Shown here: positions 1-64,000 of the stretch, piece after piece
Position numbering within the stretch: the first letter of the stretch is position 1
Layout of the letters: each line of letters starts with the position of its first letter
Source of the DNA: a bacterium
GTDB taxonomy: Bacteria > Electryoneota > AABM5-125-24 > Hatepunaeales > Hatepunaeaceae
Reading direction: 5' to 3'
Length of the DNA stretch: 64,000 nucleotides
Assembly: GCA_021734165.1 (NCBI GenBank)
Contig: JAIPJL010000001.1
Location: 8,792 to 72,791, forward strand
Position numbers and translations under genes: made by a program
The notes under the pieces: model-generated
Databases searched by the model: none
Seen by the model: the letters and a program-made list of their open reading frames with translations, nothing else
What the model was told of the DNA's origin: nothing

Positions 1-112
1 TCAGCAGCAGCGGCGCGTGATGCATTCTCCATTAAAACCAATCCCGGCAAGCTAAGTTCCTCAATTGTATAGCGGTCGCATTCCCGCATCTGTTTAATAT
101 TTGCTACAGGTA

Positions 113-1141
113 TCATTTGTCTGTTTCCAGTTTAAGAATGTCGTGTAAATGTATAAGCCCCATCAGCCTGCCGTTGTCGTCAGCTACAGGAAGGGAGGTA
201 ATATTATGATTTTCCATAATATGCAGAGCGCGGGCTGAAAGATTTTTCGGACTTATCGTTTTCGGTGATGACGTCATCGCCTTGGCTGCGGTTAATTCAA
301 GCGGATTGGAAGACTCCTTTAGCAGACGCCTCAGATCTCCATCTGTTATAATGCCCTTTAATTTGCCATCCTCATCCACAACGCAGGTAACGCCAAGCCG
401 TTTAACTGTCATTTCAACTAAAGCTTCTTTCATTCGGGTATCCAACGTCACAACCGGAAGCGCTTTGCCGGTGTGCATAATATCACTAACCCTGACGAGC
501 ATCTTTGTTCCGAGCAATCCTCCCGGATGTAAAAGCGCGAAATCTTCTTCTTTGACGCCGCGCTTAACCATCAACGCTACAGCAAGAGCGTCACCGACTG
601 CAACTGTGACAGCATTGGATGAAGTAGGCAGTATCCCATAGGGCCAGGGAAGTGAAGGCACTGATACATCAAGAACGCAATCAGCAAGGTTAGCAAGCGC
701 TGAATCAGTGTTTCCTGTCATGGCGATCACAGGCACACCCTGCAGGCGGAAGCGGGGAATCAACTCCATTAATTCTCTTGTTTCACCGGAATATGAGATG
801 CAAATCGCTACATCTCCTTTGGATATAACTCCCATATCACCATGTACAGCCTCGGCGGAGTGCATGAACAACGCGGGTTCTCCGATTGACGCAAGCGTAG
901 CAGCGATCTTCCTTCCGGCGATACCGGATTTTCCCAAACCACTGACAATAACCTTATTCTCACATTCATCGATCATCTTCAAAGCGACCAGGAAAGATTC
1001 ATCGAGCCGGTTGCTAAGTGTTTTTATAGCGTCGCTTTCAAGTATAATCAGCTTGCGCGCCACATCAAGCAAGGCGTCGTCATCCATCGGTGAAGAGTTA
1101 TTGAAATTAGATAAGTTCGTAATTATGTCCTTTATCTTCAT
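113..1141 (-). CDS. kdsD: Arabinose-5-phosphate isomerase (KdsD/KpsF/GutQ family; SIS domain plus tandem CBS domains)
   Basis: SIS motif VIVSGLGKSGIAGRKIAATLASIG near the N-terminus and two CBS-like segments at the C-terminus. At 342 aa the length is typical. Confidence 0.85.
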   Translation of the reverse strand: MKIKDIITNLSNFNNSSPMDDDALLDVARKLIILESDAIKTLSNRLDESFLVALKMIDECENKVIVSGLGKSGIAGRKIAATLASIGEPALFMHSAEAVHGDMGVISKGDVAICISYSGETRELMELIPRFRLQGVPVIAMTGNTDSALANLADCVLDVSVPSLPWPYGILPTSSNAVTVAVGDALAVALMVKRGVKEEDFALLHPGGLLGTKMLVRVSDIMHTGKALPVVTLDTRMKEALVEMTVKRLGVTCVVDEDGKLKGIITDGDLRRLLKESSNPLELTAAKAMTSSPKTISPKNLSARALHIMENHNITSLPVADDNGRLMGLIHLHDILKLETDK

Positions 1142-1287
1142 TATATGCCCTCCGGCGCGAAATCACACTGGAATTTAGCCTATAATATATGCTTATTAGA
1201 CGAATCAGTCAAGCTGTGCAGCATTTTGTATGGTTGTTGCAGCGTAATATCACTGAATCTTAGAAATTTTAATTATGATTGTCTAAA

Positions 1288-1430
1288 GGTTGCATTTTAA
1301 TTAATATTGTTGTATATTGGCGGCAAACAATAGTATAATTTGCGTCACTTCGTCACCTAATAGCCGTAAAGACCTACTGGACTTGGGTTAGAGTGGGTGA
1401 CGGAAGTGTGACGGAAATGTGACAGAAGTT
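1288..1430 (-). repeat. Copy A, in inverted orientation, of an intergenic GTCAC/GTGAC repeat family. It lies about 150-350 bp upstream of kdsD.
   Basis: It contains gtgacggaagtgtgacggaaatgtgaca, which is three half-sites on this strand, then gggttag, and then gtcacttcgtcac with a conserved aatt-ata...ggcggc...aatatac...aaaatgcaacc tail. It aligns with copies at 31884-31975 and 44246-44382. Confidence 0.55.
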
Positions 1431-1690
1431 TGAAGAGTAAAAGTGTCAAAGTGTGAAAGTAACAAGAATAGTCTGGACATATAGGATATTCCAGAAAAAG
1501 TGTAATTTTGGTGGAAATCTGAACAAAATAGCAACATGATCAAAAGGGGTATGCAATTCCATGTGCCATTGTTACTCATTGTAGAAAAGAATCCATCCAG
1601 AGAACGTTATTTCCCTTTCCCGGTAAGGATCAATTAAAACTCCACGGTGAAGAGATCAGACAATTTAAAAAATAGCTTAACGATGCTTTC

Positions 1691-3013
1691 ATGTCAAACC
1701 AAAATATAGAAACAGTAACCATAACCGACTTCTCATCACAGGGCTTGGGAGTCGGGCGCAGATCCAGCGGACAGGTTGCAATGATCGCTTTCGCAGTCCC
1801 CGGCGATCAGGTCGAAGTTGACTTTGAATTTGCGAAATCCAAGGGGATCGCTTTCGGAAAGTTAGTCTCGATTGTCAGTCCATCGGAAGACAGAACCGCT
1901 CATCCATGTCCATATTATTCAGAAGGCTGTCGGGGATGTCTGCTGGGCGCTTATGATTACCAAAATGGTCTGATCTGGAAACGCAACCATCTGCAAAATA
2001 CCCTCGAACGCATCGGTAAAATAGAATCTCCGGAAGTCAGAGATGTTATTCCGTCACCTCTGGAGTGGACTTACAGAGACCGACTGGAATTTAATTTGCA
2101 AATTAAACAGGGCAGAATGCAAATCGGTTTCACGGGAGAAGATGGGATAATTCCGGTTAAATGTTGCAGTCTCGGTGTAAAAAGCATTCAGGACAGCCTG
2201 CAGAAGATGTGGAACGTTATGCCAATACTTAAATCGGGCGCTAAAAAAGATTTCAGAATGTTACTTCGAGACAACGGTTTAGGAAAAGCCGTTGCTGTAC
2301 TGTTTGTAGAGCCTGAATCAATTGACAAATATAGAATTATTACGCAATTGTTTGAAAACTCTGACCTTGCCGGATGGGAAATCAGACAAGTAGAGGATTT
2401 GAATTTCAGATTTTTCTCATCCAGACTAATCGAGAGGGTCGGTGAAGCCTCTATTTATGTCAATATCGGCAGGGATTCTATGGAGCTTCCTCTGCTATCT
2501 TTCACACAAACAAACACTTCCGCATCGGAACTCTTAAGGAAACTGGTAGTAGATTTAATCCCGGACGGACAAAACCTGCTCGATTTTTACGGTGGTTACG
2601 GCGCTTTTGCGTTAGAATATGTGACGCTGAAATCCGGTAAGGCTGTGGTGTTGGAAACCTCGCATCAGATGGTAAAAGCGGGACGCAAGTTTGCTGATAT
2701 TACTAAACTGCCGATTAGATACATCAGAACAGATCTTAACTATCCTGTAAGCATTAATAAATCGCACGGGCAATTTGATTATGCAATATTAGATCCACCG
2801 CGAGATGGACTGCATAAAAACGTGATCGGATATTTGAACGATGAAGGTCCGGGGCAGGTGATTTACGTTTCCTGTCATACAGCCGCGCTCGCGAGGGATT
2901 TGAAAGAATTGAAAAACTACACTCCGGAATATTTCATCCCTGTCGATATGTTTCCAAATACGTCGAGGTTGGAGACGGTTGCGGTCTTACGAAGAACTGT
3001 TTTACCGAGCTGA
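1691..3013 (+). CDS. 23S rRNA (uracil-C5)-methyltransferase, RlmD/RumA-like (TRAM domain, Fe-S cluster, class I SAM methyltransferase)
   Basis: The N-terminus has a TRAM-like barrel (GLGVGR..GQVAMIAFAVPGDQVEV). A four-Cys cluster (CPYYSEGCRGC) follows. The C-terminal methyltransferase core shows LLDFYGGYGAF and ILDPPRDGL. Confidence 0.8.
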   Translation: MSNQNIETVTITDFSSQGLGVGRRSSGQVAMIAFAVPGDQVEVDFEFAKSKGIAFGKLVSIVSPSEDRTAHPCPYYSEGCRGCLLGAYDYQNGLIWKRNHLQNTLERIGKIESPEVRDVIPSPLEWTYRDRLEFNLQIKQGRMQIGFTGEDGIIPVKCCSLGVKSIQDSLQKMWNVMPILKSGAKKDFRMLLRDNGLGKAVAVLFVEPESIDKYRIITQLFENSDLAGWEIRQVEDLNFRFFSSRLIERVGEASIYVNIGRDSMELPLLSFTQTNTSASELLRKLVVDLIPDGQNLLDFYGGYGAFALEYVTLKSGKAVVLETSHQMVKAGRKFADITKLPIRYIRTDLNYPVSINKSHGQFDYAILDPPRDGLHKNVIGYLNDEGPGQVIYVSCHTAALARDLKELKNYTPEYFIPVDMFPNTSRLETVAVLRRTVLPS

Positions 3014-3482
3014 ATCGGACAGAATTGTCTCCTGTGAAAAAGTAAGATAAACATGCTGCAAACGCCTGTTTAGTATTGGTTTGCAGCAATATTAGTTTAA
3101 TGTTAAACTATTATAACGTTGACGGAAGATAAGCACTGATTCGTGATTGCTGATTACATAACAAGAACCAACGATACTCAATACCACATTACATAATGAC
3201 AAACATCCCGTTTGATGCATAAACATAAACCACCCAATACACATAAATACATACAAGTCCTTAATAATTAACAAATTATAAACAGATCCGAATCTAAATT
3301 GAAATATTTCATAAAATACTGATAAATAAAGAGATAATAATTTAAAAGTATATTTAATACTATTTTAGTATTATTTTTATTGAAAACACTTGACTTACAT
3401 AAATATACTTTATATATTCTTCGTTGAGTAAGTATTCTTGAGCGATGATTTTCATTGCAAAACGCATTAATATTACACAAAA

Positions 3483-3740
3483 ATGCAACAAAAACTGGAG
3501 TTAGAGTTTTCAAACAAGGTCGAATACTATCGAGTCTTGTTGGGAATGACTAAAGCGGAACTGTCGCGTCGTTCAGGAGTATCATTATACGTAATATGGA
3601 AAATTGAAAAAACCAACAAAACGACTCGTAGGATTTCAAAAACGCGTATAGCAAATGCATTAGGCATTGACGCGTTAGAGTTATTTCCGGAAGATAGACA
3701 ACTTGAACTAATATTCGGAGTTAAAAATGAATCCTCGTGA
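3483..3740 (+). CDS. Small XRE-family helix-turn-helix transcriptional regulator
   Basis: HTH_3-like segment LGMTKAELSRRSGVSLYVIWKIEKTNKTTRRISKTRIANALGI. The gene overlaps the pyrF start by 14 nt. Confidence 0.5.
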   Translation: MQQKLELEFSNKVEYYRVLLGMTKAELSRRSGVSLYVIWKIEKTNKTTRRISKTRIANALGIDALELFPEDRQLELIFGVKNESS

Positions 3741-4449
3741 CCATATCTGCCTTGCCCTTGATGTTTTTGAATTTGATGAAGCTAAAAAACTAGTTGAAGC
3801 TACCTCGGAATACATTGGATACTTCAAAGTAGGAATGTCGTTCTTTGACAAGGTTAAAAGTATTTCAGATATGATTCATGCAAACGGTGGTAAAGTTTTC
3901 CTAGATATGAAATTTCATGATATCCCAAATACCGTAAGTAATGCAGCCAAAACAGCAACTAGACTTGGTGTAGACATCTTTAATATTCATGCCATTGGTG
4001 GCACAGAAATGATGAGAAGAACGCTTGATTCAACTAAAGAGGAAGCCGATAATATTGGTGGGGAACCACCTGACATTTATGCTGTTACAGTATTGACGAG
4101 TATAGACAAGATTACGCTTGACGCTGAGCTAAAAGTAAGAATGGGTCTAAATAACTATGTAGTCTATCTTGCAGGATTGGCAAAAGAAGCAGGATTGAAA
4201 GGTGTCGTTTGCTCCGGTCATGAAGTAAAAGCAATAAAAAAAGCATGCGGAAAAGATTTTAAGCTGATCGTGCCTGGGATAAGACCAAAGTGGATGTCTG
4301 AAACCGATGATCAGAAAAGAGTATTTACACCTGAACGTGCAATTAAAGACGGTGCAGATATTCTTGTAGTAGGACGACCAATTATTATGGCTGAATCACA
4401 TCAGGAGGCAGCAAAAAGATTATTTCATGAAATAGACACTACATTTTAG
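3727..4449 (+). CDS. pyrF: Orotidine-5'-phosphate decarboxylase
   Basis: Canonical ALD..KVG and FLDMKFHDIPNTV active-site motifs. At 240 aa the length is typical. Confidence 0.9.
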   Translation: MNPRDHICLALDVFEFDEAKKLVEATSEYIGYFKVGMSFFDKVKSISDMIHANGGKVFLDMKFHDIPNTVSNAAKTATRLGVDIFNIHAIGGTEMMRRTLDSTKEEADNIGGEPPDIYAVTVLTSIDKITLDAELKVRMGLNNYVVYLAGLAKEAGLKGVVCSGHEVKAIKKACGKDFKLIVPGIRPKWMSETDDQKRVFTPERAIKDGADILVVGRPIIMAESHQEAAKRLFHEIDTTF

Positions 4450-4459
4450 GTACAATATC

Positions 4460-5236
4460 GTGCCTGTAAATAAAACAGTTGTAATTACATTAGGATCAAT
4501 CACCGTTTTGTCGCTAATTGCATGTATATCTCACTTTCTTAATATTTCCAAGCATCTTACTAACTTTTTCTTTTTCCTAAAAAGAAAAATAAGTGAGAGG
4601 AAAGGAAGAAAGAAATTTAATGATGTTGATAAGCAAGCAATTCAACTACTTAAAATAATAGATGCAAGCGAATTTGAACCTGGATTACTAAGTAGACTTC
4701 AATGGGCTCGTTATTTAGCAGATTCCAATGCAATTATAAGTAAACCTGATGGAACTCGTGAACTTGATCTTAAAGCTCTCTTTATCTCAGGAAAAAAGAG
4801 CATTAAACCAATTGAAATGGATATTGAATCAATAATAAAGTACATAATTAAAAAATTTGGTGTTATTGATGCTGTATTCGGACATCCTTATAACGATGAT
4901 TTTGTTACAATTTGTTACAATCAATCCAAAGATTATGGTAGAATTAGACAGGATCTAATATCTCCTGCTCAAAATCTTGACAATATTTCGAATCTGTTGG
5001 ATTCCGGTTCAAGAGTTATTATATTATGTGCTTATCTAACATTGTCGAATTTCCAACATTTAAAAAATTGGATTGATTCTATTAAAAATGCCCATCATAA
5101 TCCTCCTTGTACAATTATAGGTGGATTTATTCTGTTTAGAGCGCAACAAATTTCTGCAGAGATGATGCTATCTCTTTTCAGTAATGAAGAAAGGCTTATT
5201 CAGCCATTTAAATTGGATTTAGGGCATTTAGGATAA
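4460..5236 (+). CDS. Hypothetical protein with an N-terminal TM segment, inserted between pyrF and the pyrE-like gene
   Basis: Long ORF in an operon-like position. No recognisable motif, and the true start is uncertain. Confidence 0.35.
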   Translation: MPVNKTVVITLGSITVLSLIACISHFLNISKHLTNFFFFLKRKISERKGRKKFNDVDKQAIQLLKIIDASEFEPGLLSRLQWARYLADSNAIISKPDGTRELDLKALFISGKKSIKPIEMDIESIIKYIIKKFGVIDAVFGHPYNDDFVTICYNQSKDYGRIRQDLISPAQNLDNISNLLDSGSRVIILCAYLTLSNFQHLKNWIDSIKNAHHNPPCTIIGGFILFRAQQISAEMMLSLFSNEERLIQPFKLDLGHLG

Positions 5237-5253
5237 TTTGATAATTAAGATTA

Positions 5254-5994
5254 ATGGAGTTTAAAATGAGCTTAAAAAGAGAAGAGTGCGAAGTTGGCTC
5301 CTTAGTAGAACTAGCCAAAGAAGAGCTTCTCAAAATCATCGAAGAATCTGGTGCAGTTAACGATGGTCATTACAAGTTAGTATCGGGAAACCACTCGAAT
5401 CGCTTTTTCGATATTAACAGAATCGCTAACAATCCAAAACTCATTGGCAGATTGTCAACGGAGTTCATTTTCTGGACAAGAAAAAACATTGATATTAACA
5501 TCGATGTTGTTCTTTCTCCTGTTACAGGTGGTAGGATTCTCGCGTTTGATTTAGTTCGGGAATTTAATGGTTCTATGGAAACCAGACTTGCTCATGCTCC
5601 AGTTGATTTTGAGACTAAACCAGGTTGCGTATTACCCGAGTTAACCCCTCCATCGAGGATATATGAGGGTGAAAATGTTCTCATAGTTACAGATTTATCC
5701 TCAACTGGGAGTGGTCTTAGAAGCTTAGAAACCATTGTAAATGACAAAAAAGCAAATCTGCTCGGTATCGTTGCTGTAGCCACAAGAAGTCCCGAAGCTC
5801 AAAACACTTTAATGGAAATAGCTCAAAAGAATAACGTAAAATCACATTGGTTGATACACTTTAATTGGAAACATTGGCCTCCGGGAAAGGGTAGCTGTTA
5901 TCTATGCGATCAGAACATACCATTAGTTGAACCAGCCGGTGGATTAAGTAATTTCAGTCCAATAATATTCGGGCTAAAGACTTCTGCTGCATAG
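5254..5994 (+). CDS. pyrE: Type I phosphoribosyltransferase, orotate phosphoribosyltransferase-like, with a ~50 aa Cys-containing C-terminal extension
   Basis: HYKLVSGNHSNRFFD matches the PyrE GEFTLKSGRKSPYFFN motif. The PRPP-binding loop is ENVLIVTDLSSTGSGL. The gene lies next to pyrF. Confidence 0.6.
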   Translation: MEFKMSLKREECEVGSLVELAKEELLKIIEESGAVNDGHYKLVSGNHSNRFFDINRIANNPKLIGRLSTEFIFWTRKNIDINIDVVLSPVTGGRILAFDLVREFNGSMETRLAHAPVDFETKPGCVLPELTPPSRIYEGENVLIVTDLSSTGSGLRSLETIVNDKKANLLGIVAVATRSPEAQNTLMEIAQKNNVKSHWLIHFNWKHWPPGKGSCYLCDQNIPLVEPAGGLSNFSPIIFGLKTSAA

Positions 5995-6027
5995 TGTTTT
6001 GCTACACGAACCAACAGTTAACGAAAA

Positions 6028-6059
6028 GGGCTATTCATCACATAATGAATAGCCCTTTT
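6028..6059. terminator. Bidirectional rho-independent terminator between the convergent pyrE-like and TonB-receptor genes
   Basis: An 11 bp perfect stem gggctattcat/atgaatagccc with a 6 nt loop. It is flanked by an A-run upstream and TTTT downstream. Confidence 0.55.
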
Positions 6060-6191
6060 CGCAATATTAATCCTTTGGTCGCTCTCCATTCAATAATTTC
6101 ACCCCCGACAATACTTTCGCTGTCGGTATCAGTCTTGCTCCGATTAAAGGAGGCGACTAACAATTCCATTAACACTCAAAGAATCAATAAA

Positions 6192-8489
6192 TCAAAACTC
6201 CAAACTTATCCCTATTGAAGGCAGCAATCCAATTGAATCGCTTTCAAGCACTCGCCCTTCGCGCTCATCCCATTGAGGCGGTGATACATACTTCTTGTTG
6301 TAAACATTCTGAACATCAATGTAAGTGATCAGATTGGTTCTCTTAAACATCCAGTATCTGTCCAAACGCAGATCAAGGCTGTGATTTATGTCAAGCCGTT
6401 CGCTGTTATAATCAGAAACATTCTGAGTTCCATCAGGATTATAGGGCGTATATGGTCGTCCGGAAACTAATCTGAATTTGGCTGCCAGCTCCCATTTCTG
6501 ATTAAACAGAAATCCCCAGGCAAGGTTGAATATCCAGCGCTGGTCGAAATTACCCGGTCTCTCTACACCATCAAGCGCTGTGAAATAGGTTTCGCTATAG
6601 GTAATACTACCGGTGCTGTAATGGTGATGCTCCGCCATTTTCTTCTGAGCAAGCAATTCAATCCCGCGCGACCAGCCTTTACCGGCGCTGACTAATGGAT
6701 CTAAACCATAGGAGCTGAAACCATCCGTTGAACCACCAAAATCTCCACCTGTGTTTGACATTACCAGGTATGGACGAAGAGCGCTTGCCGGATAGTCAAA
6801 ATAGCTCTTGTAATATCCCTCCACCTGAATTTTGACGTCATAACGCAACAAATGACTGATTCCTAATACGGTCTGATCCACGCCGATAAAATCAAGGTTT
6901 CTATTGCTTTCATCGGCAACAAGCCAGATATAACTCGGAGCCTGATGATAACGACCAACGCTCAGGTTGAAGGTGGTTAAAGGAGACGGGAAATACGATA
7001 AAGCCATGCGTGGCGCAAATGTCCAGGGATCGCTCAGCATCTCAAAATGATCCGCACGTCCACCCAGAGTCAAATTGAACTTTCCAATTCGCTGTGAAAT
7101 TTGAGAATATACAGCATTTTTGGTTGTTTTAGCATTGAAGTTTTTATCTAAAGCTATAATATCTCCATAACTGGTTTCAAAGGATCGAAGATACATATCA
7201 GCTTCAAATCCAATCGACTTACTTACTACACCATTGACGAGCCTGGTTGTTTGTGTTGGATTCCAGACAAGTTCTCCCTTTAGGTATAATTCCCGTTCAG
7301 AAGATATATTCTCAAATATTGGTTTTAGAAGGCTGTCTGCCTGACTTGCATAAAACTCAATGTTATTACCGCCTAAAATAATATTTGTATAACCGGAACC
7401 GAACAGATGACGCCACGATATACCGCCAAAATATTGATCCTGCGAAGGAGCAAGAATATTAGAATTAAAATAACGCTGATCAGCATCGTCATTAAACAAA
7501 CGGACATTGTCCAGCGCTGCTATGCCAATAACACTAAGGCGGTTTTTAGGATCAATATCATAGTTACTCTTGAACAGAAAATCCCAGTACTCCGGCACAA
7601 ATGCAAACCCCGCCTGTTTAAATATAAAATCAAGGTAGCTGCGGCGTGCTGTAAATAGAAACGAACTTTGTTCAGCTTTAATCGGACCTTCAATATTAAA
7701 ACCAAACTGTGAAGCTGAAATAGTAGCTTTACCGCCGATCCTGTCATTACGTGGATTACGGATATCTATAGACAGCATTGATGAAAGACGATCCCCGTAG
7801 CGGACTCCGAAGCCACCGCTTGAAAATTCAATCTTATCTACAAAGTCCAGATTAATAAAGGACTGAGGCCCGCCACCCGACCCTTGGGTTCCAAAATGGT
7901 TAATATTAGGCAACTCAAACCCATCAACGAGGTATAGGTTTTCCGATGGAGCGCCTCCACGTACTATAAGATCATTACGTCCGGGTCCAACCTGTGAAAT
8001 ACCCGGTAATATAGCTACCGCTCGCGCTACGTCTTCGAAACCACCAGGTAAACGTCGTATCTCTTCGTTGCTTTGGCTTACGGAGCTGATCGGTGTATCA
8101 ATCGTTCTCCTGAAAAATCCGGGAGTAACCTTCACTTCTTCCAATTCAATTGAAGTTGGCTCAAGCGAGAAGTTTACTTCGATTGGCCTGGTGATACTAA
8201 CGAGAATATCTGTGCGGGTTTCCGGTAAAAAACCCAGGCTTGATACCTGTAGAGCATACGTACCCGGAGGTATATTTACAATCCTGAATTTACCGTCTAA
8301 ATCTGTTGATGAGCCTATGTTGGTTCCCCTTAGAACGACATTCGCGTTGACAACAGGAGAGTAATCAATTCGATTGGTTACCCGTCCGTAAATAACACCG
8401 CGCAGAGTAGTCTGAGCCATAAGGGAATTTTGATCAAATACCCCAATCAAAAGCAGGACAATGGATAGTCTTATAATCCGTATTCTCAT
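6192..8489 (-). CDS. TonB-dependent outer-membrane receptor with an N-terminal carboxypeptidase-regulatory-like domain
   Basis: Signal peptide, then a CarbD-like segment (LRGVIYGRV..PVVNANVVL..DLDGKFRIVNIPPGTYALQVS), a plug, and a long beta-barrel ending in an aromatic residue. Confidence 0.8.
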   Translation of the reverse strand: MRIRIIRLSIVLLLIGVFDQNSLMAQTTLRGVIYGRVTNRIDYSPVVNANVVLRGTNIGSSTDLDGKFRIVNIPPGTYALQVSSLGFLPETRTDILVSITRPIEVNFSLEPTSIELEEVKVTPGFFRRTIDTPISSVSQSNEEIRRLPGGFEDVARAVAILPGISQVGPGRNDLIVRGGAPSENLYLVDGFELPNINHFGTQGSGGGPQSFINLDFVDKIEFSSGGFGVRYGDRLSSMLSIDIRNPRNDRIGGKATISASQFGFNIEGPIKAEQSSFLFTARRSYLDFIFKQAGFAFVPEYWDFLFKSNYDIDPKNRLSVIGIAALDNVRLFNDDADQRYFNSNILAPSQDQYFGGISWRHLFGSGYTNIILGGNNIEFYASQADSLLKPIFENISSERELYLKGELVWNPTQTTRLVNGVVSKSIGFEADMYLRSFETSYGDIIALDKNFNAKTTKNAVYSQISQRIGKFNLTLGGRADHFEMLSDPWTFAPRMALSYFPSPLTTFNLSVGRYHQAPSYIWLVADESNRNLDFIGVDQTVLGISHLLRYDVKIQVEGYYKSYFDYPASALRPYLVMSNTGGDFGGSTDGFSSYGLDPLVSAGKGWSRGIELLAQKKMAEHHHYSTGSITYSETYFTALDGVERPGNFDQRWIFNLAWGFLFNQKWELAAKFRLVSGRPYTPYNPDGTQNVSDYNSERLDINHSLDLRLDRYWMFKRTNLITYIDVQNVYNKKYVSPPQWDEREGRVLESDSIGLLPSIGISLEF

Positions 8490-8654
8490 GATAAATTTCG
8501 TTTTATTTTTTTAGCTTGGTTTTGGAGAGTATTACGAAAATAAATTGAAATTATTGATATCCATATGCTTATGTTTAAGGTATAATAATCTATAAACACA
8601 CTCTTAATTTGTTAGTCAGAAGAAATGTTTTTTAACGAACCATCAGGTCACCCG

Positions 8655-9476
8655 TTATATTTGTTTGTTAGGTAAGCATAAAATATCATAGTGTTTCCAA
8701 TCTTCCAGATTGTCTTCAATCAACTGTGAACCTGTCCCGACCGGTTCTTCCTCTATCCTGTAAACAGTATAATCAAGTTCCTTGAAAAATGAAAAGAGTT
8801 TAAGGCGATAATTCCTGTCCGTTTTCTTAAAGACCTCTGTCTTAATTACGGGTCTCAAAGATTTAATTACCTCAATCAAAGACTGCAGCACGTAAAGATC
8901 AAAGCCCTCAGTATCTACTTTTATAAACTTTAATCGCGGAAGAAATTCAGTGAAGTCCTCTTTCAATTCCTTTACTAAATTCACACTAAACACTTTTAAT
9001 TTGAAAGCATGTCCATGTTTTAAAACTGAGATGCCTTCATGCCGACCTCCATTACAAAACCCGGAATCTGAATACTCAAATTCCATAATACCCTCATTGG
9101 GCGCAACAGCAGCCATCATTGTTCTGATATTTGTTGAATGCTTATTAGCTCTCGCGTTTTTCTCAAGCACATGATATACATAAGGATTTGGCTCAAGCGC
9201 CAGGATACACCCCGTTTTTCCAACCGCTATTGCCATTGGCAGCGTTGAATCTCCACTGTGAGCGCCAATATCGATGCAAAAATCACCTTCCTTTAGAAAA
9301 TCTTTATAAGCATTAACCATATCAATGGAAATTTCCTTTTTTGATTCGGATGGGTGAAGCCACTGCGCATAATGAACAATCCTGCCATTGCCGAGATCAA
9401 AATCATGCATTTCATAAGCATAACGTTGTGGTTTTCCCCGAAAACCGCAGATTTGAAATACGTTCTTAATTCTCAA
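8655..9476 (-). CDS. FkbM-family SAM-dependent methyltransferase
   Basis: Methyltransf_21 signature FCIDIGAHSGDSTLPMAIAVG...ILALEPNP. Confidence 0.75.
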   Translation of the reverse strand: MRIKNVFQICGFRGKPQRYAYEMHDFDLGNGRIVHYAQWLHPSESKKEISIDMVNAYKDFLKEGDFCIDIGAHSGDSTLPMAIAVGKTGCILALEPNPYVYHVLEKNARANKHSTNIRTMMAAVAPNEGIMEFEYSDSGFCNGGRHEGISVLKHGHAFKLKVFSVNLVKELKEDFTEFLPRLKFIKVDTEGFDLYVLQSLIEVIKSLRPVIKTEVFKKTDRNYRLKLFSFFKELDYTVYRIEEEPVGTGSQLIEDNLEDWKHYDILCLPNKQI

Positions 9477-9603
9477 TCTTACTCCTTAAAATTTGTCAAC
9501 AAACGATTAGACTATTCACCTAATCAACCTAATACCAAAACGAATCGCTCTAAATTTTAGCAATGAAAAACTTTAAAGTCAAGAAATGACCCTAACTGGA
9601 ATA

Positions 9604-10506
9604 TCATCTTTTTTTATAAACAACTTTCACCCCCGACACCACCATCGCCATCAGTATCAATCCCGCGCCTATTAAAGACCTCCCCGACCATAACTCATTT
9701 AGTAACAACCAGGCAAACAGAGATGCAAAAATTGGCTCTGCTGTGAAGATCAACGCCGCATACCCGGCAGGCACCTGCGGTTGATATTTAGTCTGCAGCC
9801 AGGTGGCAGCAATCGATCCGAAAAGTCCCGTGTAAACAACAGCCAGCCAGCCTGTTCCGCTGATCTGAAACGGATTCCCGGCAATCAGACTCCAGATTAG
9901 GGCTCCTATAAATACCACCAGCATTTGTCCATACATCAGCAAACCTGTGTATTTGCCGTCACCTGCTACAAATTCAAGCGCTATCATCTGCAAAGCAAAC
10001 ACAAAGGCGCAGCTAATAGTCAGCCAGTCGCCAAGGTTTAAGCCACCTGAGCCGGGATCTGCCATGAAGTAAATACCCAGTACGGCAATAGGAATCCCCA
10101 GCCAGGCTGCCCTCGGCATTTTACTAGTCTTGAATAACAGGGCTAAGGGAGGCGTCATCACCACCAGCATTCCGGTGAAAAATCCGCTGCGTGAAGCTGT
10201 CGTGTGCTGCAATCCCAATACCTGCAAAGCAAATCCGAGAAACAGAAATATACCGACGAATATCCCGCGCAAGAGTACTGTTGCCGGCTTGGGATCGTTA
10301 TCTATATCTTTAGGAGATCTCAAAATGTGAGGGATAAAAAATGGAGTGGTAAGGATTACTGCCATACCAAATCTAAGCGCCAGGAAATGGATCGGATCGG
10401 TCAGCGACAGCGCAGATTTTGTAGCCGGAAACGTCCCACCCCATACAACACACAACAGCAACAGCATGAAGGTTGCGAAAACAGGGCGATTCTTGGTCGT
10501 TGTCAT
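9604..10506 (-). CDS. DMT-superfamily (EamA-type) permease with 10 TM segments
   Basis: Two EamA-like hydrophobic halves of about 300 aa in total. The gene abuts mazG. Confidence 0.8.
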   Translation of the reverse strand: MTTTKNRPVFATFMLLLLCVVWGGTFPATKSALSLTDPIHFLALRFGMAVILTTPFFIPHILRSPKDIDNDPKPATVLLRGIFVGIFLFLGFALQVLGLQHTTASRSGFFTGMLVVMTPPLALLFKTSKMPRAAWLGIPIAVLGIYFMADPGSGGLNLGDWLTISCAFVFALQMIALEFVAGDGKYTGLLMYGQMLVVFIGALIWSLIAGNPFQISGTGWLAVVYTGLFGSIAATWLQTKYQPQVPAGYAALIFTAEPIFASLFAWLLLNELWSGRSLIGAGLILMAMVVSGVKVVYKKR

Positions 10507-11318
10507 TACGACTTTTCCAACTCCTTCGCCTCATCCCAGTAGTCATCCATCTTTTCGAGCGTGACATCCTCTGGAGTTAATCCTTCTTCAGCCAGTTTCT
10601 TCTCGATGTAACTGAAACGGTTAATAAACTTACCTATTGTAGATTGGAGTGCAAGCTCCGGACACTTTCTGACATATCTTGCAACGCAAGCCGTCATAAA
10701 GAGCACATCACCAAGTTCGTCATTAATCTGATCGGAATCACCGTTAGCGATTGCCTGTTTCAGCTCAGCAACCTCTTCATCCAGCTTTTTCAACGCATCA
10801 TTAACGTTAGTCCACTCAAATCCAACCTTACCAGCCTTTTCAACCACTTTACGAGCTCTTAACAATGCAGGCATACTGGCAGGGATTGCTACTAAGCTGG
10901 TCGTATGTGAGCCTTCGGTACTTTTAGCATTCAACCATGAAGATAACGCTTCCTGTTCGTTATTTGCTTCAACATCCCCGAATACATGCGGGTGCCTGCG
11001 GATCAGCTTATCAGACAACTCCCTTGCAACATCACCAATATCGAAATCACCTCTCTCCGAAGCGAGTTGTGCATGAAAAATCACTTGCAAGAGCAGATCG
11101 CCAAGTTCCTCGCGCATCTCATCAACGTCACCTTTCTTGACACTATCAATAAACTCATAGCTCTCTTCAAGTAGATTTGGCAACAAAGATTCGGGAGTCT
11201 GTGCAGCATCCCAGGGGCAACCGCCGGGAGCGCGCAAGCGTGCCATGATTTGGATTACTCTTGCAAGATCTGGTAGCATATCGGGTGCTGATGTTTCTTT
11301 TCTATCGTGTGTTTTCAT
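10506..11318 (-). CDS. mazG: Nucleoside triphosphate pyrophosphohydrolase MazG (tandem MazG domains)
   Basis: IMARLRAPGGCPWDAAQTPESLLPNLLEESYE, plus a second EELGDVLF repeat. Confidence 0.85.
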   Translation of the reverse strand: MKTHDRKETSAPDMLPDLARVIQIMARLRAPGGCPWDAAQTPESLLPNLLEESYEFIDSVKKGDVDEMREELGDLLLQVIFHAQLASERGDFDIGDVARELSDKLIRRHPHVFGDVEANNEQEALSSWLNAKSTEGSHTTSLVAIPASMPALLRARKVVEKAGKVGFEWTNVNDALKKLDEEVAELKQAIANGDSDQINDELGDVLFMTACVARYVRKCPELALQSTIGKFINRFSYIEKKLAEEGLTPEDVTLEKMDDYWDEAKELEKS

Positions 11319-11378
11319 CTTGGAATGGGTTAAGTTAGATTTTGCTCAATATCTACAACCTAAACGAGTAATACGCTG

Positions 11379-11891
11379 CTATAACAATGTAATCGGTAAT
11401 CCAATCCTAATAGCACTATTGTGATCAGCGAGTATTACTCTCGGAATATTGAGGAGTGTTAGTTTTCCTGACAGCAACCTGTTAAGTTCATCTTTGATAG
11501 GGTGAAGAAGAGGAAGGTTGGTGTGGTTTGTTTTTATTACGTGAAATACCCTTATTTTCTTGGTGTGGTCGTAGATTCTGAAATCTTCAGGTATATCCCC
11601 TCGTATTTCGCTTCCTTTGGGAGTGTTTAACCATGTTGCACATAGCAGAAAAAGAGTGTCTATTGTTTTTTCAAGTAGGACTATTGTTAAATCATCTTCT
11701 TGGAAACTATGCATAGAATAGTTTTTTACTTCAAGCAGATTGATGCGATTTCTGTCTATATCGAACCAGCAATAATCCATTTCCCGAAGATTCTTACCTT
11801 TCAAATGAATATATGTTTGCAATTCCTGAATACGAAAACTCGCTCCATCCGGTAGTGTAATCCGTAAACCAGACTCCTCGTAAACAGGCAT
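11379..11891 (-). CDS. Small partner protein of the upstream ATPase, a putative PD-(D/E)xK-type nuclease-fold protein
   Basis: Its start is 1 nt after the ATPase stop, indicating translational coupling. The FDID...LLEVKNY arrangement resembles D...(D/E)xK. This is an inference, and no other family was recognised. Confidence 0.4.
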   Translation of the reverse strand: MPVYEESGLRITLPDGASFRIQELQTYIHLKGKNLREMDYCWFDIDRNRINLLEVKNYSMHSFQEDDLTIVLLEKTIDTLFLLCATWLNTPKGSEIRGDIPEDFRIYDHTKKIRVFHVIKTNHTNLPLLHPIKDELNRLLSGKLTLLNIPRVILADHNSAIRIGLPITLL

Positions 11892-11892
11892 A

Positions 11893-12945
11893 TTAATCCT
11901 CTAAATCTATTCTTATGTCTTCCTCAAACAATTTAACTGATACATCAACAATCCTGTTTTCAGGCAAACCCTGATCCATATCTCCGGTTTCTGCATTTAT
12001 TCCTTGAAAAGCACCCGCTTCATTTTCGACTTTATTGAGAGAACAAAATGAAACACTCGTGTTCGTTTGACGAGCAAGCATCTCGATCTTCTTGATTACA
12101 AAGTAGCTGTGCGTAGCTATATATACCTGCACACCTAACTTCGTGAAATCAAAAAGGACATCCATTAACTTAATTATTGCATCAGGATGCAGGTTATCTT
12201 CTGGTTCATCAATGAAAAGAATAGTATTTCTGTTTATTGATCTGTTGTTTAAAAGATGCCTTAATATTCCGATCTTCTTTACACCTTCAGCAGTTTGAGA
12301 CATCGTAAATGTCTTCTTTTGGGCGGTATATATAAACTCATCGTCTGACTTCTCTATCTTGCCACCGAGTATATTATCCAATCTATTTCGACCCGACAGT
12401 AGATCTAATTGAATTCTTCCACTTACGGATGGTAATAGGAGTAATTCCACTAAATCAAAATAAGTGTCATCATATCCGAGAATGGGTTTCTGACCTTTAC
12501 GCGATTCATAGATAATGTCAAGGGTTGTTAGTACTTCTTTTGGTGGAAAGAATATTGTATTAGCATCTGTCGCTGTTACAAGTTTATTACAATCTCTAAT
12601 CAAGCTAGTTGTATCAGTTCCAAATGCGAAATGATAACTTTGAAAATTCAACTTTAAATCAACGGCTAATCTACTTCCGCCCTTGGAAACTAATTCACCA
12701 AGTTTAAGCCGAGGAGGAAGGAATGTCCAACTTAACTTTTCTGCAAGCAATTCACTCCAATTGTGTTTACTACCTTCTGGTTGCTTACGATAATTATCTA
12801 AACTCTTTATAGCAGCATACATCAGTTTAAGGAGTTGCGTCTTGCCGGTACCGTTTTCGCCGACAATTACATTTAAAGCATGGTGATTTTGCCAATTTAA
12901 TTCGTCAAGAGGTCCAAATTTTTCGATTATAATCGATTCTAACAT
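11893..12945 (-). CDS. AAA_21/ABC-type (SMC-head-like) ATPase of OLD/Septu/PARIS-like type. It is not RecF.
   Basis: Walker A is VGENGTGKTQ. Walker B plus the family-diagnostic motif is ILFIDEPEDNLHP. A histidine switch ATHS is present. The gene sits 17 nt downstream of gyrB. Confidence 0.75.
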   Translation of the reverse strand: MLESIIIEKFGPLDELNWQNHHALNVIVGENGTGKTQLLKLMYAAIKSLDNYRKQPEGSKHNWSELLAEKLSWTFLPPRLKLGELVSKGGSRLAVDLKLNFQSYHFAFGTDTTSLIRDCNKLVTATDANTIFFPPKEVLTTLDIIYESRKGQKPILGYDDTYFDLVELLLLPSVSGRIQLDLLSGRNRLDNILGGKIEKSDDEFIYTAQKKTFTMSQTAEGVKKIGILRHLLNNRSINRNTILFIDEPEDNLHPDAIIKLMDVLFDFTKLGVQVYIATHSYFVIKKIEMLARQTNTSVSFCSLNKVENEAGAFQGINAETGDMDQGLPENRIVDVSVKLFEEDIRIDLED

Positions 12946-12962
12946 TGTTCTTCCGCTTAACT

Positions 12963-14951
<1,989 letters not shown>

Positions 14952-15314
14952 TTATTCAAACCTGATGTCTGCAACAACAGGTTCACCGACGGCATCATTG
15001 AGCTTCCTACGAATAACTTCTTTATCATAACTAAGCTCATTTCGCCAGACAGCATTTTTCACCTTAACTCGAAGAATGCCATTACTAATCGATATCGGTG
15101 ATGTAACTTTAATTATCTCTTTACCAACTACCTGTTCCCAGACAATAATCGCTCTTTGAGACTTAATTATTTTCTGGCAACCAAGTTTGTTCGTGAGATC
15201 ATCTATAGCTAAGCCAAGAGGAATCGAATCTCGCCTATGAGGAAGTTCGCTAACCCATTTCAGATAACCCGTCAGCCTTTTCTGGCTTTGGGGTTTCTTC
15301 TGTTGAAACGACAT
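14952..15314 (-). CDS. DUF721-family protein, the RecF-operon-associated small Zn-ribbon-like protein
   Basis: It is 120 aa and sits in the conserved dnaN-(recF)-DUF721-gyrB position. A typical basic N-terminus is present. Confidence 0.65.
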   Translation of the reverse strand: MSFQQKKPQSQKRLTGYLKWVSELPHRRDSIPLGLAIDDLTNKLGCQKIIKSQRAIIVWEQVVGKEIIKVTSPISISNGILRVKVKNAVWRNELSYDKEVIRRKLNDAVGEPVVADIRFE

Positions 15315-15322
15315 TTATAAAC

Positions 15323-16441
15323 CTACTTGAGCCTGATAGGCATCAGCAGCATTAAATGATCTTCATCTTCCTGTTGACCGGTGGCTGTAACTACGGCAGC
15401 ATCATTAGTTGATTTTAGCGCAAAAACGACTTCTTCTGTATCTATCTGACGCAATACATCAATAAGATAGCTTGAATTGTAGGCAATCTCAAGTGGCTCA
15501 CCACTGTAATCAATTGCGATCTTTTCTTCACCGCGACCACCAAGCTCGGGATCTTCTGTTTCAAGCTTCATATCCATGTCTGAAATAGAAAGCTTAACCT
15601 GATGTGAAATCTGGTTTGCAAAGATCGATACTCTACCAACAGTAGCCATAAACTCATCAGCATTGACTGTCATCTTATACGGATTATCATCAGGAATTAC
15701 ACTTTCATATTTCGGGTAATGACCATCAATAAGCCGTGTGATTAGTCTTTGATGCTCAGTATAGAAATATGCTCTGGTTTCAGCAATTCCGATCTCCGGT
15801 TCGTCAGCATCATCCAGACTGCGTGTTAATAGATTCAGGGCTTTCATAGGTATCACTACATCACGAGCTTCACCTGAAAATTCAATTCCTCGCCTGATGA
15901 TTCGAGATAATCTATGTCCGTCTGTAGCTACGACACGTAGTTCATTTGATCTGATCTGCATTAATATACCGGTAAGTATAGGACGCATATCATCACGTGA
16001 TACTGCAAAAACTGTTTTTGAAATCAACCTTTTTAAGAACTCGCCACTTATCTTGAAGTTAATCTTCGCCTCGACAGAAGGAAGCTCCGGAAAATCCATA
16101 GGATCACCACCTGGAAGAGTATAAACGCCAACACCTTCACAGTTAAGTGTAACCTTTCTGCCTTCATGGACTTCCACCTCAAGAGGTACATCCGGCAGTT
16201 TGCTCACAAGCTCTTGTAGCCTCTTTGCCTGAATTAAAACACTACCATCTCCTTCTGACTCTATAATCTCAACTTTTGAAGTTATAGTAATCTCAAGATC
16301 TGTCGCAGTAATATCAAGACTACCATCTTTCAGTCTGAAGAAAATGTTACCAAGTGAAGGCATAGGCATTCTCACAGGTACTGCGCCCATAACCCGTTGG
16401 AGACTTCTATGTATCGAAGCCTGAGTGAACGTAAATTTCAT
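15323..16441 (-). CDS. dnaN: DNA polymerase III beta sliding clamp
   Basis: N-terminus MKFTFTQASIHRSLQRV, three clamp domains and 372 aa in total. It lies directly downstream of dnaA. Confidence 0.9.
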   Translation of the reverse strand: MKFTFTQASIHRSLQRVMGAVPVRMPMPSLGNIFFRLKDGSLDITATDLEITITSKVEIIESEGDGSVLIQAKRLQELVSKLPDVPLEVEVHEGRKVTLNCEGVGVYTLPGGDPMDFPELPSVEAKINFKISGEFLKRLISKTVFAVSRDDMRPILTGILMQIRSNELRVVATDGHRLSRIIRRGIEFSGEARDVVIPMKALNLLTRSLDDADEPEIGIAETRAYFYTEHQRLITRLIDGHYPKYESVIPDDNPYKMTVNADEFMATVGRVSIFANQISHQVKLSISDMDMKLETEDPELGGRGEEKIAIDYSGEPLEIAYNSSYLIDVLRQIDTEEVVFALKSTNDAAVVTATGQQEDEDHLMLLMPIRLK

Positions 16442-16932
16442 TTATTTTTCCTTTCTTACTGAGTAAATGCTCCTACTAAACGGAACTTACCCGTTCAATA
16501 ATGTATAAATTATCAGGTAAGATAGCAACACCTTTGAGTACCTTTTTACCTTTGTGAAAAATCGTATTTAAATTACTAAAGAATAATATATTATTTTAAA
16601 AATAATAGTGGTAATAATGGTGTTAATTTGTTGATAAAGATGCTGTTTTTGAACTTAATTATTCTATAAGTGTTGAATTATTTTGAACTAAAAGAATAAG
16701 GCGAAAATGTTAATAGTATTGTTAATAAGATTACTTTACGTTAATTAACATTAATAAAAAATAGAAATACTCGGATCCGCTTAGTTTGAAACTTATAGCT
16801 AATATATATTAACATTAGGTTTCAAAATTGGTTAATAAAGAGAGAAAAAAGCGTTAGTTTATGTTTATCCCGGTACGACATATAAACTAACGCAATTTTA
16901 AAACTCTGTTGACTTTTTATCAGCATGTGAGA
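16442..16932. promoter_or_regulatory. Candidate oriC: an AT-rich 491 bp dnaA-dnaN intergenic region
   Basis: Very AT-rich, with long A/T tracts that could act as a DNA-unwinding element. It contains TGTTGATAA (16629-16637), an 8/9 match to the reverse DnaA box TGTGGATAA, and several TTATC(A/C) fragments. Confidence 0.45.
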
Positions 16933-18327
16933 TTAGATTAAAGCAATGTCAATATCCCTTCGGATTTTTGCGATCATTTCTCTAACTTTAACATTATTCT
17001 CGATGAGTTCATTTACTACTTTCACAGCATGAATAACAGTTGCGTGATTTCTCCCGCCAAAATGCAGTCCGATAGTTTTTTGTGTTAGAATTGTGTATTC
17101 AGTAGTCAGATACATAGCGATATGTCTGGCTCTTACGACTTCTTTTTTTCGTGTTTTCGACCGGATTAAATCACTTGGTATATCCATCTCCCTGGCAACC
17201 ATTTCCTGGATTTGATCCACTGATATCGTATAGGATGGCTGGTTATGTTGTTTCTTGATAGCCTCACGAGCAAGATCAAGGGTTATTTCACGTCCCATTA
17301 GGGATGATTGAGCGAGAAGCTGAATTAACGCACTCTGTAAAGAGCGAATGTTAGTCGAGATGTGAACTGAAAGGAAATGGGCAATATCGTCTGAGATGTC
17401 GATGCCATTTTCTTTGGAGAGGTTCTTTAATATTGCCAGTCGTGTTTCATATTCAGGTTTTTGTACTTCTGCGACAAGTCCCCATTGCAACCGACTAACA
17501 AGTCTTTTATCGAAACCGTTAAGTTCATTTGGAGGACGGTCTGAGGAAAAGACCAGTAATTTACCTACCTGGTGAAGTGAGTTAAATGTATGGAAAAACT
17601 CCTCCTGAGTTTTCTCCTTAGTCATAAAGAATTGGACGTCATCAAGCAAAAGTAGATCTACATTTCTATAGTTTTTTATAAAGACGTCTTTTTTTCCATC
17701 CTGAATGCCTTTGATAAAATCAGATGTAAACTGTTCGCTTGTAACATAGAGTACTTTTTTTACCCGACCGAGTTCAACAGCGCGATTACCTATAGCCTGC
17801 ATTAAATGTGTTTTACCTAATCCGGAACCACCATAAATAAGTAGCGGATTGAAGGGATTTTTTCCTGGTGTTTCAGCAAGCGAGAGAGCTGCCGCGCGCG
17901 CAAAGCTATTGCAATCGCCTTCAATGAAATTACTAAACCTATAACGTGGATTTAGATGAGTGTAACTGGCGCTGATGCTTAAAGTTGATGTATAATCAGA
18001 AGTTGGCGCTGATTTTTCTCTGTAGGCAATTCGTTCGCTTATAATTTGAGGTTTGCCTGGATTGATGTCGTACATAACCACAATATTTTCACCGAGCACG
18101 TCTTTAACAGCTTGATGCAGCGGATCATGGTAATGACTCTCAATCCAGTCATGGCAAAATTGACTTGGGATACGGAGTGTTAGTGTCTTTTGGTCATATG
18201 CAAGAGCTTCAATAGGCTTAAACCAGGTGAGGTAGCTCTGTGGAGGAATGATATCTTGCAAGATTGTAGAAATTTTTTGCCAAACCATCTGTGGATGTTC
18301 ACTTGATTGAAAGGCTGGTTGGGTCAT
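16933..18327 (-). CDS. dnaA: Chromosomal replication initiator DnaA
   Basis: AAA+ Walker A is GGSGLGKTHL. The C-terminal DnaA-box binding domain is present (IAMYLTTEYT..IGLHFGGRNHATV). Confidence 0.95.
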   Translation of the reverse strand: MTQPAFQSSEHPQMVWQKISTILQDIIPPQSYLTWFKPIEALAYDQKTLTLRIPSQFCHDWIESHYHDPLHQAVKDVLGENIVVMYDINPGKPQIISERIAYREKSAPTSDYTSTLSISASYTHLNPRYRFSNFIEGDCNSFARAAALSLAETPGKNPFNPLLIYGGSGLGKTHLMQAIGNRAVELGRVKKVLYVTSEQFTSDFIKGIQDGKKDVFIKNYRNVDLLLLDDVQFFMTKEKTQEEFFHTFNSLHQVGKLLVFSSDRPPNELNGFDKRLVSRLQWGLVAEVQKPEYETRLAILKNLSKENGIDISDDIAHFLSVHISTNIRSLQSALIQLLAQSSLMGREITLDLAREAIKKQHNQPSYTISVDQIQEMVAREMDIPSDLIRSKTRKKEVVRARHIAMYLTTEYTILTQKTIGLHFGGRNHATVIHAVKVVNELIENNVKVREMIAKIRRDIDIALI

Positions 18328-18563
18328 ATCTTATGTTCCTATGGGATAAGGACTTATGTTTACTGCTACATGTGATAGAAAATATATACAGGACTTGCAT
18401 TTGAGTCAAGTGTTTAACGCGATTTAATTATTCTTAAACACATTAATACAAATTAAGGGAAATTCCATTTAAACAAGGAATAAGCCATATTAAGATTTTT
18501 AAAAGGTGTCTAAGGCGGTATATAATTCTATGTTGTGCATTAATAGAAGGATGCGTGTATTTA

Positions 18564-20306
18564 TCACTTACCTGTTTTCAACCAGATTGGATTCGAGTAT
18601 GCGAATCGAGTTGAGCCATTATGCAGGCGAGTGTGAATTTCTGCTCTTAGATAAAGCTCGCCTTGAAGCTGAAACTCAATACCCTTGTAATATATTGGTT
18701 CATTATTATTTACATCAAAATTCACTTGGAAGATTGATTTTTCGTCACCGGAATTATAAGTATTAACAATAATTCTTTCTATACAGCCGAATTCTTCTGA
18801 TGATTGACATGTGACTCGTATAAGGGAGTTTGGATCAGATAAGGTCTCGTCTCCGGATAAAAATTTCTTTGATTGATTTAGGACAGTCAATTCGAGGACT
18901 GGTCCGCTACTAATAACAGTCCTTCCAAGTTCTAAAGCTTTTAGAACATTTTGCACAGTGGGAGTTTCGTTGATGTACACATGAGTAGTGGATTTACCAA
19001 AGATAAAGTTATCATGTTCATGCAGTGAAAGCATCGGCATTTTTACCTGCCTGAAACGATTGAAGTTGCCATGTGCATCATTACCGGCGTATATATAACG
19101 TCTTTCACCCTTCAACAGCGCTGTTATCCATTTTTCTAATCCGAGATAAAAATCCTTTTCCGGATTTCCGTTGAGTATCTGCCATCCGCTAAGTCCGGAA
19201 GCGCTCAGATCGCTATCCTGCCAGATACTTCTATTAACCAAATGCTTTTGCAGAAATGGTACAGGGGAAAATGGATGCGCCGCTATAGTAACCGAATTCT
19301 CTGACAGAGCGGCTATGGCATGTCTGACGGTAAATTGGCTTCTCGTCTGAAACCATTCCTGAGCGCTGTCACCTGTGCCCTGTAGGAATCTTTGCTCACC
19401 AAGAACCAGCATGTGGACGTTTTTTCCATTGGATGCTCGACAGGTCAGTTCCTCACCCGGAACGAGTACAACACTACCGGGCATTTTATTGAGACGTTTA
19501 ACATGAGACAGGAATCCGTGCCATTTAAGGAGTTGCGGATCATCGTGAAGATAGTCATCGATCATGTCATCGAGGTTGTATGAGTGGTCGGTAAGGCTTA
19601 CCCAGTCGAGTCCCAGCGCATCCGCTGTTGATTTTATGGCTTCGAGAGGAGCTCCGAACTCAACCTGATCGCAGCCGTATTCAGTGTGGGTATGCAGTTC
19701 TCCGGCATACCAGCCTGGCAGCTTCGGTAGTGGCTCGGCAGCGAGAAAGACCTCAAGCGGAGCTTGTGATAGCCCATGATAGTTATCCTGACTAACATCC
19801 CATGTGCGTTTTTTATCTTGAAGATGAGCGGTTGCTTCGATCTTGACCAAACCAGGTGGAAAATCAGACACATCCACGTCTGAGACGCAGTGCCAGAGGG
19901 ATTTGTTAATCCACAGGTTCAACGGTATGTTGAGCGACTGCGATTTTTCGCCGTTGCTGATCCTGATGTCAATACTCTCGAGCTTAACCGGAAAATGGTG
20001 GGCGTCTTTGATGATCATTGTTATCGGCAGATTGTGATTGGGTTCCAGCCTGAAGGGAGCGTCGAAGATTACTTCCGGCTCACGCCTGAAGTATCTGCTG
20101 AAAGGAAAACCGCGAAAGCGATAGTGAGTCTCAGCGTAGAGCCCGATCAGGGGGATTAGATCGGGGATGTTTATGTTAGTTGGATCAATCAAGGTTTCCG
20201 ATAATAACACAGTAGTGGTGTCAGGTATCCTCGCCCTGCAGCGCTTCCGTTGAATTATCACCCGGAGTAACGAAGCTTGCTTCGTTGTAGAGCAGCGCTC
20301 AGGCAA
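18564..20306 (-). CDS. PHP-domain metal-dependent phosphoesterase with unknown N- and C-terminal regions. The start is uncertain.
   Basis: PHP motifs: GELHTHTEYG (HxH), SLTDHS, VLVPGEELTC, IAAHPFSP and AGNDAHG. The first Met of the ORF may not be the true start. Confidence 0.6.
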   Translation of the reverse strand: MPERCSTTKQASLLRVIIQRKRCRARIPDTTTVLLSETLIDPTNINIPDLIPLIGLYAETHYRFRGFPFSRYFRREPEVIFDAPFRLEPNHNLPITMIIKDAHHFPVKLESIDIRISNGEKSQSLNIPLNLWINKSLWHCVSDVDVSDFPPGLVKIEATAHLQDKKRTWDVSQDNYHGLSQAPLEVFLAAEPLPKLPGWYAGELHTHTEYGCDQVEFGAPLEAIKSTADALGLDWVSLTDHSYNLDDMIDDYLHDDPQLLKWHGFLSHVKRLNKMPGSVVLVPGEELTCRASNGKNVHMLVLGEQRFLQGTGDSAQEWFQTRSQFTVRHAIAALSENSVTIAAHPFSPVPFLQKHLVNRSIWQDSDLSASGLSGWQILNGNPEKDFYLGLEKWITALLKGERRYIYAGNDAHGNFNRFRQVKMPMLSLHEHDNFIFGKSTTHVYINETPTVQNVLKALELGRTVISSGPVLELTVLNQSKKFLSGDETLSDPNSLIRVTCQSSEEFGCIERIIVNTYNSGDEKSIFQVNFDVNNNEPIYYKGIEFQLQGELYLRAEIHTRLHNGSTRFAYSNPIWLKTGK

Positions 20307-20396
20307 GCCTGAACACTCCGGATTTAATTAACCAAAGTTGGATAGTTGATAAGCGACTGTATTTCAGGTTACAAGTAATCAACTGTTAATATATTT

Positions 20397-20957
20397 TCAA
20401 TCTCCGGCTAAAGCGCCTCGAATTCGCTCAAACTCTTTACAAGCTGCAACTAATGAATCAGGTGGAGATTCCAGTTCTTCCCCATTTTTGCAGTTATTTG
20501 CCAGCTTATCGACTAATTGATGTCCTTTCTTGCTTTCGCAAATCGTTCTGTATTCGTTTTTGTATTCTTTTTGTTCGGATTCATCAACATCAACACCATC
20601 CAGATAGGCTGCCCACGTTTCAATAGACCATTTGGGAATGACGTATATAATCTGTTCTTTTTCCGTTCTGGGTGGTTGAAATTTTGAGTCAAGAATCCTG
20701 GTCGCCTCTTTTACAGAATCTTCATCAGCGTCGCGAACTATTAGCAGGATGGTTGAGGCATGTCGTGTCCGGAGCGCTTTCGCTTCCTCACCAATTTTAT
20801 CTTCCACGAATTTTTTACCCGAACCTTTCTCTCGCGGGTAGGGACGGAAACGAAATTTGTAGATAGGAACTTTCCAGCCTGACCTTAAAAAGCGACGAAC
20901 GAAAACCTCATGGCTTTTATCCTCACAAAGGACAATGATCTCCGAGGCTTTACTCAT
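20397..20957 (-). CDS. TOPRIM-like small protein of DUF4276/RloB-like type, partner of the upstream ATPase
   Basis: An N-terminal IIVLCEDKSHE acidic motif followed by LLIVRDADEDS (DxD) fits the TOPRIM Glu...DxD arrangement. The gene overlaps the ATPase stop by 8 nt. Confidence 0.5.
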   Translation of the reverse strand: MSKASEIIVLCEDKSHEVFVRRFLRSGWKVPIYKFRFRPYPREKGSGKKFVEDKIGEEAKALRTRHASTILLIVRDADEDSVKEATRILDSKFQPPRTEKEQIIYVIPKWSIETWAAYLDGVDVDESEQKEYKNEYRTICESKKGHQLVDKLANNCKNGEELESPPDSLVAACKEFERIRGALAGD

Positions 20958-22059
20958 TTTCCCAACCTCGTACCACTATTTCAGCAGGCGTAAGGTCAGC
21001 CACAGGTTTCAGAGGCTTCGTTATCACATGTGAACCCTCTTGACGCGAGAACCATAACTCTTCACCTCTTGCCATTTCATTAATGATCTCAGGGTGATGC
21101 GAGATAATAATGACTTGTCGATCATACTCATCGCAGATATCTTTCAGGTTGTTTATCCAGGGCTGAATTTCCCTTAGTGAAACGAAATTATCCGGCTCAT
21201 CTATTAAAATTTCCGTGTAAATTCCTATCTGAAGCGCTAACATTAGGGTGTAAAGTATAATTAGTTGGCGTTGCCCATCAGATAAGGATAGAAAATCAAA
21301 ATCCCTGTCCTTGCCGTTGATCCTGAAGGTTGCTGTTAAACGACGTGACGAACCAACCTCTTTCAGACGCAAGCTCTCAAAGCCTGGAAGTACGTCTTTC
21401 AAATGCTCTTTAGTCAGGTAACTTATATTTGGGTGTTCCTGAAAGATGTAGCGACACCATTCTGAAAAGTTCTCTGCATGAAAGGATAGCCATCGTGTTT
21501 CGGATTCAGCATCTTGTTTTACAAAATGAGGTATGGGGTTAATAAGCAACCATTTTAAAACAGCTTCACGGAAACGAAGCAGCGGCTCATTGCCTTCGTT
21601 TTCAGCGATAGTAGAAATAACCGAACGACTCCAGTCTGCCCCAAACGAAACTCCCTTCTCGGGTTTACCAGTATCTCTATTGACTCGATATAGGTGTGTG
21701 TTCTTTCCGTCAAACAGGTAGAAAGTGGAATCATTCCACTTCAATTCCTCTCTATCGATCCTGATCTTGTTCTCAGATTTTAACCACTCTATGCTAAGAT
21801 TGTAATCATAACTATCATTGTCTATCAGCATTGAAAAACCAATGGTCTGCGTTGTACGCTTGTCCCATACAGTCAAATCTGAGATGCTAAATATATCCTC
21901 CACATGGTTACCTTTTAAGAGAGACTGAATGTTTCTCAAAGCGGTAAGCACTGTGGATTTGCCGGAACCGTTATCACCAAGCCAGAGCTGAAATTCTCCC
22001 GGTTGGATGCGGAAATTGGTTAAACACTTGAAATTGTCAATGTAAATTTCTTTTATCAT
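20950..22059 (-). CDS. AAA_21/ABC-type ATPase of the OLD/PARIS AriA/RloA-like family
   Basis: Walker A is GDNGSGKST. A LSDGQRQ signature-like motif is present. Walker B is ILIDEPDNFVSL, and IISHH follows. Confidence 0.75.
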   Translation of the reverse strand: MIKEIYIDNFKCLTNFRIQPGEFQLWLGDNGSGKSTVLTALRNIQSLLKGNHVEDIFSISDLTVWDKRTTQTIGFSMLIDNDSYDYNLSIEWLKSENKIRIDREELKWNDSTFYLFDGKNTHLYRVNRDTGKPEKGVSFGADWSRSVISTIAENEGNEPLLRFREAVLKWLLINPIPHFVKQDAESETRWLSFHAENFSEWCRYIFQEHPNISYLTKEHLKDVLPGFESLRLKEVGSSRRLTATFRINGKDRDFDFLSLSDGQRQLIILYTLMLALQIGIYTEILIDEPDNFVSLREIQPWINNLKDICDEYDRQVIIISHHPEIINEMARGEELWFSRQEGSHVITKPLKPVADLTPAEIVVRGWENE

Positions 22060-22236
22060 CGTTGATCCTTTCTTCTGTGCTTGTTGAATATCCCTTTCAG
22101 CAAAATTAACATTATATGTCTCTAAATCAAAACATTATTTAATAAAAGTGGTTCTTCGCTTAATCGTATGGTTAATGAATTTAACACTGCTGTCTAAAAT
22201 AAATTACAAACGTAGCGAGCTTTGTTACTCCGAATA

Positions 22237-22917
22237 TCAAACAGCGCATGTTCCCGTTCCAAGTGCTTTAAAGCTCATCCCTTTATCGAGCAAAGTTCTC
22301 AAGATACCAGGCAGCGCTTCCAACATATTATCGACATAATTTCCTTTGTCATGGAGCAGGACAATATCTCCTGGCTTAACCTTCTTAACGATACGCTCAA
22401 CGAGTAACTTTGGTTGTATCGGTCGATAATCGCCTGCCGATAGCGACCAGAGAACGATTTGCATATTCAAGGATTTTACAACTGAAAGCAGGGGTAATCC
22501 TATGCGTCCGTAAGGTGGACGAAACAACCTTGAATTGCACAATCCGGCGTCGGATATTGCGCCTATGGAGCGGTTGATCTGATCGAGTACGGTTTCTCTT
22601 CCTGCCCAGACAAGCGAGCGATGGTCGTAACTATGACTTGCCACGGTGTGACCTGCTTCGTAAGTCTGTTTGATGATGTCAGGATATTGATCTGCCTGTG
22701 TTCCAATCACAAAAAACGTTGCTTTGCAGTTATACTCGTTGAGGATACTCAGCAGTTTAGTCGTATTAACCGGATCGGGACCGTCATCGAATGTTAAATA
22801 TATCCCATCCGGATCTCCTCGGCTGATTACGTTTGGAAATATAACTGAAGCAGCTTGTGGAAAAATATCTGAAAACATCAGGCTTTCCCCTTGCTCTGAA
22901 ATTGCTGCCCTTTCCAT
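22237..22917 (-). CDS. Polysaccharide deacetylase (NodB homology domain, CE4)
   Basis: FDDGPDP...ATFFVIG...HTVASHSYDH motifs. Confidence 0.85.
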   Translation of the reverse strand: MERAAISEQGESLMFSDIFPQAASVIFPNVISRGDPDGIYLTFDDGPDPVNTTKLLSILNEYNCKATFFVIGTQADQYPDIIKQTYEAGHTVASHSYDHRSLVWAGRETVLDQINRSIGAISDAGLCNSRLFRPPYGRIGLPLLSVVKSLNMQIVLWSLSAGDYRPIQPKLLVERIVKKVKPGDIVLLHDKGNYVDNMLEALPGILRTLLDKGMSFKALGTGTCAV

Positions 22918-24029
22918 TCGAAGCTGCTGAAATGTCCTCCAATTACAAACATTACCGTAACTAAGGGATAGATAAACTCGAGAATGAAAAACTCTGAAAG
23001 ACTATATTTTTCACAGAATAAACTGCTGCCGAGACTGAGCGCCTGCCAGTCAACCAGTAGCCTCATGGCTACCCAGATGAGAAAATACCGCCAATCAGAC
23101 GCAAGATAAGCAATGATTGGGCTGATGACCAGCAATAGTAAAAACAAAAACACACCGGCAAGGATAACCTTGCGTGAAGTTCGGTAGTAAAGTCCTTTAG
23201 AACCCCAGCGGATGCGCTGATGCCAAAGTTCTTTCAGTGTTGTTACAGGTTTGGTTTCAACGATTGCTTCCGGTAAGGCAGCGACAGCGATCTTCCAGTC
23301 GGTATTGGCGGCTTTAGCGAGTAATAGTTCATCATCACCGGAGATTATTTTTTCATAACCATCCCAGCCGTTTATTTCATCGAAGAGCTGTTTACGATAA
23401 GCAAGGCTTGCGCCTGTGCAGTGAAAGGGCATTCCGGCGGCGACAAGTCCTGCAGATGCATATCCTAAGGATTGGAAATCGAGAAATTGCAGCTTTTGCC
23501 AAAATGGAATTCGATTTTTGTTATTAGCGACAAACCGCGCTTGCCCAACTACCATTCCAACTTCAGGCGTCATTGTCGTGACAAGTGCGCGTATCCAGCC
23601 GGGATCATGTTTACAGTCAGCGTCAGTAGTTAATATTATCTCGCCTGTGGATGCTGCAATGCCTTTCTCTAATGCCTGCTTTTTAGGACTGATCCCTTGT
23701 GTTATTTCGCTTTGTTTGATAAGCTTGATTCTTTTATCTTGCTCGGAGAATTTCCTGACAATCTCAGAAGTATCATCTTCAGAACGATCATCTACAATGG
23801 TGATCTCCATCAAATCATGCGGATAGTTCTGCTTGAGAAGACTATTAAGCGTATCCGAAATGTTTTCCGCTTCATTGCGAGCTGCTATAATGATGCTAAC
23901 GCGGGGAGTTGCTTCCGATTCTTGCTGCGGCGTCATTTTCAGGCGCATCAGCCCGATGACAATACGGTTAAGTAACAGTAAATAAAAAAAGCCGCCGATG
24001 GACAGTATTATTTTCCAGACAAGTAGCAA
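22878..24029 (-). CDS. Family 2 glycosyltransferase, membrane-embedded and processive-type
   Basis: VSIIIAARNE...IVDDRSEDDT (DxD), TDADC and QRIRWG (QxxRW) motifs, with N- and C-terminal TM segments. Confidence 0.85.
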   Translation of the reverse strand: MLLVWKIILSIGGFFYLLLLNRIVIGLMRLKMTPQQESEATPRVSIIIAARNEAENISDTLNSLLKQNYPHDLMEITIVDDRSEDDTSEIVRKFSEQDKRIKLIKQSEITQGISPKKQALEKGIAASTGEIILTTDADCKHDPGWIRALVTTMTPEVGMVVGQARFVANNKNRIPFWQKLQFLDFQSLGYASAGLVAAGMPFHCTGASLAYRKQLFDEINGWDGYEKIISGDDELLLAKAANTDWKIAVAALPEAIVETKPVTTLKELWHQRIRWGSKGLYYRTSRKVILAGVFLFLLLLVISPIIAYLASDWRYFLIWVAMRLLVDWQALSLGSSLFCEKYSLSEFFILEFIYPLVTVMFVIGGHFSSFEWKGQQFQSKGKA

Positions 24030-24031
24030 TT

Positions 24032-25012
24032 CTAAACTTCCTTTTTACGTTTATCGATCTGAAGACGACTGATAAACAGAACGCCAATTAAAGCAGGTAT
24101 CAGTACGTTCATGGCGAACATGAGGATGGAGGCGTTGAAAGCAGCTTCAGGAGAAGCGCCGAACTGACCGAAAAATTGTACGGATACAAGCTGATCTACT
24201 CCGAGGTCGGCAATAGCAATAGGTAAAGCTGTTTTCGCAAAGAGAATAGCTGCTGCGCCGCGTATGCTGGTGAATATGTCTAACTGAGCAAAACTGCTGA
24301 TTAGCAGGTAGTACTGGACAAGGAATACAATGTAATGCGCAAGAGTCAACAGCAGCGTAAACCGCGCTTGCGGGGCGTTGAAATAATCCAAGCCATGCGC
24401 CAGTTGAGCGATTCTGTTTCGTCGCGGAAAGGTAATTTGAAGTGAATAGATAAGGCTTCTAATGGGTCGAGGATCAAGCGCCAAATAAAGCAGCAGCAAT
24501 CCAAGTATTAATACGAGGATAATAATCGAGATAAATAGGTGTGTTTTGGATATAAAGACATCCATCTCGATAATATCGAAAGTTCCGAGCTTAAATATCC
24601 AGGGTAATGTTATCAGGGCAGGAAGTCCGAATGCTACAGTACAGCCGATGTTGTAAAATTTATCAATTATCGTTAAACCGACGAGGTTCAGCGTATTGTG
24701 TTTGATAAAGAAACCGCGTCCGTATTCACCGATACGTCCCGGAGTCACAATACCGAGTGCATAACCGCCAAGTAATGAACCGAGTGACTCATTGAAGGTG
24801 ATGCCGGGATAAATAAGCCTGACGAGATAGCGCCATTTATACTCGGTCAGCCAGATATTCAAGGGCATGAGCAGAAATGCGGCAATTACAAGGCTATATT
24901 CCGCGGAGCGGAAAGCAGAAATGATAGCTTCCATGCGGATGGTGCGATACATTAAGCCAAGCAGAACAACAGCAACGGCGACTTTAATCCAGAATAGCGT
25001 TCGTTTCTTCAT
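24032..25012 (-). CDS. UPF0104 / lysylphosphatidylglycerol-synthase-TM-like (flippase-like) integral membrane protein
   Basis: Eight or more TM segments and the typical ...GGYALGIVTPGRIGEYGRGFF segment. Confidence 0.65.
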   Translation of the reverse strand: MKKRTLFWIKVAVAVVLLGLMYRTIRMEAIISAFRSAEYSLVIAAFLLMPLNIWLTEYKWRYLVRLIYPGITFNESLGSLLGGYALGIVTPGRIGEYGRGFFIKHNTLNLVGLTIIDKFYNIGCTVAFGLPALITLPWIFKLGTFDIIEMDVFISKTHLFISIIILVLILGLLLLYLALDPRPIRSLIYSLQITFPRRNRIAQLAHGLDYFNAPQARFTLLLTLAHYIVFLVQYYLLISSFAQLDIFTSIRGAAAILFAKTALPIAIADLGVDQLVSVQFFGQFGASPEAAFNASILMFAMNVLIPALIGVLFISRLQIDKRKKEV

Positions 25013-25938
25013 TAATAGACTGATTTACGAGGCAGATACAAATTTCTCAAGCCCTCTGTGCAGTTACGACACATCGGTATTTTATCCCTGCCTCCGTGAT
25101 TGACGACGTGTTGGAATTCTCTGATCGTTTTTCCTTTCCAGATTTCGCGCCAGGGCTGTTTGAAAGCATTGCCCATTGAGTGAAAGTCGTTGGTACTAAA
25201 ACAGCAGGGCAGTACATCCCCGTTCCATGCAACTACGGCGGAGTGAGCAAGTCTGCGGCAATTGGAGCGTGTTCTGTTCATCTCAAGATGATCGTTAACA
25301 AGTTTATACCGCCATAGCCTTGGGTCATCCGGCAAATGAGTCAAAGATTCTTCCAAATTTTCCGGATGCGAAACCCTGTAGGTCTTAAATTTAACCTCGT
25401 CAACTCCCAATGACAAGGTTAAATCATAAATAGCTTTGAATTGTGATTTTGATTGGCGTGAAATTAAACACTCGACGATGACCTTTGGTTTTCGGCTGCC
25501 GAGGCTCTTGCGAGCTTCAACGAGCGCGCGAACGCCTTTCTCAACGTCCGTCAGTGAACCACCTTTTCTGATGCGAGAATATGTTTCTTCATCAGCTCCG
25601 TCTATACCGATGCTAATTCTATTCAATCCGGATTTTACAATATTTTCAGCTAATCCACTTTTAGACAGCAGGATGCCGTTGGTATGAGTCTGAGTCCAGA
25701 TTTTACGCCGTGTCGCTTCAGCAACCATTGCAGTAAAATCGGGAGCAACGAGGGGATCGCCTCGGTGCCAGAGATTGAGGAATCTCAGCCAGGGTAATTG
25801 TTTGATGACATGGACGAAATACGCGATGCGCATCACGCCTCCGCCTCTACCGGAGGCGGTCGGGCAGTCAGGACAGTCAAGATTGCAGGCTGCGGATGGC
25901 TCCATCCAGAGCATTATGGGAGTCGGAAAACGAAACAC
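25012..25938 (-). CDS. Radical SAM enzyme with a C-terminal SPASM/twitch auxiliary Fe-S domain
   Basis: CNLDCPDC, which is the Cx3Cx2C radical-SAM cluster. Additional C-terminal Cys clusters are CRRLAHSAVVAWNGDVLPCC and CRNCTEG. Confidence 0.8.
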   Translation of the reverse strand: MFRFPTPIMLWMEPSAACNLDCPDCPTASGRGGGVMRIAYFVHVIKQLPWLRFLNLWHRGDPLVAPDFTAMVAEATRRKIWTQTHTNGILLSKSGLAENIVKSGLNRISIGIDGADEETYSRIRKGGSLTDVEKGVRALVEARKSLGSRKPKVIVECLISRQSKSQFKAIYDLTLSLGVDEVKFKTYRVSHPENLEESLTHLPDDPRLWRYKLVNDHLEMNRTRSNCRRLAHSAVVAWNGDVLPCCFSTNDFHSMGNAFKQPWREIWKGKTIREFQHVVNHGGRDKIPMCRNCTEGLRNLYLPRKSVY

Positions 25939-25940
25939 GC

Positions 25941-27002
25941 TTATTCTGTTTTTCCGCTTAATTTATCCTTTGCCAGCTTTCCAAGCTCCTGTAAATGCTT
26001 TATGTCGTTTTTCTTTCTATCAGCCACACTTTTAGAGAATTTCAGTTTCGATGCAGTCTCCTCTGTTTTTACAACTTCTTCCCATTTCCCTAACTCAAAA
26101 TAAGCAACGCCTAACTTGTGCAGACAATCAATTTCGTTATAATAATTGTTGCGTTCATCATTAGCAACTAATAGATACATCGGTTCCAGCAAAGTTATCG
26201 CCTCTTCCCATCTCTCGGATTTAATCAATGCTCTTATCAGCAGCCAGTTAAACGCTCTGACATTATTGTATTCTTTTAACAGATCTTGCTCAATACGGAT
26301 TGCCTCTTCGTAATTACCCTTCTCATAGGCGATCCAGGCAAGGCTGTTGCGAGCGGATATTCTGGTCAGGCTGCCATACTCTGCGGCTATCTCTAAATAT
26401 CTGAGACCTTCATCACGTTGATCAGGAATAATGCCGATGCTTCTAAGTATCCCTGCATATTTGCTGCGATAATACTTATACATGCCCAAGCCGTAATACA
26501 CATCCCAGTTTGTCGAATCAAGTTCAATAGCTTTTTCGAGATAATTACCACCGTTAATTACATGTTTTATTGACTTGAATAATCTACCCTGACGCTGGTA
26601 TATAACCGAACGGTACAGCTCTGTCATACCGCGATAAAACCAGAGTTCCGACGTTTGATCGGCGTCCTTGAGCTTAGCTTCAACTAACTGATCCGTTCTA
26701 TCGCAGGCATTCAGAATATCAGGGAAATCAATTTCGTCTTCATAGTCCATAGCACGGGCGGACAGAATGGTCGCTTTAAGCAGAGGAATATATGGATTAT
26801 CCGGTTGAACAGACCGAATACTGTCGATCAGCGTTAAAGCTTGGTCGTATTGTTCGCGTGTACCAAGATCGATGATGGTTTCGCTTAGTTTACTGGTTCT
26901 GTTAATATCTTTGGTTTCAGAGCAGGTTGCTTTGTTGCCAAATCCAAAGTGCAGAACGAATAGGATTAATAATATGTTTTTTATGTTGTTACTTTTTACC
27001 AA
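25941..27002 (-). CDS. Secreted TPR-repeat protein
   Basis: Signal peptide plus multiple 34-residue TPR-like repeats (W-LG-Y...A-..). Confidence 0.6.
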   Translation of the reverse strand: MVKSNNIKNILLILFVLHFGFGNKATCSETKDINRTSKLSETIIDLGTREQYDQALTLIDSIRSVQPDNPYIPLLKATILSARAMDYEDEIDFPDILNACDRTDQLVEAKLKDADQTSELWFYRGMTELYRSVIYQRQGRLFKSIKHVINGGNYLEKAIELDSTNWDVYYGLGMYKYYRSKYAGILRSIGIIPDQRDEGLRYLEIAAEYGSLTRISARNSLAWIAYEKGNYEEAIRIEQDLLKEYNNVRAFNWLLIRALIKSERWEEAITLLEPMYLLVANDERNNYYNEIDCLHKLGVAYFELGKWEEVVKTEETASKLKFSKSVADRKKNDIKHLQELGKLAKDKLSGKTE

Positions 27003-27136
27003 TTATCAGGTCTTTTCTTCATCGATGAGTATAAATCTTTGTTGCATTTGAGTTGCATATGAATTGCGTTTGTGTTGCGTTTGTGTCATGTATGAACATC
27101 TTGTATATTAAGCACATAAGGAATAACTTTGCGTTT

Positions 27137-27403
27137 TTATGGTTTATTTTTGTGTAAACTTTCTATAAACCAGAGTGAATCTCTTCTATTTCCTGTTTTA
27201 TATATTTTCCGCTCATTTCTGAGTATTTTAAGCAGCCGATAAATTTGATCTTTTGTTAAATCAGGTAATACATGCAATAAATCCCTCATACGACTTCCTT
27301 TTTCATTAAATGTGGTGATGTGCTGTATTAACAATGCTTTATTAGTTTCTTCATTTAATCCTTTCCTTCGAGTATAAGTTCCTTTGTCGTCAAATAAAGT
27401 CAC
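27137..27403 (-). pseudogene. Orphan 3' gene fragment encoding only a C-terminal wHTH module, paralogous to the C-terminus of the 543 aa protein at 27808-29439
   Basis: About 50% identity to ...GEKGTYTRKKGLDKETNKALLLEHIKTYNKEGSTMSEFMQVLPDL... of the neighbouring gene. A GTG start sits inside an 18 bp inverted repeat, and there is no upstream remainder of the gene. Confidence 0.5.
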
Positions 27404-27694
27404 TACTGTCCCGTTAAAAGTTAAATAACAAAAATTGTTTATGATTTGTAAGGTTAAAGTAACATTATAATAATCTGTAACTACTTGAGAAAACTAAACT
27501 TTCTTAAATAGTGAAATGCTTAAAATTTGTGATATTTCATTAAGACTACGTTAATCAATTTCAAATCGAAAACAGTTTTTGAGAGACATTTATCTTGTAA
27601 TATTCGTTAGTTATACGTTTTTTCTAAATCCTTAACGGGACAGTAGTGATACTTTTATTGTACTTTTATTGTACTTTTATTGTACTTTTATTGT
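27400..27694. repeat. An 18 bp perfect inverted repeat pair, tcactactgtcccgttaa at 27400-27417 and its reverse complement at 27633-27650, flanks 215 bp of AT-rich DNA. A 4x 11 bp tandem repeat (acttttattgt) at 27651-27694 follows immediately.
   Basis: Read directly from the sequence. Confidence 0.7.
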
Positions 27695-27807
27695 GTAAAG
27701 TATAGGTCGTATATATATTAAATACAAGTACTTAAAAATTTCTTATGTGTGAATATTGTATTTTTGGTGTAAAAAATTTACATTGTTAATAGATTTATGT
27801 AACAATT

Positions 27808-29439
27808 CTACATAGTGAACCAATGGGCGGCTTTTGTAGCACCAACTATTTTGATTTTACCCTCATTTTTTAAGTTGTTTAACAAACTACTTATTTGTCT
27901 TCTTGACAAATCTGGAAGTACTTGCATGAATTCGCTCATTGTGCTTCCCTCCTTATTGTATGTTTTTATATGTTCCAATAAAAGTGCTTTGTTCGTTTCT
28001 TTGTCCAATCCCTTCTTACGTGTATAAGTCCCTTTTTCTCCCAAGTGCGAATAGTACTTTCTGGATAGTATCAGATGATGTTTGCCTTTTTCGGGTCGCT
28101 CAACTACGTTATGCTTTAGTAGATGCTGGATTCTTTTATTAACAATATCTCGCTCAAGGGTTTTTGGGTATCGACCTTTCTTTCGGATGGAATCAAGGAT
28201 AAGATAATCTTCTGAAGAAAAATTAGTCTGAGTTTCTTTGCCGATCTTTTCAAGGAAACTTATAAAACCAGGATCTTCGATTTTACCCGATAAATCTACC
28301 ACAACCTCAGTTCTATCTGATTGTGAGTAATCCGGCAGAGCTTTACTCTCCATAATACACTGTCGGAACATCAATCTTGTCCCTTGATTTGATCTCTCAA
28401 CTAAACCGCACTTTGCGAGGACGTCAGCTATTCGACGGTTGCGTGGAACTTGTTTGGTGAGGATGTTTTCAGGATTGACGCCTTCCGGGAAACCGCCTGG
28501 ACTGCTAACTGAAATTTTCTCCGGGTACTGCCTGATGAAAACTGAACCGGGATGACGATAATCACGATGACTGATAGCATTAAGTATGGCTTCTCTGACA
28601 ACTTCTTCATTCAGACTCTTGATATCCCATTTGAAGAAGCCATCCTGAATATATTGTCTTGTGTTTCGGTTATCTATAATTTTCCATAAATCGTCAAAGT
28701 ACTTAAAGAAACCAACATTAAATTCTTCTCTTGCGTCATATTCAATCTTTGCTTCATTTGCTCGATATTCAAAGACAAGTTCAGAGCGGGGAATATAATC
28801 TCTTATAGCTTTCCTTTTCCCGAGCAGAATCAATGCTGCATAGGTTACTCTATTGTTAACGATGAGTTCAATGTCATTTAGCAATTGTGAATCGGTACTA
28901 TTTCGAATGTCTTTATTTCCTGATTTGATACTCCATATATTCCTCAGTTGATGAATAGCCTCATCATCAAGATCGGTTAGTGATGCCCCTTTACAGATTT
29001 CAGAAGAAAAATCCTGATGCTCCTCGTCAAGGATTTCTTTGAGTGTGTTTGGCGGCATATCGCTAATACTATCGCCAATCCTCATCAAATATCTGCCTTT
29101 GTAACGTATTGGTTGACCGATTGTTCTTGACGGTATATCAAAGATTAAAACGCGCACATCAGGATGCTGAACTTCCCGAATATTAACACGAATGTTTAGT
29201 TCATCAAAGACTTTCTTTTTTATCTTATCAAGATTTTGGAATGCACTCGTTCCGACAACCAATCTTGGTAATTTGTCAGTGACGCCAAGTACCAACTTGC
29301 CGCCTCTTTCGTTTGCGATAGCCGCACAGTACATTACTGTTTTCTCGATATTAAAGCTAGATTTTGCTTCTTTGAACTCGAGGTGTTCTGTTTCTTTCAA
29401 GGTTAGCAGAGATTCTAATTCTGCTATCAAATTATGCAT
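27808..29439 (-). CDS. AlbA_2 (Schlafen-like) + HATPase_c_4 'divergent AAA'-type putative transcriptional regulator/ATP-binding protein with a C-terminal wHTH
   Basis: N-terminal AlbA_2 segment (EHLEFKEAKSSF...AAIANERGGKLVLGV). The central region is typical of the RecG-C-terminal-like HATPase_c_4 family. A wHTH lies at the C-terminus. Confidence 0.65.
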   Translation of the reverse strand: MHNLIAELESLLTLKETEHLEFKEAKSSFNIEKTVMYCAAIANERGGKLVLGVTDKLPRLVVGTSAFQNLDKIKKKVFDELNIRVNIREVQHPDVRVLIFDIPSRTIGQPIRYKGRYLMRIGDSISDMPPNTLKEILDEEHQDFSSEICKGASLTDLDDEAIHQLRNIWSIKSGNKDIRNSTDSQLLNDIELIVNNRVTYAALILLGKRKAIRDYIPRSELVFEYRANEAKIEYDAREEFNVGFFKYFDDLWKIIDNRNTRQYIQDGFFKWDIKSLNEEVVREAILNAISHRDYRHPGSVFIRQYPEKISVSSPGGFPEGVNPENILTKQVPRNRRIADVLAKCGLVERSNQGTRLMFRQCIMESKALPDYSQSDRTEVVVDLSGKIEDPGFISFLEKIGKETQTNFSSEDYLILDSIRKKGRYPKTLERDIVNKRIQHLLKHNVVERPEKGKHHLILSRKYYSHLGEKGTYTRKKGLDKETNKALLLEHIKTYNKEGSTMSEFMQVLPDLSRRQISSLLNNLKNEGKIKIVGATKAAHWFTM

Positions 29440-29464
29440 ATTTCCACCTGTTCAGTTGCGTTCG

Positions 29465-29806
29465 TTACATCCACCTGCCAACCAATCCAAACAACTGCAT
29501 GGCAACCAGATGTATCGCCAGGATTTTAATCTTCTTTGCAACGGTGTGAATTGAGTACTTATAAGTCAGTACAAGATAAAGGACGGTATATGTAATAGCA
29601 ATAGTTAAAATTTCAGAAATTACTTCATAGGTTGTTGTTTTTGACATCTCTAAAAGCAGTGCTGCCGGTAATGACAGGAGATTGGCAACAATTACCCAAA
29701 GTATCATCTTCTTCCAGCTTTGACTGTGATCCTGGGTTACAAAAACATAAGCCAGCCAGAACACCGCCGCGCTGACAAGCAGCATGATAATGGGTATGAT
29801 GTACAT
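29465..29806 (-). CDS. Small integral membrane protein (3-4 TM), hypothetical
   Basis: Hydrophobic 113 aa ORF immediately downstream of the beta-helix protein gene. Confidence 0.4.
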   Translation of the reverse strand: MYIIPIIMLLVSAAVFWLAYVFVTQDHSQSWKKMILWVIVANLLSLPAALLLEMSKTTTYEVISEILTIAITYTVLYLVLTYKYSIHTVAKKIKILAIHLVAMQLFGLVGRWM

Positions 29807-29816
29807 AGTTACCTCC

Positions 29817-31682
29817 TCACCGGATTAATTCCACCTTCTGATACCTTACAAATTTATCGCTCTTCAATGAAACGAAATAACTGCCGGACGGCAAAAACCC
29901 GCCATCAAGCATAACTGAATGTTTACCTGTATTAAACCATTTTGAGTCCTCCTTTATTAGTTCACGTCCGTTGATATCGTAAAGTACAATTGTTATCGGT
30001 TGACTGAGCGGATTGAAAAAATCTATGTTCAGTTTAGAATTGAAAGGATTTGGATATGATGAAAACATCTCAAAATCATCAAGTACTGCATATTGTCTGA
30101 ACGAAATAGCGTTTTCATGGTGAAAGTAAAATCTACCTATATCCGCTCTCGTACTGTCCGGATCAAGTGGACTTTCAGGATCACCGGCATCGATACAGGG
30201 CGATCCACGTTGTAGTAATAATAAATCAGGGAACGCAAAAGCCAATAGAGGATCTTCTGTTATGTTGGATTCCTCCAATTCAAATTGAAAATCATTACGC
30301 CTATTAAAGTCGGATAATAAATTATCATAACCCCAAATGCAATTATAGCTAATATCTGGAATGTTTTCCTGCTGATTGAGGGAGAACCAGAAAACTGCGT
30401 TACAGCTTTCCGGACTGAAAAATATGTTATTCACAATCTTGTAATCACACTCTCTGGCTGAAAAACGTATAGCTTGCTCATCTGCGCTATCAGTAATAAT
30501 AGTATTATTAGTAAAAATCACATCTCCAGAACCTCTTGTAAATATATATGGTGAGCCGTAAATCGTGTTTCTTTCAATTATTGTAGTTGTTATCGCATCT
30601 TCCCAAGGTATCCTGAAGAAAAATGCATACTCATCATCATAGGAATTAAAAATATCACATTCTCTGAAATATAATGTTTCACTCTCATCATTCTGTATTC
30701 TGACACTCCCAATCACATGATTGTTTTCAAATCTTGTTGAGTCGTAGTATCGGAAGTCCACAGATCCGCCTATGTAATTATTAGTAATATCAGCGCCATT
30801 TACTATTGTTCCTGATAAGCCTCCACTTATTATATTGTTATAAATTCTTAACCTTCCACCGGATGTACCAAGAATAACATTTCCCTGAATATAACAATCA
30901 AGCATAACACTTGGATTAATATAAACCGTTACGGAATCATTGGGAGATAAAAAGCGGCAATTACGGAATGAAGAACCCAACCAAGCATCAACGGAACCTA
31001 TAATTGTGCAACTATCGAGGATAGTTGCACCAAAAGATCCATTAAAAATTCCCCATTCTTCGCCTGATCCTGTCCTAATATAGCTGTTTATTGCGAAAAA
31101 TCCTGCACACCTAAAAGCTATCCTACTATTTCCGGTAATGTGGCATTTGTTGATCTCATAGTGATCCCTTTCATTTACATTTAGACTTCTAATTGGTCTA
31201 TTATCACTTTGAATGGTGCAGTTATTCAGAAAGATAGTAACCTCATTACTCGAAAGAATAGCATTTATATTATTTCTTATTGCGCAATAATTGAATGTAT
31301 AATCAAAGTCTTGATTACTAATAGTAATTCCTCGCCAAAGCAGATCTTCTTCCTGGGATAAAAACCTGACCGAGTCTTCTTCAGTTCCATTTACAGTTAA
31401 TCCGCCGGATGCAGTTAGACCAAGGCTGTCCGCAAACAGCACCTCCACTCCTGGACCAATCCTCAGTTCTTCATTCTCAGGTATCCATGTCGAGTCAATG
31501 ACGATATACGGGCTGCCTTCAACCGTCCATTCACCCGACACTTCACTTGAGACCTCTGTTTGGGCGAAGGTTTTTAAGGGGAAAAAGGCAAGAAATATTG
31601 CAAGAATAATCATGGTGTACCTAAATTCAACACAAAGCACATAATAAATCCTTGAAAAAGGTTCACTTCTTAAAAACAACAT
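29817..31682 (-). CDS. Secreted right-handed parallel beta-helix (pectate-lyase-fold) protein with a T9SS C-terminal sorting domain
   Basis: Signal peptide. Repetitive N..I.GN/NN..I.G beta-helix rungs. C-terminal YPNPFNSKLNIDF...VSLKSDKFVRYQKVELIR, a Por_Secre_tail-like domain. Confidence 0.7.
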   Translation of the reverse strand: MLFLRSEPFSRIYYVLCVEFRYTMIILAIFLAFFPLKTFAQTEVSSEVSGEWTVEGSPYIVIDSTWIPENEELRIGPGVEVLFADSLGLTASGGLTVNGTEEDSVRFLSQEEDLLWRGITISNQDFDYTFNYCAIRNNINAILSSNEVTIFLNNCTIQSDNRPIRSLNVNERDHYEINKCHITGNSRIAFRCAGFFAINSYIRTGSGEEWGIFNGSFGATILDSCTIIGSVDAWLGSSFRNCRFLSPNDSVTVYINPSVMLDCYIQGNVILGTSGGRLRIYNNIISGGLSGTIVNGADITNNYIGGSVDFRYYDSTRFENNHVIGSVRIQNDESETLYFRECDIFNSYDDEYAFFFRIPWEDAITTTIIERNTIYGSPYIFTRGSGDVIFTNNTIITDSADEQAIRFSARECDYKIVNNIFFSPESCNAVFWFSLNQQENIPDISYNCIWGYDNLLSDFNRRNDFQFELEESNITEDPLLAFAFPDLLLLQRGSPCIDAGDPESPLDPDSTRADIGRFYFHHENAISFRQYAVLDDFEMFSSYPNPFNSKLNIDFFNPLSQPITIVLYDINGRELIKEDSKWFNTGKHSVMLDGGFLPSGSYFVSLKSDKFVRYQKVELIR

Positions 31683-31883
31683 CTATTCCATGTACTATGG
31701 TTAATCTAAACCTGAAAATCAGCTTTAGCAAGACACTTATTCAATAAATAATTACTATGTAGTACTAATCTGCTTCATCTGTTGTATCTGATTAGAAAAA
31801 ATCTTTCTAATTTATAACTATAATACAAAATCCATAGTTATAAATAATTAAATCCTGATAATCCTGTCTATCCTTGTTAAGCA

Positions 31884-31975
31884 TTCCGTCACGTTCCGTC
31901 ACATTTCCGTCACACCATCTAACCCATACCCAGTATGTCTTTCCGGCGATTCTGTGACGATGTGACGATAATTTT
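31884..31975 (+). repeat. Copy B of the GTCAC/GTGAC intergenic repeat family
   Basis: ttccgtcacgttccgtcacatttccgtcacaccatctaaccc - 28 bp - gtgacgatgtgacgataatttt. Confidence 0.55.
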
Positions 31976-32012
31976 GCCTACCCGGAATCTTTGTCGAAAA
32001 TTGCGTCGAGAT

Positions 32013-32041
32013 TTGACTTTTATAGAAAAATGTTGTATATT
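32013..32041 (+). promoter_or_regulatory. Near-consensus sigma70-like promoter (TTGACT-N17-TATATT), orphan on the + strand, followed by a possible short transcript ending at the hairpin at 32114-32133
   Basis: TTGACT at 32013-32018 and TATATT at 32036-32041 with a 17 nt spacer. No + strand ORF of 60 aa or more lies downstream. The stem-loop gacaagca-ttct-tgcttgtc lies about 75 nt further on. Confidence 0.35.
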
Positions 32042-32181
32042 GTCACTATGTCACATGACGAACTTTGCTCTTTAAATCACAGGCAGAGACGCCTACGCTA
32101 CGTTTATGGTTTTGACAAGCATTCTTGCTTGTCCTACTGTTAACAAACCCTTCTTTCTAACTTTCTTACTTGTTTCCTTTC

Positions 32182-34461
32182 TCACTTAATAAGCGTCACC
32201 GCTCTGCTTATTATACCATTCGAGTGCCTGATCTGAACCAGGTAATTGCCTGATGGATTATCAAGAGCAGACCAAGATAAACTGTGCTGTCCGGCTGTGA
32301 ATTCATTGTCAGCGATGGTATCGATAAGCCTGCCAGATAGATCGAAGACTTCGACGGATACCTTACCGCTGCGTTCCATGGAGAAGCCTATATTTACGTT
32401 GCTGTTAAAAGGATTAGGATATGGGTTGACAACACTGAAATCGGTCGGAGTCTGATCCTGAATCGGTACATGGGAGTAAATCTCTTCAAATAATCCTTCA
32501 CCCTGCACTGCGTACCAGCGTTTGTCTATTTCCACATCGTAATAACGGTCAACGTCTCCTCCAACCCAGGTTACGACCAGTGAATCACAGTTTTCGTTAT
32601 CACCCAGTCCGAAGTGCATACAGATCATGTTCTGGCTGCCCTGGGAACCGGTTCCGCCCTCAACCTGTCTTAAATAGTGATCATCACCGCAGTGAACTGT
32701 GGCTTGCGTGCCGAATGCCGCTTTGTTGGCAGTAACGCCGCGCGCTTCGATCTGAAGCCAATGCCCCACTTCGCAGTTATTCTGGAATAAACCGTCCGTA
32801 CCGCCAATCGCAAGATCGAGGTCACCGTCATGGTCGTAATCGCACCAGGTTGCAGCATCTGAGTTATAGCATTTGGTTTGGAAACCGAGTTCGTAGTTGA
32901 CATTGCTGAACGTATCATCGCCGTTATTGCGATACATGAAAGGCTGTCGTCCTGGATAAGTTGCAGAGATAAACAAATCCTGCAAACCGTTGTTGTCGTA
33001 ATCACCCCAGGCAGGGCAGAAGACCGTTTCACAGTAGGCGATACCGGAACCTTCGCGGATGTCTTCAAATGTGTAATCAGGATGACCACTGTTTTTGCAT
33101 AGCATGACTTTATCCTGGTAGTCAAGCCCCCAGGGATGCGCAAAGTTACCGACCAGCAGATCAAAGTCAAGGTCGTTATCATAGTCCGCCCAGGCGGAGC
33201 CGATTGTATGACCGTAAGAACCCCGCTGGTTATAGCCCTGCAACCCGCCGCGTTCGTTAGCTTCGTTTTCAAACTCCAGATCGCCCTGGTTGACCCAGAG
33301 GTAATTCGGCTGCAGCCGGTAGTTAGAGATATAGACGTCCATGTCGTGATCCATATCGAAATCGCACCAGGCAACGCTCCTGCCGTAGTAACGGAGTCGC
33401 TGGAGTTCATCCGGCGTTATCTCGTAAAAGATTCTGTCGCGCGGATCGAAAGCGAAGAAGTAATCGCAATAATGTACGAAATTATTATTGATCTCATACT
33501 CTGAGTTGGCTATGTAAATTTCAAGACATCCATCTCCATTCGCATCACCCCAGCCACAACCCGCAGTTGGATTGTAGCCGTAGTTGAACCAGTATTCGTC
33601 ATTAACCATGTCAAAAGTGCCGTCACCGTTGTTGCGGTAAAGCCTATCCTCCGCGTCATCTCTGCTGTTACCGGCGTAGAAATCGAGCCAGCCATCATTG
33701 TCAAAGTCTCCCCAAGTGCCTGTTCCACCCGGATTGTCTTCGAGAATGCCTGCTTCTTCGGATATGTATTCAAACGTCCCGTCACCGTTGTTTCTGTAAA
33801 GTGTTTTCCCGCTGACGAGTAAGTCTTCCCAACCGTCGTTGTTGTAATCACCCCAGGCATGGTTTCCCAATCTATGGATTCCGATGTCTGCGGAGACATT
33901 GACAAAGGGAAATTCTTCTATTTCATCGAAGTACTCGACAGTTGCCCTGACCATGAAATTCCCATTGATAGTGTGCCAGAGATCTCTTCCGAGACTTGCG
34001 TTATATGTCCAGAGATGGGAGCGCTGCTCGAAGTCATTTTCGGAGTTATCGACCAATATGGTTGGACCGCCTTCACTACAGACAATCCCAACATGGAAGT
34101 CCTGCGGAGGATTAAATGTTAGTCCGGCTTCAGTTAAGTCAACCTCAATCCATGTATTACCAGATTCGACTTCGATTTCCATTGGATCGACCAGGTCGTT
34201 GTTCTGGTCCGGTTCGTGAGCGCCGTTATCGCCCCAGACGTGCAGGTTGATTGTTCCTGAATCTGTTAAATACAACCTGACTGACAGCAGACTGCATGGG
34301 TGAACGGGTGAGAAACTGACGCCTTCCATGTTTTCTTCGTCCAAATCCTGAAAAGAACCGTGTGCGTTACCGTTGTCGTAGATCAGTTCAACAGGATCGG
34401 CAAATGAATTTGTGATAGTAAGCAGCAATGCAAGTATAATCAGTAAAAATGTTTGTTTCAT
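32182..34461 (-). CDS. FG-GAP/VCBS-repeat (CRTAC1/ASPIC-UnbV-like) secreted protein with a T9SS C-terminal sorting domain
   Basis: Repeated YRNNGDGTF / WGD(F/Y)DNDG FG-GAP motifs. C-terminal NPYPNPFNSNVNIGF...VTLIK. Confidence 0.75.
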   Translation of the reverse strand: MKQTFLLIILALLLTITNSFADPVELIYDNGNAHGSFQDLDEENMEGVSFSPVHPCSLLSVRLYLTDSGTINLHVWGDNGAHEPDQNNDLVDPMEIEVESGNTWIEVDLTEAGLTFNPPQDFHVGIVCSEGGPTILVDNSENDFEQRSHLWTYNASLGRDLWHTINGNFMVRATVEYFDEIEEFPFVNVSADIGIHRLGNHAWGDYNNDGWEDLLVSGKTLYRNNGDGTFEYISEEAGILEDNPGGTGTWGDFDNDGWLDFYAGNSRDDAEDRLYRNNGDGTFDMVNDEYWFNYGYNPTAGCGWGDANGDGCLEIYIANSEYEINNNFVHYCDYFFAFDPRDRIFYEITPDELQRLRYYGRSVAWCDFDMDHDMDVYISNYRLQPNYLWVNQGDLEFENEANERGGLQGYNQRGSYGHTIGSAWADYDNDLDFDLLVGNFAHPWGLDYQDKVMLCKNSGHPDYTFEDIREGSGIAYCETVFCPAWGDYDNNGLQDLFISATYPGRQPFMYRNNGDDTFSNVNYELGFQTKCYNSDAATWCDYDHDGDLDLAIGGTDGLFQNNCEVGHWLQIEARGVTANKAAFGTQATVHCGDDHYLRQVEGGTGSQGSQNMICMHFGLGDNENCDSLVVTWVGGDVDRYYDVEIDKRWYAVQGEGLFEEIYSHVPIQDQTPTDFSVVNPYPNPFNSNVNIGFSMERSGKVSVEVFDLSGRLIDTIADNEFTAGQHSLSWSALDNPSGNYLVQIRHSNGIISRAVTLIK

Positions 34462-34741
34462 CTTAAACCTCCGTATGTATTTTTAAATACTAAAGAACTT
34501 CAAAATCTAAAATAAAAGCGTGGCACAGTCAGCACTGTTAATCTGAGCAAAGCGAAGAAGCTCCTTCATTATCCCGCCCCCCCTACTACTCAGTTTGTGC
34601 GGGAATATGTAAAATCGCCAGAACTGTCATTCCTGCGCAGGCAGGAATCTAAAAGGGTTATGTACTTAATAATTAAGCAGATATGGATTCCGGCTTTCGT
34701 CGGAACGACACACTATCGCAATATTTCAAAGAACTCATTAT

Positions 34742-37700
34742 TTATTTCAAAAGAACTATCTTCCTCTCCAGCTTTGTGTCCCCCGCATCCAATCTCACAA
34801 TATACTGCCCGGCAGCGAGGGTCTCGGCATGTAAAGTCAGTTGATGGCTGCCTGCGACGACCTTTTTGTTAGCCAATTGCCTGACCAATCGTCCCGTTAC
34901 ATCATAAAGCGCGATTTTGACTTTTCCGTCTGATTTGGCAGTGTAGCTTATCATCGTCTGTGAGTTGAACGGATTGGGGTATATGCTGTCTATTGTGTAA
35001 TCAGACGGCTGAGTAGTTTTACTTTCCCTTGATCCCGGTACGCTCAGGTGTTCGTCATCAACGCGCTGGCAATACAAATCGTAATAACCGTTTTTCCCTG
35101 AACCGCGAGCATCTAGCCAGGAAACCACGATTCCCGATTCTCCTCCTTCGGTAAGAATCGCTGCCATGGCTGTAATTTTATTCAACCCGGTTTCACAGAT
35201 GGGATTTCCACCTTCGGACCAGGATTCGTAAAATTCACCATCCGGATTGAAATGAATTCCATAAATATCATAGCCTCGCATGGAACGATAGTCTTTCCAA
35301 ACTACCCACAAACCTCCATTATGATCGGTCTTAACATCAAAATCTTCCTGGAGACTTTCAAAATCTATGACTGGTCTGCCATCCTCGCCGAACAGCAATT
35401 CTGGCGCTCCGCCACTTGGATCTATTTTCTGCATAATTATATCATTCGTGCATTCCCACAGTACCCAAATGAAACCATCACTATCAACTACAGTTTTTGG
35501 GGAATGCTGGAATTCGATAGATCCACAGATCATGGTTCCATTATCATCCCACCGGAGCTCGCCATCCGCTTCAATAAATTGACCGTAAATACCGTCCTGA
35601 TCTTGAACTCGCCTGTCATCCCATACGAAAAAGAAGCCTTCAGGATGCCACACAACCTGAGGATCGCGTTGCCTTTCCTGAGAACTGCAAAGGATTATTG
35701 GTTCGTCTCCCCAGAGCGGATTCCCCTCAGCATCCAATCTTTGGGCACGCAACTGCATGTTGCGATCCTCTGTCTGAAGTCTCCAGACGATGACAGCACC
35801 CCCCTCCCCATCGCCAGCGATCTGCACATCTTTCTCCTCAGGCTCGGAGGACGTAATTCTCTCGCCGATTTCTCCCCAGAGCCTCTCGCCCTCAGCGTTG
35901 ATTCGCTGTGCATAAATATCATCTGCAGAAACAACCCACGCAACTATTACACCTTCATTCCCATCAGTGCAGATAACAGGATCATCCTGATCGTACTCGT
36001 AGTCAGACACCATAATCCCCTCGGGAGCCCACAATAATTCTCCCTCGCACGAAATGCGTTGTGCCAAGATATTACTCCAGGTATAGCCATCAGGATTGTC
36101 TCCCCACACGATAATAACACCACCGTCACCATCCTGTATCCCACTCAGGTGTTCGGAACCCATAACATCCCCTTCTACTGCCGCTATACCGTCATCTTCA
36201 AATTCGAAAAAAACTGAATCGCCAGCATCATGTCCAAACTGCACATAAGGACGCGCACTATGCACACCTTTTATCTGTTCAATCCATGCAGCAGCGAAAT
36301 TTCCCTCACCGAAACCCACTATGATTTGCTCGCTGATACCCTCGTCAAAGCCAGTGATAAACTCCATACCTTCACCGTCCCACTCAAATTCACCATCAAG
36401 ATCAATATATTGCATTCTGACTTTTTCGATTTGATCTGACTCGTCGCTCCATACAACAGAACACCTATTTCCACCAAGCTGATTAACTACCGGGAAGCCC
36501 TGAAAATACTCCCCGCCCTGAATTAAGATGCCGTTCTCCTCCCACACCGTTTCACCATCATTGTTGATTCGCTGCGCGAAAACATCGTCACGATTTTCAT
36601 CATAATCCCTTCTATACGACCATACGATATATACACCGCCTTCGTTATCAGGGCAAAGCTTGGGTTCACATAGCAAATCCTGTATTTCGTAATCTGTCGT
36701 CATAGCCGGAACTCCACCTTCTGAATCCCAATCGAGGGAGAGTTCATCTTCACCCGATATGCGCATCGCATAGATGCCGAGAATGACACTATTCTCAGCA
36801 AACTCGCTCCAGCATAACACTGACTGCCCCTGACCCATTGTGATGATATTTAATTTGCGTTGATCACCGTCAGCTATGCAGACAGGCGCGCCTTCTTCAC
36901 CCCAGATAAGTTCACCATCGGGGTTTATTCGCTGGGCATAGATATCATTACCTGTTTCCTCAGTGTTTCTCGAATCAACCCAAACAACAATAACACCCCC
37001 GGCTCCATCTGTGCAAAGTTTTGACCAGCGTTGATGAGAATTATTATCACACGCAATAATTCCCTGATCATCACCCCAAAGCAACTCCCCCGCCGCAGAT
37101 ACTCTCTGTAACTGGATATCGTAGGATGCCTGCCTTGAACCACCCGTCCAACTGTATATTATACCTCCATCACCATCGCTAATCGCATCGTCCCATTGTA
37201 GAGGCATCCCTTCTTCTGACCAATCGGGATCGGGACGTCCATCTGCTGTGATGTGATGTACGAACCGATCTATAATATGAGTGAATGTTCGCTTTATGAA
37301 AATGAAGCAACCACCCTCGCCATCATCTATTATCTTCTCACAAAGGTATTCACGTTCATCTTCAAGAATCAATAACCCACCCTCATCCGCTCCCCAAACA
37401 GCTTCACTGTCCTCTGTAACCTTAGTACAATATAGATCACCTTCCCAGTTATTTCTGCGATCGCTCCAAAATAAGTACCATCCACCATCAGAGGAAGCTC
37501 CAATCATCGGAACATCTACGCTGGATGTTAGATCCAAAACTTGCAGCCCCTCATCAGGGAATTTCATCTCACCCTCAGGATCTATAACCTGCAACACTAT
37601 CCCTCTATAACCGGATCGTGCATCAGTCCAGACATAGCCTACTTCACCGACAAGTTCTCCTTCATTACGACGAACTCCATTCGGGTTCCATTCTGTATGC

Positions 37701-37825
37701 AAACTCAGTCTAACAGGAACGCCATTTTCCGGCTGCCAGCGTCGAAAATCGTTCTGGGCGAAGACTGTTGTAAATGTGAATAGGATGAATATGAAAGTTG
37801 CTGATTTCTTTATATTGTGATGCAT
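34742..37825 (-). CDS. Large secreted tandem-repeat protein (about 10 copies of a ~50 aa repeat) with a T9SS C-terminal sorting domain
   Basis: Signal peptide. Repeats of the form G..IV.W.D.R...DIYAQRI..(D/E)GE..W...G. C-terminal SIYPNPFNSQTMISY...KIVLLK. Confidence 0.7.
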   Translation of the reverse strand: MHHNIKKSATFIFILFTFTTVFAQNDFRRWQPENGVPVRLSLHTEWNPNGVRRNEGELVGEVGYVWTDARSGYRGIVLQVIDPEGEMKFPDEGLQVLDLTSSVDVPMIGASSDGGWYLFWSDRRNNWEGDLYCTKVTEDSEAVWGADEGGLLILEDEREYLCEKIIDDGEGGCFIFIKRTFTHIIDRFVHHITADGRPDPDWSEEGMPLQWDDAISDGDGGIIYSWTGGSRQASYDIQLQRVSAAGELLWGDDQGIIACDNNSHQRWSKLCTDGAGGVIVVWVDSRNTEETGNDIYAQRINPDGELIWGEEGAPVCIADGDQRKLNIITMGQGQSVLCWSEFAENSVILGIYAMRISGEDELSLDWDSEGGVPAMTTDYEIQDLLCEPKLCPDNEGGVYIVWSYRRDYDENRDDVFAQRINNDGETVWEENGILIQGGEYFQGFPVVNQLGGNRCSVVWSDESDQIEKVRMQYIDLDGEFEWDGEGMEFITGFDEGISEQIIVGFGEGNFAAAWIEQIKGVHSARPYVQFGHDAGDSVFFEFEDDGIAAVEGDVMGSEHLSGIQDGDGGVIIVWGDNPDGYTWSNILAQRISCEGELLWAPEGIMVSDYEYDQDDPVICTDGNEGVIVAWVVSADDIYAQRINAEGERLWGEIGERITSSEPEEKDVQIAGDGEGGAVIVWRLQTEDRNMQLRAQRLDAEGNPLWGDEPIILCSSQERQRDPQVVWHPEGFFFVWDDRRVQDQDGIYGQFIEADGELRWDDNGTMICGSIEFQHSPKTVVDSDGFIWVLWECTNDIIMQKIDPSGGAPELLFGEDGRPVIDFESLQEDFDVKTDHNGGLWVVWKDYRSMRGYDIYGIHFNPDGEFYESWSEGGNPICETGLNKITAMAAILTEGGESGIVVSWLDARGSGKNGYYDLYCQRVDDEHLSVPGSRESKTTQPSDYTIDSIYPNPFNSQTMISYTAKSDGKVKIALYDVTGRLVRQLANKKVVAGSHQLTLHAETLAAGQYIVRLDAGDTKLERKIVLLK

Positions 37826-37912
37826 GATATTCTCCTGTCTGTTGAAAGTTTAGAGTTCACGCTTCAGCGTGTTCCAACAGACTGAGGGCTGAACTCTGAA
37901 TAATTTATTTCA

Positions 37913-39031
37913 CTATAACGTTCTATCTTTCCATTTCACTTTCCCAACCATTGACAAAGGCAATAAAATAGTAAAAATCAACGGGGATACAATTTCCGCT
38001 AAAAACCAGGATAATAACCAATCATGTTCACGTAATAACCTGGCGCCGCGTGATAATGCCAGCCCGTCGATGCATGCTTTCGCTCCCCAGACCGCTGCAA
38101 TGGTACCCGGATCATAACTGCCGTACGCTGCCATTATTGCCGTAATTATCAGCAGAGGATTGAAAGCGTATAGAAAAATCCCGATAGCAATAAGAGCGGG
38201 ATTGTATCGTTTGCCTGCCGAATAATGACGGCGTTTCATTTGCCACCAGCCCCTCAGCGTCTGTTGTCCCAGGGCAGGCACGAACGATCGCGGATCGATG
38301 TTGAATACAGCATTGCCGCCGTTTTTCACGATGCGCTGTAATAACAAGTCATCATCTCCTGAAGCAGTTGTTAATCCTGACCCAAATCCTCCGACTTTGT
38401 TAAAAGCAGTCCTAAGATAAGCGAAATTACGCCCGACAGAACTGCTGGCTTTCCCAAGTCCGAGAGTGCCGGCGGAGATTACAGCGTTTATAAAACCGTC
38501 GAAATGAACCAGAGAGCTGATTAATCCAATCTCATGGAGTGGTGAATGACCAACCACAGCATCTGTGTCCGGCTTAAAACATCCTGTCATACTCCTCAGC
38601 CATCCATGAGGAGGCTGGCAGTCGGCGTCGGTGGTCAGGATTATATCTCCGGTCGAAGCATTAATTCCCGTAAGAAGTGTATGTTTTTTTGGTGCAACTC
38701 CCGCTGGTGCCGGCTCAGCCTGTAATAATCTGAATCCGGGCGTTGTATTAATAAACTCTTCAATGATTTCGGCAGTGCGGTCAGTTGAATTATCATTAAT
38801 GATTATATATTCTCGCAGATCGGAGGGGTAATTCTGCTCAGACAGCGCTTTAAGGCATTTCAGAATGTTTTGTTCTTCATTACGTGCAGCCACAAGTACG
38901 CTTACACTCGGCAGAGAGGCGCTCGATACACGTCGTAACCTGCCGAGTCCAATTGCCAGAAGAAACACAGCAACAACCCAGACAGATCCGCAGAATAGAA
39001 GCAGATAGAAGGTGATTGTGGTTAGCGTCAA
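37913..39031 (-). CDS. Family 2 glycosyltransferase, a paralogue of the one at 22878-24029
   Basis: VSVLVAARNEEQNI...IINDNSTDRT, TDADC and a QxxRW-like motif. The TM topology is the same as in the paralogue. Confidence 0.8.
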   Translation of the reverse strand: MTLTTITFYLLLFCGSVWVVAVFLLAIGLGRLRRVSSASLPSVSVLVAARNEEQNILKCLKALSEQNYPSDLREYIIINDNSTDRTAEIIEEFINTTPGFRLLQAEPAPAGVAPKKHTLLTGINASTGDIILTTDADCQPPHGWLRSMTGCFKPDTDAVVGHSPLHEIGLISSLVHFDGFINAVISAGTLGLGKASSSVGRNFAYLRTAFNKVGGFGSGLTTASGDDDLLLQRIVKNGGNAVFNIDPRSFVPALGQQTLRGWWQMKRRHYSAGKRYNPALIAIGIFLYAFNPLLIITAIMAAYGSYDPGTIAAVWGAKACIDGLALSRGARLLREHDWLLSWFLAEIVSPLIFTILLPLSMVGKVKWKDRTL

Positions 39032-39318
39032 AGTAAATGTAGTTTCTATGTCATTGAGTAAACAAACGTTATAATTTCAATATATAACAACATTAACGTA
39101 TTAGCAACATTACTGTTCAGATGGTTAAATAATTATAGGGAGAAAACAAAAGAAAAATTAACTAATCATGTTCATAATTGCTTTTATCAGAATGCTATTC
39201 ACAAGCCGTTTGGTTGCATTCTATACCCATCCTTGTTATATTTGTAACAAGGGATTTTGTCTTTAGAATCTCTATTATCCATAAGTAATAACAGCTAAAT
39301 AGGAAACACGCTTTAGTA

Positions 39319-41823
39319 ATGAACACAATTCAGGGTGAAAACGTAAAACCGCGCTCTATTGAAGATGAGATGCGCGACAGTTATCTTGACTATTCGATGT
39401 CGGTTATCGTTCAACGTGCGCTGCCGGATGTGAGAGATGGTCTAAAGCCGGTTCACCGGAGAATACTCTTCGGAATGAATGAACTGGGTCTTAATGCGGG
39501 TAAACCGTACAAAAAATCTGCACGTATCGTCGGTGATGTGATGGGTAAGTATCATCCTCACGGTGATTCAGCAATTTATGACGCTCTGGTCAGGATGGTG
39601 CAGCCGTTCTCGCTCAGGTATCCTTTGGTTAATGGTCAAGGCAACTTTGGCTCAATCGACGGTGACGGCGCAGCGGCAATGCGATATACTGAAGCGCGGA
39701 TGCAGAAGATTTCCGAGGAACTGCTTACTGATATTGATAAAGAGACCGTTGATTATATCCCAAATTATGACGATTCGCTTCGTGAACCCTCTGTTCTGCC
39801 TTCACGTATTCCTAACCTGCTGGTCAACGGTTCCAGCGGTATTGCTGTCGGTATGGCGACCAATATCCCGCCTCACAACCTGTGCGAGATCGTTGATGCA
39901 TTAACTGCTATCATCGGCAATCCGGAAATTACGATTGATGAACTGATGCACTACATTCAGGGTCCCGATTTTCCGACAGGTGGGATTATTTACGGAATAT
40001 CGGGAGTAAGAGAGGGATTGAAAACAGGACGCGGCAGAGTGATTGTCAGGGCTCGCGCAGTTGTTGAAACTCCCAAGCAAGGGCGAGATCGAATTGTTGT
40101 TATCGAGCTTCCTTATCAGGTAAACAAATCGCGGCTTATCGAACGTATCGCAGAGCTTGTAAATGAGAAGAAAATCGTTGGTATTGCCGATATTCGCGAT
40201 GAGTCTGACCGTGATGGTATGCGGCTCGTAATAGAATTAAAACGTGAAGCTGTACCGGAAGTGGTACTGAATAACCTGTATGCTCATACCGCCCTTCAAA
40301 CCACATTCGGTGTGAATATGCTGGCGCTGGTGGGTGGTGTGCCGAAGCTGCTGAATATTAAAGATGCTTTATATCACTATCTTGAACATCGTCACGAGGT
40401 AGTTACTCGCCGAACTAACTACGATCTTGCCAGAGCAAAAGAGCGGGAGCATATCTTTGAAGGACTGAAAATTGCAGTCGATAACATTGATGAAGTGATC
40501 GCAATCATTCGCTCCTCAGAAGACACATCCCATGCGCGCGACAGGTTGATAGAACGATTTGGACTTTCCGAGATACAAGCCAAAGAGATCCTTGACATGC
40601 GCCTTGCCAGGCTGACCGGTCTGGAACGACAGAAAATCATCGATGAACTTAAAATGCTTAAAGAGCTGATCTTTGAGTTGAATGAAATACTTGCCAGCAA
40701 AGAAAAAAGGATGGAAATCGTAAAAGACGAATTGATCCAGATTAAAGAGCTTTATGGTGATGAAAGACGTACGGAGTTGGTTGCGGACGCCGGAGAATTT
40801 ACCATCGAGGATATGATCGCTGAGGAGGATATGGTTATATCGGTAACTCGCGCCGGTTATATCAAACGTTTCCCGGTATCTGGTTATCGACGTCAAAAAC
40901 GCGGCGGTACAGGAATGTCCGGCCATATTCCCAAACAGGAAGATATTATCAAGCACCTGTTTGTAGCGTCAACACATGATTATCTGCTTTTCTTTTCCAA
41001 CCGAGGTCAGTGCTACTGGCTTAAAGTACACGAGATTCCTGCTTTGGGTCGTGCAGCGCGAGGTAAACCCGTGATTAACCTTTTGCAGATTGCTGAAGGG
41101 GAGAAGATCGCTGCAATGGTGAAGGTTTCAGAATTCGATGATGATAATTATGTGTTTTTCGCCACACGTAAAGGCATCATTAAGAAGACACCGCTCTCGG
41201 CTTTCAGTCATCCCAGTAAACGCGGTATTATAGCGATCAATATAGGAGATGATGATGAGCTTTGCTCTGCAGATCTGACTGATGGAACCTGTGATATCGT
41301 CATCGGTTCTTCCGGTGGTAAAGCGGTCAGATGTAACGAAAAAGACATCCGCCCGATGGGTAGAAATGCTGCCGGCGTCATCGGCATCAAAATGGAAAAA
41401 AATCAGAAACTTGTCGGTATGGTGGTGATGAGACGAGAGGGTACGCTTCTTGTTGCGACAGAGAACGGATATGGTAAACGGTCATCTATCAACGAATACA
41501 GACTGACCCGACGCGGCGCGCAGGGTGTAATTGCGATGAGAACTTCTGAGCGTACGGGAGCTATGGTTGCTATTATGGAAGTAGTGGATTCGGATGATCT
41601 GCTTATTATGACGTCTTCCGGCAAGGTAATTCGTCAACAGGTCTCAGCGATTCGGACCATTGGCAGGGTTACTCAGGGCGTGAGATTAATTCGGCTTCAC
41701 GAAGCAGATCTAATCTCAGATATTGCTAAGGTCGTTCGTGATGAAGATGATGATGAGAATGATCAGATCACTGATGAAATTGATGAAAATCAACAGGAAT
41801 TCTTCGAAAATAACAATGATTAA
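39319..41823 (+). CDS. gyrA: DNA gyrase subunit A
   Basis: [27 protein letters not shown]. The QRDR is [15 protein letters not shown], with active-site Tyr in [11 protein letters not shown]-terminal beta-pinwheel and an acidic tail follow. Confidence 0.95.
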
Positions 41824-41839
41824 CTAAAGAGAGCGAGAC

Positions 41840-42475
41840 ATGCCTCGTATTTCAGATTCTACCATACACAGATTGTCAAGGTACTACAGAACGCTTAAAT
41901 ATATGCATGATAAAGGTTCTCAGACAATCTCCTCAAACATTCTTGCTCAGCAGAATGACGTCACCGCTGCTCAGGTTCGTAAGGACCTTTCTTGTTTTGG
42001 AGCATTTGGCAGGAGAGGTCTGGGCTATGATATAGTTGATCTGAAGCGGAATATTGCTCGGATAATGGGACTCGATCGCACCTGGAAGGTTGCGCTCTGC
42101 GGAGTTGGAAACATCGGACGAGCGCTTATTGATTATGACCAGTTTAGAGTACAGGGCTTTCAGATTACGGTTGCGTTTGATTCCGATCCGGGGAAGATCG
42201 GGAAGGTCATTCATGGCGTTGTGATTCGAAATGAAGCCAATCTGGAGCGTGACGTCAGGGACGAGAAGGTCGAGATCGGAGTGGTGTCTGTACCGGTTTC
42301 ATCGGCTCAATCGATTGTAGATAGATTGGTTGCGGGTGGCGTCAGAGGTATTTTAAACTTTGCGCCTATTAATATTAAAGTTCCTAAAAATGTGTTCGTC
42401 AGGAACGAGAACATGGCTATTGAGATCGAAGCGCTCTCCTTTGCTTTGACGAATCCGAAAATGGTTCAGTATTAA
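41840..42475 (+). CDS. rex: Redox-sensing transcriptional repressor Rex
   Basis: N-terminal wHTH (RLSRYYRTL) and a Rossmann NADH-binding segment ALCGVGNIGRAL. Length is 211 aa. Confidence 0.85.
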   Translation: MPRISDSTIHRLSRYYRTLKYMHDKGSQTISSNILAQQNDVTAAQVRKDLSCFGAFGRRGLGYDIVDLKRNIARIMGLDRTWKVALCGVGNIGRALIDYDQFRVQGFQITVAFDSDPGKIGKVIHGVVIRNEANLERDVRDEKVEIGVVSVPVSSAQSIVDRLVAGGVRGILNFAPINIKVPKNVFVRNENMAIEIEALSFALTNPKMVQY

Positions 42476-42486
42476 GAACGGTATTT

Positions 42487-43995
42487 ATGAGTCTCACAAT
42501 AAAACGAAACCACGCAATAGCAACCCTGCTGGCGTCGATTATCTTGCTTTTATGCAACTCATTGTATGCAAAAGAGTTGACCATCCTCTACTGGGGCGAC
42601 AGGTTTTCCCGTAATCTGCCTTATCAGGGAACAATTGATAATAACACTTATAAGTTTGGCGGCGCAGGGACACTTTCCGCAATGGTCAAAACAATAAAGA
42701 AAGATAACCTAAGCTGTCTGACGCTGGTTGCTGGAGGGGAGTTTTCCGGAGCGCCTATATCACCCCTTACAAATGGTGCTTCCCAGGTTGAAATATTGAA
42801 TGCCATTGGAATTAATGGTTTCGTGCCTGGCATACACGAGTTTGATTACGGCTGGGAATCGCTGCGAACAGTAATGAAAGAGGCGGATTTTCCCGTTTAT
42901 CTTGCGAATGTGATTGTGCGGGATAATTTTCAGCCGATGTTTGTTCCTGATACGATTATCTACTTACCGGGGATAATGGTAGGAATGTGCGGATTAATCG
43001 ATCCGGATTTTAAAAACTCACAGAATCTTGAGGGTGTGCTGGGGATTGAGGCTTCTGATGCAATAACAGAAGCGAGGGCATTTATCAAAAGAAGGCAGGC
43101 TGAATGTGATCTGATGATTGTTTTATCAAGTCTTGGCTGGAGTAATGATAGCCTTCTTGCAGCGAATGTGAACGGCATTGATGTTATCATCGGCAGCGGA
43201 AGCGACTATCCTTATGATCCACCCCGTAAGATTAATAATGTGATAATTGCCTGCGCCGGCTCGCTGGGACGATGGTTAGGCAGGCTTGCTCTTGATGTGG
43301 ATACTCTCGGCAACGGCGTGAATATGTACAGGAATGATATAATTTTATTAGATACTGCAACTGTACCGCCGGACGAAAAGGTTGACAAGTTGGCTCGGAA
43401 ATTAGAGAAAAAACACACTAAAATATTAGAGCGCGAGATCGGCAGGCTGCAGACCGATTGGAATCACGAGGTTAATAAACCGTGTAATCTTGCGCAGTGG
43501 ACAGCCGACGCTATGCGTACTTACATCATGGATGCTGTAACGTCAAGGGTGCATCTTTCGGTTGTGAACAACGGAAGTCTCCAGCGGGGGCAGCAGCGGG
43601 GGATATTGCTTGAGAGGGACATTTGGGAGATATGTCCTTACGATTATCCGATCATGATCTTTCAGTTGTCCGGCGAGGAACTGCTGAATATCGTAAAAAG
43701 GCAGATTAAATCCAAGGGTGAATTCCTGACCTGGAGTGGACTTCGGTTTAAAGTTTCAGGAAACAAGATTGAGGAGTTTTACGTCGGTCAGCAGAAAGTA
43801 TCACCTATGGACGAGTATTCGGTTGTATCGACTGGTTATATCTGGCAGCATTTTGAGGAGTATTTCGGTATCGAGCGCGGTGAAAGACCCTTATTTTATC
43901 CGCCGGACGCAAATCAGCGTAGTGTGATGATAAATGCAGTTGAAAAGCAGAAGATAATCACCGCGCCGTTAGACGATAGATGGGAGATAAAGTAG
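42487..43995 (+). CDS. 5'-nucleotidase / UDP-sugar hydrolase-family secreted protein (calcineurin-like phosphoesterase plus 5'-nucleotidase C-terminal domain), possibly with degenerate metal ligands
   Basis: Signal peptide. GIHEFDYG matches the GNHEFDYG motif. The N-terminal motif GDRF lacks the usual DxH histidine. Confidence 0.65.
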   Translation: MSLTIKRNHAIATLLASIILLLCNSLYAKELTILYWGDRFSRNLPYQGTIDNNTYKFGGAGTLSAMVKTIKKDNLSCLTLVAGGEFSGAPISPLTNGASQVEILNAIGINGFVPGIHEFDYGWESLRTVMKEADFPVYLANVIVRDNFQPMFVPDTIIYLPGIMVGMCGLIDPDFKNSQNLEGVLGIEASDAITEARAFIKRRQAECDLMIVLSSLGWSNDSLLAANVNGIDVIIGSGSDYPYDPPRKINNVIIACAGSLGRWLGRLALDVDTLGNGVNMYRNDIILLDTATVPPDEKVDKLARKLEKKHTKILEREIGRLQTDWNHEVNKPCNLAQWTADAMRTYIMDAVTSRVHLSVVNNGSLQRGQQRGILLERDIWEICPYDYPIMIFQLSGEELLNIVKRQIKSKGEFLTWSGLRFKVSGNKIEEFYVGQQKVSPMDEYSVVSTGYIWQHFEEYFGIERGERPLFYPPDANQRSVMINAVEKQKIITAPLDDRWEIK

Positions 43996-44015
43996 GACAA
44001 ACATTCCTGTTTGTC
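43996..44015. terminator. Stem-loop immediately after the 5'-nucleotidase-like gene stop, probably a terminator
   Basis: gacaaaca-ttcc-tgtttgtc is an 8 bp perfect stem. It is nearly identical to the hairpin at 32114-32133. Confidence 0.4.
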
Positions 44016-44245
44016 ATCTAACTTTGGGGAGCGCGATACTTGTCCGCCTCTGGCGGATTCTTACCGGCGAACCTTATTTGTTACTTACAACCCGAACAAT
44101 TAGTAAGTCCAACGTTGTCATCCCCTTGTAGAAGGGGATCCAGACAAGCCTGATTTGTTAGAGTGCTAAAACAATCGGCGAGTACACGACACCACTGATT
44201 TACCATTATCGGAGATGCTCCTGCAAAGGAAGGGCTATAAAAATA

Positions 44246-44382
44246 CCGTCACCTTTCGTCACATTTCCGTCACGCCATCTAACCCCTATCCGGCGGGACT
44301 TAACGGTGAATATGTGACGATGTGACGATAATTTTATATACACTTGGCGGCAATATACGATAATATGAGTCAAAATGCAACC
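44246..44382 (+). repeat. Copy C of the GTCAC/GTGAC intergenic repeat family, about 70 bp upstream of the polyprenyl synthetase gene
   Basis: accgtcacctttcgtcacatttccgtcacgccatctaacccc - 28 bp - gtgacgatgtgacgataattttata...ggcggcaatatac...aaaatgcaacc. It is collinear with the inverted copy A. Confidence 0.55.
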
Positions 44383-44452
44383 ATAAATGGTAAATACAAG
44401 AGGTTTGTAGAAAATAAACAACAACGACGTACTAACGCCTTTCATTGAGCCC

Positions 44453-45400
44453 GTGTCCGCCGAGTTTGACCGGTTTCGGGAGCAATATAAGCAAACGCTG
44501 ACCAGCGGACTGTTTGTCATCGACCGGGTGGTGTCATATCTCTGTCGTTCGCATGGCAAGGGACTCAGACCTGTTCTCGCTCTGCTCTGCGCAAGACTGG
44601 GTGATAATGGCGTCAGCGATTCGGCGATCAAAGCTGCGGTGATTGTTGAACTTCTTCATGAAGCGACTTTGGTGCATGATGATGTGGTGGATGAATCAGC
44701 ACAAAGACGCGGATTTCCGTCGTTGTCGTCGCGTTTCAAGAATAAAGTTTCGGTGCTGTTCGGTGATTACATGCTGGCAAGTGTGTTGAGCGAAACTCTT
44801 GAAGCGAGAGACTTGAAATGGCTGGATATACTGGCAGAGACTTCACGGAGGCTGGCAAAAGGCGAGCTGGTTCAGGCTGCAAGAGCTCGCAAGCTTGATA
44901 TGGACGAGACGGATTATTTGACTATGATAGGTGATAAAACGGCAGCCCTGTTCAACGCTTCCTGCCGGTTGGGTGGACTCACCGGAGGACTTGCCGATCC
45001 GCAGATAGCAGCGCTTGGAATTTACGGTGAGAATCTGGGGATCGCCTTCCAGATCAAGGATGATATGCTTGATCTGTTCGGGAATGGAGCCCGACTTGGT
45101 AAGCCAACAGGTGGTGATCTGAAAGAACGCAAGTTGACTTTACCGTTGTTGTCGGCGTTGTCGAAAGTCAATAAACGTGAAGCAAGACGCATAAAGGCTC
45201 GCATCAAAAGAGGCGTGAAACGCCCGGAAATAAAGATGATCACCAATTTCATTCAGGATAACGGCGGTGATGTTTACGCAACGGAAGTAATGAATAAACA
45301 TGCCTCAGAAGCTGTCCGGGCTTTGGAAGCGTTGCCGGAAACTCCGATCCGGACAAAGCTTGAAGAACTTGGTGAATTTGTGGTTAAGCGAGGAAAATAA
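44453..45400 (+). CDS. Polyprenyl diphosphate synthase (trans-IPPS, IspB/octaprenyl-PP synthase-like)
   Basis: The two aspartate-rich motifs LVHDDVVDES and FQIKDDMLD. Confidence 0.85.
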   Translation: MSAEFDRFREQYKQTLTSGLFVIDRVVSYLCRSHGKGLRPVLALLCARLGDNGVSDSAIKAAVIVELLHEATLVHDDVVDESAQRRGFPSLSSRFKNKVSVLFGDYMLASVLSETLEARDLKWLDILAETSRRLAKGELVQAARARKLDMDETDYLTMIGDKTAALFNASCRLGGLTGGLADPQIAALGIYGENLGIAFQIKDDMLDLFGNGARLGKPTGGDLKERKLTLPLLSALSKVNKREARRIKARIKRGVKRPEIKMITNFIQDNGGDVYATEVMNKHASEAVRALEALPETPIRTKLEELGEFVVKRGK

Positions 45401-45401
45401 C

Positions 45402-46400
45402 ATGCAAAGAAAAATAATTATCTTTGTTTTAATTTCAGCTTTAGTAATATGTTATGGATGCGGCAGTGATAAACCGTTGAAAATAACAAAAGAGAGCGCC
45501 GGTGTTACGGTTGAGATTGAAACGGTAGCGGGTGAATTGGGACGTGGAGAATGCTCGAAGCTTATGAAAAAAGCTGCCGATGTATTTGATCAGCGTATAA
45601 AGCTTGGATTTGGAAAGAATAATGTTATTGAAAAACTTAATACTGAAAGAGAAGTCAGTGACATACCGGACGAAATGATTGAATTCTTCGAGCGTATTGA
45701 CCAACTTAGGCAAAGAACAAATAAAGCATGGTATCCGGCAACCGGTAAAATTCATGAATCATGGAACTCCTTAGACAGCGACGCTTTAGAACCTTTGCCA
45801 GAAGACCTTTCCATAGCCTGTGTTCAGGCACAAAGCACAGGAATAAGACTGCCTATGGGTAATAAAGCAATCTTGCATGGTGAGGGTTTGCTTTCTTTGG
45901 ATTATGCTCTGGTCGGCTGGTCAGTTGATGGCGCTGCGGAGGTTTTAAAGGTTGGTGGTGTTCCGGCGGCGTTTATTAAAGCCGGTGAAGTTTACCGGTT
46001 TTGGGGGCAGCCAGCGATGGACAGCCTTTGGACTTTCAGAATAATCGCATTTCCTGATACATCGATTTATGAACTTATACCTGATGCAGGCGGTTTATGT
46101 AGGATTATAAATTATGATACTTCTATAGACTACAAGGATATTTTGAATCTGAACGAATACAATCCACAAACTGGTTATCCTGCCGTGAATGAACTTACAA
46201 GCCTTTCAGCCTGGGGATCAGACGCCATTTCAGCCTGTATTTATGCTGAAGCAGCGAATGTGATGAGCAGGCTTGAGATGCTGAAATGGGCTAATGAGCA
46301 CGATTCGGTTTCGGTGTTTATTATTCATGATGATCTTGAAGGCGCAGTTGCGGAAAGTGACAATCGCATGTCACCATGGGTCTCGATGTATCTGCCATGA
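45402..46400 (+). CDS. Lipoprotein, possibly a divergent ApbE-like FAD:protein FMN transferase
   Basis: Lipobox LVICYGC. The segment LDYALVGWSVDGAAEVLKVGGVPAAFIKAGEVYRFWG resembles the ApbE D..G.AKG.A.D...GG core. The start is taken at the ATG at 45402, which has an AGGAAA RBS, rather than at the 5'-extended ORF. Confidence 0.45.
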   Translation: MQRKIIIFVLISALVICYGCGSDKPLKITKESAGVTVEIETVAGELGRGECSKLMKKAADVFDQRIKLGFGKNNVIEKLNTEREVSDIPDEMIEFFERIDQLRQRTNKAWYPATGKIHESWNSLDSDALEPLPEDLSIACVQAQSTGIRLPMGNKAILHGEGLLSLDYALVGWSVDGAAEVLKVGGVPAAFIKAGEVYRFWGQPAMDSLWTFRIIAFPDTSIYELIPDAGGLCRIINYDTSIDYKDILNLNEYNPQTGYPAVNELTSLSAWGSDAISACIYAEAANVMSRLEMLKWANEHDSVSVFIIHDDLEGAVAESDNRMSPWVSMYLP

Positions 46401-47452
46401 GGAAGTTTCTGGTTAAACCTGAAAAAGTTCTTATTATTCGTTTAGGCTCACTTGGCGATATTGTTCTTACTACTTTGCTGATCCGCTGCTTGCGAAAAAA
46501 ACTGCCAGATGCAATTATTGATATGATCACTAAAGAGCAGTATTTTCCACTGCTTGAAGTGATGGATTATATAGATGATAAATGGGTATATTCCAAGGAT
46601 TTCATTAAAATACGTTCTTTGAAGAAAGAACTTGGGACCAGAAATTACGATACAGTAATCGATTTGCAGAATAACTACGTCAGCCGTCAATTGACAAAAA
46701 CAATAAAACCACAGCGAGTTTTTCGTTATCGACGTTCAAGAATCAACCGGTGGATCAGGATTCGTATTCCATCGTATCGTAAGAAATTGACCATACCTAA
46801 TCATGTAGCAATCGGTTATTTTAATACGGTCAGCAGAATAGGTGTAATTGATGACGGCAGAGGGCTTGAGCTTAATATTACGAATGACTTCCTAAAAGGT
46901 GCGGAAGAACTACTGAATGACTTTATTGGTGAAACGGGTTTTCAGGACAAAATCTCAACGTTGATATTTGCTCCTGGCGCGCGTCATAATACGAAGATGT
47001 GGCCGAAAGAGCGCTGGGTCGAACTGATGAATTTGGCGTATAATGATGGTTTTAAGCAGCAGGTATTAATAGGTAGTGCATCCGAAAGGAGCTTGTTACA
47101 ATCAATTACTGATCAGCTTGAGTTTCCGGTTTTAAACACAGCCGGTAAAACCGGAATTGGTGAAATGGCTGCTATAATTTCCATGGGAAACGCTTTAATA
47201 ACAAACGACAGCGCACCCATGCACATAGCATCCGCAGTCGGAACGCCTATAGTTGCAATATATGGATCAACTGTGCCGGAGTTTGGTTTTACACCGTTTC
47301 GCTGTAAGAGTGAGATTGTACAAGTCAAAGATGATTTAGTTTGCAGACCATGCCATCCACATGGCAAGAAGAAATGCCCAAGAGGACATTTCAATTGTAT
47401 GTATGATATTGATGCAGGTGTAGTGTTTTCAAAACTGAAAAAACTGATTTAA
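46376..47452 (+). CDS. Family 9 glycosyltransferase (LPS heptosyltransferase-like)
   Basis: KVLIIRLGSLGDIVLTTLLIRCL N-terminal motif and the C-terminal GT-B half. Confidence 0.8.
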   Translation: MGLDVSAMRKFLVKPEKVLIIRLGSLGDIVLTTLLIRCLRKKLPDAIIDMITKEQYFPLLEVMDYIDDKWVYSKDFIKIRSLKKELGTRNYDTVIDLQNNYVSRQLTKTIKPQRVFRYRRSRINRWIRIRIPSYRKKLTIPNHVAIGYFNTVSRIGVIDDGRGLELNITNDFLKGAEELLNDFIGETGFQDKISTLIFAPGARHNTKMWPKERWVELMNLAYNDGFKQQVLIGSASERSLLQSITDQLEFPVLNTAGKTGIGEMAAIISMGNALITNDSAPMHIASAVGTPIVAIYGSTVPEFGFTPFRCKSEIVQVKDDLVCRPCHPHGKKKCPRGHFNCMYDIDAGVVFSKLKKLI

Positions 47453-47519
47453 TCAGAAAGCATCTTACGAAGCTAAGATAACTATAGATTTTATTAAACT
47501 ATCCTAATACGAGTTAAAT

Positions 47520-48827
47520 TTGAAACAAAATTCTATTAACCAATCTGTAATACGCGGCGGCTTATGGTTTAACCTCTATGATGTCGTGTATAGAATTGGG
47601 CTATTTCTGGCAATTTTGACTTCTTTTTTCAATAATAAATTAAAGAAGTCATTGCAAGGTCGCAAGGGTGGTGTGGATAATTGGATTATCGGCAAAACCG
47701 ATGACCGTCCGACTATTCTGATACATGCCGCATCATACGGTGAATTTGAGGGCGTTATTCCTTTAATTGAGCTCCTGAGTGATTCAGGTAAATGCCAGGT
47801 TGCGGTTTCGTTCTCATCACCTTCAGCAGAAAAAACTGTCAGCAGTACAAAAGGAATCATTGCGAGAGGTTATCTTCCGCATGATTTACTTTATGAACAA
47901 TTGAGGTTGCTTGAACGCCTGAATCCGTCGGTTGTACTGGTATCAAAACATGATTTTTGGCCCAATCTGATTAGAGCAGCAAAGGCTTTGGATATTCCGG
48001 TAATAATTATTAACGGGAATTTCCATATTCGTACAAAGCGTCTTTTACCTGTTATCAGGTCATTTCATCGTTCTTTTATGAAGTATATCAAGGCTGTCTG
48101 GACTGTTTCCGAAGCAGACTCAGTTCGTGTGGAAAGAATACTTTCCGGCGTTACGGAGCTGCGAGCTTTGGGAGATACACGCTTTGACAGAGTCAGGCAG
48201 CGGGCTGAACAGGGTAAAAAACGGTTTTCAGAATTGAAGAAAGCGCTTCAATCAGAACATGTTTTAATCGCGGGCAGCGTCTGGCAGCCTGACGAGAAGA
48301 TTTGTTGGGATGCTTACAAGTCGATAGTCAAAGATTTTTCTGACGTCAAATTAGTGATTGTCCCGCATGAACCCACTGAAGAAGCTCTTCGAAGAAATAA
48401 AATGGCTGCAGAAGAGCGAGGGCTGTCGATCTCATTGTTTTCTGATTGGGATGGTGGTGAAATTGAAAGTCAGACATTACTTGTTAATGAAATGGGAGTC
48501 TTGGCTGACTTGTACACAGTTGGCTGGGCAGCTTATGTCGGAGGAGGGTTTGGTGTAGGGGTGCACAGCGTTATTGAACCAGCGGCGCATGGGATTCCAG
48601 TAGTTTTTGGACCAAACCACTATGTTTCGTATGAAGCTGGATTGTTGATCAATAACGGTGGGGGATTTGTTATCCGAAAACGCGAAGATATCGAAAATCT
48701 CTGGAGAGAATGGCTTAAAAACACTGAAGGTTATGACAGGGCGAGCAATGCTGCATCAGAAGTTGTGAAGTCGAGAGAAGGAGTAACAAAGCATATTGCT
48801 GAAATGCTGTCTCCATACATCGGATAA
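47520..48827 (+). CDS. waaA: 3-deoxy-D-manno-octulosonic acid (Kdo) transferase
   Basis: Glycos_transf_N-like ILIHAASYGEF...PLI and a C-terminal GT-B domain. Length is 435 aa. Confidence 0.8.
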   Translation: MKQNSINQSVIRGGLWFNLYDVVYRIGLFLAILTSFFNNKLKKSLQGRKGGVDNWIIGKTDDRPTILIHAASYGEFEGVIPLIELLSDSGKCQVAVSFSSPSAEKTVSSTKGIIARGYLPHDLLYEQLRLLERLNPSVVLVSKHDFWPNLIRAAKALDIPVIIINGNFHIRTKRLLPVIRSFHRSFMKYIKAVWTVSEADSVRVERILSGVTELRALGDTRFDRVRQRAEQGKKRFSELKKALQSEHVLIAGSVWQPDEKICWDAYKSIVKDFSDVKLVIVPHEPTEEALRRNKMAAEERGLSISLFSDWDGGEIESQTLLVNEMGVLADLYTVGWAAYVGGGFGVGVHSVIEPAAHGIPVVFGPNHYVSYEAGLLINNGGGFVIRKREDIENLWREWLKNTEGYDRASNAASEVVKSREGVTKHIAEMLSPYIG

Positions 48828-48830
48828 AAT

Positions 48831-49475
48831 GTGACAGTTTTTGAATTAAAGAATATATCTTTTAGTTATCCGAATTCATCGAACTTAATTCTGAAAAATG
48901 TATCAATGAAACTTGAAACAGGTCGGATTGTTACTTTAACCGGTAAGAATGGAAGTGGAAAGAGCACTTTATCTCACATTGCTGCCGGATTGTTGAAACC
49001 GACCGCGGGAAGTATTGAAATTAAGGACATTCCAGCAGAATATGAAGGTATTCAAGCAGGTCTTGTTTTTCAGAATCCAGATGAGCAATTGTTAAACGCT
49101 GATGTAGAAAGCGAGATTGCCTATGGATTGGAAAATCTGAATATGCCGATTGACGAGATGAAAGCAAGAGTTAATGAAACGCTTGATATATTTAACCTTA
49201 AAAAATTCTCGCAACACTCACCTGATTCACTTAGTGACGGCTGGAAACAGATAACCGCAATAGCGGCTGTTATTGCGATGAAACCGATGTTTTTAATTCT
49301 TGATGAAGTGACGGCTTTTCTTGATCCTTACTGGACGGAGAGAATAAAAGAGATCGTAAAGGAATTGTCAAAACAGATTGGTGTTCTCTGGATAACCTCA
49401 TCAACGAGACAAGTAATTTGGCAGGATGAAATCCTGTCATTGCAAAATGGATTGATAATAAGACAGGAAGCGTAA
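48831..49475 (+). CDS. ABC transporter ATP-binding protein, ECF-transporter EcfA-like (short)
   Basis: Walker A is GKNGSGKST. GLVFQNPDEQL is an ECF-type Q-loop region. The signature is LSDGWKQ and Walker B is FLILDEVTAFLD. Confidence 0.75.
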   Translation: MTVFELKNISFSYPNSSNLILKNVSMKLETGRIVTLTGKNGSGKSTLSHIAAGLLKPTAGSIEIKDIPAEYEGIQAGLVFQNPDEQLLNADVESEIAYGLENLNMPIDEMKARVNETLDIFNLKKFSQHSPDSLSDGWKQITAIAAVIAMKPMFLILDEVTAFLDPYWTERIKEIVKELSKQIGVLWITSSTRQVIWQDEILSLQNGLIIRQEA

Positions 49476-49524
49476 AACCTTAGTTAGGTTATGCAGTTAA
49501 GTATTTAAAACTAAACAGATTAAC

Positions 49525-50853
49525 ATGGAGTACGAAATGAAGTTAATGCATATTTTTACAATTGTCGCTATCATTGCGATAGCGTTGTTCAACTTAAACG
49601 GATGCGGCGATAACTCGACTGCGCCTCCAGGTAACGGAAATAATTACGAAAGTCCACCACTTCCACCGGAGGACCTGTCCGCGCTGCCATTATCTCGCAG
49701 CGAGATCCAACTGACATGGAAGGATCGGTCAGATAATGAAGAGGGATTCCATATTTTTGAGAGTATTAATAACGACAGCAGCTACCAGCAGATTGCGATA
49801 GTTGGCGCTGACAAAATAACTCACAAATTGGATGGGAAAAGGGTTGATTCGCTTGATTATTACTATAAATTGAGATCATACAATAAATTTGGCAATTCCG
49901 CCTTCACTAATGAAGCGCTTGTCAGCGGGAGCGCGCTGGCTGGTGAAGTAGATGTTGGGGAAAGCCCGGTGACTTGTATAGATTATGATCCATCAGGTAG
50001 ATATATACTTGTTGGATGTGGAGACTACAAAGTTAAAAGGTATTATTCTACCGGGCTTGAAGTAGCCCAAACGCTTGAGATGCATCGGTCATTAATAAAA
50101 TCGGTTGCCTACAGTCCCGATAGTCTGCGTTTTGCTTCAGGTGATAATGATGGAATAATCAGGGTTTGGAATGTGGCGCTGGGTAGAGTAGAGTATGTTT
50201 TTACAACCAACAGCGCCGGAGGAGGCAAAGCAGATAAACTCGAATTCAGTTCAAACAGTCGGTATCTTGCTGCGGGATCTGAATATGTTAATATATGGGA
50301 GCTTGAAACAGGTGAATTGTATGATAGGCTATCAATTGATGATTCTATGGAAGTAGATTGTTATGCCTGGCATCCAGAAGGTAGATATATTGTTATTGCA
50401 GGGAATTATAAGATTCAAATCTGGGAAATTGGTGACAATAATGAACCGACCTGTTCGTTTGATTTGCCTATCAGCACTGCGCTGGAACCCTCGTATCTTG
50501 CAGTAAGTCCTGATGGTAAATATATAATAGGAGCCAAGTCATCAATTATTATATGGGAGATTAAAGATCAGGGAGGTTCTATCTCAATTGAGCATGTGCT
50601 GATAATTGGGGAGGATGATGGCGGACATCAGGGCTCGGTTTACGGCATAGATTTCAGCTATAATGGTTTGTATTTTGCCACCTGCTCGAATGACAATACT
50701 ATTAAAGTCTGGGATACGAATTCATTTGAAAATGTAGCCACTATTGATGCGCATGAACCTGCGGTTTACGGTGTTGCTTTCAGTCCAGATGGTATGCACA
50801 TGGCGTCAGGTGGCGGTGATACAAAGATTAAAGTCTGGTTGACGTTCTTCTGA
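49525..50853 (+). CDS. Lipoprotein with an FN3-like domain followed by a WD40 beta-propeller
   Basis: Lipobox LNGCG. The FN3-like segment is LSALPLSRSEIQLTWKDRSDNEEGFHIFE. Multiple WD repeats are present (e.g. GHQGSVYGIDFS...IKVWD, HEPAVYGVAFSPDG...IKVW). Confidence 0.7.
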   Translation: MEYEMKLMHIFTIVAIIAIALFNLNGCGDNSTAPPGNGNNYESPPLPPEDLSALPLSRSEIQLTWKDRSDNEEGFHIFESINNDSSYQQIAIVGADKITHKLDGKRVDSLDYYYKLRSYNKFGNSAFTNEALVSGSALAGEVDVGESPVTCIDYDPSGRYILVGCGDYKVKRYYSTGLEVAQTLEMHRSLIKSVAYSPDSLRFASGDNDGIIRVWNVALGRVEYVFTTNSAGGGKADKLEFSSNSRYLAAGSEYVNIWELETGELYDRLSIDDSMEVDCYAWHPEGRYIVIAGNYKIQIWEIGDNNEPTCSFDLPISTALEPSYLAVSPDGKYIIGAKSSIIIWEIKDQGGSISIEHVLIIGEDDGGHQGSVYGIDFSYNGLYFATCSNDNTIKVWDTNSFENVATIDAHEPAVYGVAFSPDGMHMASGGGDTKIKVWLTFF

Positions 50854-50858
50854 TAGAT

Positions 50859-51632
50859 ATGGAAAAATCGGAGTGTCTGGATTTTGATAAGATCGGCTAT
50901 CGTTATCCGGGTGGCAACAGGAATGTGTTGAGTGAAATCACATGTTCGCTTAACAGGAGTGAGATTACCGCTCTCGTTGGTCTGTCCGCATCAGGGAAAT
51001 CGACATTCGGGCGCATAATAAAGGGATTAATTGAGCCTGACAGAGGTTGCTGCAACTCTGTCAATTCTGATGGAGAACGCAACAAACTCCCTGCTGAGAA
51101 ACGTATGAAGATGATTGGTTGGACAGGAGCGCATCCCGAATTGCAGTTGTTTGCAGCCACTGTACAGGAAGAAGTTGGATTTGGTCCTGTAAATCTTGGT
51201 GTTAAAGGTAGAGATTTAGATCAACGGATTAATTGGGCATTAGAGAAGGTTGGTCTTGATCCGGAAGAATTCTTGAACCGTGATCCGTTCAGGCTGTCAG
51301 GTGGCGAGAAGAGAAGAATTGCATTGGCTGGAATAATTGCCATGCAAACCGATTATTATATATTCGATGAACCAACAGCCGGACTGGATGATGATGGTTT
51401 GGAAAGCTTTATTGATTTAATTAAATCGCTTAAAAATGACGGCTGCGGAATTCTTTGGATTACTCATAATATCAGTCAACTTGCAGGAATTGTCGATAGA
51501 CTCTGGTCTTTCGAAGATGGTGAATTGGTAATGAACATGGCGGAGAATCAGGTTGATTGGGAGGATTTGACTGAAAGACTTGTTTCAGGTAACGATAAAT
51601 GCAGTAGGACAAGTATTCTTGCTTGTCATTAA
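50859..51632 (+). CDS. ABC transporter ATP-binding protein, ECF-transporter EcfA-like
   Basis: Walker A is GLSASGKST. The signature is LSGGEKRR and Walker B is YIFDEPTAGLD. PELQLFAATVQEEVGFGPVNLG is an ECF-type Q-loop region. Confidence 0.75.
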   Translation: MEKSECLDFDKIGYRYPGGNRNVLSEITCSLNRSEITALVGLSASGKSTFGRIIKGLIEPDRGCCNSVNSDGERNKLPAEKRMKMIGWTGAHPELQLFAATVQEEVGFGPVNLGVKGRDLDQRINWALEKVGLDPEEFLNRDPFRLSGGEKRRIALAGIIAMQTDYYIFDEPTAGLDDDGLESFIDLIKSLKNDGCGILWITHNISQLAGIVDRLWSFEDGELVMNMAENQVDWEDLTERLVSGNDKCSRTSILACH

Positions 51633-51712
51633 AAGTTCCTTTTAAAAATGCAGTTATTGACAAATAAGATGTTTGTCCTACTGCAACTTCAAACAAAACA
51701 ACTGGAGATAAA

Positions 51713-52909
51713 ATGATTATTCTCGTTCTAAACAGCGGCTCAAGCTCGGTAAAGTACCGTTTGTTCGAGATGGAAGACGAAAAATGCCTCGCCTGGGGTC
51801 TTGTCGAGCGAATTGGAGCCAGAGGCGCAATCTTAAAACATAACCGCTACGACGGTCACAACATGAAACTCGCCGGTGATATAGTAGATCACACTAAAGC
51901 GATAGAATATATTCTGGCAATATTGCTTTCTCCTAACCATGGTGTAATTAAAGATCGCAACGAGATTAACGCGGTTGGTCATCGGGTTGTGCATGGGGGA
52001 GAAAAGTTTACAAAGTCTGTATTGATTGATGCTGAAGTGATGAATATGATACAGGAATGCATCGAATTAGCTCCGCTTCATAACCCTCATAATATCAAAG
52101 GAATAACTGCTTGCAGGAACCTGATGAAGGATGTCCCTCAGACGGCGATATTTGATACAGCATTTCATCATAAAATGCCGGACTATTCATATATGTATGG
52201 GCTGCCATACATACTATATAAACGTTATGGAGTGCGTCGTTATGGGTTTCATGGTTCATCTCACCGCTATGTAGCTGATCGGGCAGCGGTAATGATGCAA
52301 AAAACAATCGAAAAACTTAAACTGGTAACTTGTCACCTTGGCAACGGCTGTAGTTCAGCAGCAGTGAATGGTGGTGTGTCGGTTGACACGACGATGGGTT
52401 TTACTCCGACGGAAGGGCTATTAATGGGCACAAGAACAGGTGACATTGATCCGGCAGCTTTGCTCTATGTGATGAGTCGCGAGGAAATCGGCATTGGAGA
52501 GGCAAACTCCCTGATAAACAAACATTCCGGATTAAATGGTATATCAGGTGTTTCCAATGATATGAGAGAGCTGGAAGAAGCCATAACCACAGGAAATAAA
52601 CGCGCTGAACTCGCGGTAAACATGTTTGCTTACAGAGTTAAGAAGTATATCGGCGCTTACGCTGCTGCCATGGGAGGTATTGATGGGATAGTATTCACAG
52701 GCGGTATAGGTGAAAACTCCGCCGGAATACGCAAACGTTCGATAGCAGGGCTGGAATTCCTCGGCGCTGAACTTGACGAGGTAAATAATAATGCAAAATC
52801 GTCTGATGAGCGATTTATTGATAAGGATAGTCGTGTCAGAATAATGGTCATACCGACAAATGAAGAGCTTGTAATTGCGAGAGATACGTTGGAGTTGGTG
52901 CAGGATTAG
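51713..52909 (+). CDS. ackA: Acetate kinase
   Basis: N-terminal ILVLNSGSSSVKY. VGHRVVHGG and the C-terminal FTGGIGEN motifs are present. Confidence 0.9.
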   Translation: MIILVLNSGSSSVKYRLFEMEDEKCLAWGLVERIGARGAILKHNRYDGHNMKLAGDIVDHTKAIEYILAILLSPNHGVIKDRNEINAVGHRVVHGGEKFTKSVLIDAEVMNMIQECIELAPLHNPHNIKGITACRNLMKDVPQTAIFDTAFHHKMPDYSYMYGLPYILYKRYGVRRYGFHGSSHRYVADRAAVMMQKTIEKLKLVTCHLGNGCSSAAVNGGVSVDTTMGFTPTEGLLMGTRTGDIDPAALLYVMSREEIGIGEANSLINKHSGLNGISGVSNDMRELEEAITTGNKRAELAVNMFAYRVKKYIGAYAAAMGGIDGIVFTGGIGENSAGIRKRSIAGLEFLGAELDEVNNNAKSSDERFIDKDSRVRIMVIPTNEELVIARDTLELVQD

Positions 52910-52933
52910 AGGAATGGATTATTGAATCGAAAA

Positions 52934-52960
52934 CGCCGATATTTTGTCGGCGTGTTTGAT
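52934..52960 (+). terminator. Stem-loop terminator after ackA
   Basis: cgccga-tatttt-gtcggcg followed by tgtttgatt. Confidence 0.4.
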
Positions 52961-52992
52961 TCAAGATATATTAATTATTTCTGTTTTGTAGC

Positions 52993-53769
52993 CTAATTCA
53001 CGAACTTATCTACCCAACCGAAATAGTCTTTGAAGAACTTGGTAAAGTTATATACAACACGAGAATTTGAAATGTAGAACCAGAGTCCTGATATGTTTAC
53101 CAACCAGTAAAAAACCACACCTGAAACAAAAATACCGCCAATGTATATCGCCGAAGCTTTATTTAGCTTTTTAGGTCGCTCAACACGCATTTCTGTCATG
53201 AAGTACACAATACGCTTATCCTTCATGTCATCTTCACCGAGCGCCAGTCCCATTATTGCCCAGGCAAGACAGATGACAAAACTGGTCAGGATGGAAAGAG
53301 TAGGTAATATACTGATGTAGTTAGGCCAGCGGTAGAGCGTGTAAATTGAGAGTCCGAGTCCGAGGACAGCGGCAATGTTTGTGTAATTTCTAAAACGTCT
53401 CAGGTATAATGGTGGTCGGAAGATGAATTTGTTGCGAACAGAAGTAACTTCGACATTAGCTTTTGCAAAGTAATCGATTATGTTACCGGAAAAACCTGCT
53501 AACAAATAGAAGCGAATCCAGTGGTCGGTAACATAGTCAAAGAGAATCCCTTTCCAGAATATCTGTTCAAAAAACGAAACTACATAAACCACAACGATAT
53601 AAACTAAAGCCCAGAAAATATACCCTTTATCTTCAGCAAAAGAGATAGCCATCTCTTTAAGCTGCTCTTTTGTCGGCATTCTCTTAAGCTCCCCGCCACA
53701 TGCAGGGCAATGTTTCTCGCGGAAGAAATTGTAGGTGGAGATTGAGCCTTTACAATGTTGGCATCTCAT
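52993..53769 (-). CDS. Membrane protein with an N-terminal zinc-ribbon (CxxC...CxxC), hypothetical
   Basis: MRCQHCKGS...HCPACGG followed by 5-6 TM segments. Confidence 0.45.
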   Translation of the reverse strand: MRCQHCKGSISTYNFFREKHCPACGGELKRMPTKEQLKEMAISFAEDKGYIFWALVYIVVVYVVSFFEQIFWKGILFDYVTDHWIRFYLLAGFSGNIIDYFAKANVEVTSVRNKFIFRPPLYLRRFRNYTNIAAVLGLGLSIYTLYRWPNYISILPTLSILTSFVICLAWAIMGLALGEDDMKDKRIVYFMTEMRVERPKKLNKASAIYIGGIFVSGVVFYWLVNISGLWFYISNSRVVYNFTKFFKDYFGWVDKFVN

Positions 53770-53954
53770 CGCAGCATCTCCGTTTTGAGTTTACGGTAAT
53801 GTTGATAACTGCCAAGCTATTTACCCGGCAGGTAAAACAGAAAGAAATAAAAACTTCTAACTTATAAGTATAATAAATTATTATAGCATTTACCATAAAA
53901 TCAAAAAAAACTTCACAAAATATCAATATTTATGCAAAGCTCTCACTGCTTATG

Positions 53955-54575
53955 TTAAGATTTTACAAAATGTAAAAGTGTCAGACCGCTTTCTGTATTA
54001 AGTATATTGGGATCAGACCAATTAATAGAATTAAACCCTATCAACTCATTCTCATAGGATGAACCCTTCCAGGCTATCAATTCACCACCTGATTTAAGCA
54101 ATGATTCACCCCAGGATAATAAATCGCAAAGTGGCGCTGCAGCGCGACTGACAATTGTATTGAAACAATTATGCATATCAGTTTCATTGACGATATTTTC
54201 AGCCCTGTCACAGATAACATCGATTGAAGTAAGATTTAAATTATCGATTGTTTTTTTTAGAAATAGTGTTTTACGACGATTTGAATCAAGAAGAACACCA
54301 TTAACATCAGGTTTAGCGATTAAAATTGGAATGCCCGGAATGCCGGCTCCCGTTCCAATATCTATCAAGGGTGAGCGGATCTGACAAACAGACCAGGAAA
54401 GCACAAGAAGTGAATCGGATAAAAGCAATTTTGTGAGGTTTTCAACATTTTTACCTGACACAAGATTAACACTTTTATTACCAATAATAATGGATTTACG
54501 ATAATTCTCAAGCAAGTTATGAACATTTGTTTGTTTATTAGTGAATTCTTTTAAGTATTTGAAAATATGAGACAT
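53955..54575 (-). CDS. rsmG: 16S rRNA (guanine527-N7)-methyltransferase
   Basis: DIGTGAGIPGIPILIAKPD SAM-binding motif. The gene is adjacent to mnmG. Confidence 0.85.
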   Translation of the reverse strand: MSHIFKYLKEFTNKQTNVHNLLENYRKSIIIGNKSVNLVSGKNVENLTKLLLSDSLLVLSWSVCQIRSPLIDIGTGAGIPGIPILIAKPDVNGVLLDSNRRKTLFLKKTIDNLNLTSIDVICDRAENIVNETDMHNCFNTIVSRAAAPLCDLLSWGESLLKSGGELIAWKGSSYENELIGFNSINWSDPNILNTESGLTLLHFVKS

Positions 54576-54631
54576 GCGATGATTCCAATTAAGTTATTAA
54601 CATTATATTCACATCGTGATTGTAAATTAAG

Positions 54632-56494
54632 CTATCGATTTATACGTTTAAGGTTAACAAGAAGAACAGCAAGATCTGCCGGAGTGATTCCAGGTATGTT
54701 TGAGGCTTGGCTCAGATTTGAAGGTTTAATTTTGTGCAGTTTTTCACGACCTTCTGAAGATAATCCTTTAACCTGTAGAAAATTAAAACCATCAGGAATA
54801 ATTTTAACCATATTACGGTGCAAATCAGCCACTCGCTGCTCCTGACGAACCAGATAGCCGGAATATTTAATTTCAGCGCTGATTCGACGATATAATTCTC
54901 CTCTACCGGAAAGGAGTTCATCTGTTATTGTAGAATTATCTAAAATAGTCAAAACAGAAGATAACTCAATATCCGGACGTTTTATTAAATCATACAAACT
55001 TTGGGATTGTCCATTATTATTGATTTTTCCATTCTTAAGAAGTTCAATAATATCAGATACATATTTTTCGTCAGACAGGACTTTATCTCTTTGAGTTTCT
55101 GATATTAAACCAAACTGAAATGCTTTTTCAGAAAGACGGGCTTCTGCATTGTCCAGTCTAAGTTTCAGTCGAAATTCAGCCCTTGATGTAAACATTCTAT
55201 ATGGTTCATCAGCGCCTTTGGTGATAAGATCATCAATCAGAACGCCAATATAAGCTTCATCTCTGGAAAAGGTTAGAGTTTTTGTTTCACCAAGAGATCT
55301 GACGGCTGCGTTAACTCCTGCAACAAGACCTTGGGCAGCAGCTTCTTCATAGCCTGAAGTACCGTTAATCTGACCAGCGAAGTAAAGATTATTGATTATC
55401 TTTGATTCCAGACTTGCTTTCAGTTGATGAGGAGGAAAATAGTCGTACTCAATAGCATAACCAGGTCGTGTCATCTCAACATTCTCAAGTCCAGGTATCT
55501 TGTGAAGAGCTTTTATTTGAATGTCAACAGGCAGACTTGTGGCAAGTCCATTAGGATAGTATTCGTTTGTATTTAACCCTTCAGGTTCCAGAAACACAAT
55601 ATGACGTTCGTGGTCAGGAAACCGAACGATTTTATCTTCTATGGATGGGCAGTATCTAGGACCTACTCCCTTAATTCTACCGCAATAAAGAGGTGAACGA
55701 TCAAGACCTAACTTGATCTCTTCATGTACTAATTCGTTGGTATGAGTAATCCAGCAGGGTTTATGAGGAAGAGTTTGTGAAACGGTTTGCTTTGAAAAAT
55801 AAATGGGATCCTCATCGCCATCCTGACGCTCAGTCTTTGAGAAGTCAATAGTACTCCCATCAAGACGCGGTGGTGTTCCGGTTTTTAATCTACCAATCTG
55901 GATTCCAAGATTATTTATTGATTTAGATAAACCGGTAACGGGTGGCTCACCAACTCGTCCGCCTGCTTCCTGATGGTCTCCACAGTGTATAAGACCATTT
56001 AAGAAAGTACCACAGGTTAATACGATTGTATGTCCGGAGATTTGATTTCCATTGCTTAGAATAACGCCAGTGCAATTATTGTGTTTATCAGTTATTAGAC
56101 TGTTTACAGTTCCTTCAAATAGATCGAGTCCGGGATAATTCTTTAAATATTTTACCATTTCAATGGTATATAATGTTCTATCGTTTTGAGAGCGGGGAGA
56201 CCAGACAGCGAAACCTTTGGAAAGATTTAGAACTCTGAACTGAATAGCAGTCTTGTCGGCTATAAGCGGTATAACACCTCCAAGCGCATCAATCTCACGT
56301 ACTAAATGCCCTTTAGCGATTCCACCGATAGCCGGGTTGCAGGACATCTCTCCGAGTTTGTTAAGACTACTTGAGATAAGGAGAGTCCTGGCGCCGATGC
56401 GAGCAGCCGCAGCCGCAGCTTCACAGCCTGCATGACCTCCACCTGCCACGATAACATCAAAGTCAGGATTTTGTTGTTTCTGGTTGTTTTTCAT
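54632..56494 (-). CDS. mnmG: tRNA uridine-5-carboxymethylaminomethyl synthesis enzyme MnmG (GidA)
   Basis: FAD motif DVIVAGGGHAGCEAA. The start was chosen at the internal Met (MKNNQKQ) rather than at the upstream Cys-rich extension of the ORF. Confidence 0.9.
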   Translation of the reverse strand: MKNNQKQQNPDFDVIVAGGGHAGCEAAAAAARIGARTLLISSSLNKLGEMSCNPAIGGIAKGHLVREIDALGGVIPLIADKTAIQFRVLNLSKGFAVWSPRSQNDRTLYTIEMVKYLKNYPGLDLFEGTVNSLITDKHNNCTGVILSNGNQISGHTIVLTCGTFLNGLIHCGDHQEAGGRVGEPPVTGLSKSINNLGIQIGRLKTGTPPRLDGSTIDFSKTERQDGDEDPIYFSKQTVSQTLPHKPCWITHTNELVHEEIKLGLDRSPLYCGRIKGVGPRYCPSIEDKIVRFPDHERHIVFLEPEGLNTNEYYPNGLATSLPVDIQIKALHKIPGLENVEMTRPGYAIEYDYFPPHQLKASLESKIINNLYFAGQINGTSGYEEAAAQGLVAGVNAAVRSLGETKTLTFSRDEAYIGVLIDDLITKGADEPYRMFTSRAEFRLKLRLDNAEARLSEKAFQFGLISETQRDKVLSDEKYVSDIIELLKNGKINNNGQSQSLYDLIKRPDIELSSVLTILDNSTITDELLSGRGELYRRISAEIKYSGYLVRQEQRVADLHRNMVKIIPDGFNFLQVKGLSSEGREKLHKIKPSNLSQASNIPGITPADLAVLLVNLKRINR

Positions 56495-56523
56495 CAAAGA
56501 AGTAAAATTTGCAAAGCAGTAGC

Positions 56524-56991
56524 TTAAAAAACATCCGCAAACCAACCGGAGGTGTTTCTAAGTCTAAGTGAAAGTAATGAAGTCATTCCGCGTAGCATTT
56601 TAACAGCAAGACGAGGAGTATTTTCTGTAATTTCATCAAAGCTTTTATGAGTTAACACATAAACCCTGGTTTTTTGTACTGAAATAACACTCGCGGATCT
56701 GGTCATTCCATCTACAAGTGACATCTCACCAATGACGCCGCCTCTTTCGAAGCGAGCGATTACAATTCGTCCTGATCCATGAGAGCGGGATTTCTCGATT
56801 TCAACAGAACCATCTGCAATGATAAATAATTTTCCACCGGGATCGCCTTCACGGAACAGCTCGGCGCCGGGATCGTATTTTTCCTCATCGAGTTTAAGGG
56901 CGATACCGCTGAGTTCTTCTTCGTTTAACTCTTGGAACATCGGAATATCTTTCATTAACTCGATAAGTTCCTTGTTTAACTTTAGGTCCAT
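56524..56991 (-). CDS. Stand-alone cyclic-nucleotide-binding (cNMP/CAP-effector) domain protein
   Basis: GDPGGKLFIIADGSVEI...GEMSL cNMP-binding signature. At 155 aa there is no DNA-binding domain. Confidence 0.7.
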   Translation of the reverse strand: MDLKLNKELIELMKDIPMFQELNEEELSGIALKLDEEKYDPGAELFREGDPGGKLFIIADGSVEIEKSRSHGSGRIVIARFERGGVIGEMSLVDGMTRSASVISVQKTRVYVLTHKSFDEITENTPRLAVKMLRGMTSLLSLRLRNTSGWFADVF

Positions 56992-57024
56992 TTAATCCTC
57001 CATGTATTTATGAGGTCAATCAAT

Positions 57025-57075
57025 GCAATTCTAATTGTTCCACGTGGAACAATTGCTATTTTACGTTAGAATTGC
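57025..57075. promoter_or_regulatory. Nested palindrome between mnmE and the cNMP-binding gene. A 22 bp perfect palindrome aattgttccacgtggaacaatt lies inside a 10 bp outer inverted repeat gcaattctaa/ttagaattgc.
   Basis: Read directly. It is either an operator-like element or a hairpin terminator of mnmE. Confidence 0.4.
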
Positions 57076-57084
57076 GATGTATAT

Positions 57085-58440
57085 TTATTTTCCAATGCAA
57101 AACTTTGAGAATATGCTATCCAGCATGTTGTCAAGTGATCGTTTTCCGGTAAGTTCATCCAAGCCTGCGAGCGCTTCCCGAAAATCCTCTGCGATAATAT
57201 CCGCCGGATATTTGTCAATAATGTTTTGTTTTGCATTGCATAAAGCTTTATTAACTTTAAGCACAGCTTCGTAATGTCTTTCTCTGCTTATTGTAGTTTC
57301 ATTCATTGGTAGAGATGATGAAACATATTCGCGAAGCTTTGTTTTGAGGTTATTAAGTCCGACGCCGGTTAGGGCTGATACTTCAACGAAACTGTTGTAT
57401 TTAACATTACTTGCAATATCTATTTTATTCATTACTTTTATTTCATTTTCAACAGTTTTGTTAATACCGCTTTTAAGCTCATTCTTTTGATCAACAGAAT
57501 AGACAAGTATTAAGATTTCAGCTTTTTTAGCAGCATCCAAAGCTCTATTTATACCTTCATCCTCAACACCGGATTTTGTCTTTCTTATTCCCGCGGTATC
57601 GTACAGTTTAAATAATATGCCGTTAATAAACAAAGAACCTGTGATTACGTCGCGTGTTGTGCCTGGTTGCGCATGTACGATAGACCTGTTTTCGCAAAGA
57701 AGTGCGTTGAATAATGAGCTTTTTCCGGTATTAGGTGATCCGGTAATTGCTACTCTGATGCCTTCCCTTAATACTTTTGCCTCTTTGTAGCCATCTATCA
57801 TTCGATTTATCTCTTCAAGAGCAGAATCGATCTGTTTTATTTTTTCACTATCAATAAGGATGCTAATATTATCTTCTGTAAAATCAAGTTCTAATTCACT
57901 ATTTATCAATATCTTAGAGACTTTTTCGGTAAGCGCTGAAGCAGATTTTGAAATGCCTCCAACTAATTGTGTTAATGCAAGTTCTGCTCCCTCATTACTG
58001 GTTGAATCGATTAAATCAGCTACAGCTTCAGCTTGTGTAAGATCGATTTTATCATTAAGATAGGCTCTGTATGTAAATTCACCAGGGGAAGCTGGTCTGA
58101 TGCCTGACTTGAAGAGTAAATCCAACACCTCAGAAACTATTATTGGGCTTCCATGTGTTGTAATTTCAATAACATCGTCACCGGTATATGATTCGGGAGC
58201 TTTGAAAAAAGATAAAACAACTTCATCGATTATATTCTTAGTAATGCCAGGTTTAATTTGTTTTATTATATGACCATATTTGAATTCACCTGGTCCGGGT
58301 AGTTTACGATCAAATATTTCAGAAGCGATTTTGACAGCACCTGTTCCGGATATTCGAATAACTGAAATACCACCTCTTCCCGGTGGCGTGGCTTCGGCTG
58401 CGATTGTGTCTTCCGTACGATATTGAGCGCTAAGGTTCAT
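57085..58440 (-). CDS. mnmE: tRNA modification GTPase MnmE (TrmE)
   Basis: The G-domain motifs GSPNTGKSSL and DTAGIR are present. The C-terminal CIGK motif is also present. Confidence 0.9.
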   Translation of the reverse strand: MNLSAQYRTEDTIAAEATPPGRGGISVIRISGTGAVKIASEIFDRKLPGPGEFKYGHIIKQIKPGITKNIIDEVVLSFFKAPESYTGDDVIEITTHGSPIIVSEVLDLLFKSGIRPASPGEFTYRAYLNDKIDLTQAEAVADLIDSTSNEGAELALTQLVGGISKSASALTEKVSKILINSELELDFTEDNISILIDSEKIKQIDSALEEINRMIDGYKEAKVLREGIRVAITGSPNTGKSSLFNALLCENRSIVHAQPGTTRDVITGSLFINGILFKLYDTAGIRKTKSGVEDEGINRALDAAKKAEILILVYSVDQKNELKSGINKTVENEIKVMNKIDIASNVKYNSFVEVSALTGVGLNNLKTKLREYVSSSLPMNETTISRERHYEAVLKVNKALCNAKQNIIDKYPADIIAEDFREALAGLDELTGKRSLDNMLDSIFSKFCIGK

Positions 58441-58459
58441 CCACAGTCTCGTATTAATA

Positions 58460-60241
58460 TTATTCGGCTTTTGCCTGTGATAGTTTCGGCGGTGGCGTGA
58501 TCCTTTGCTGAACTAACGTTAATACGTTAAACAATGTGTAATATAGCGTCAAACCGGATGGAAACTGATTAAATATCAATGTCATAAATACTGGCATTAT
58601 GTAAAGCATCATTTTCTGATTAGGATCAGTCATTGTGCTCTTTGACTGAAAAAATGTCGATATTCCCATCAATATTGGCAGCAAAGCAACATGCGCTCCA
58701 TACATAGGAACCGTAAATGGCAGGTGGAAAATTATATCCGGCTTGGAGAGATCGGTAATCCAGAATACAAATGGCGCATTACGAAACTGTATTGTAGCTC
58801 TGAAGATAATGAATAATGAATACAGCAGTGGCATCTGTATAAGCATTGGCAGACACCCTCCCATAGGATTTACTTTCTCTTCCTTATAAAGTTTCATAGT
58901 TTCTTTCTGCATCCGTTGTGGATCAGACTTATACTTCTCTCGTAGCTCTTTCATTTTCGGCTGCAATTGTTGCATTGCAGCCATTGACCGGTAACTTTTC
59001 CGTGTAAGGGGCCATACGACTATCTTTATCAGGATAGAGAATAATATTATACAAATACCATAGTTTGGAATGAAAACATGCATCTTTTTCAATGACCATA
59101 GTACTGCTTTGGAGAATGGCGCTATAATCGCCCAGCCCCAATTCATAGTTAATTTTAATGTAGGCTCAACTTCGTTAAGTATGTCATAGTCTATTGGCCC
59201 AACATAAACTTTTATTTTGGATAAAGGAACTCCTGTATTATCAAGCGGTAATCTCAAACCTACACCGAGGTTGTTGGGTCTAATTTTATCAGCAGTAGAA
59301 TCGAAGATACTTTCCATCCAGCAGCCAATAGCAGGAGCTCCTTCAGGAATTAAGGCTGCCATAAAGTATTTAGTTCTCACCGATCCCCACAAAGTCTGAC
59401 CACTGAGTGGACCTATAATCTCATCTTTCTTCTTGTTAATTTCAAGATCTTCGAGTTCATTGCCACTGAAATAAGTATGAGCTTCGGAATAATAGTCTTC
59501 ACCGCCGGCTCCCATAGATTTGGATGGCGCTTTATCTTCAGGTTTTGATTCGGTATATCTTAATCCACCTCTCCAATAAACTTCACCATAATCTCTTCCC
59601 CACAAACCTTCAAGACCACTGCCTTCAATGGAAGCTTCGAATGTGTAAGTATCACCGTTAAATCGATAAACCACTGAAATACTTCTGTCATTACCAAGCG
59701 CTGATGTGAAAACCAGATTTTTTTGCTGTCCAGGTTTTAAGAATAATAGGTGTTCTGCGGTTTTGAATTCATTTTCTATAGTAAATGATAATTGATCGGT
59801 TTCTACAGGACCTTCAACTGACCAGAAGCGAAAGCCCGGACGTGGTTTGCCATCAGCTTTGAGGAGTTCGAGTTCTGTTTCTTTTAAATAACGACCATTA
59901 CTCTTTAATTTACAAGATATTAGCTTAGCGCCTTTATTGGTGAAGCGCATCTTATATAGATTTGTCTCAACGTTTACATATTCTTCCGGAATTGTATCAA
60001 TCGCTATTATGGGAGTTAACTCATTACCTAATTCTGCATCGTTTAAAGATTCGTTCTCCGCAACAAGGTAAGTATCTTTTCTCTCTTTGACCGGTCTGCG
60101 TGTGTAAATCTGTTCTGTTGTATCAATTGAAGTTGAGTCCTGAAGGTTTTCCTGGGGAGGATTCAACCAAAGCAGGTAATCATCATAAAATATGAAGATT
60201 ACTGCTATAACAATTAGCGCTATTACGGTTCTTTTATCCAT
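58460..60241 (-). CDS. yidC: Membrane protein insertase YidC (long form with a periplasmic domain)
   Basis: N-terminal TM segment, a large periplasmic domain and the C-terminal 60 kDa IMP core (PLYSLF..., ...[13 protein letters not shown]). Confidence 0.9.
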
Positions 60242-60494
60242 TTATTATTTGAGTGTTATGTTCACATTTATCCGGTACAGGATCTATTCCACCGTTGGTC
60301 CATGGACCACACCTTATTATTCTTCTAACTGACAAGTAGATACCCTTAAGCAATCCATATCGATCAAGCGCCTCAATTGAGTACTGTGAGCAGGTTGGAT
60401 AAAATCTGCAGCGCGCGGTAAATAGCGGACTTATAAAACGCTGATAGCCATTAATGAGAAGAATTAGCAGTTTTGTTGTGTAACTATTCAGCAT
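60234..60494 (-). CDS. yidD: Membrane protein insertion efficiency factor YidD
   Basis: YQRFISP...[19 protein letters not shown]. The likely start is the internal Met (MLNSYTT). Confidence 0.85.
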
Positions 60495-60854
60495 TTTCGG
60501 TACTACCAGTTCTTTTAATAACGTCATTCACTAACTGAATCACTTCTTTTTTAAGTGATTTTTCATCTATGCAGCTTTTAACCAAATACATAAGCGCACC
60601 TCGTTGGGGAAAAAGTTCCTTGTTCAAGCGAAATTCCTCGCGGATAATACGCTTGATCCGATTTCGCTGGACTGCTTTTCCTGCGCTTCGCGGTGTATTA
60701 ATGCCGATTCTAAAGGGTTTACCATCAGGTAAAAAAAAACTTTGAGGTATTTGCCGTTAATTCTCAAGCCGTGTCTGTACAGGTCATTGAAAATTTTTCG
60801 ACCCTTCAAGCGGCAGCTTTTCGGTAAGCTGTTATCCGTGACGCTGCATCTCAT
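60484..60854 (-). CDS. rnpA: RNase P protein component RnpA, disrupted by a +1 frameshift in an A9 (T9 on the coding strand) homopolymer at 60731-60739. This may be a sequencing indel or an authentic pseudogene.
   Basis: The N-terminal frame reads [22 protein letters not shown]...KYLKVFF. The downstream frame reads [33 protein letters not shown]..., the canonical RnpA RNR motif. Inserting one T restores a 123 aa RnpA. Confidence 0.7.
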
Positions 60855-60990
60855 CAGATACTGTCAGACGTTTTCTGCCTTTCGCGCGTCTGCGAGAGAG
60901 CAATTTTCTTCCATTACGAGTACTCATTTTTTCTCTGAAACCGTGTTTATTACGTCTTTTACGGTTTGATGGTTGAAATGTTCGTTTCAT
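60832..60990 (-). CDS. rpmH: 50S ribosomal protein L34
   Basis: The reverse strand translates to [52 protein letters not shown], the canonical L34 sequence with an 8 aa C-terminal tail. It is not in the ORF track because it is under 60 aa. The start of rnpA overlaps its 3' end. Confidence 0.8.
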
Positions 60991-61104
60991 GTGTTACTTT
61001 CTATTTTATTTTTTATCTACTTTTGTTTCATTAGGATAACATTCCTGTTTGTCAATGAACTTCACTTTCACGGTGAATTATAATCACAAGCAGGAATACT
61101 TGTT

Positions 61105-62589
61105 CTACTGCTTTTTGTTAGTTTCTATCCATTTTACAGCGTTTTCAAGTCGCCTGATTACCGTTTCTTTTCTCAGCACTTCCAGCATTTCAAATAATCC
61201 CGGACCTCCGGTTAGACCGGAACATGCCAGTCTTAAGGGATGTATCAACTTGCCTGCCGATACTTCCCATTCATCAGAGCGAGTCCTGATTACATTTTCA
61301 ATGGACTCAATATCGAAATTCTCAAGCAGGTTAAAATCATCTATCAAGACATTTAGTCTTTTAATTACATCATCATCATTAAAAAAGTGTTTTCTGGTGC
61401 CTTTCACATCATAGCTAACCGGATCTTTAAACATATAATTGCCATCGTTAAACAGGTCTTTTAGAAAATAAATCCTATTATGGAGTAAATTCCAGGCGTC
61501 TTCTATCTTTATACTATCAGGAATATAATCAATAATTCCGTTTTCAAAAGCCGATTCGGCATAAAGTTTGAGTTGTTCTGCATGATCGGCATAAGAAGCG
61601 TTACCGATGTATTGACCATTCAGCCAACGCAGTTTCTTTTCATCAAATACAGCGCCCTTAGATTGAATTCCTGATATATTAAATAAATCTATTAATTCCT
61701 GACGACAGATAAAATCGCGATCATCGCCGGGTGACCAGCCAAGCAACCCTATATAATTAATCATCGTTTCGACAAGATAACCTTCTTCATTGTATGATGT
61801 AATCGAAACAGCGCCGTGACGCTTAGACAGCCGTTTTTTATCAGGACCAAGTATTAATGGTAAGTGCGCAAATTCAGGATGCTTAAAACCAAGCGCTTTA
61901 TAAAGCAGTATCTGCTTTGGTGTATTAGAAATATGATCATCGCCGCGGATAATGTGAGAAATTTTCATGTCAGCGTCGTCAACCACTACTGCAAGCATGT
62001 AAGTTGGCGTACCGTTGCGTCTCAGCAGCACGAGGTCATCGATCTCCTGACAAGACACTTTAATTTCACCGTGTACGCCATCCGTGAAAGCGACTTCACC
62101 GTCCGGTATCTTGAGTCTTATTGCAAAGCTCTCATTGTTTGATAGTTTTGCTTCAATTTCTTCTGGTGAAAGCTTCAGACAATGTCGATCATACATGTAC
62201 ATTTTATTATCAACAGGCGCAGCTTCCCGGCGTTTAGCGATCTCCTCTGGAGTACAGAAACAACGATAAGCGCTGCCGTTCTCAAGGAGTTTGTTCGCAG
62301 CAGCAATATGATTATTTATTCTTTTACTCTGGAAAACAGGCTCTTCGTCAGGACTTATTCCAAGCCATTCGAGCCCATTTAAAATGACCTTGATTGCCTC
62401 TGGCGTCGAACGTTTTTCATCTGTATCTTCAATTCTAAGCAGGTAGTTACCACCGTAATGCTTAGCAAAAAAGTAATTAAACAGAGCGGTTCTGACGCCT
62501 CCCACATGAAGATCTCCGGTTGGGCTGGGAGCGAATCTAACCCTGACCTCACCCTGGCTTTTAAGCTTATTTGTTTTCAATTCTGCCAT
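61105..62589 (-). CDS. gltX: Glutamate--tRNA ligase
   Basis: Class I HIGH motif (PSPTGDLHVGG) and KMSKS motif (KLSKRHG). Confidence 0.95.
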   Translation of the reverse strand: MAELKTNKLKSQGEVRVRFAPSPTGDLHVGGVRTALFNYFFAKHYGGNYLLRIEDTDEKRSTPEAIKVILNGLEWLGISPDEEPVFQSKRINNHIAAANKLLENGSAYRCFCTPEEIAKRREAAPVDNKMYMYDRHCLKLSPEEIEAKLSNNESFAIRLKIPDGEVAFTDGVHGEIKVSCQEIDDLVLLRRNGTPTYMLAVVVDDADMKISHIIRGDDHISNTPKQILLYKALGFKHPEFAHLPLILGPDKKRLSKRHGAVSITSYNEEGYLVETMINYIGLLGWSPGDDRDFICRQELIDLFNISGIQSKGAVFDEKKLRWLNGQYIGNASYADHAEQLKLYAESAFENGIIDYIPDSIKIEDAWNLLHNRIYFLKDLFNDGNYMFKDPVSYDVKGTRKHFFNDDDVIKRLNVLIDDFNLLENFDIESIENVIRTRSDEWEVSAGKLIHPLRLACSGLTGGPGLFEMLEVLRKETVIRRLENAVKWIETNKKQ

Positions 62590-62757
62590 AACCCATTAAA
62601 TATATCACAATCACTCGTTGATGTCAAGAAATGAAGAGGAGTTAAGGATGGTTAAGTCATTCAGGTCAGATTTTTATAGATTACTATCAGGTTACATAAC
62701 TACTTTGTCATCCCAAGATCGGATGAAACAGCCCGAGAAGGCCTGCTCGATAATTTG

Positions 62758-63516
62758 CTAAATCATCAAATCACCACCATTAATGTCAATTGAAGCGCCT
62801 GTAATATAAGCTGCTTCAGAGACCAGAAAACAAACAAGTTGTGCGACTTCTTCAGGCGTTCCAAGACGAGGAATAGGAAAACTATTTAAATAAGCCTGAG
62901 TTTGCTCAGGAGAGCAGTGTTGATGAACCATTTCTGTGTCTATCAATCCCGGACATATAGCATTGACCGTTATACCAAACGGTGCGACTTCCTTGGCAAC
63001 AGCCCTGGTGAAACCGAGTACTCCCGCTTTGGATGTTGTATAATGAGCGCCGCCCAGTGTGCTGACACTTCTTCCGGCAGAGGATGAAATGTTGACAATT
63101 CTGCCGAATTGTTGAGCATTCATAATGCCCAGCACAGCCTTAGTGCAGAGAAATACACCGTTAAGGTTTACATCAAGGACAAGCTTCCATTCATCGTAGT
63201 CGATGTTTTCAATCCGGCTTGTTCTTACAATACCCGCGTTGTTGACAAGTATATCTACATTCCCAAATCGCTCCATGACAATTTTAATCATGTTATTAAC
63301 GTCTTCAGATTTGGAAACATCCGCTGTAATTGCAACTCCTTTTATTCTCTCAGCAACAGAGATTGCTTTATTTTCATCGGTATCAACAACAGCAACCTGT
63401 GCACCCTTGGCAGAGAGCATTTCAGCAATGGCTCTCCCCATTCCCTGTGCTGCGCCGGTTACAATTGCGACTTTATTATTCAAATCCACTGATGGCATGA
63501 TCATTCCTGTTTTCAA
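62758..63516 (-). CDS. SDR-family oxidoreductase (3-oxoacyl-ACP reductase FabG-like)
   Basis: Cofactor motif TGAAQGMGRAIA, NNAG, and the catalytic S...YTTSK triad. Confidence 0.85.
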   Translation of the reverse strand: MKTGMIMPSVDLNNKVAIVTGAAQGMGRAIAEMLSAKGAQVAVVDTDENKAISVAERIKGVAITADVSKSEDVNNMIKIVMERFGNVDILVNNAGIVRTSRIENIDYDEWKLVLDVNLNGVFLCTKAVLGIMNAQQFGRIVNISSSAGRSVSTLGGAHYTTSKAGVLGFTRAVAKEVAPFGITVNAICPGLIDTEMVHQHCSPEQTQAYLNSFPIPRLGTPEEVAQLVCFLVSEAAYITGASIDINGGDLMI

Positions 63517-63768
63517 TTTTATTTATGTAATTAAAAATAAGAATTATCTAATTAAAAAGTATGAGAAACTATCGTATTATTTACTACAAAGTGAGATTTT
63601 CTTGATACATTATGAGTGAAAACAAATTCGATATTCAGCTTAACGCAAATCCGTTAAATTATACTTGCTTACACATAACTTACGCATTAGCTTCCTGTCA
63701 TTGTTGAATCTTTGGTGTAAATAGCTAAATAAAAATGTTCATTACATACAACAAACGGAGGTTGTTAA

Positions 63769-64000
63769 CATGAGAACCTACATAGTGCTACTTTCCTTTA
63801 CTGAAGAGGGTGTGAGGCAGGTTGGAAAAAGTGTCAAACGTCATACGGCATTTAAAAAACTTGCTGAGGAGAATGGGATCATCATTAAGGAGACATTCTG
63901 GCTAAACGGTCCTTATGATGTTTTACATGTAATTGAGACTGAAACAGAGAAAGCAGCGATGGTGCATTCACTTAGTCTCGCTTCTACCGGCAATGTAAGG
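63769..64000 (+). CDS. GYD-domain protein (5' portion; the gene runs off the window end)
   Basis: ATG with GGAGG RBS. MRTYIVLLSFTEEGVRQ...GPYDVLHVIE is typical of the GYD family. Confidence 0.55.

Follow-up and report, generated by a model that had tools for sequence, protein, structure and literature searches.

Dispersed intergenic hexamer repeats in FCB-group bacteria and their likeness to arrays beside phage primase-helicase genes

What kind of element is a short intergenic sequence that recurs three times in one stretch of a bacterial chromosome, each time with direct and inverted copies of the same hexamer? The window considered here (the whole stretch of DNA that was analysed, 64,000 nucleotides) holds three such copies, which we call A, B and C, and the first-pass annotation took them for an uncharacterised repeat family that would serve the genes downstream either as transcription factor sites with a promoter or as an RNA leader. 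All three copies were located on reading the sequence at the positions where that annotation had placed them. Their three-way alignment has a mean column identity of 73%; B and C are 82% identical across 98 nt, and A and C have an additional 39-nt block in common at 82% (inverted repeat). We refer below to the annotated orientation, in which direct CGTCAC units precede the inverted GTGACG pair (top strand for B and C, bottom strand for A), to H, the iteron-hairpin core of about 105 bp, and to P, a promoter-like module of 29 bp.

In each copy, three direct (T)TCCGTCAC units are separated by a 40-bp spacer from two inverted units, which stand 8 bp apart. The three direct GTCAC-cored sites described for every copy are present, spaced by 10-11 bp. 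That each of them is an exact TTCCGTCAC is true of B (3/3) and not of A and C, which have two and one exact sites, respectively, the others being one base off. After the last direct site all three copies read CTAACCC and then exactly 28 nt, and the distance between the inner hexamers is 40 nt in A, B and C. The inverted pair GTGACGA(A/T)GTGACG was likewise found in all three, followed by an A/T-rich stretch, at 31954-31967 in B, at 44314-44327 in C and on the bottom strand at 1343-1356 in A. The H module of copy A (1328..1434, + strand; cmsearch E 3e-25, with sequence and alignment) lies opposite to the annotated orientation, so that its direct sites sit on the bottom strand; on the top strand it reads CGTCAC at 1343-1348 and 1351-1356, a 40-nt spacer, GTGACG at 1397-1402 and 1408-1413, and GTGACA at 1419-1424. 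H of copy B (31877..31982, - strand; cmsearch E 1.4e-30, with sequence) has on the top strand CCGTCAC at 31886, 31896 and 31907, CTAACCC at 31919-31925 and GTGACG at 31954-31959 and 31962-31967. H of copy C (44237..44342, - strand; cmsearch E 8e-26) has on the top strand CCGTCAC at 44246-44252, CGTCAC at 44257-44262 (TCGTCAC at 44256), CCGTCAC at 44267-44273 and GTGACG at 44314-44319 and 44322-44327. The source organism's short-read contigs end inside this copy. The GC content of the spacer is about 47% by our own count over the three copies, and that of the window about 41%; one strand of the spacer is C-rich.

The motif CCGTCAC is enriched about five-fold in the window (16 observed vs 3.3 expected), and 7 of the 16 occurrences fall inside the three copies. 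We built a covariance model from 45 members of the family and ran it on the window with filters off. It scores B, C and A at 106, 90.7 and 88.7 bits (E 1e-30 to 3e-25), and the reverse complements of the three sites at 24, 16 and 15 bits; besides these opposite-strand reads, nothing in the rest of the window exceeds 12.4 bits, and the number of copies in the window is therefore exactly three. A separate REP-like family, with GTAG ahead of a compact hairpin, is also present at gene ends in the window.

A, B and C are members of a large, undescribed family. Its repeats are non-coding and intergenic, and they are dispersed in the genomes of FCB-group bacteria with affinity to Calditrichota and Electryoneota. 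When species-representative genomes were scanned for two direct and two inverted CGTCAC hexamers, at least 101 loci were returned. Among the matches listed, about 42 loci are in MAGs of the FCB group that bear the label Calditrichaeota, ‘uncultured bacterium’ or Candidatus Hatepunaea (phylum Electryoneota), and these loci show the window's exact geometry, with up to at least 14 copies in a single MAG; the window's proteins have their closest relatives in the same groups (Calditrichaeota, Candidatus Hatepunaea). We aligned 45 copies from at least seven FCB-group genomes. The inner spacer is 40 nt long in 38 of 43 copies and its sequence differs from genome to genome, and the direct units, about one helical turn (10-11 bp) apart, number three in the window copies and two to five in other members of the family. 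The metagenome scan for the window's own subtype gave three loci. A parallel dispersed family built on the same hexamer lies beside housekeeping genes in rumen and gut Bacteroidales. Actinobacterial matches near FtsK-like genes were set apart as AICE-type repeat clusters.

The description of the family as uncharacterised is borne out by Rfam 15, which gives no match in the window at gathering threshold; at E up to 10 the window returns chance matches to eukaryotic snoRNAs and miRNAs only, and on 18 related loci Rfam finds only a tRNA and an abiF RNA, both elsewhere in the loci. Neither Rfam nor the literature that we searched holds a description of the family, and a motif-based literature search returned nothing relevant. 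Several known classes were considered and set aside. FopS is in Rfam, yet gave no match. A CsrA-type sponge, in which ACGGA would stand for ANGGA, does not fit the CAZVKN and Bacteroidales units, which lack GGA. By inspection, integron attC sites are not a match either, the boxes here being direct, not inverted, and no GTTRRRY core being present.

The outer limits of the element are of two kinds: on the left it fades into degenerate units, and on the right it ends about 30 nt past the promoter. No terminal inverted repeats, target-site duplication or filled and empty allele pairs were recognised, and the orthologous loci that lack the element are too diverged for junctions to be read. A RAYT-like neighbour at a Prevotellaceae locus (L003) has an HUH-like motif by eye and no Pfam match, and was not retained.

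Do the copies serve the genes beside them? In the window their neighbours are a KdsD-like gene, an RNA methyltransferase, T9SS cargo genes, a 5′-nucleotidase and a polyprenyl synthase, and across the family the adjoining genes are functionally unrelated. The proposal that the element is a transcription factor site with its promoter, or a 5′ leader, for the kdsD-like and polyprenyl synthase genes is not supported by the sequence, in which the only conserved promoter-like module is on the other strand and points away from these genes. Relatives that have the same genes without the element likewise speak against gene-specific control of the two. For copy C, an orthologous locus on a metagenomic contig, with a 5′-nucleotidase 80% identical and the gyrA-rex-5′-nucleotidase-polyprenyl synthase order kept, has an intergenic region of 520 nt from which H is absent, and for copy A, H is absent upstream of methyltransferase orthologs at 88%, 80% and 61% identity. 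The shared orientation relative to downstream genes that had been read from A and C is approximately random family-wide, an outcome that the annotation itself had named as speaking against its proposal; in our own tally of family copies downstream of a co-directional gene, about half lie each way. The exception is genome CAZAGU, where H starts 11-79 nt past a stop codon in 6 of 8 copies; the gene that ends there is co-directional in each case, and these genes are functionally unrelated. A specific link to T9SS cargo genes was considered and dropped, the genes directly upstream in CAZAGU being of mixed function. A counter-example to the absences is provided by two orthologous loci (L028/L086) whose flanks are 78-83% identical and which have a copy in the same intergenic region, so rapid turnover is not true of all copies. 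In sum, the copies behave as a dispersed repeat that is gained and lost, unlike a gene-specific regulator.

The further block of about 70 bp noted as common to A and C is real, and is to be read on the strand opposite to the annotated one, where it contains a sigma70-type promoter-like module, TTGCAT-17-TATATT, directed into the array and away from the kdsD-like and polyprenyl synthase genes. In copy A this module P (1290..1318, + strand) has a -35 element TTGCAT at 1290-1295, a 17-nt spacer and a -10 element TATATT at 1313-1318, with a predicted transcription start at about 1325; in copy C (44352..44380, - strand) the corresponding elements are TTGCAT at 44380-44375 and TATATT at 44357-44352, again 17 nt apart, with a predicted start at about 44345. 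P resembles the host's own promoters, for example that of the kdsD-like gene (TTGACT-17-TATATT at 1212-1184), and has one weak match elsewhere in the window. The segment of copy B that aligns with P of A and C (31968..31997, - strand) has poor hexamers, TCGACA-18-AATTAT, and is a weak promoter-like match, apparently a decayed inward promoter. Copy B has in addition an outward promoter, P2 (32013..32054, + strand), with TTGACT at 32013-32018, TATATT at 32036-32041, a 10/12 consensus match and a predicted start at about 32048; two further GTCAC units 8 nt apart lie downstream (32042-32046, 32050-32054), and P2 faces the 3′ end of a convergent gene.

Across the family P occurs in two fixed arrangements relative to H, always on the same side of the array. 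In the first (Type 1) P reads away from H, as in window copy B, 12 of 13 CAYLYZ copies, some JABGPL copies and L104, at a distance from H of 45-47 nt in copy B and most CAYLYZ copies and of 65-84 nt in four CAYLYZ copies. In the second (Type 2) P stands 23-25 nt from H and reads into it, as in window copies A and C, 4 of 6 Hatepunaea copies and, by eye, L102; the hexamers and the 17-nt spacing of this inward promoter are conserved and its spacer sequence is variable. The CAZAGU and CAZVKN copies are mostly H alone, without P. An invertible promoter switching between the two arrangements was considered and rejected, as the inverted B segment does not reproduce the arrangement of A and C and the distances differ. 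A small open reading frame after the outward promoter was likewise rejected, its start codon and frame not being conserved.

These modules predict different transcripts from different copies. From P of copy C we predict a hairpin RNA of about 109 nt, from 44345 to about 44237, comprising a bulged hairpin of 16-18 bp and then UAUUUUUAU, which on the bottom strand (about 44245-44237) directly follows the hairpin; the bottom-strand fold has a free energy of -38.7 kcal/mol (z -5.05). No terminator-like site was found downstream of copy A, and a long leader is possible there because no terminator follows: the transcript could form a 366-nt leader of the TRAM/U5-methyltransferase gene (1691-3013). 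The features of a small RNA gene are thus unevenly distributed, with promoter, hairpin and U-run in C, the promoter only in A and the decayed inward promoter in B.

The suggestion that the direct repeats are iteron-style binding sites gains weight outside the window. The same array is found beside primase-helicase genes in at least 26 phage and mobile-element loci, an arrangement that fits published origins of the SaPI type. Viral contigs hold 40 loci with the same hexamer pattern, where our own uniform-composition estimate expects about 0.1. In two loci (L079, L115) the stop codon of a D5_N/DUF5906/Pox_D5 primase-helicase gene is followed by the array after 6-7 nt, in L085 it begins 6 nt after the stop codon of a 747-aa protein matching the PHROG ‘DNA primase/helicase’, and in L148 it begins 35 nt after the stop codon of a related gene. 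At seven further loci (L021, L051, L054, L058, L068, L072, L144), with homologs of the 747-aa protein in Actinomycetota, Proteobacteria and Armatimonadota, the array starts within about 90 nt of the end of similarity to that protein. In 13 of 15 related low-GC phage contigs, the 13 being those whose fetched stretch holds the primase gene, the array lies 142-182 nt upstream of a BT4734-like_N/PriCT_1 primase whose closest annotated relatives are Flavobacterium, Polaribacter and Bacteroides phage primases.

The likeness to the window copies is closest in phage contig L136, which encodes a P4-family primase-like helicase with Parabacteroides and Bacteroides phage primases as its best annotated relatives. 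Here 350 non-coding nt hold 15 sites of the TTCCGTCAC/GTGACGGAA unit, and in one H copy a 25-nt arm, TCTGTGACGATGTGACGATAATTTT, is identical to that of window copy B. Two related phages, with helicases 66-72% identical, have 12-14 CGTCAC sites with different flanking bases in the same intergenic region. In SaPI origins, penta- or hexanucleotide iterons lie immediately downstream of rep and are bound by the winged-helix domain of Rep, half of them on each side of a centre, at least two per side and in opposite directions (PMC9371898). Most plausibly, then, the array in these phages and mobile elements is a replication origin. The scans required the CGTCAC hexamer, and because of this the resemblance across phyla could be partly convergence.

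The best explanation of the window copies, which we hold tentatively, is that they are orphan initiator-binding modules, like those of origins, which have become a dispersed repeat and brought a portable promoter with them. We arrive at it because the design is that of iterons and the unit is shared with a phage cluster, while the copies have no primase-helicase nearby, are multicopy and have been gained and lost. A phage- or satellite-type initiator-binding module would have multiplied and come to lie dispersed across the chromosome, as MITEs or REPINs do, carrying a sigma70-type promoter along. In A and C this promoter, on the strand opposite to the annotated one, would direct transcription into the array; the product would be, at C, a hairpin RNA of about 110 nt with a U-run at its end and, at A, a long 5′ leader for the TRAM methyltransferase gene. 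In B the inward promoter would have decayed, with a second promoter reading outward. The constant length and variable sequence of the apical region fit a protein-DNA architecture better than an RNA loop. Counting against the orphan-origin explanation are the spacer, which is not AT-rich, the nested covariation, the strand asymmetry and the inward promoter. Also against it, the window and all Calditrichota-type loci gave no primase or helicase homolog by tblastn, and no terminal repeats, target duplications or protein partner were found.

Several of these contrary observations concern base pairing, and they bring forward the possibility that the element works as RNA. The CGUCAC/GUGACG stems proposed for a transcript are supported in that positions beside the invariant hexamers covary in a nested pattern; the hexamers themselves carry no covariation information because the search required them. 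The pair flanking the last direct and the inner inverted unit is AU in 27 copies and CG in 10, with 8 mismatches, and the pair flanking the second-last direct and the outer inverted unit is AU in 19, UA in 6 and UG in 1, with 17 mismatches. Cells changed on both sides number 37, vs 22 in shuffles, and none of 500 shuffles reaches 37; 82.8% of cells are paired, vs 28-56% when the partner is slid. Because the copies are related to one another, this covariation is moderate evidence. The 3 vs 2 units and the spacings of 10-11 vs 8 bp make the hairpin a bulged one. Pairing is also asymmetric between strands: at 12 variable pairs, standard pairs account for 65.8% on the opposite (bottom) strand vs 36.6% on the annotated strand, and in 43 of 45 copies the opposite strand also has the lower minimum free energy, although the G/U-rich composition of that strand contributes to its better pairing score. 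Conserved structure was considered for the 36-nt apical region and discarded, no covarying or predicted pairs having been found inside it. Taken together, nested covariation, strand asymmetry and the inward promoter point to function at the level of RNA or single strands.

These data bear most directly on the main alternative, which we consider somewhat unlikely, namely that the copies are small hairpin RNA genes or elements on the strand opposite to the annotated one. A sigma70 promoter 23-25 nt upstream would drive a transcript of about 110 nt with a short leader, the bulged helix of 16-18 bp, a G-rich apical region of 36 nt and a 3′ tail of GUGACGGAA repeats, and such an RNA could be a regulatory sRNA, a sponge for an RNA-binding protein or a partner of UUCCGUCAC repeats in other transcripts. 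The array-facing promoter conserved in A, C, four of six Hatepunaea copies and (by eye) L102 argues for it, as do the U-run after the copy C hairpin, the covariation, the G·U pairs that work only on the opposite strand, and the precedent of multicopy sRNA families in the FCB group, FopS for example (PMC11697453). However, in other genomes most copies lack an inward promoter, the promoter pointing away in 12 of 13 CAYLYZ copies and CAZAGU and CAZVKN copies mostly having none, and the U-run follows the hairpin in copy C only. An apical region of fixed length and without covarying pairs is unusual for a loop, the composition of the opposite strand inflates the pairing score, and copies are absent at orthologous loci. 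Mobile elements also have the same arrays on the 3′ side of primase-helicase ORFs, a position at which a role as leader RNA is unlikely. None of the explanations weighed here fully excludes the others, in that a module derived from an origin can also be transcribed and terminate transcripts.

The copies may instead work through their structure alone. On this account, which we judge unlikely, they are dispersed palindromes akin to REP, BOX or terminator hairpins and independent of protein. They would terminate or insulate transcripts and make mRNA 3′ ends more stable, hairpin-templated conversion would maintain them, and the likeness to phage arrays would be coincidental. The intergenic placement, often at gene 3′ ends as in the six of eight CAZAGU copies that lie 11-79 nt past a co-directional stop, agrees with it, and so do the U-tract after the inverted pair in many copies (ATAATTTT, ATTTTTCC), the resemblance of copy C to a bidirectional terminator between convergent units, and a modular construction in which the tandem units vary in number. 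Yet CAZVKN and some Hatepunaea copies have an A-tract in place of the U-tract, a 40-nt loop of fixed spacer length is atypical of terminators, there is no overall orientation bias, and the window already holds its separate GTAG REP-like family at gene ends. Moreover, identity in both the unit and the 25-nt arm with a phage iteron cluster is hard to ascribe to chance.

An improbable variant keeps the phage connection and gives the copies a present role, as dozens of chromosomal decoy or hitch-hiker origins for P4/D5-type primase-helicases that would be bound by the initiator of a cognate phage or satellite. The arrays might then titrate the initiator, a defence by origin mimicry, or they might fire and over-replicate flanking host DNA, which would be packaged. 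At the RNA level, the GUGACGGAA tails of the hairpin RNA might instead pair with UUCCGUCAC repeats of the transcript from the phage replication region, an RNA immunity of the P4 CI kind. Least probable of all, and very much so, is that the copies form the regulon of a host transcription factor whose operator array controls the adjacent promoter module: direct repeats at helical-turn spacing, and a module kept on a constant side of the array at 23-25 or 45-47 nt with a single weak match elsewhere in the window, would suit such a regulon, but about half of the promoters that read outward do so toward the 3′ end of a convergent gene, the neighbours are functionally unrelated, the elements are absent at orthologous loci, the CAZAGU and CAZVKN copies mostly have no promoter, and similarity of the whole element beyond the motifs indicates duplication, not convergent binding sites.

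If the orphan-origin explanation is true, the origin module of a phage or satellite has been amplified into dispersed chromosomal repeats in a poorly studied bacterial lineage. This would join two subjects usually treated apart, intergenic repeats of the REP, MITE and BOX kind and initiator-iteron recognition in mobile elements, and it offers concrete, testable sites for the choice of DNA by the primase-helicase initiators of FCB-group phages. Since the elements carry long hairpins and promoters predicted to be strong, they probably rewire transcription where they insert, copy A by providing a leader for an rRNA/tRNA methyltransferase gene and copy C by an antisense or terminator arrangement. 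They also break short-read assemblies.

Among known systems the family is closest in genomic behaviour to REPIN, MITE and BOX elements and in design to the iteron origins of SaPI/PICI and P4/D5 elements. REP/REPIN elements and MITEs such as the Neisseria Correia elements are short, non-coding, high-copy and intergenic, have hairpin potential with compensatory changes, vary in presence between relatives, and can carry promoters and affect their neighbours. The family resembles them as a set of short, non-coding, multicopy intergenic hairpin repeats of variable presence that bear promoters. It differs in that no terminal inverted repeats, target-site duplication, RAYT or transposase partner was identified; having no GTAG-type head, the window element is therefore not a REP element, and to our knowledge REP elements have no tandem iterons inside them. 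Pneumococcal BOX elements (boxA-boxB(n)-boxC) are dispersed and intergenic, with variable tandem sub-units between mutually complementary parts. The family has the same modular plan of tandem units flanked by complementary parts, and differs in showing no sequence similarity and in belonging to another phylum; we know of no BOX counterpart beside phage replication genes and of no enzyme that mobilises BOX. FopS of Bacteroides is a multicopy sRNA family for which phage-mediated spread has been suggested as possible (PMC11697453). Like FopS, the window copies would be multicopy, promoter-bearing small transcription units in the FCB group, their transcription being predicted from sequence; FopS has a single-stranded seed and a compact terminator, in place of which the window element has a hairpin of iterated hexamers.

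With SaPI/PICI and P4/D5 origins the differences are that the window copies are orphans that lack a rep or primase gene in their vicinity, that they are multicopy and lie dispersed between housekeeping genes, and that they are asymmetric in unit number (3 vs 2) and spacing (10-11 vs 8 bp). SaPI origins have an AT-rich centre, which the window spacers lack and some of the related mobile-element arrays (L079) possess; because no rep gene adjoins them and their centre is not AT-rich, the window copies would not be classed as functional origins. What they have in common with these origins is the plan of short hexanucleotide iterons that flank a centre in oppositely directed groups of at least two (3 + 2 in the window), and, in the related mobile elements (e.g. 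L079, L085, L148, L021), the position of the array immediately beside a primase-helicase ORF. The type I iteron of P4 is TGTTCACC, which would have a TCAC core in common with the hexamers of the window.

Copy C, one of the window's three iteron-hairpin repeats, interrupts short-read (Logan) contigs from the source organism: L105 ends at a position equivalent to window ~44379, and L106 also stops within the copy, as expected of a repeat that breaks assemblies. Downstream of this copy, the polyprenyl synthase frame stays open upstream of its first canonical start (GTG at 44453), and this stretch (window 44411-44452), which contains no ATG, GTG or TTG, is conserved with L107, a metagenomic relative that lacks copy C. 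A conserved open frame devoid of these codons suggests that translation begins at a non-canonical codon or that the start has been mis-set. In CAZAGU, a genome whose copies of the iteron-hairpin core (H) mostly stand alone, the ORFs 5′ of H at four loci (L002, L015, L033 and L040) terminate within the element's G-rich flank, at GGGGTGGGGTGAGG or TAG. Several unrelated genes there appear to take their stop codon from the repeat.

Two further motifs accompany the core. A GC-rich alternating purine-pyrimidine motif resembling CGCGCGCG recurs 20-35 nt past the inverted pair of H-type arrays (L102, L136 3905-3925, L126, L132, L004, L010, L009 and others), and is found across phyla in phage, mobile-element and dispersed copies alike. 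At the corresponding place in window copies A and C stands GCCGCC or GGCGGC, directly 3′ of the -10 element of the sigma70-type promoter-like module, the place expected of a discriminator. Within the 40-nt H spacer, several genomes carry a DnaA-box-like nonamer, TTATCCACA, at a fixed place (spacer position 12-20; family consensus yyAyCCACA); it is perfect in L033 and L052, has one mismatch in L002 and L062, and occurs at many other loci; window copies A, B and C fit it poorly, with 3-4 mismatches. A candidate iteron-binding protein is a conserved 126-aa phage protein (L124 2294-2674, with homologs in 12 related phage contigs), which weakly resembles the C-terminal helix-turn-helix of DnaA; in L124 and the related contigs its gene directly precedes the iteron cluster and primase gene.

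In the Bacteroidaceae MAG RGIG6733, CGTCAC H-like arrays occur in convergent pairs 87-761 nt apart (L009 560-1460; L019, L031, L038 and L098), with housekeeping genes as neighbours. The outward end of each array is TCGTGCCCGCGCGCGAG, three AATTTATCA repeats flank each, and L009 also holds 22-nt tandem repeats at 560-650; such an arrangement may represent a foldback element or an inverton. Near a Prevotella H-like array, ~1.3 kb away, lies an abiF RNA (Rfam RF03085, 46.5 bits; L065 6410-6446).

The window also holds a second repeat family, unrelated to H, in which a GTAG head precedes a compact hairpin (GTAGGACAARNATTCYTGYTTGTC). These REP-like repeats lie at gene 3′ ends, at 43992-44015 and 51604-51627 on the forward strand and at 61085-61108 and 32113-32139 on the reverse, with three matches at ≤2 mismatches against 0 expected; L107, whose 5′-nucleotidase is 80% identical to the window's, carries them at 2575-2600 and 2845-2870. 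The presence of this GTAG-headed family points to a RAYT-type system in the lineage. In Pseudonocardiaceae and relatives, CCGTCACA/GTGACGG repeat clusters (L037, L039, L047, L067, L070, L083 and L095) adjoin a conserved gene of ~780 aa whose product, judged by eye only, is similar to conjugative transfer proteins of the FtsK type. The loci have a common gene order and the appearance of AICE-type regions for transfer or replication.
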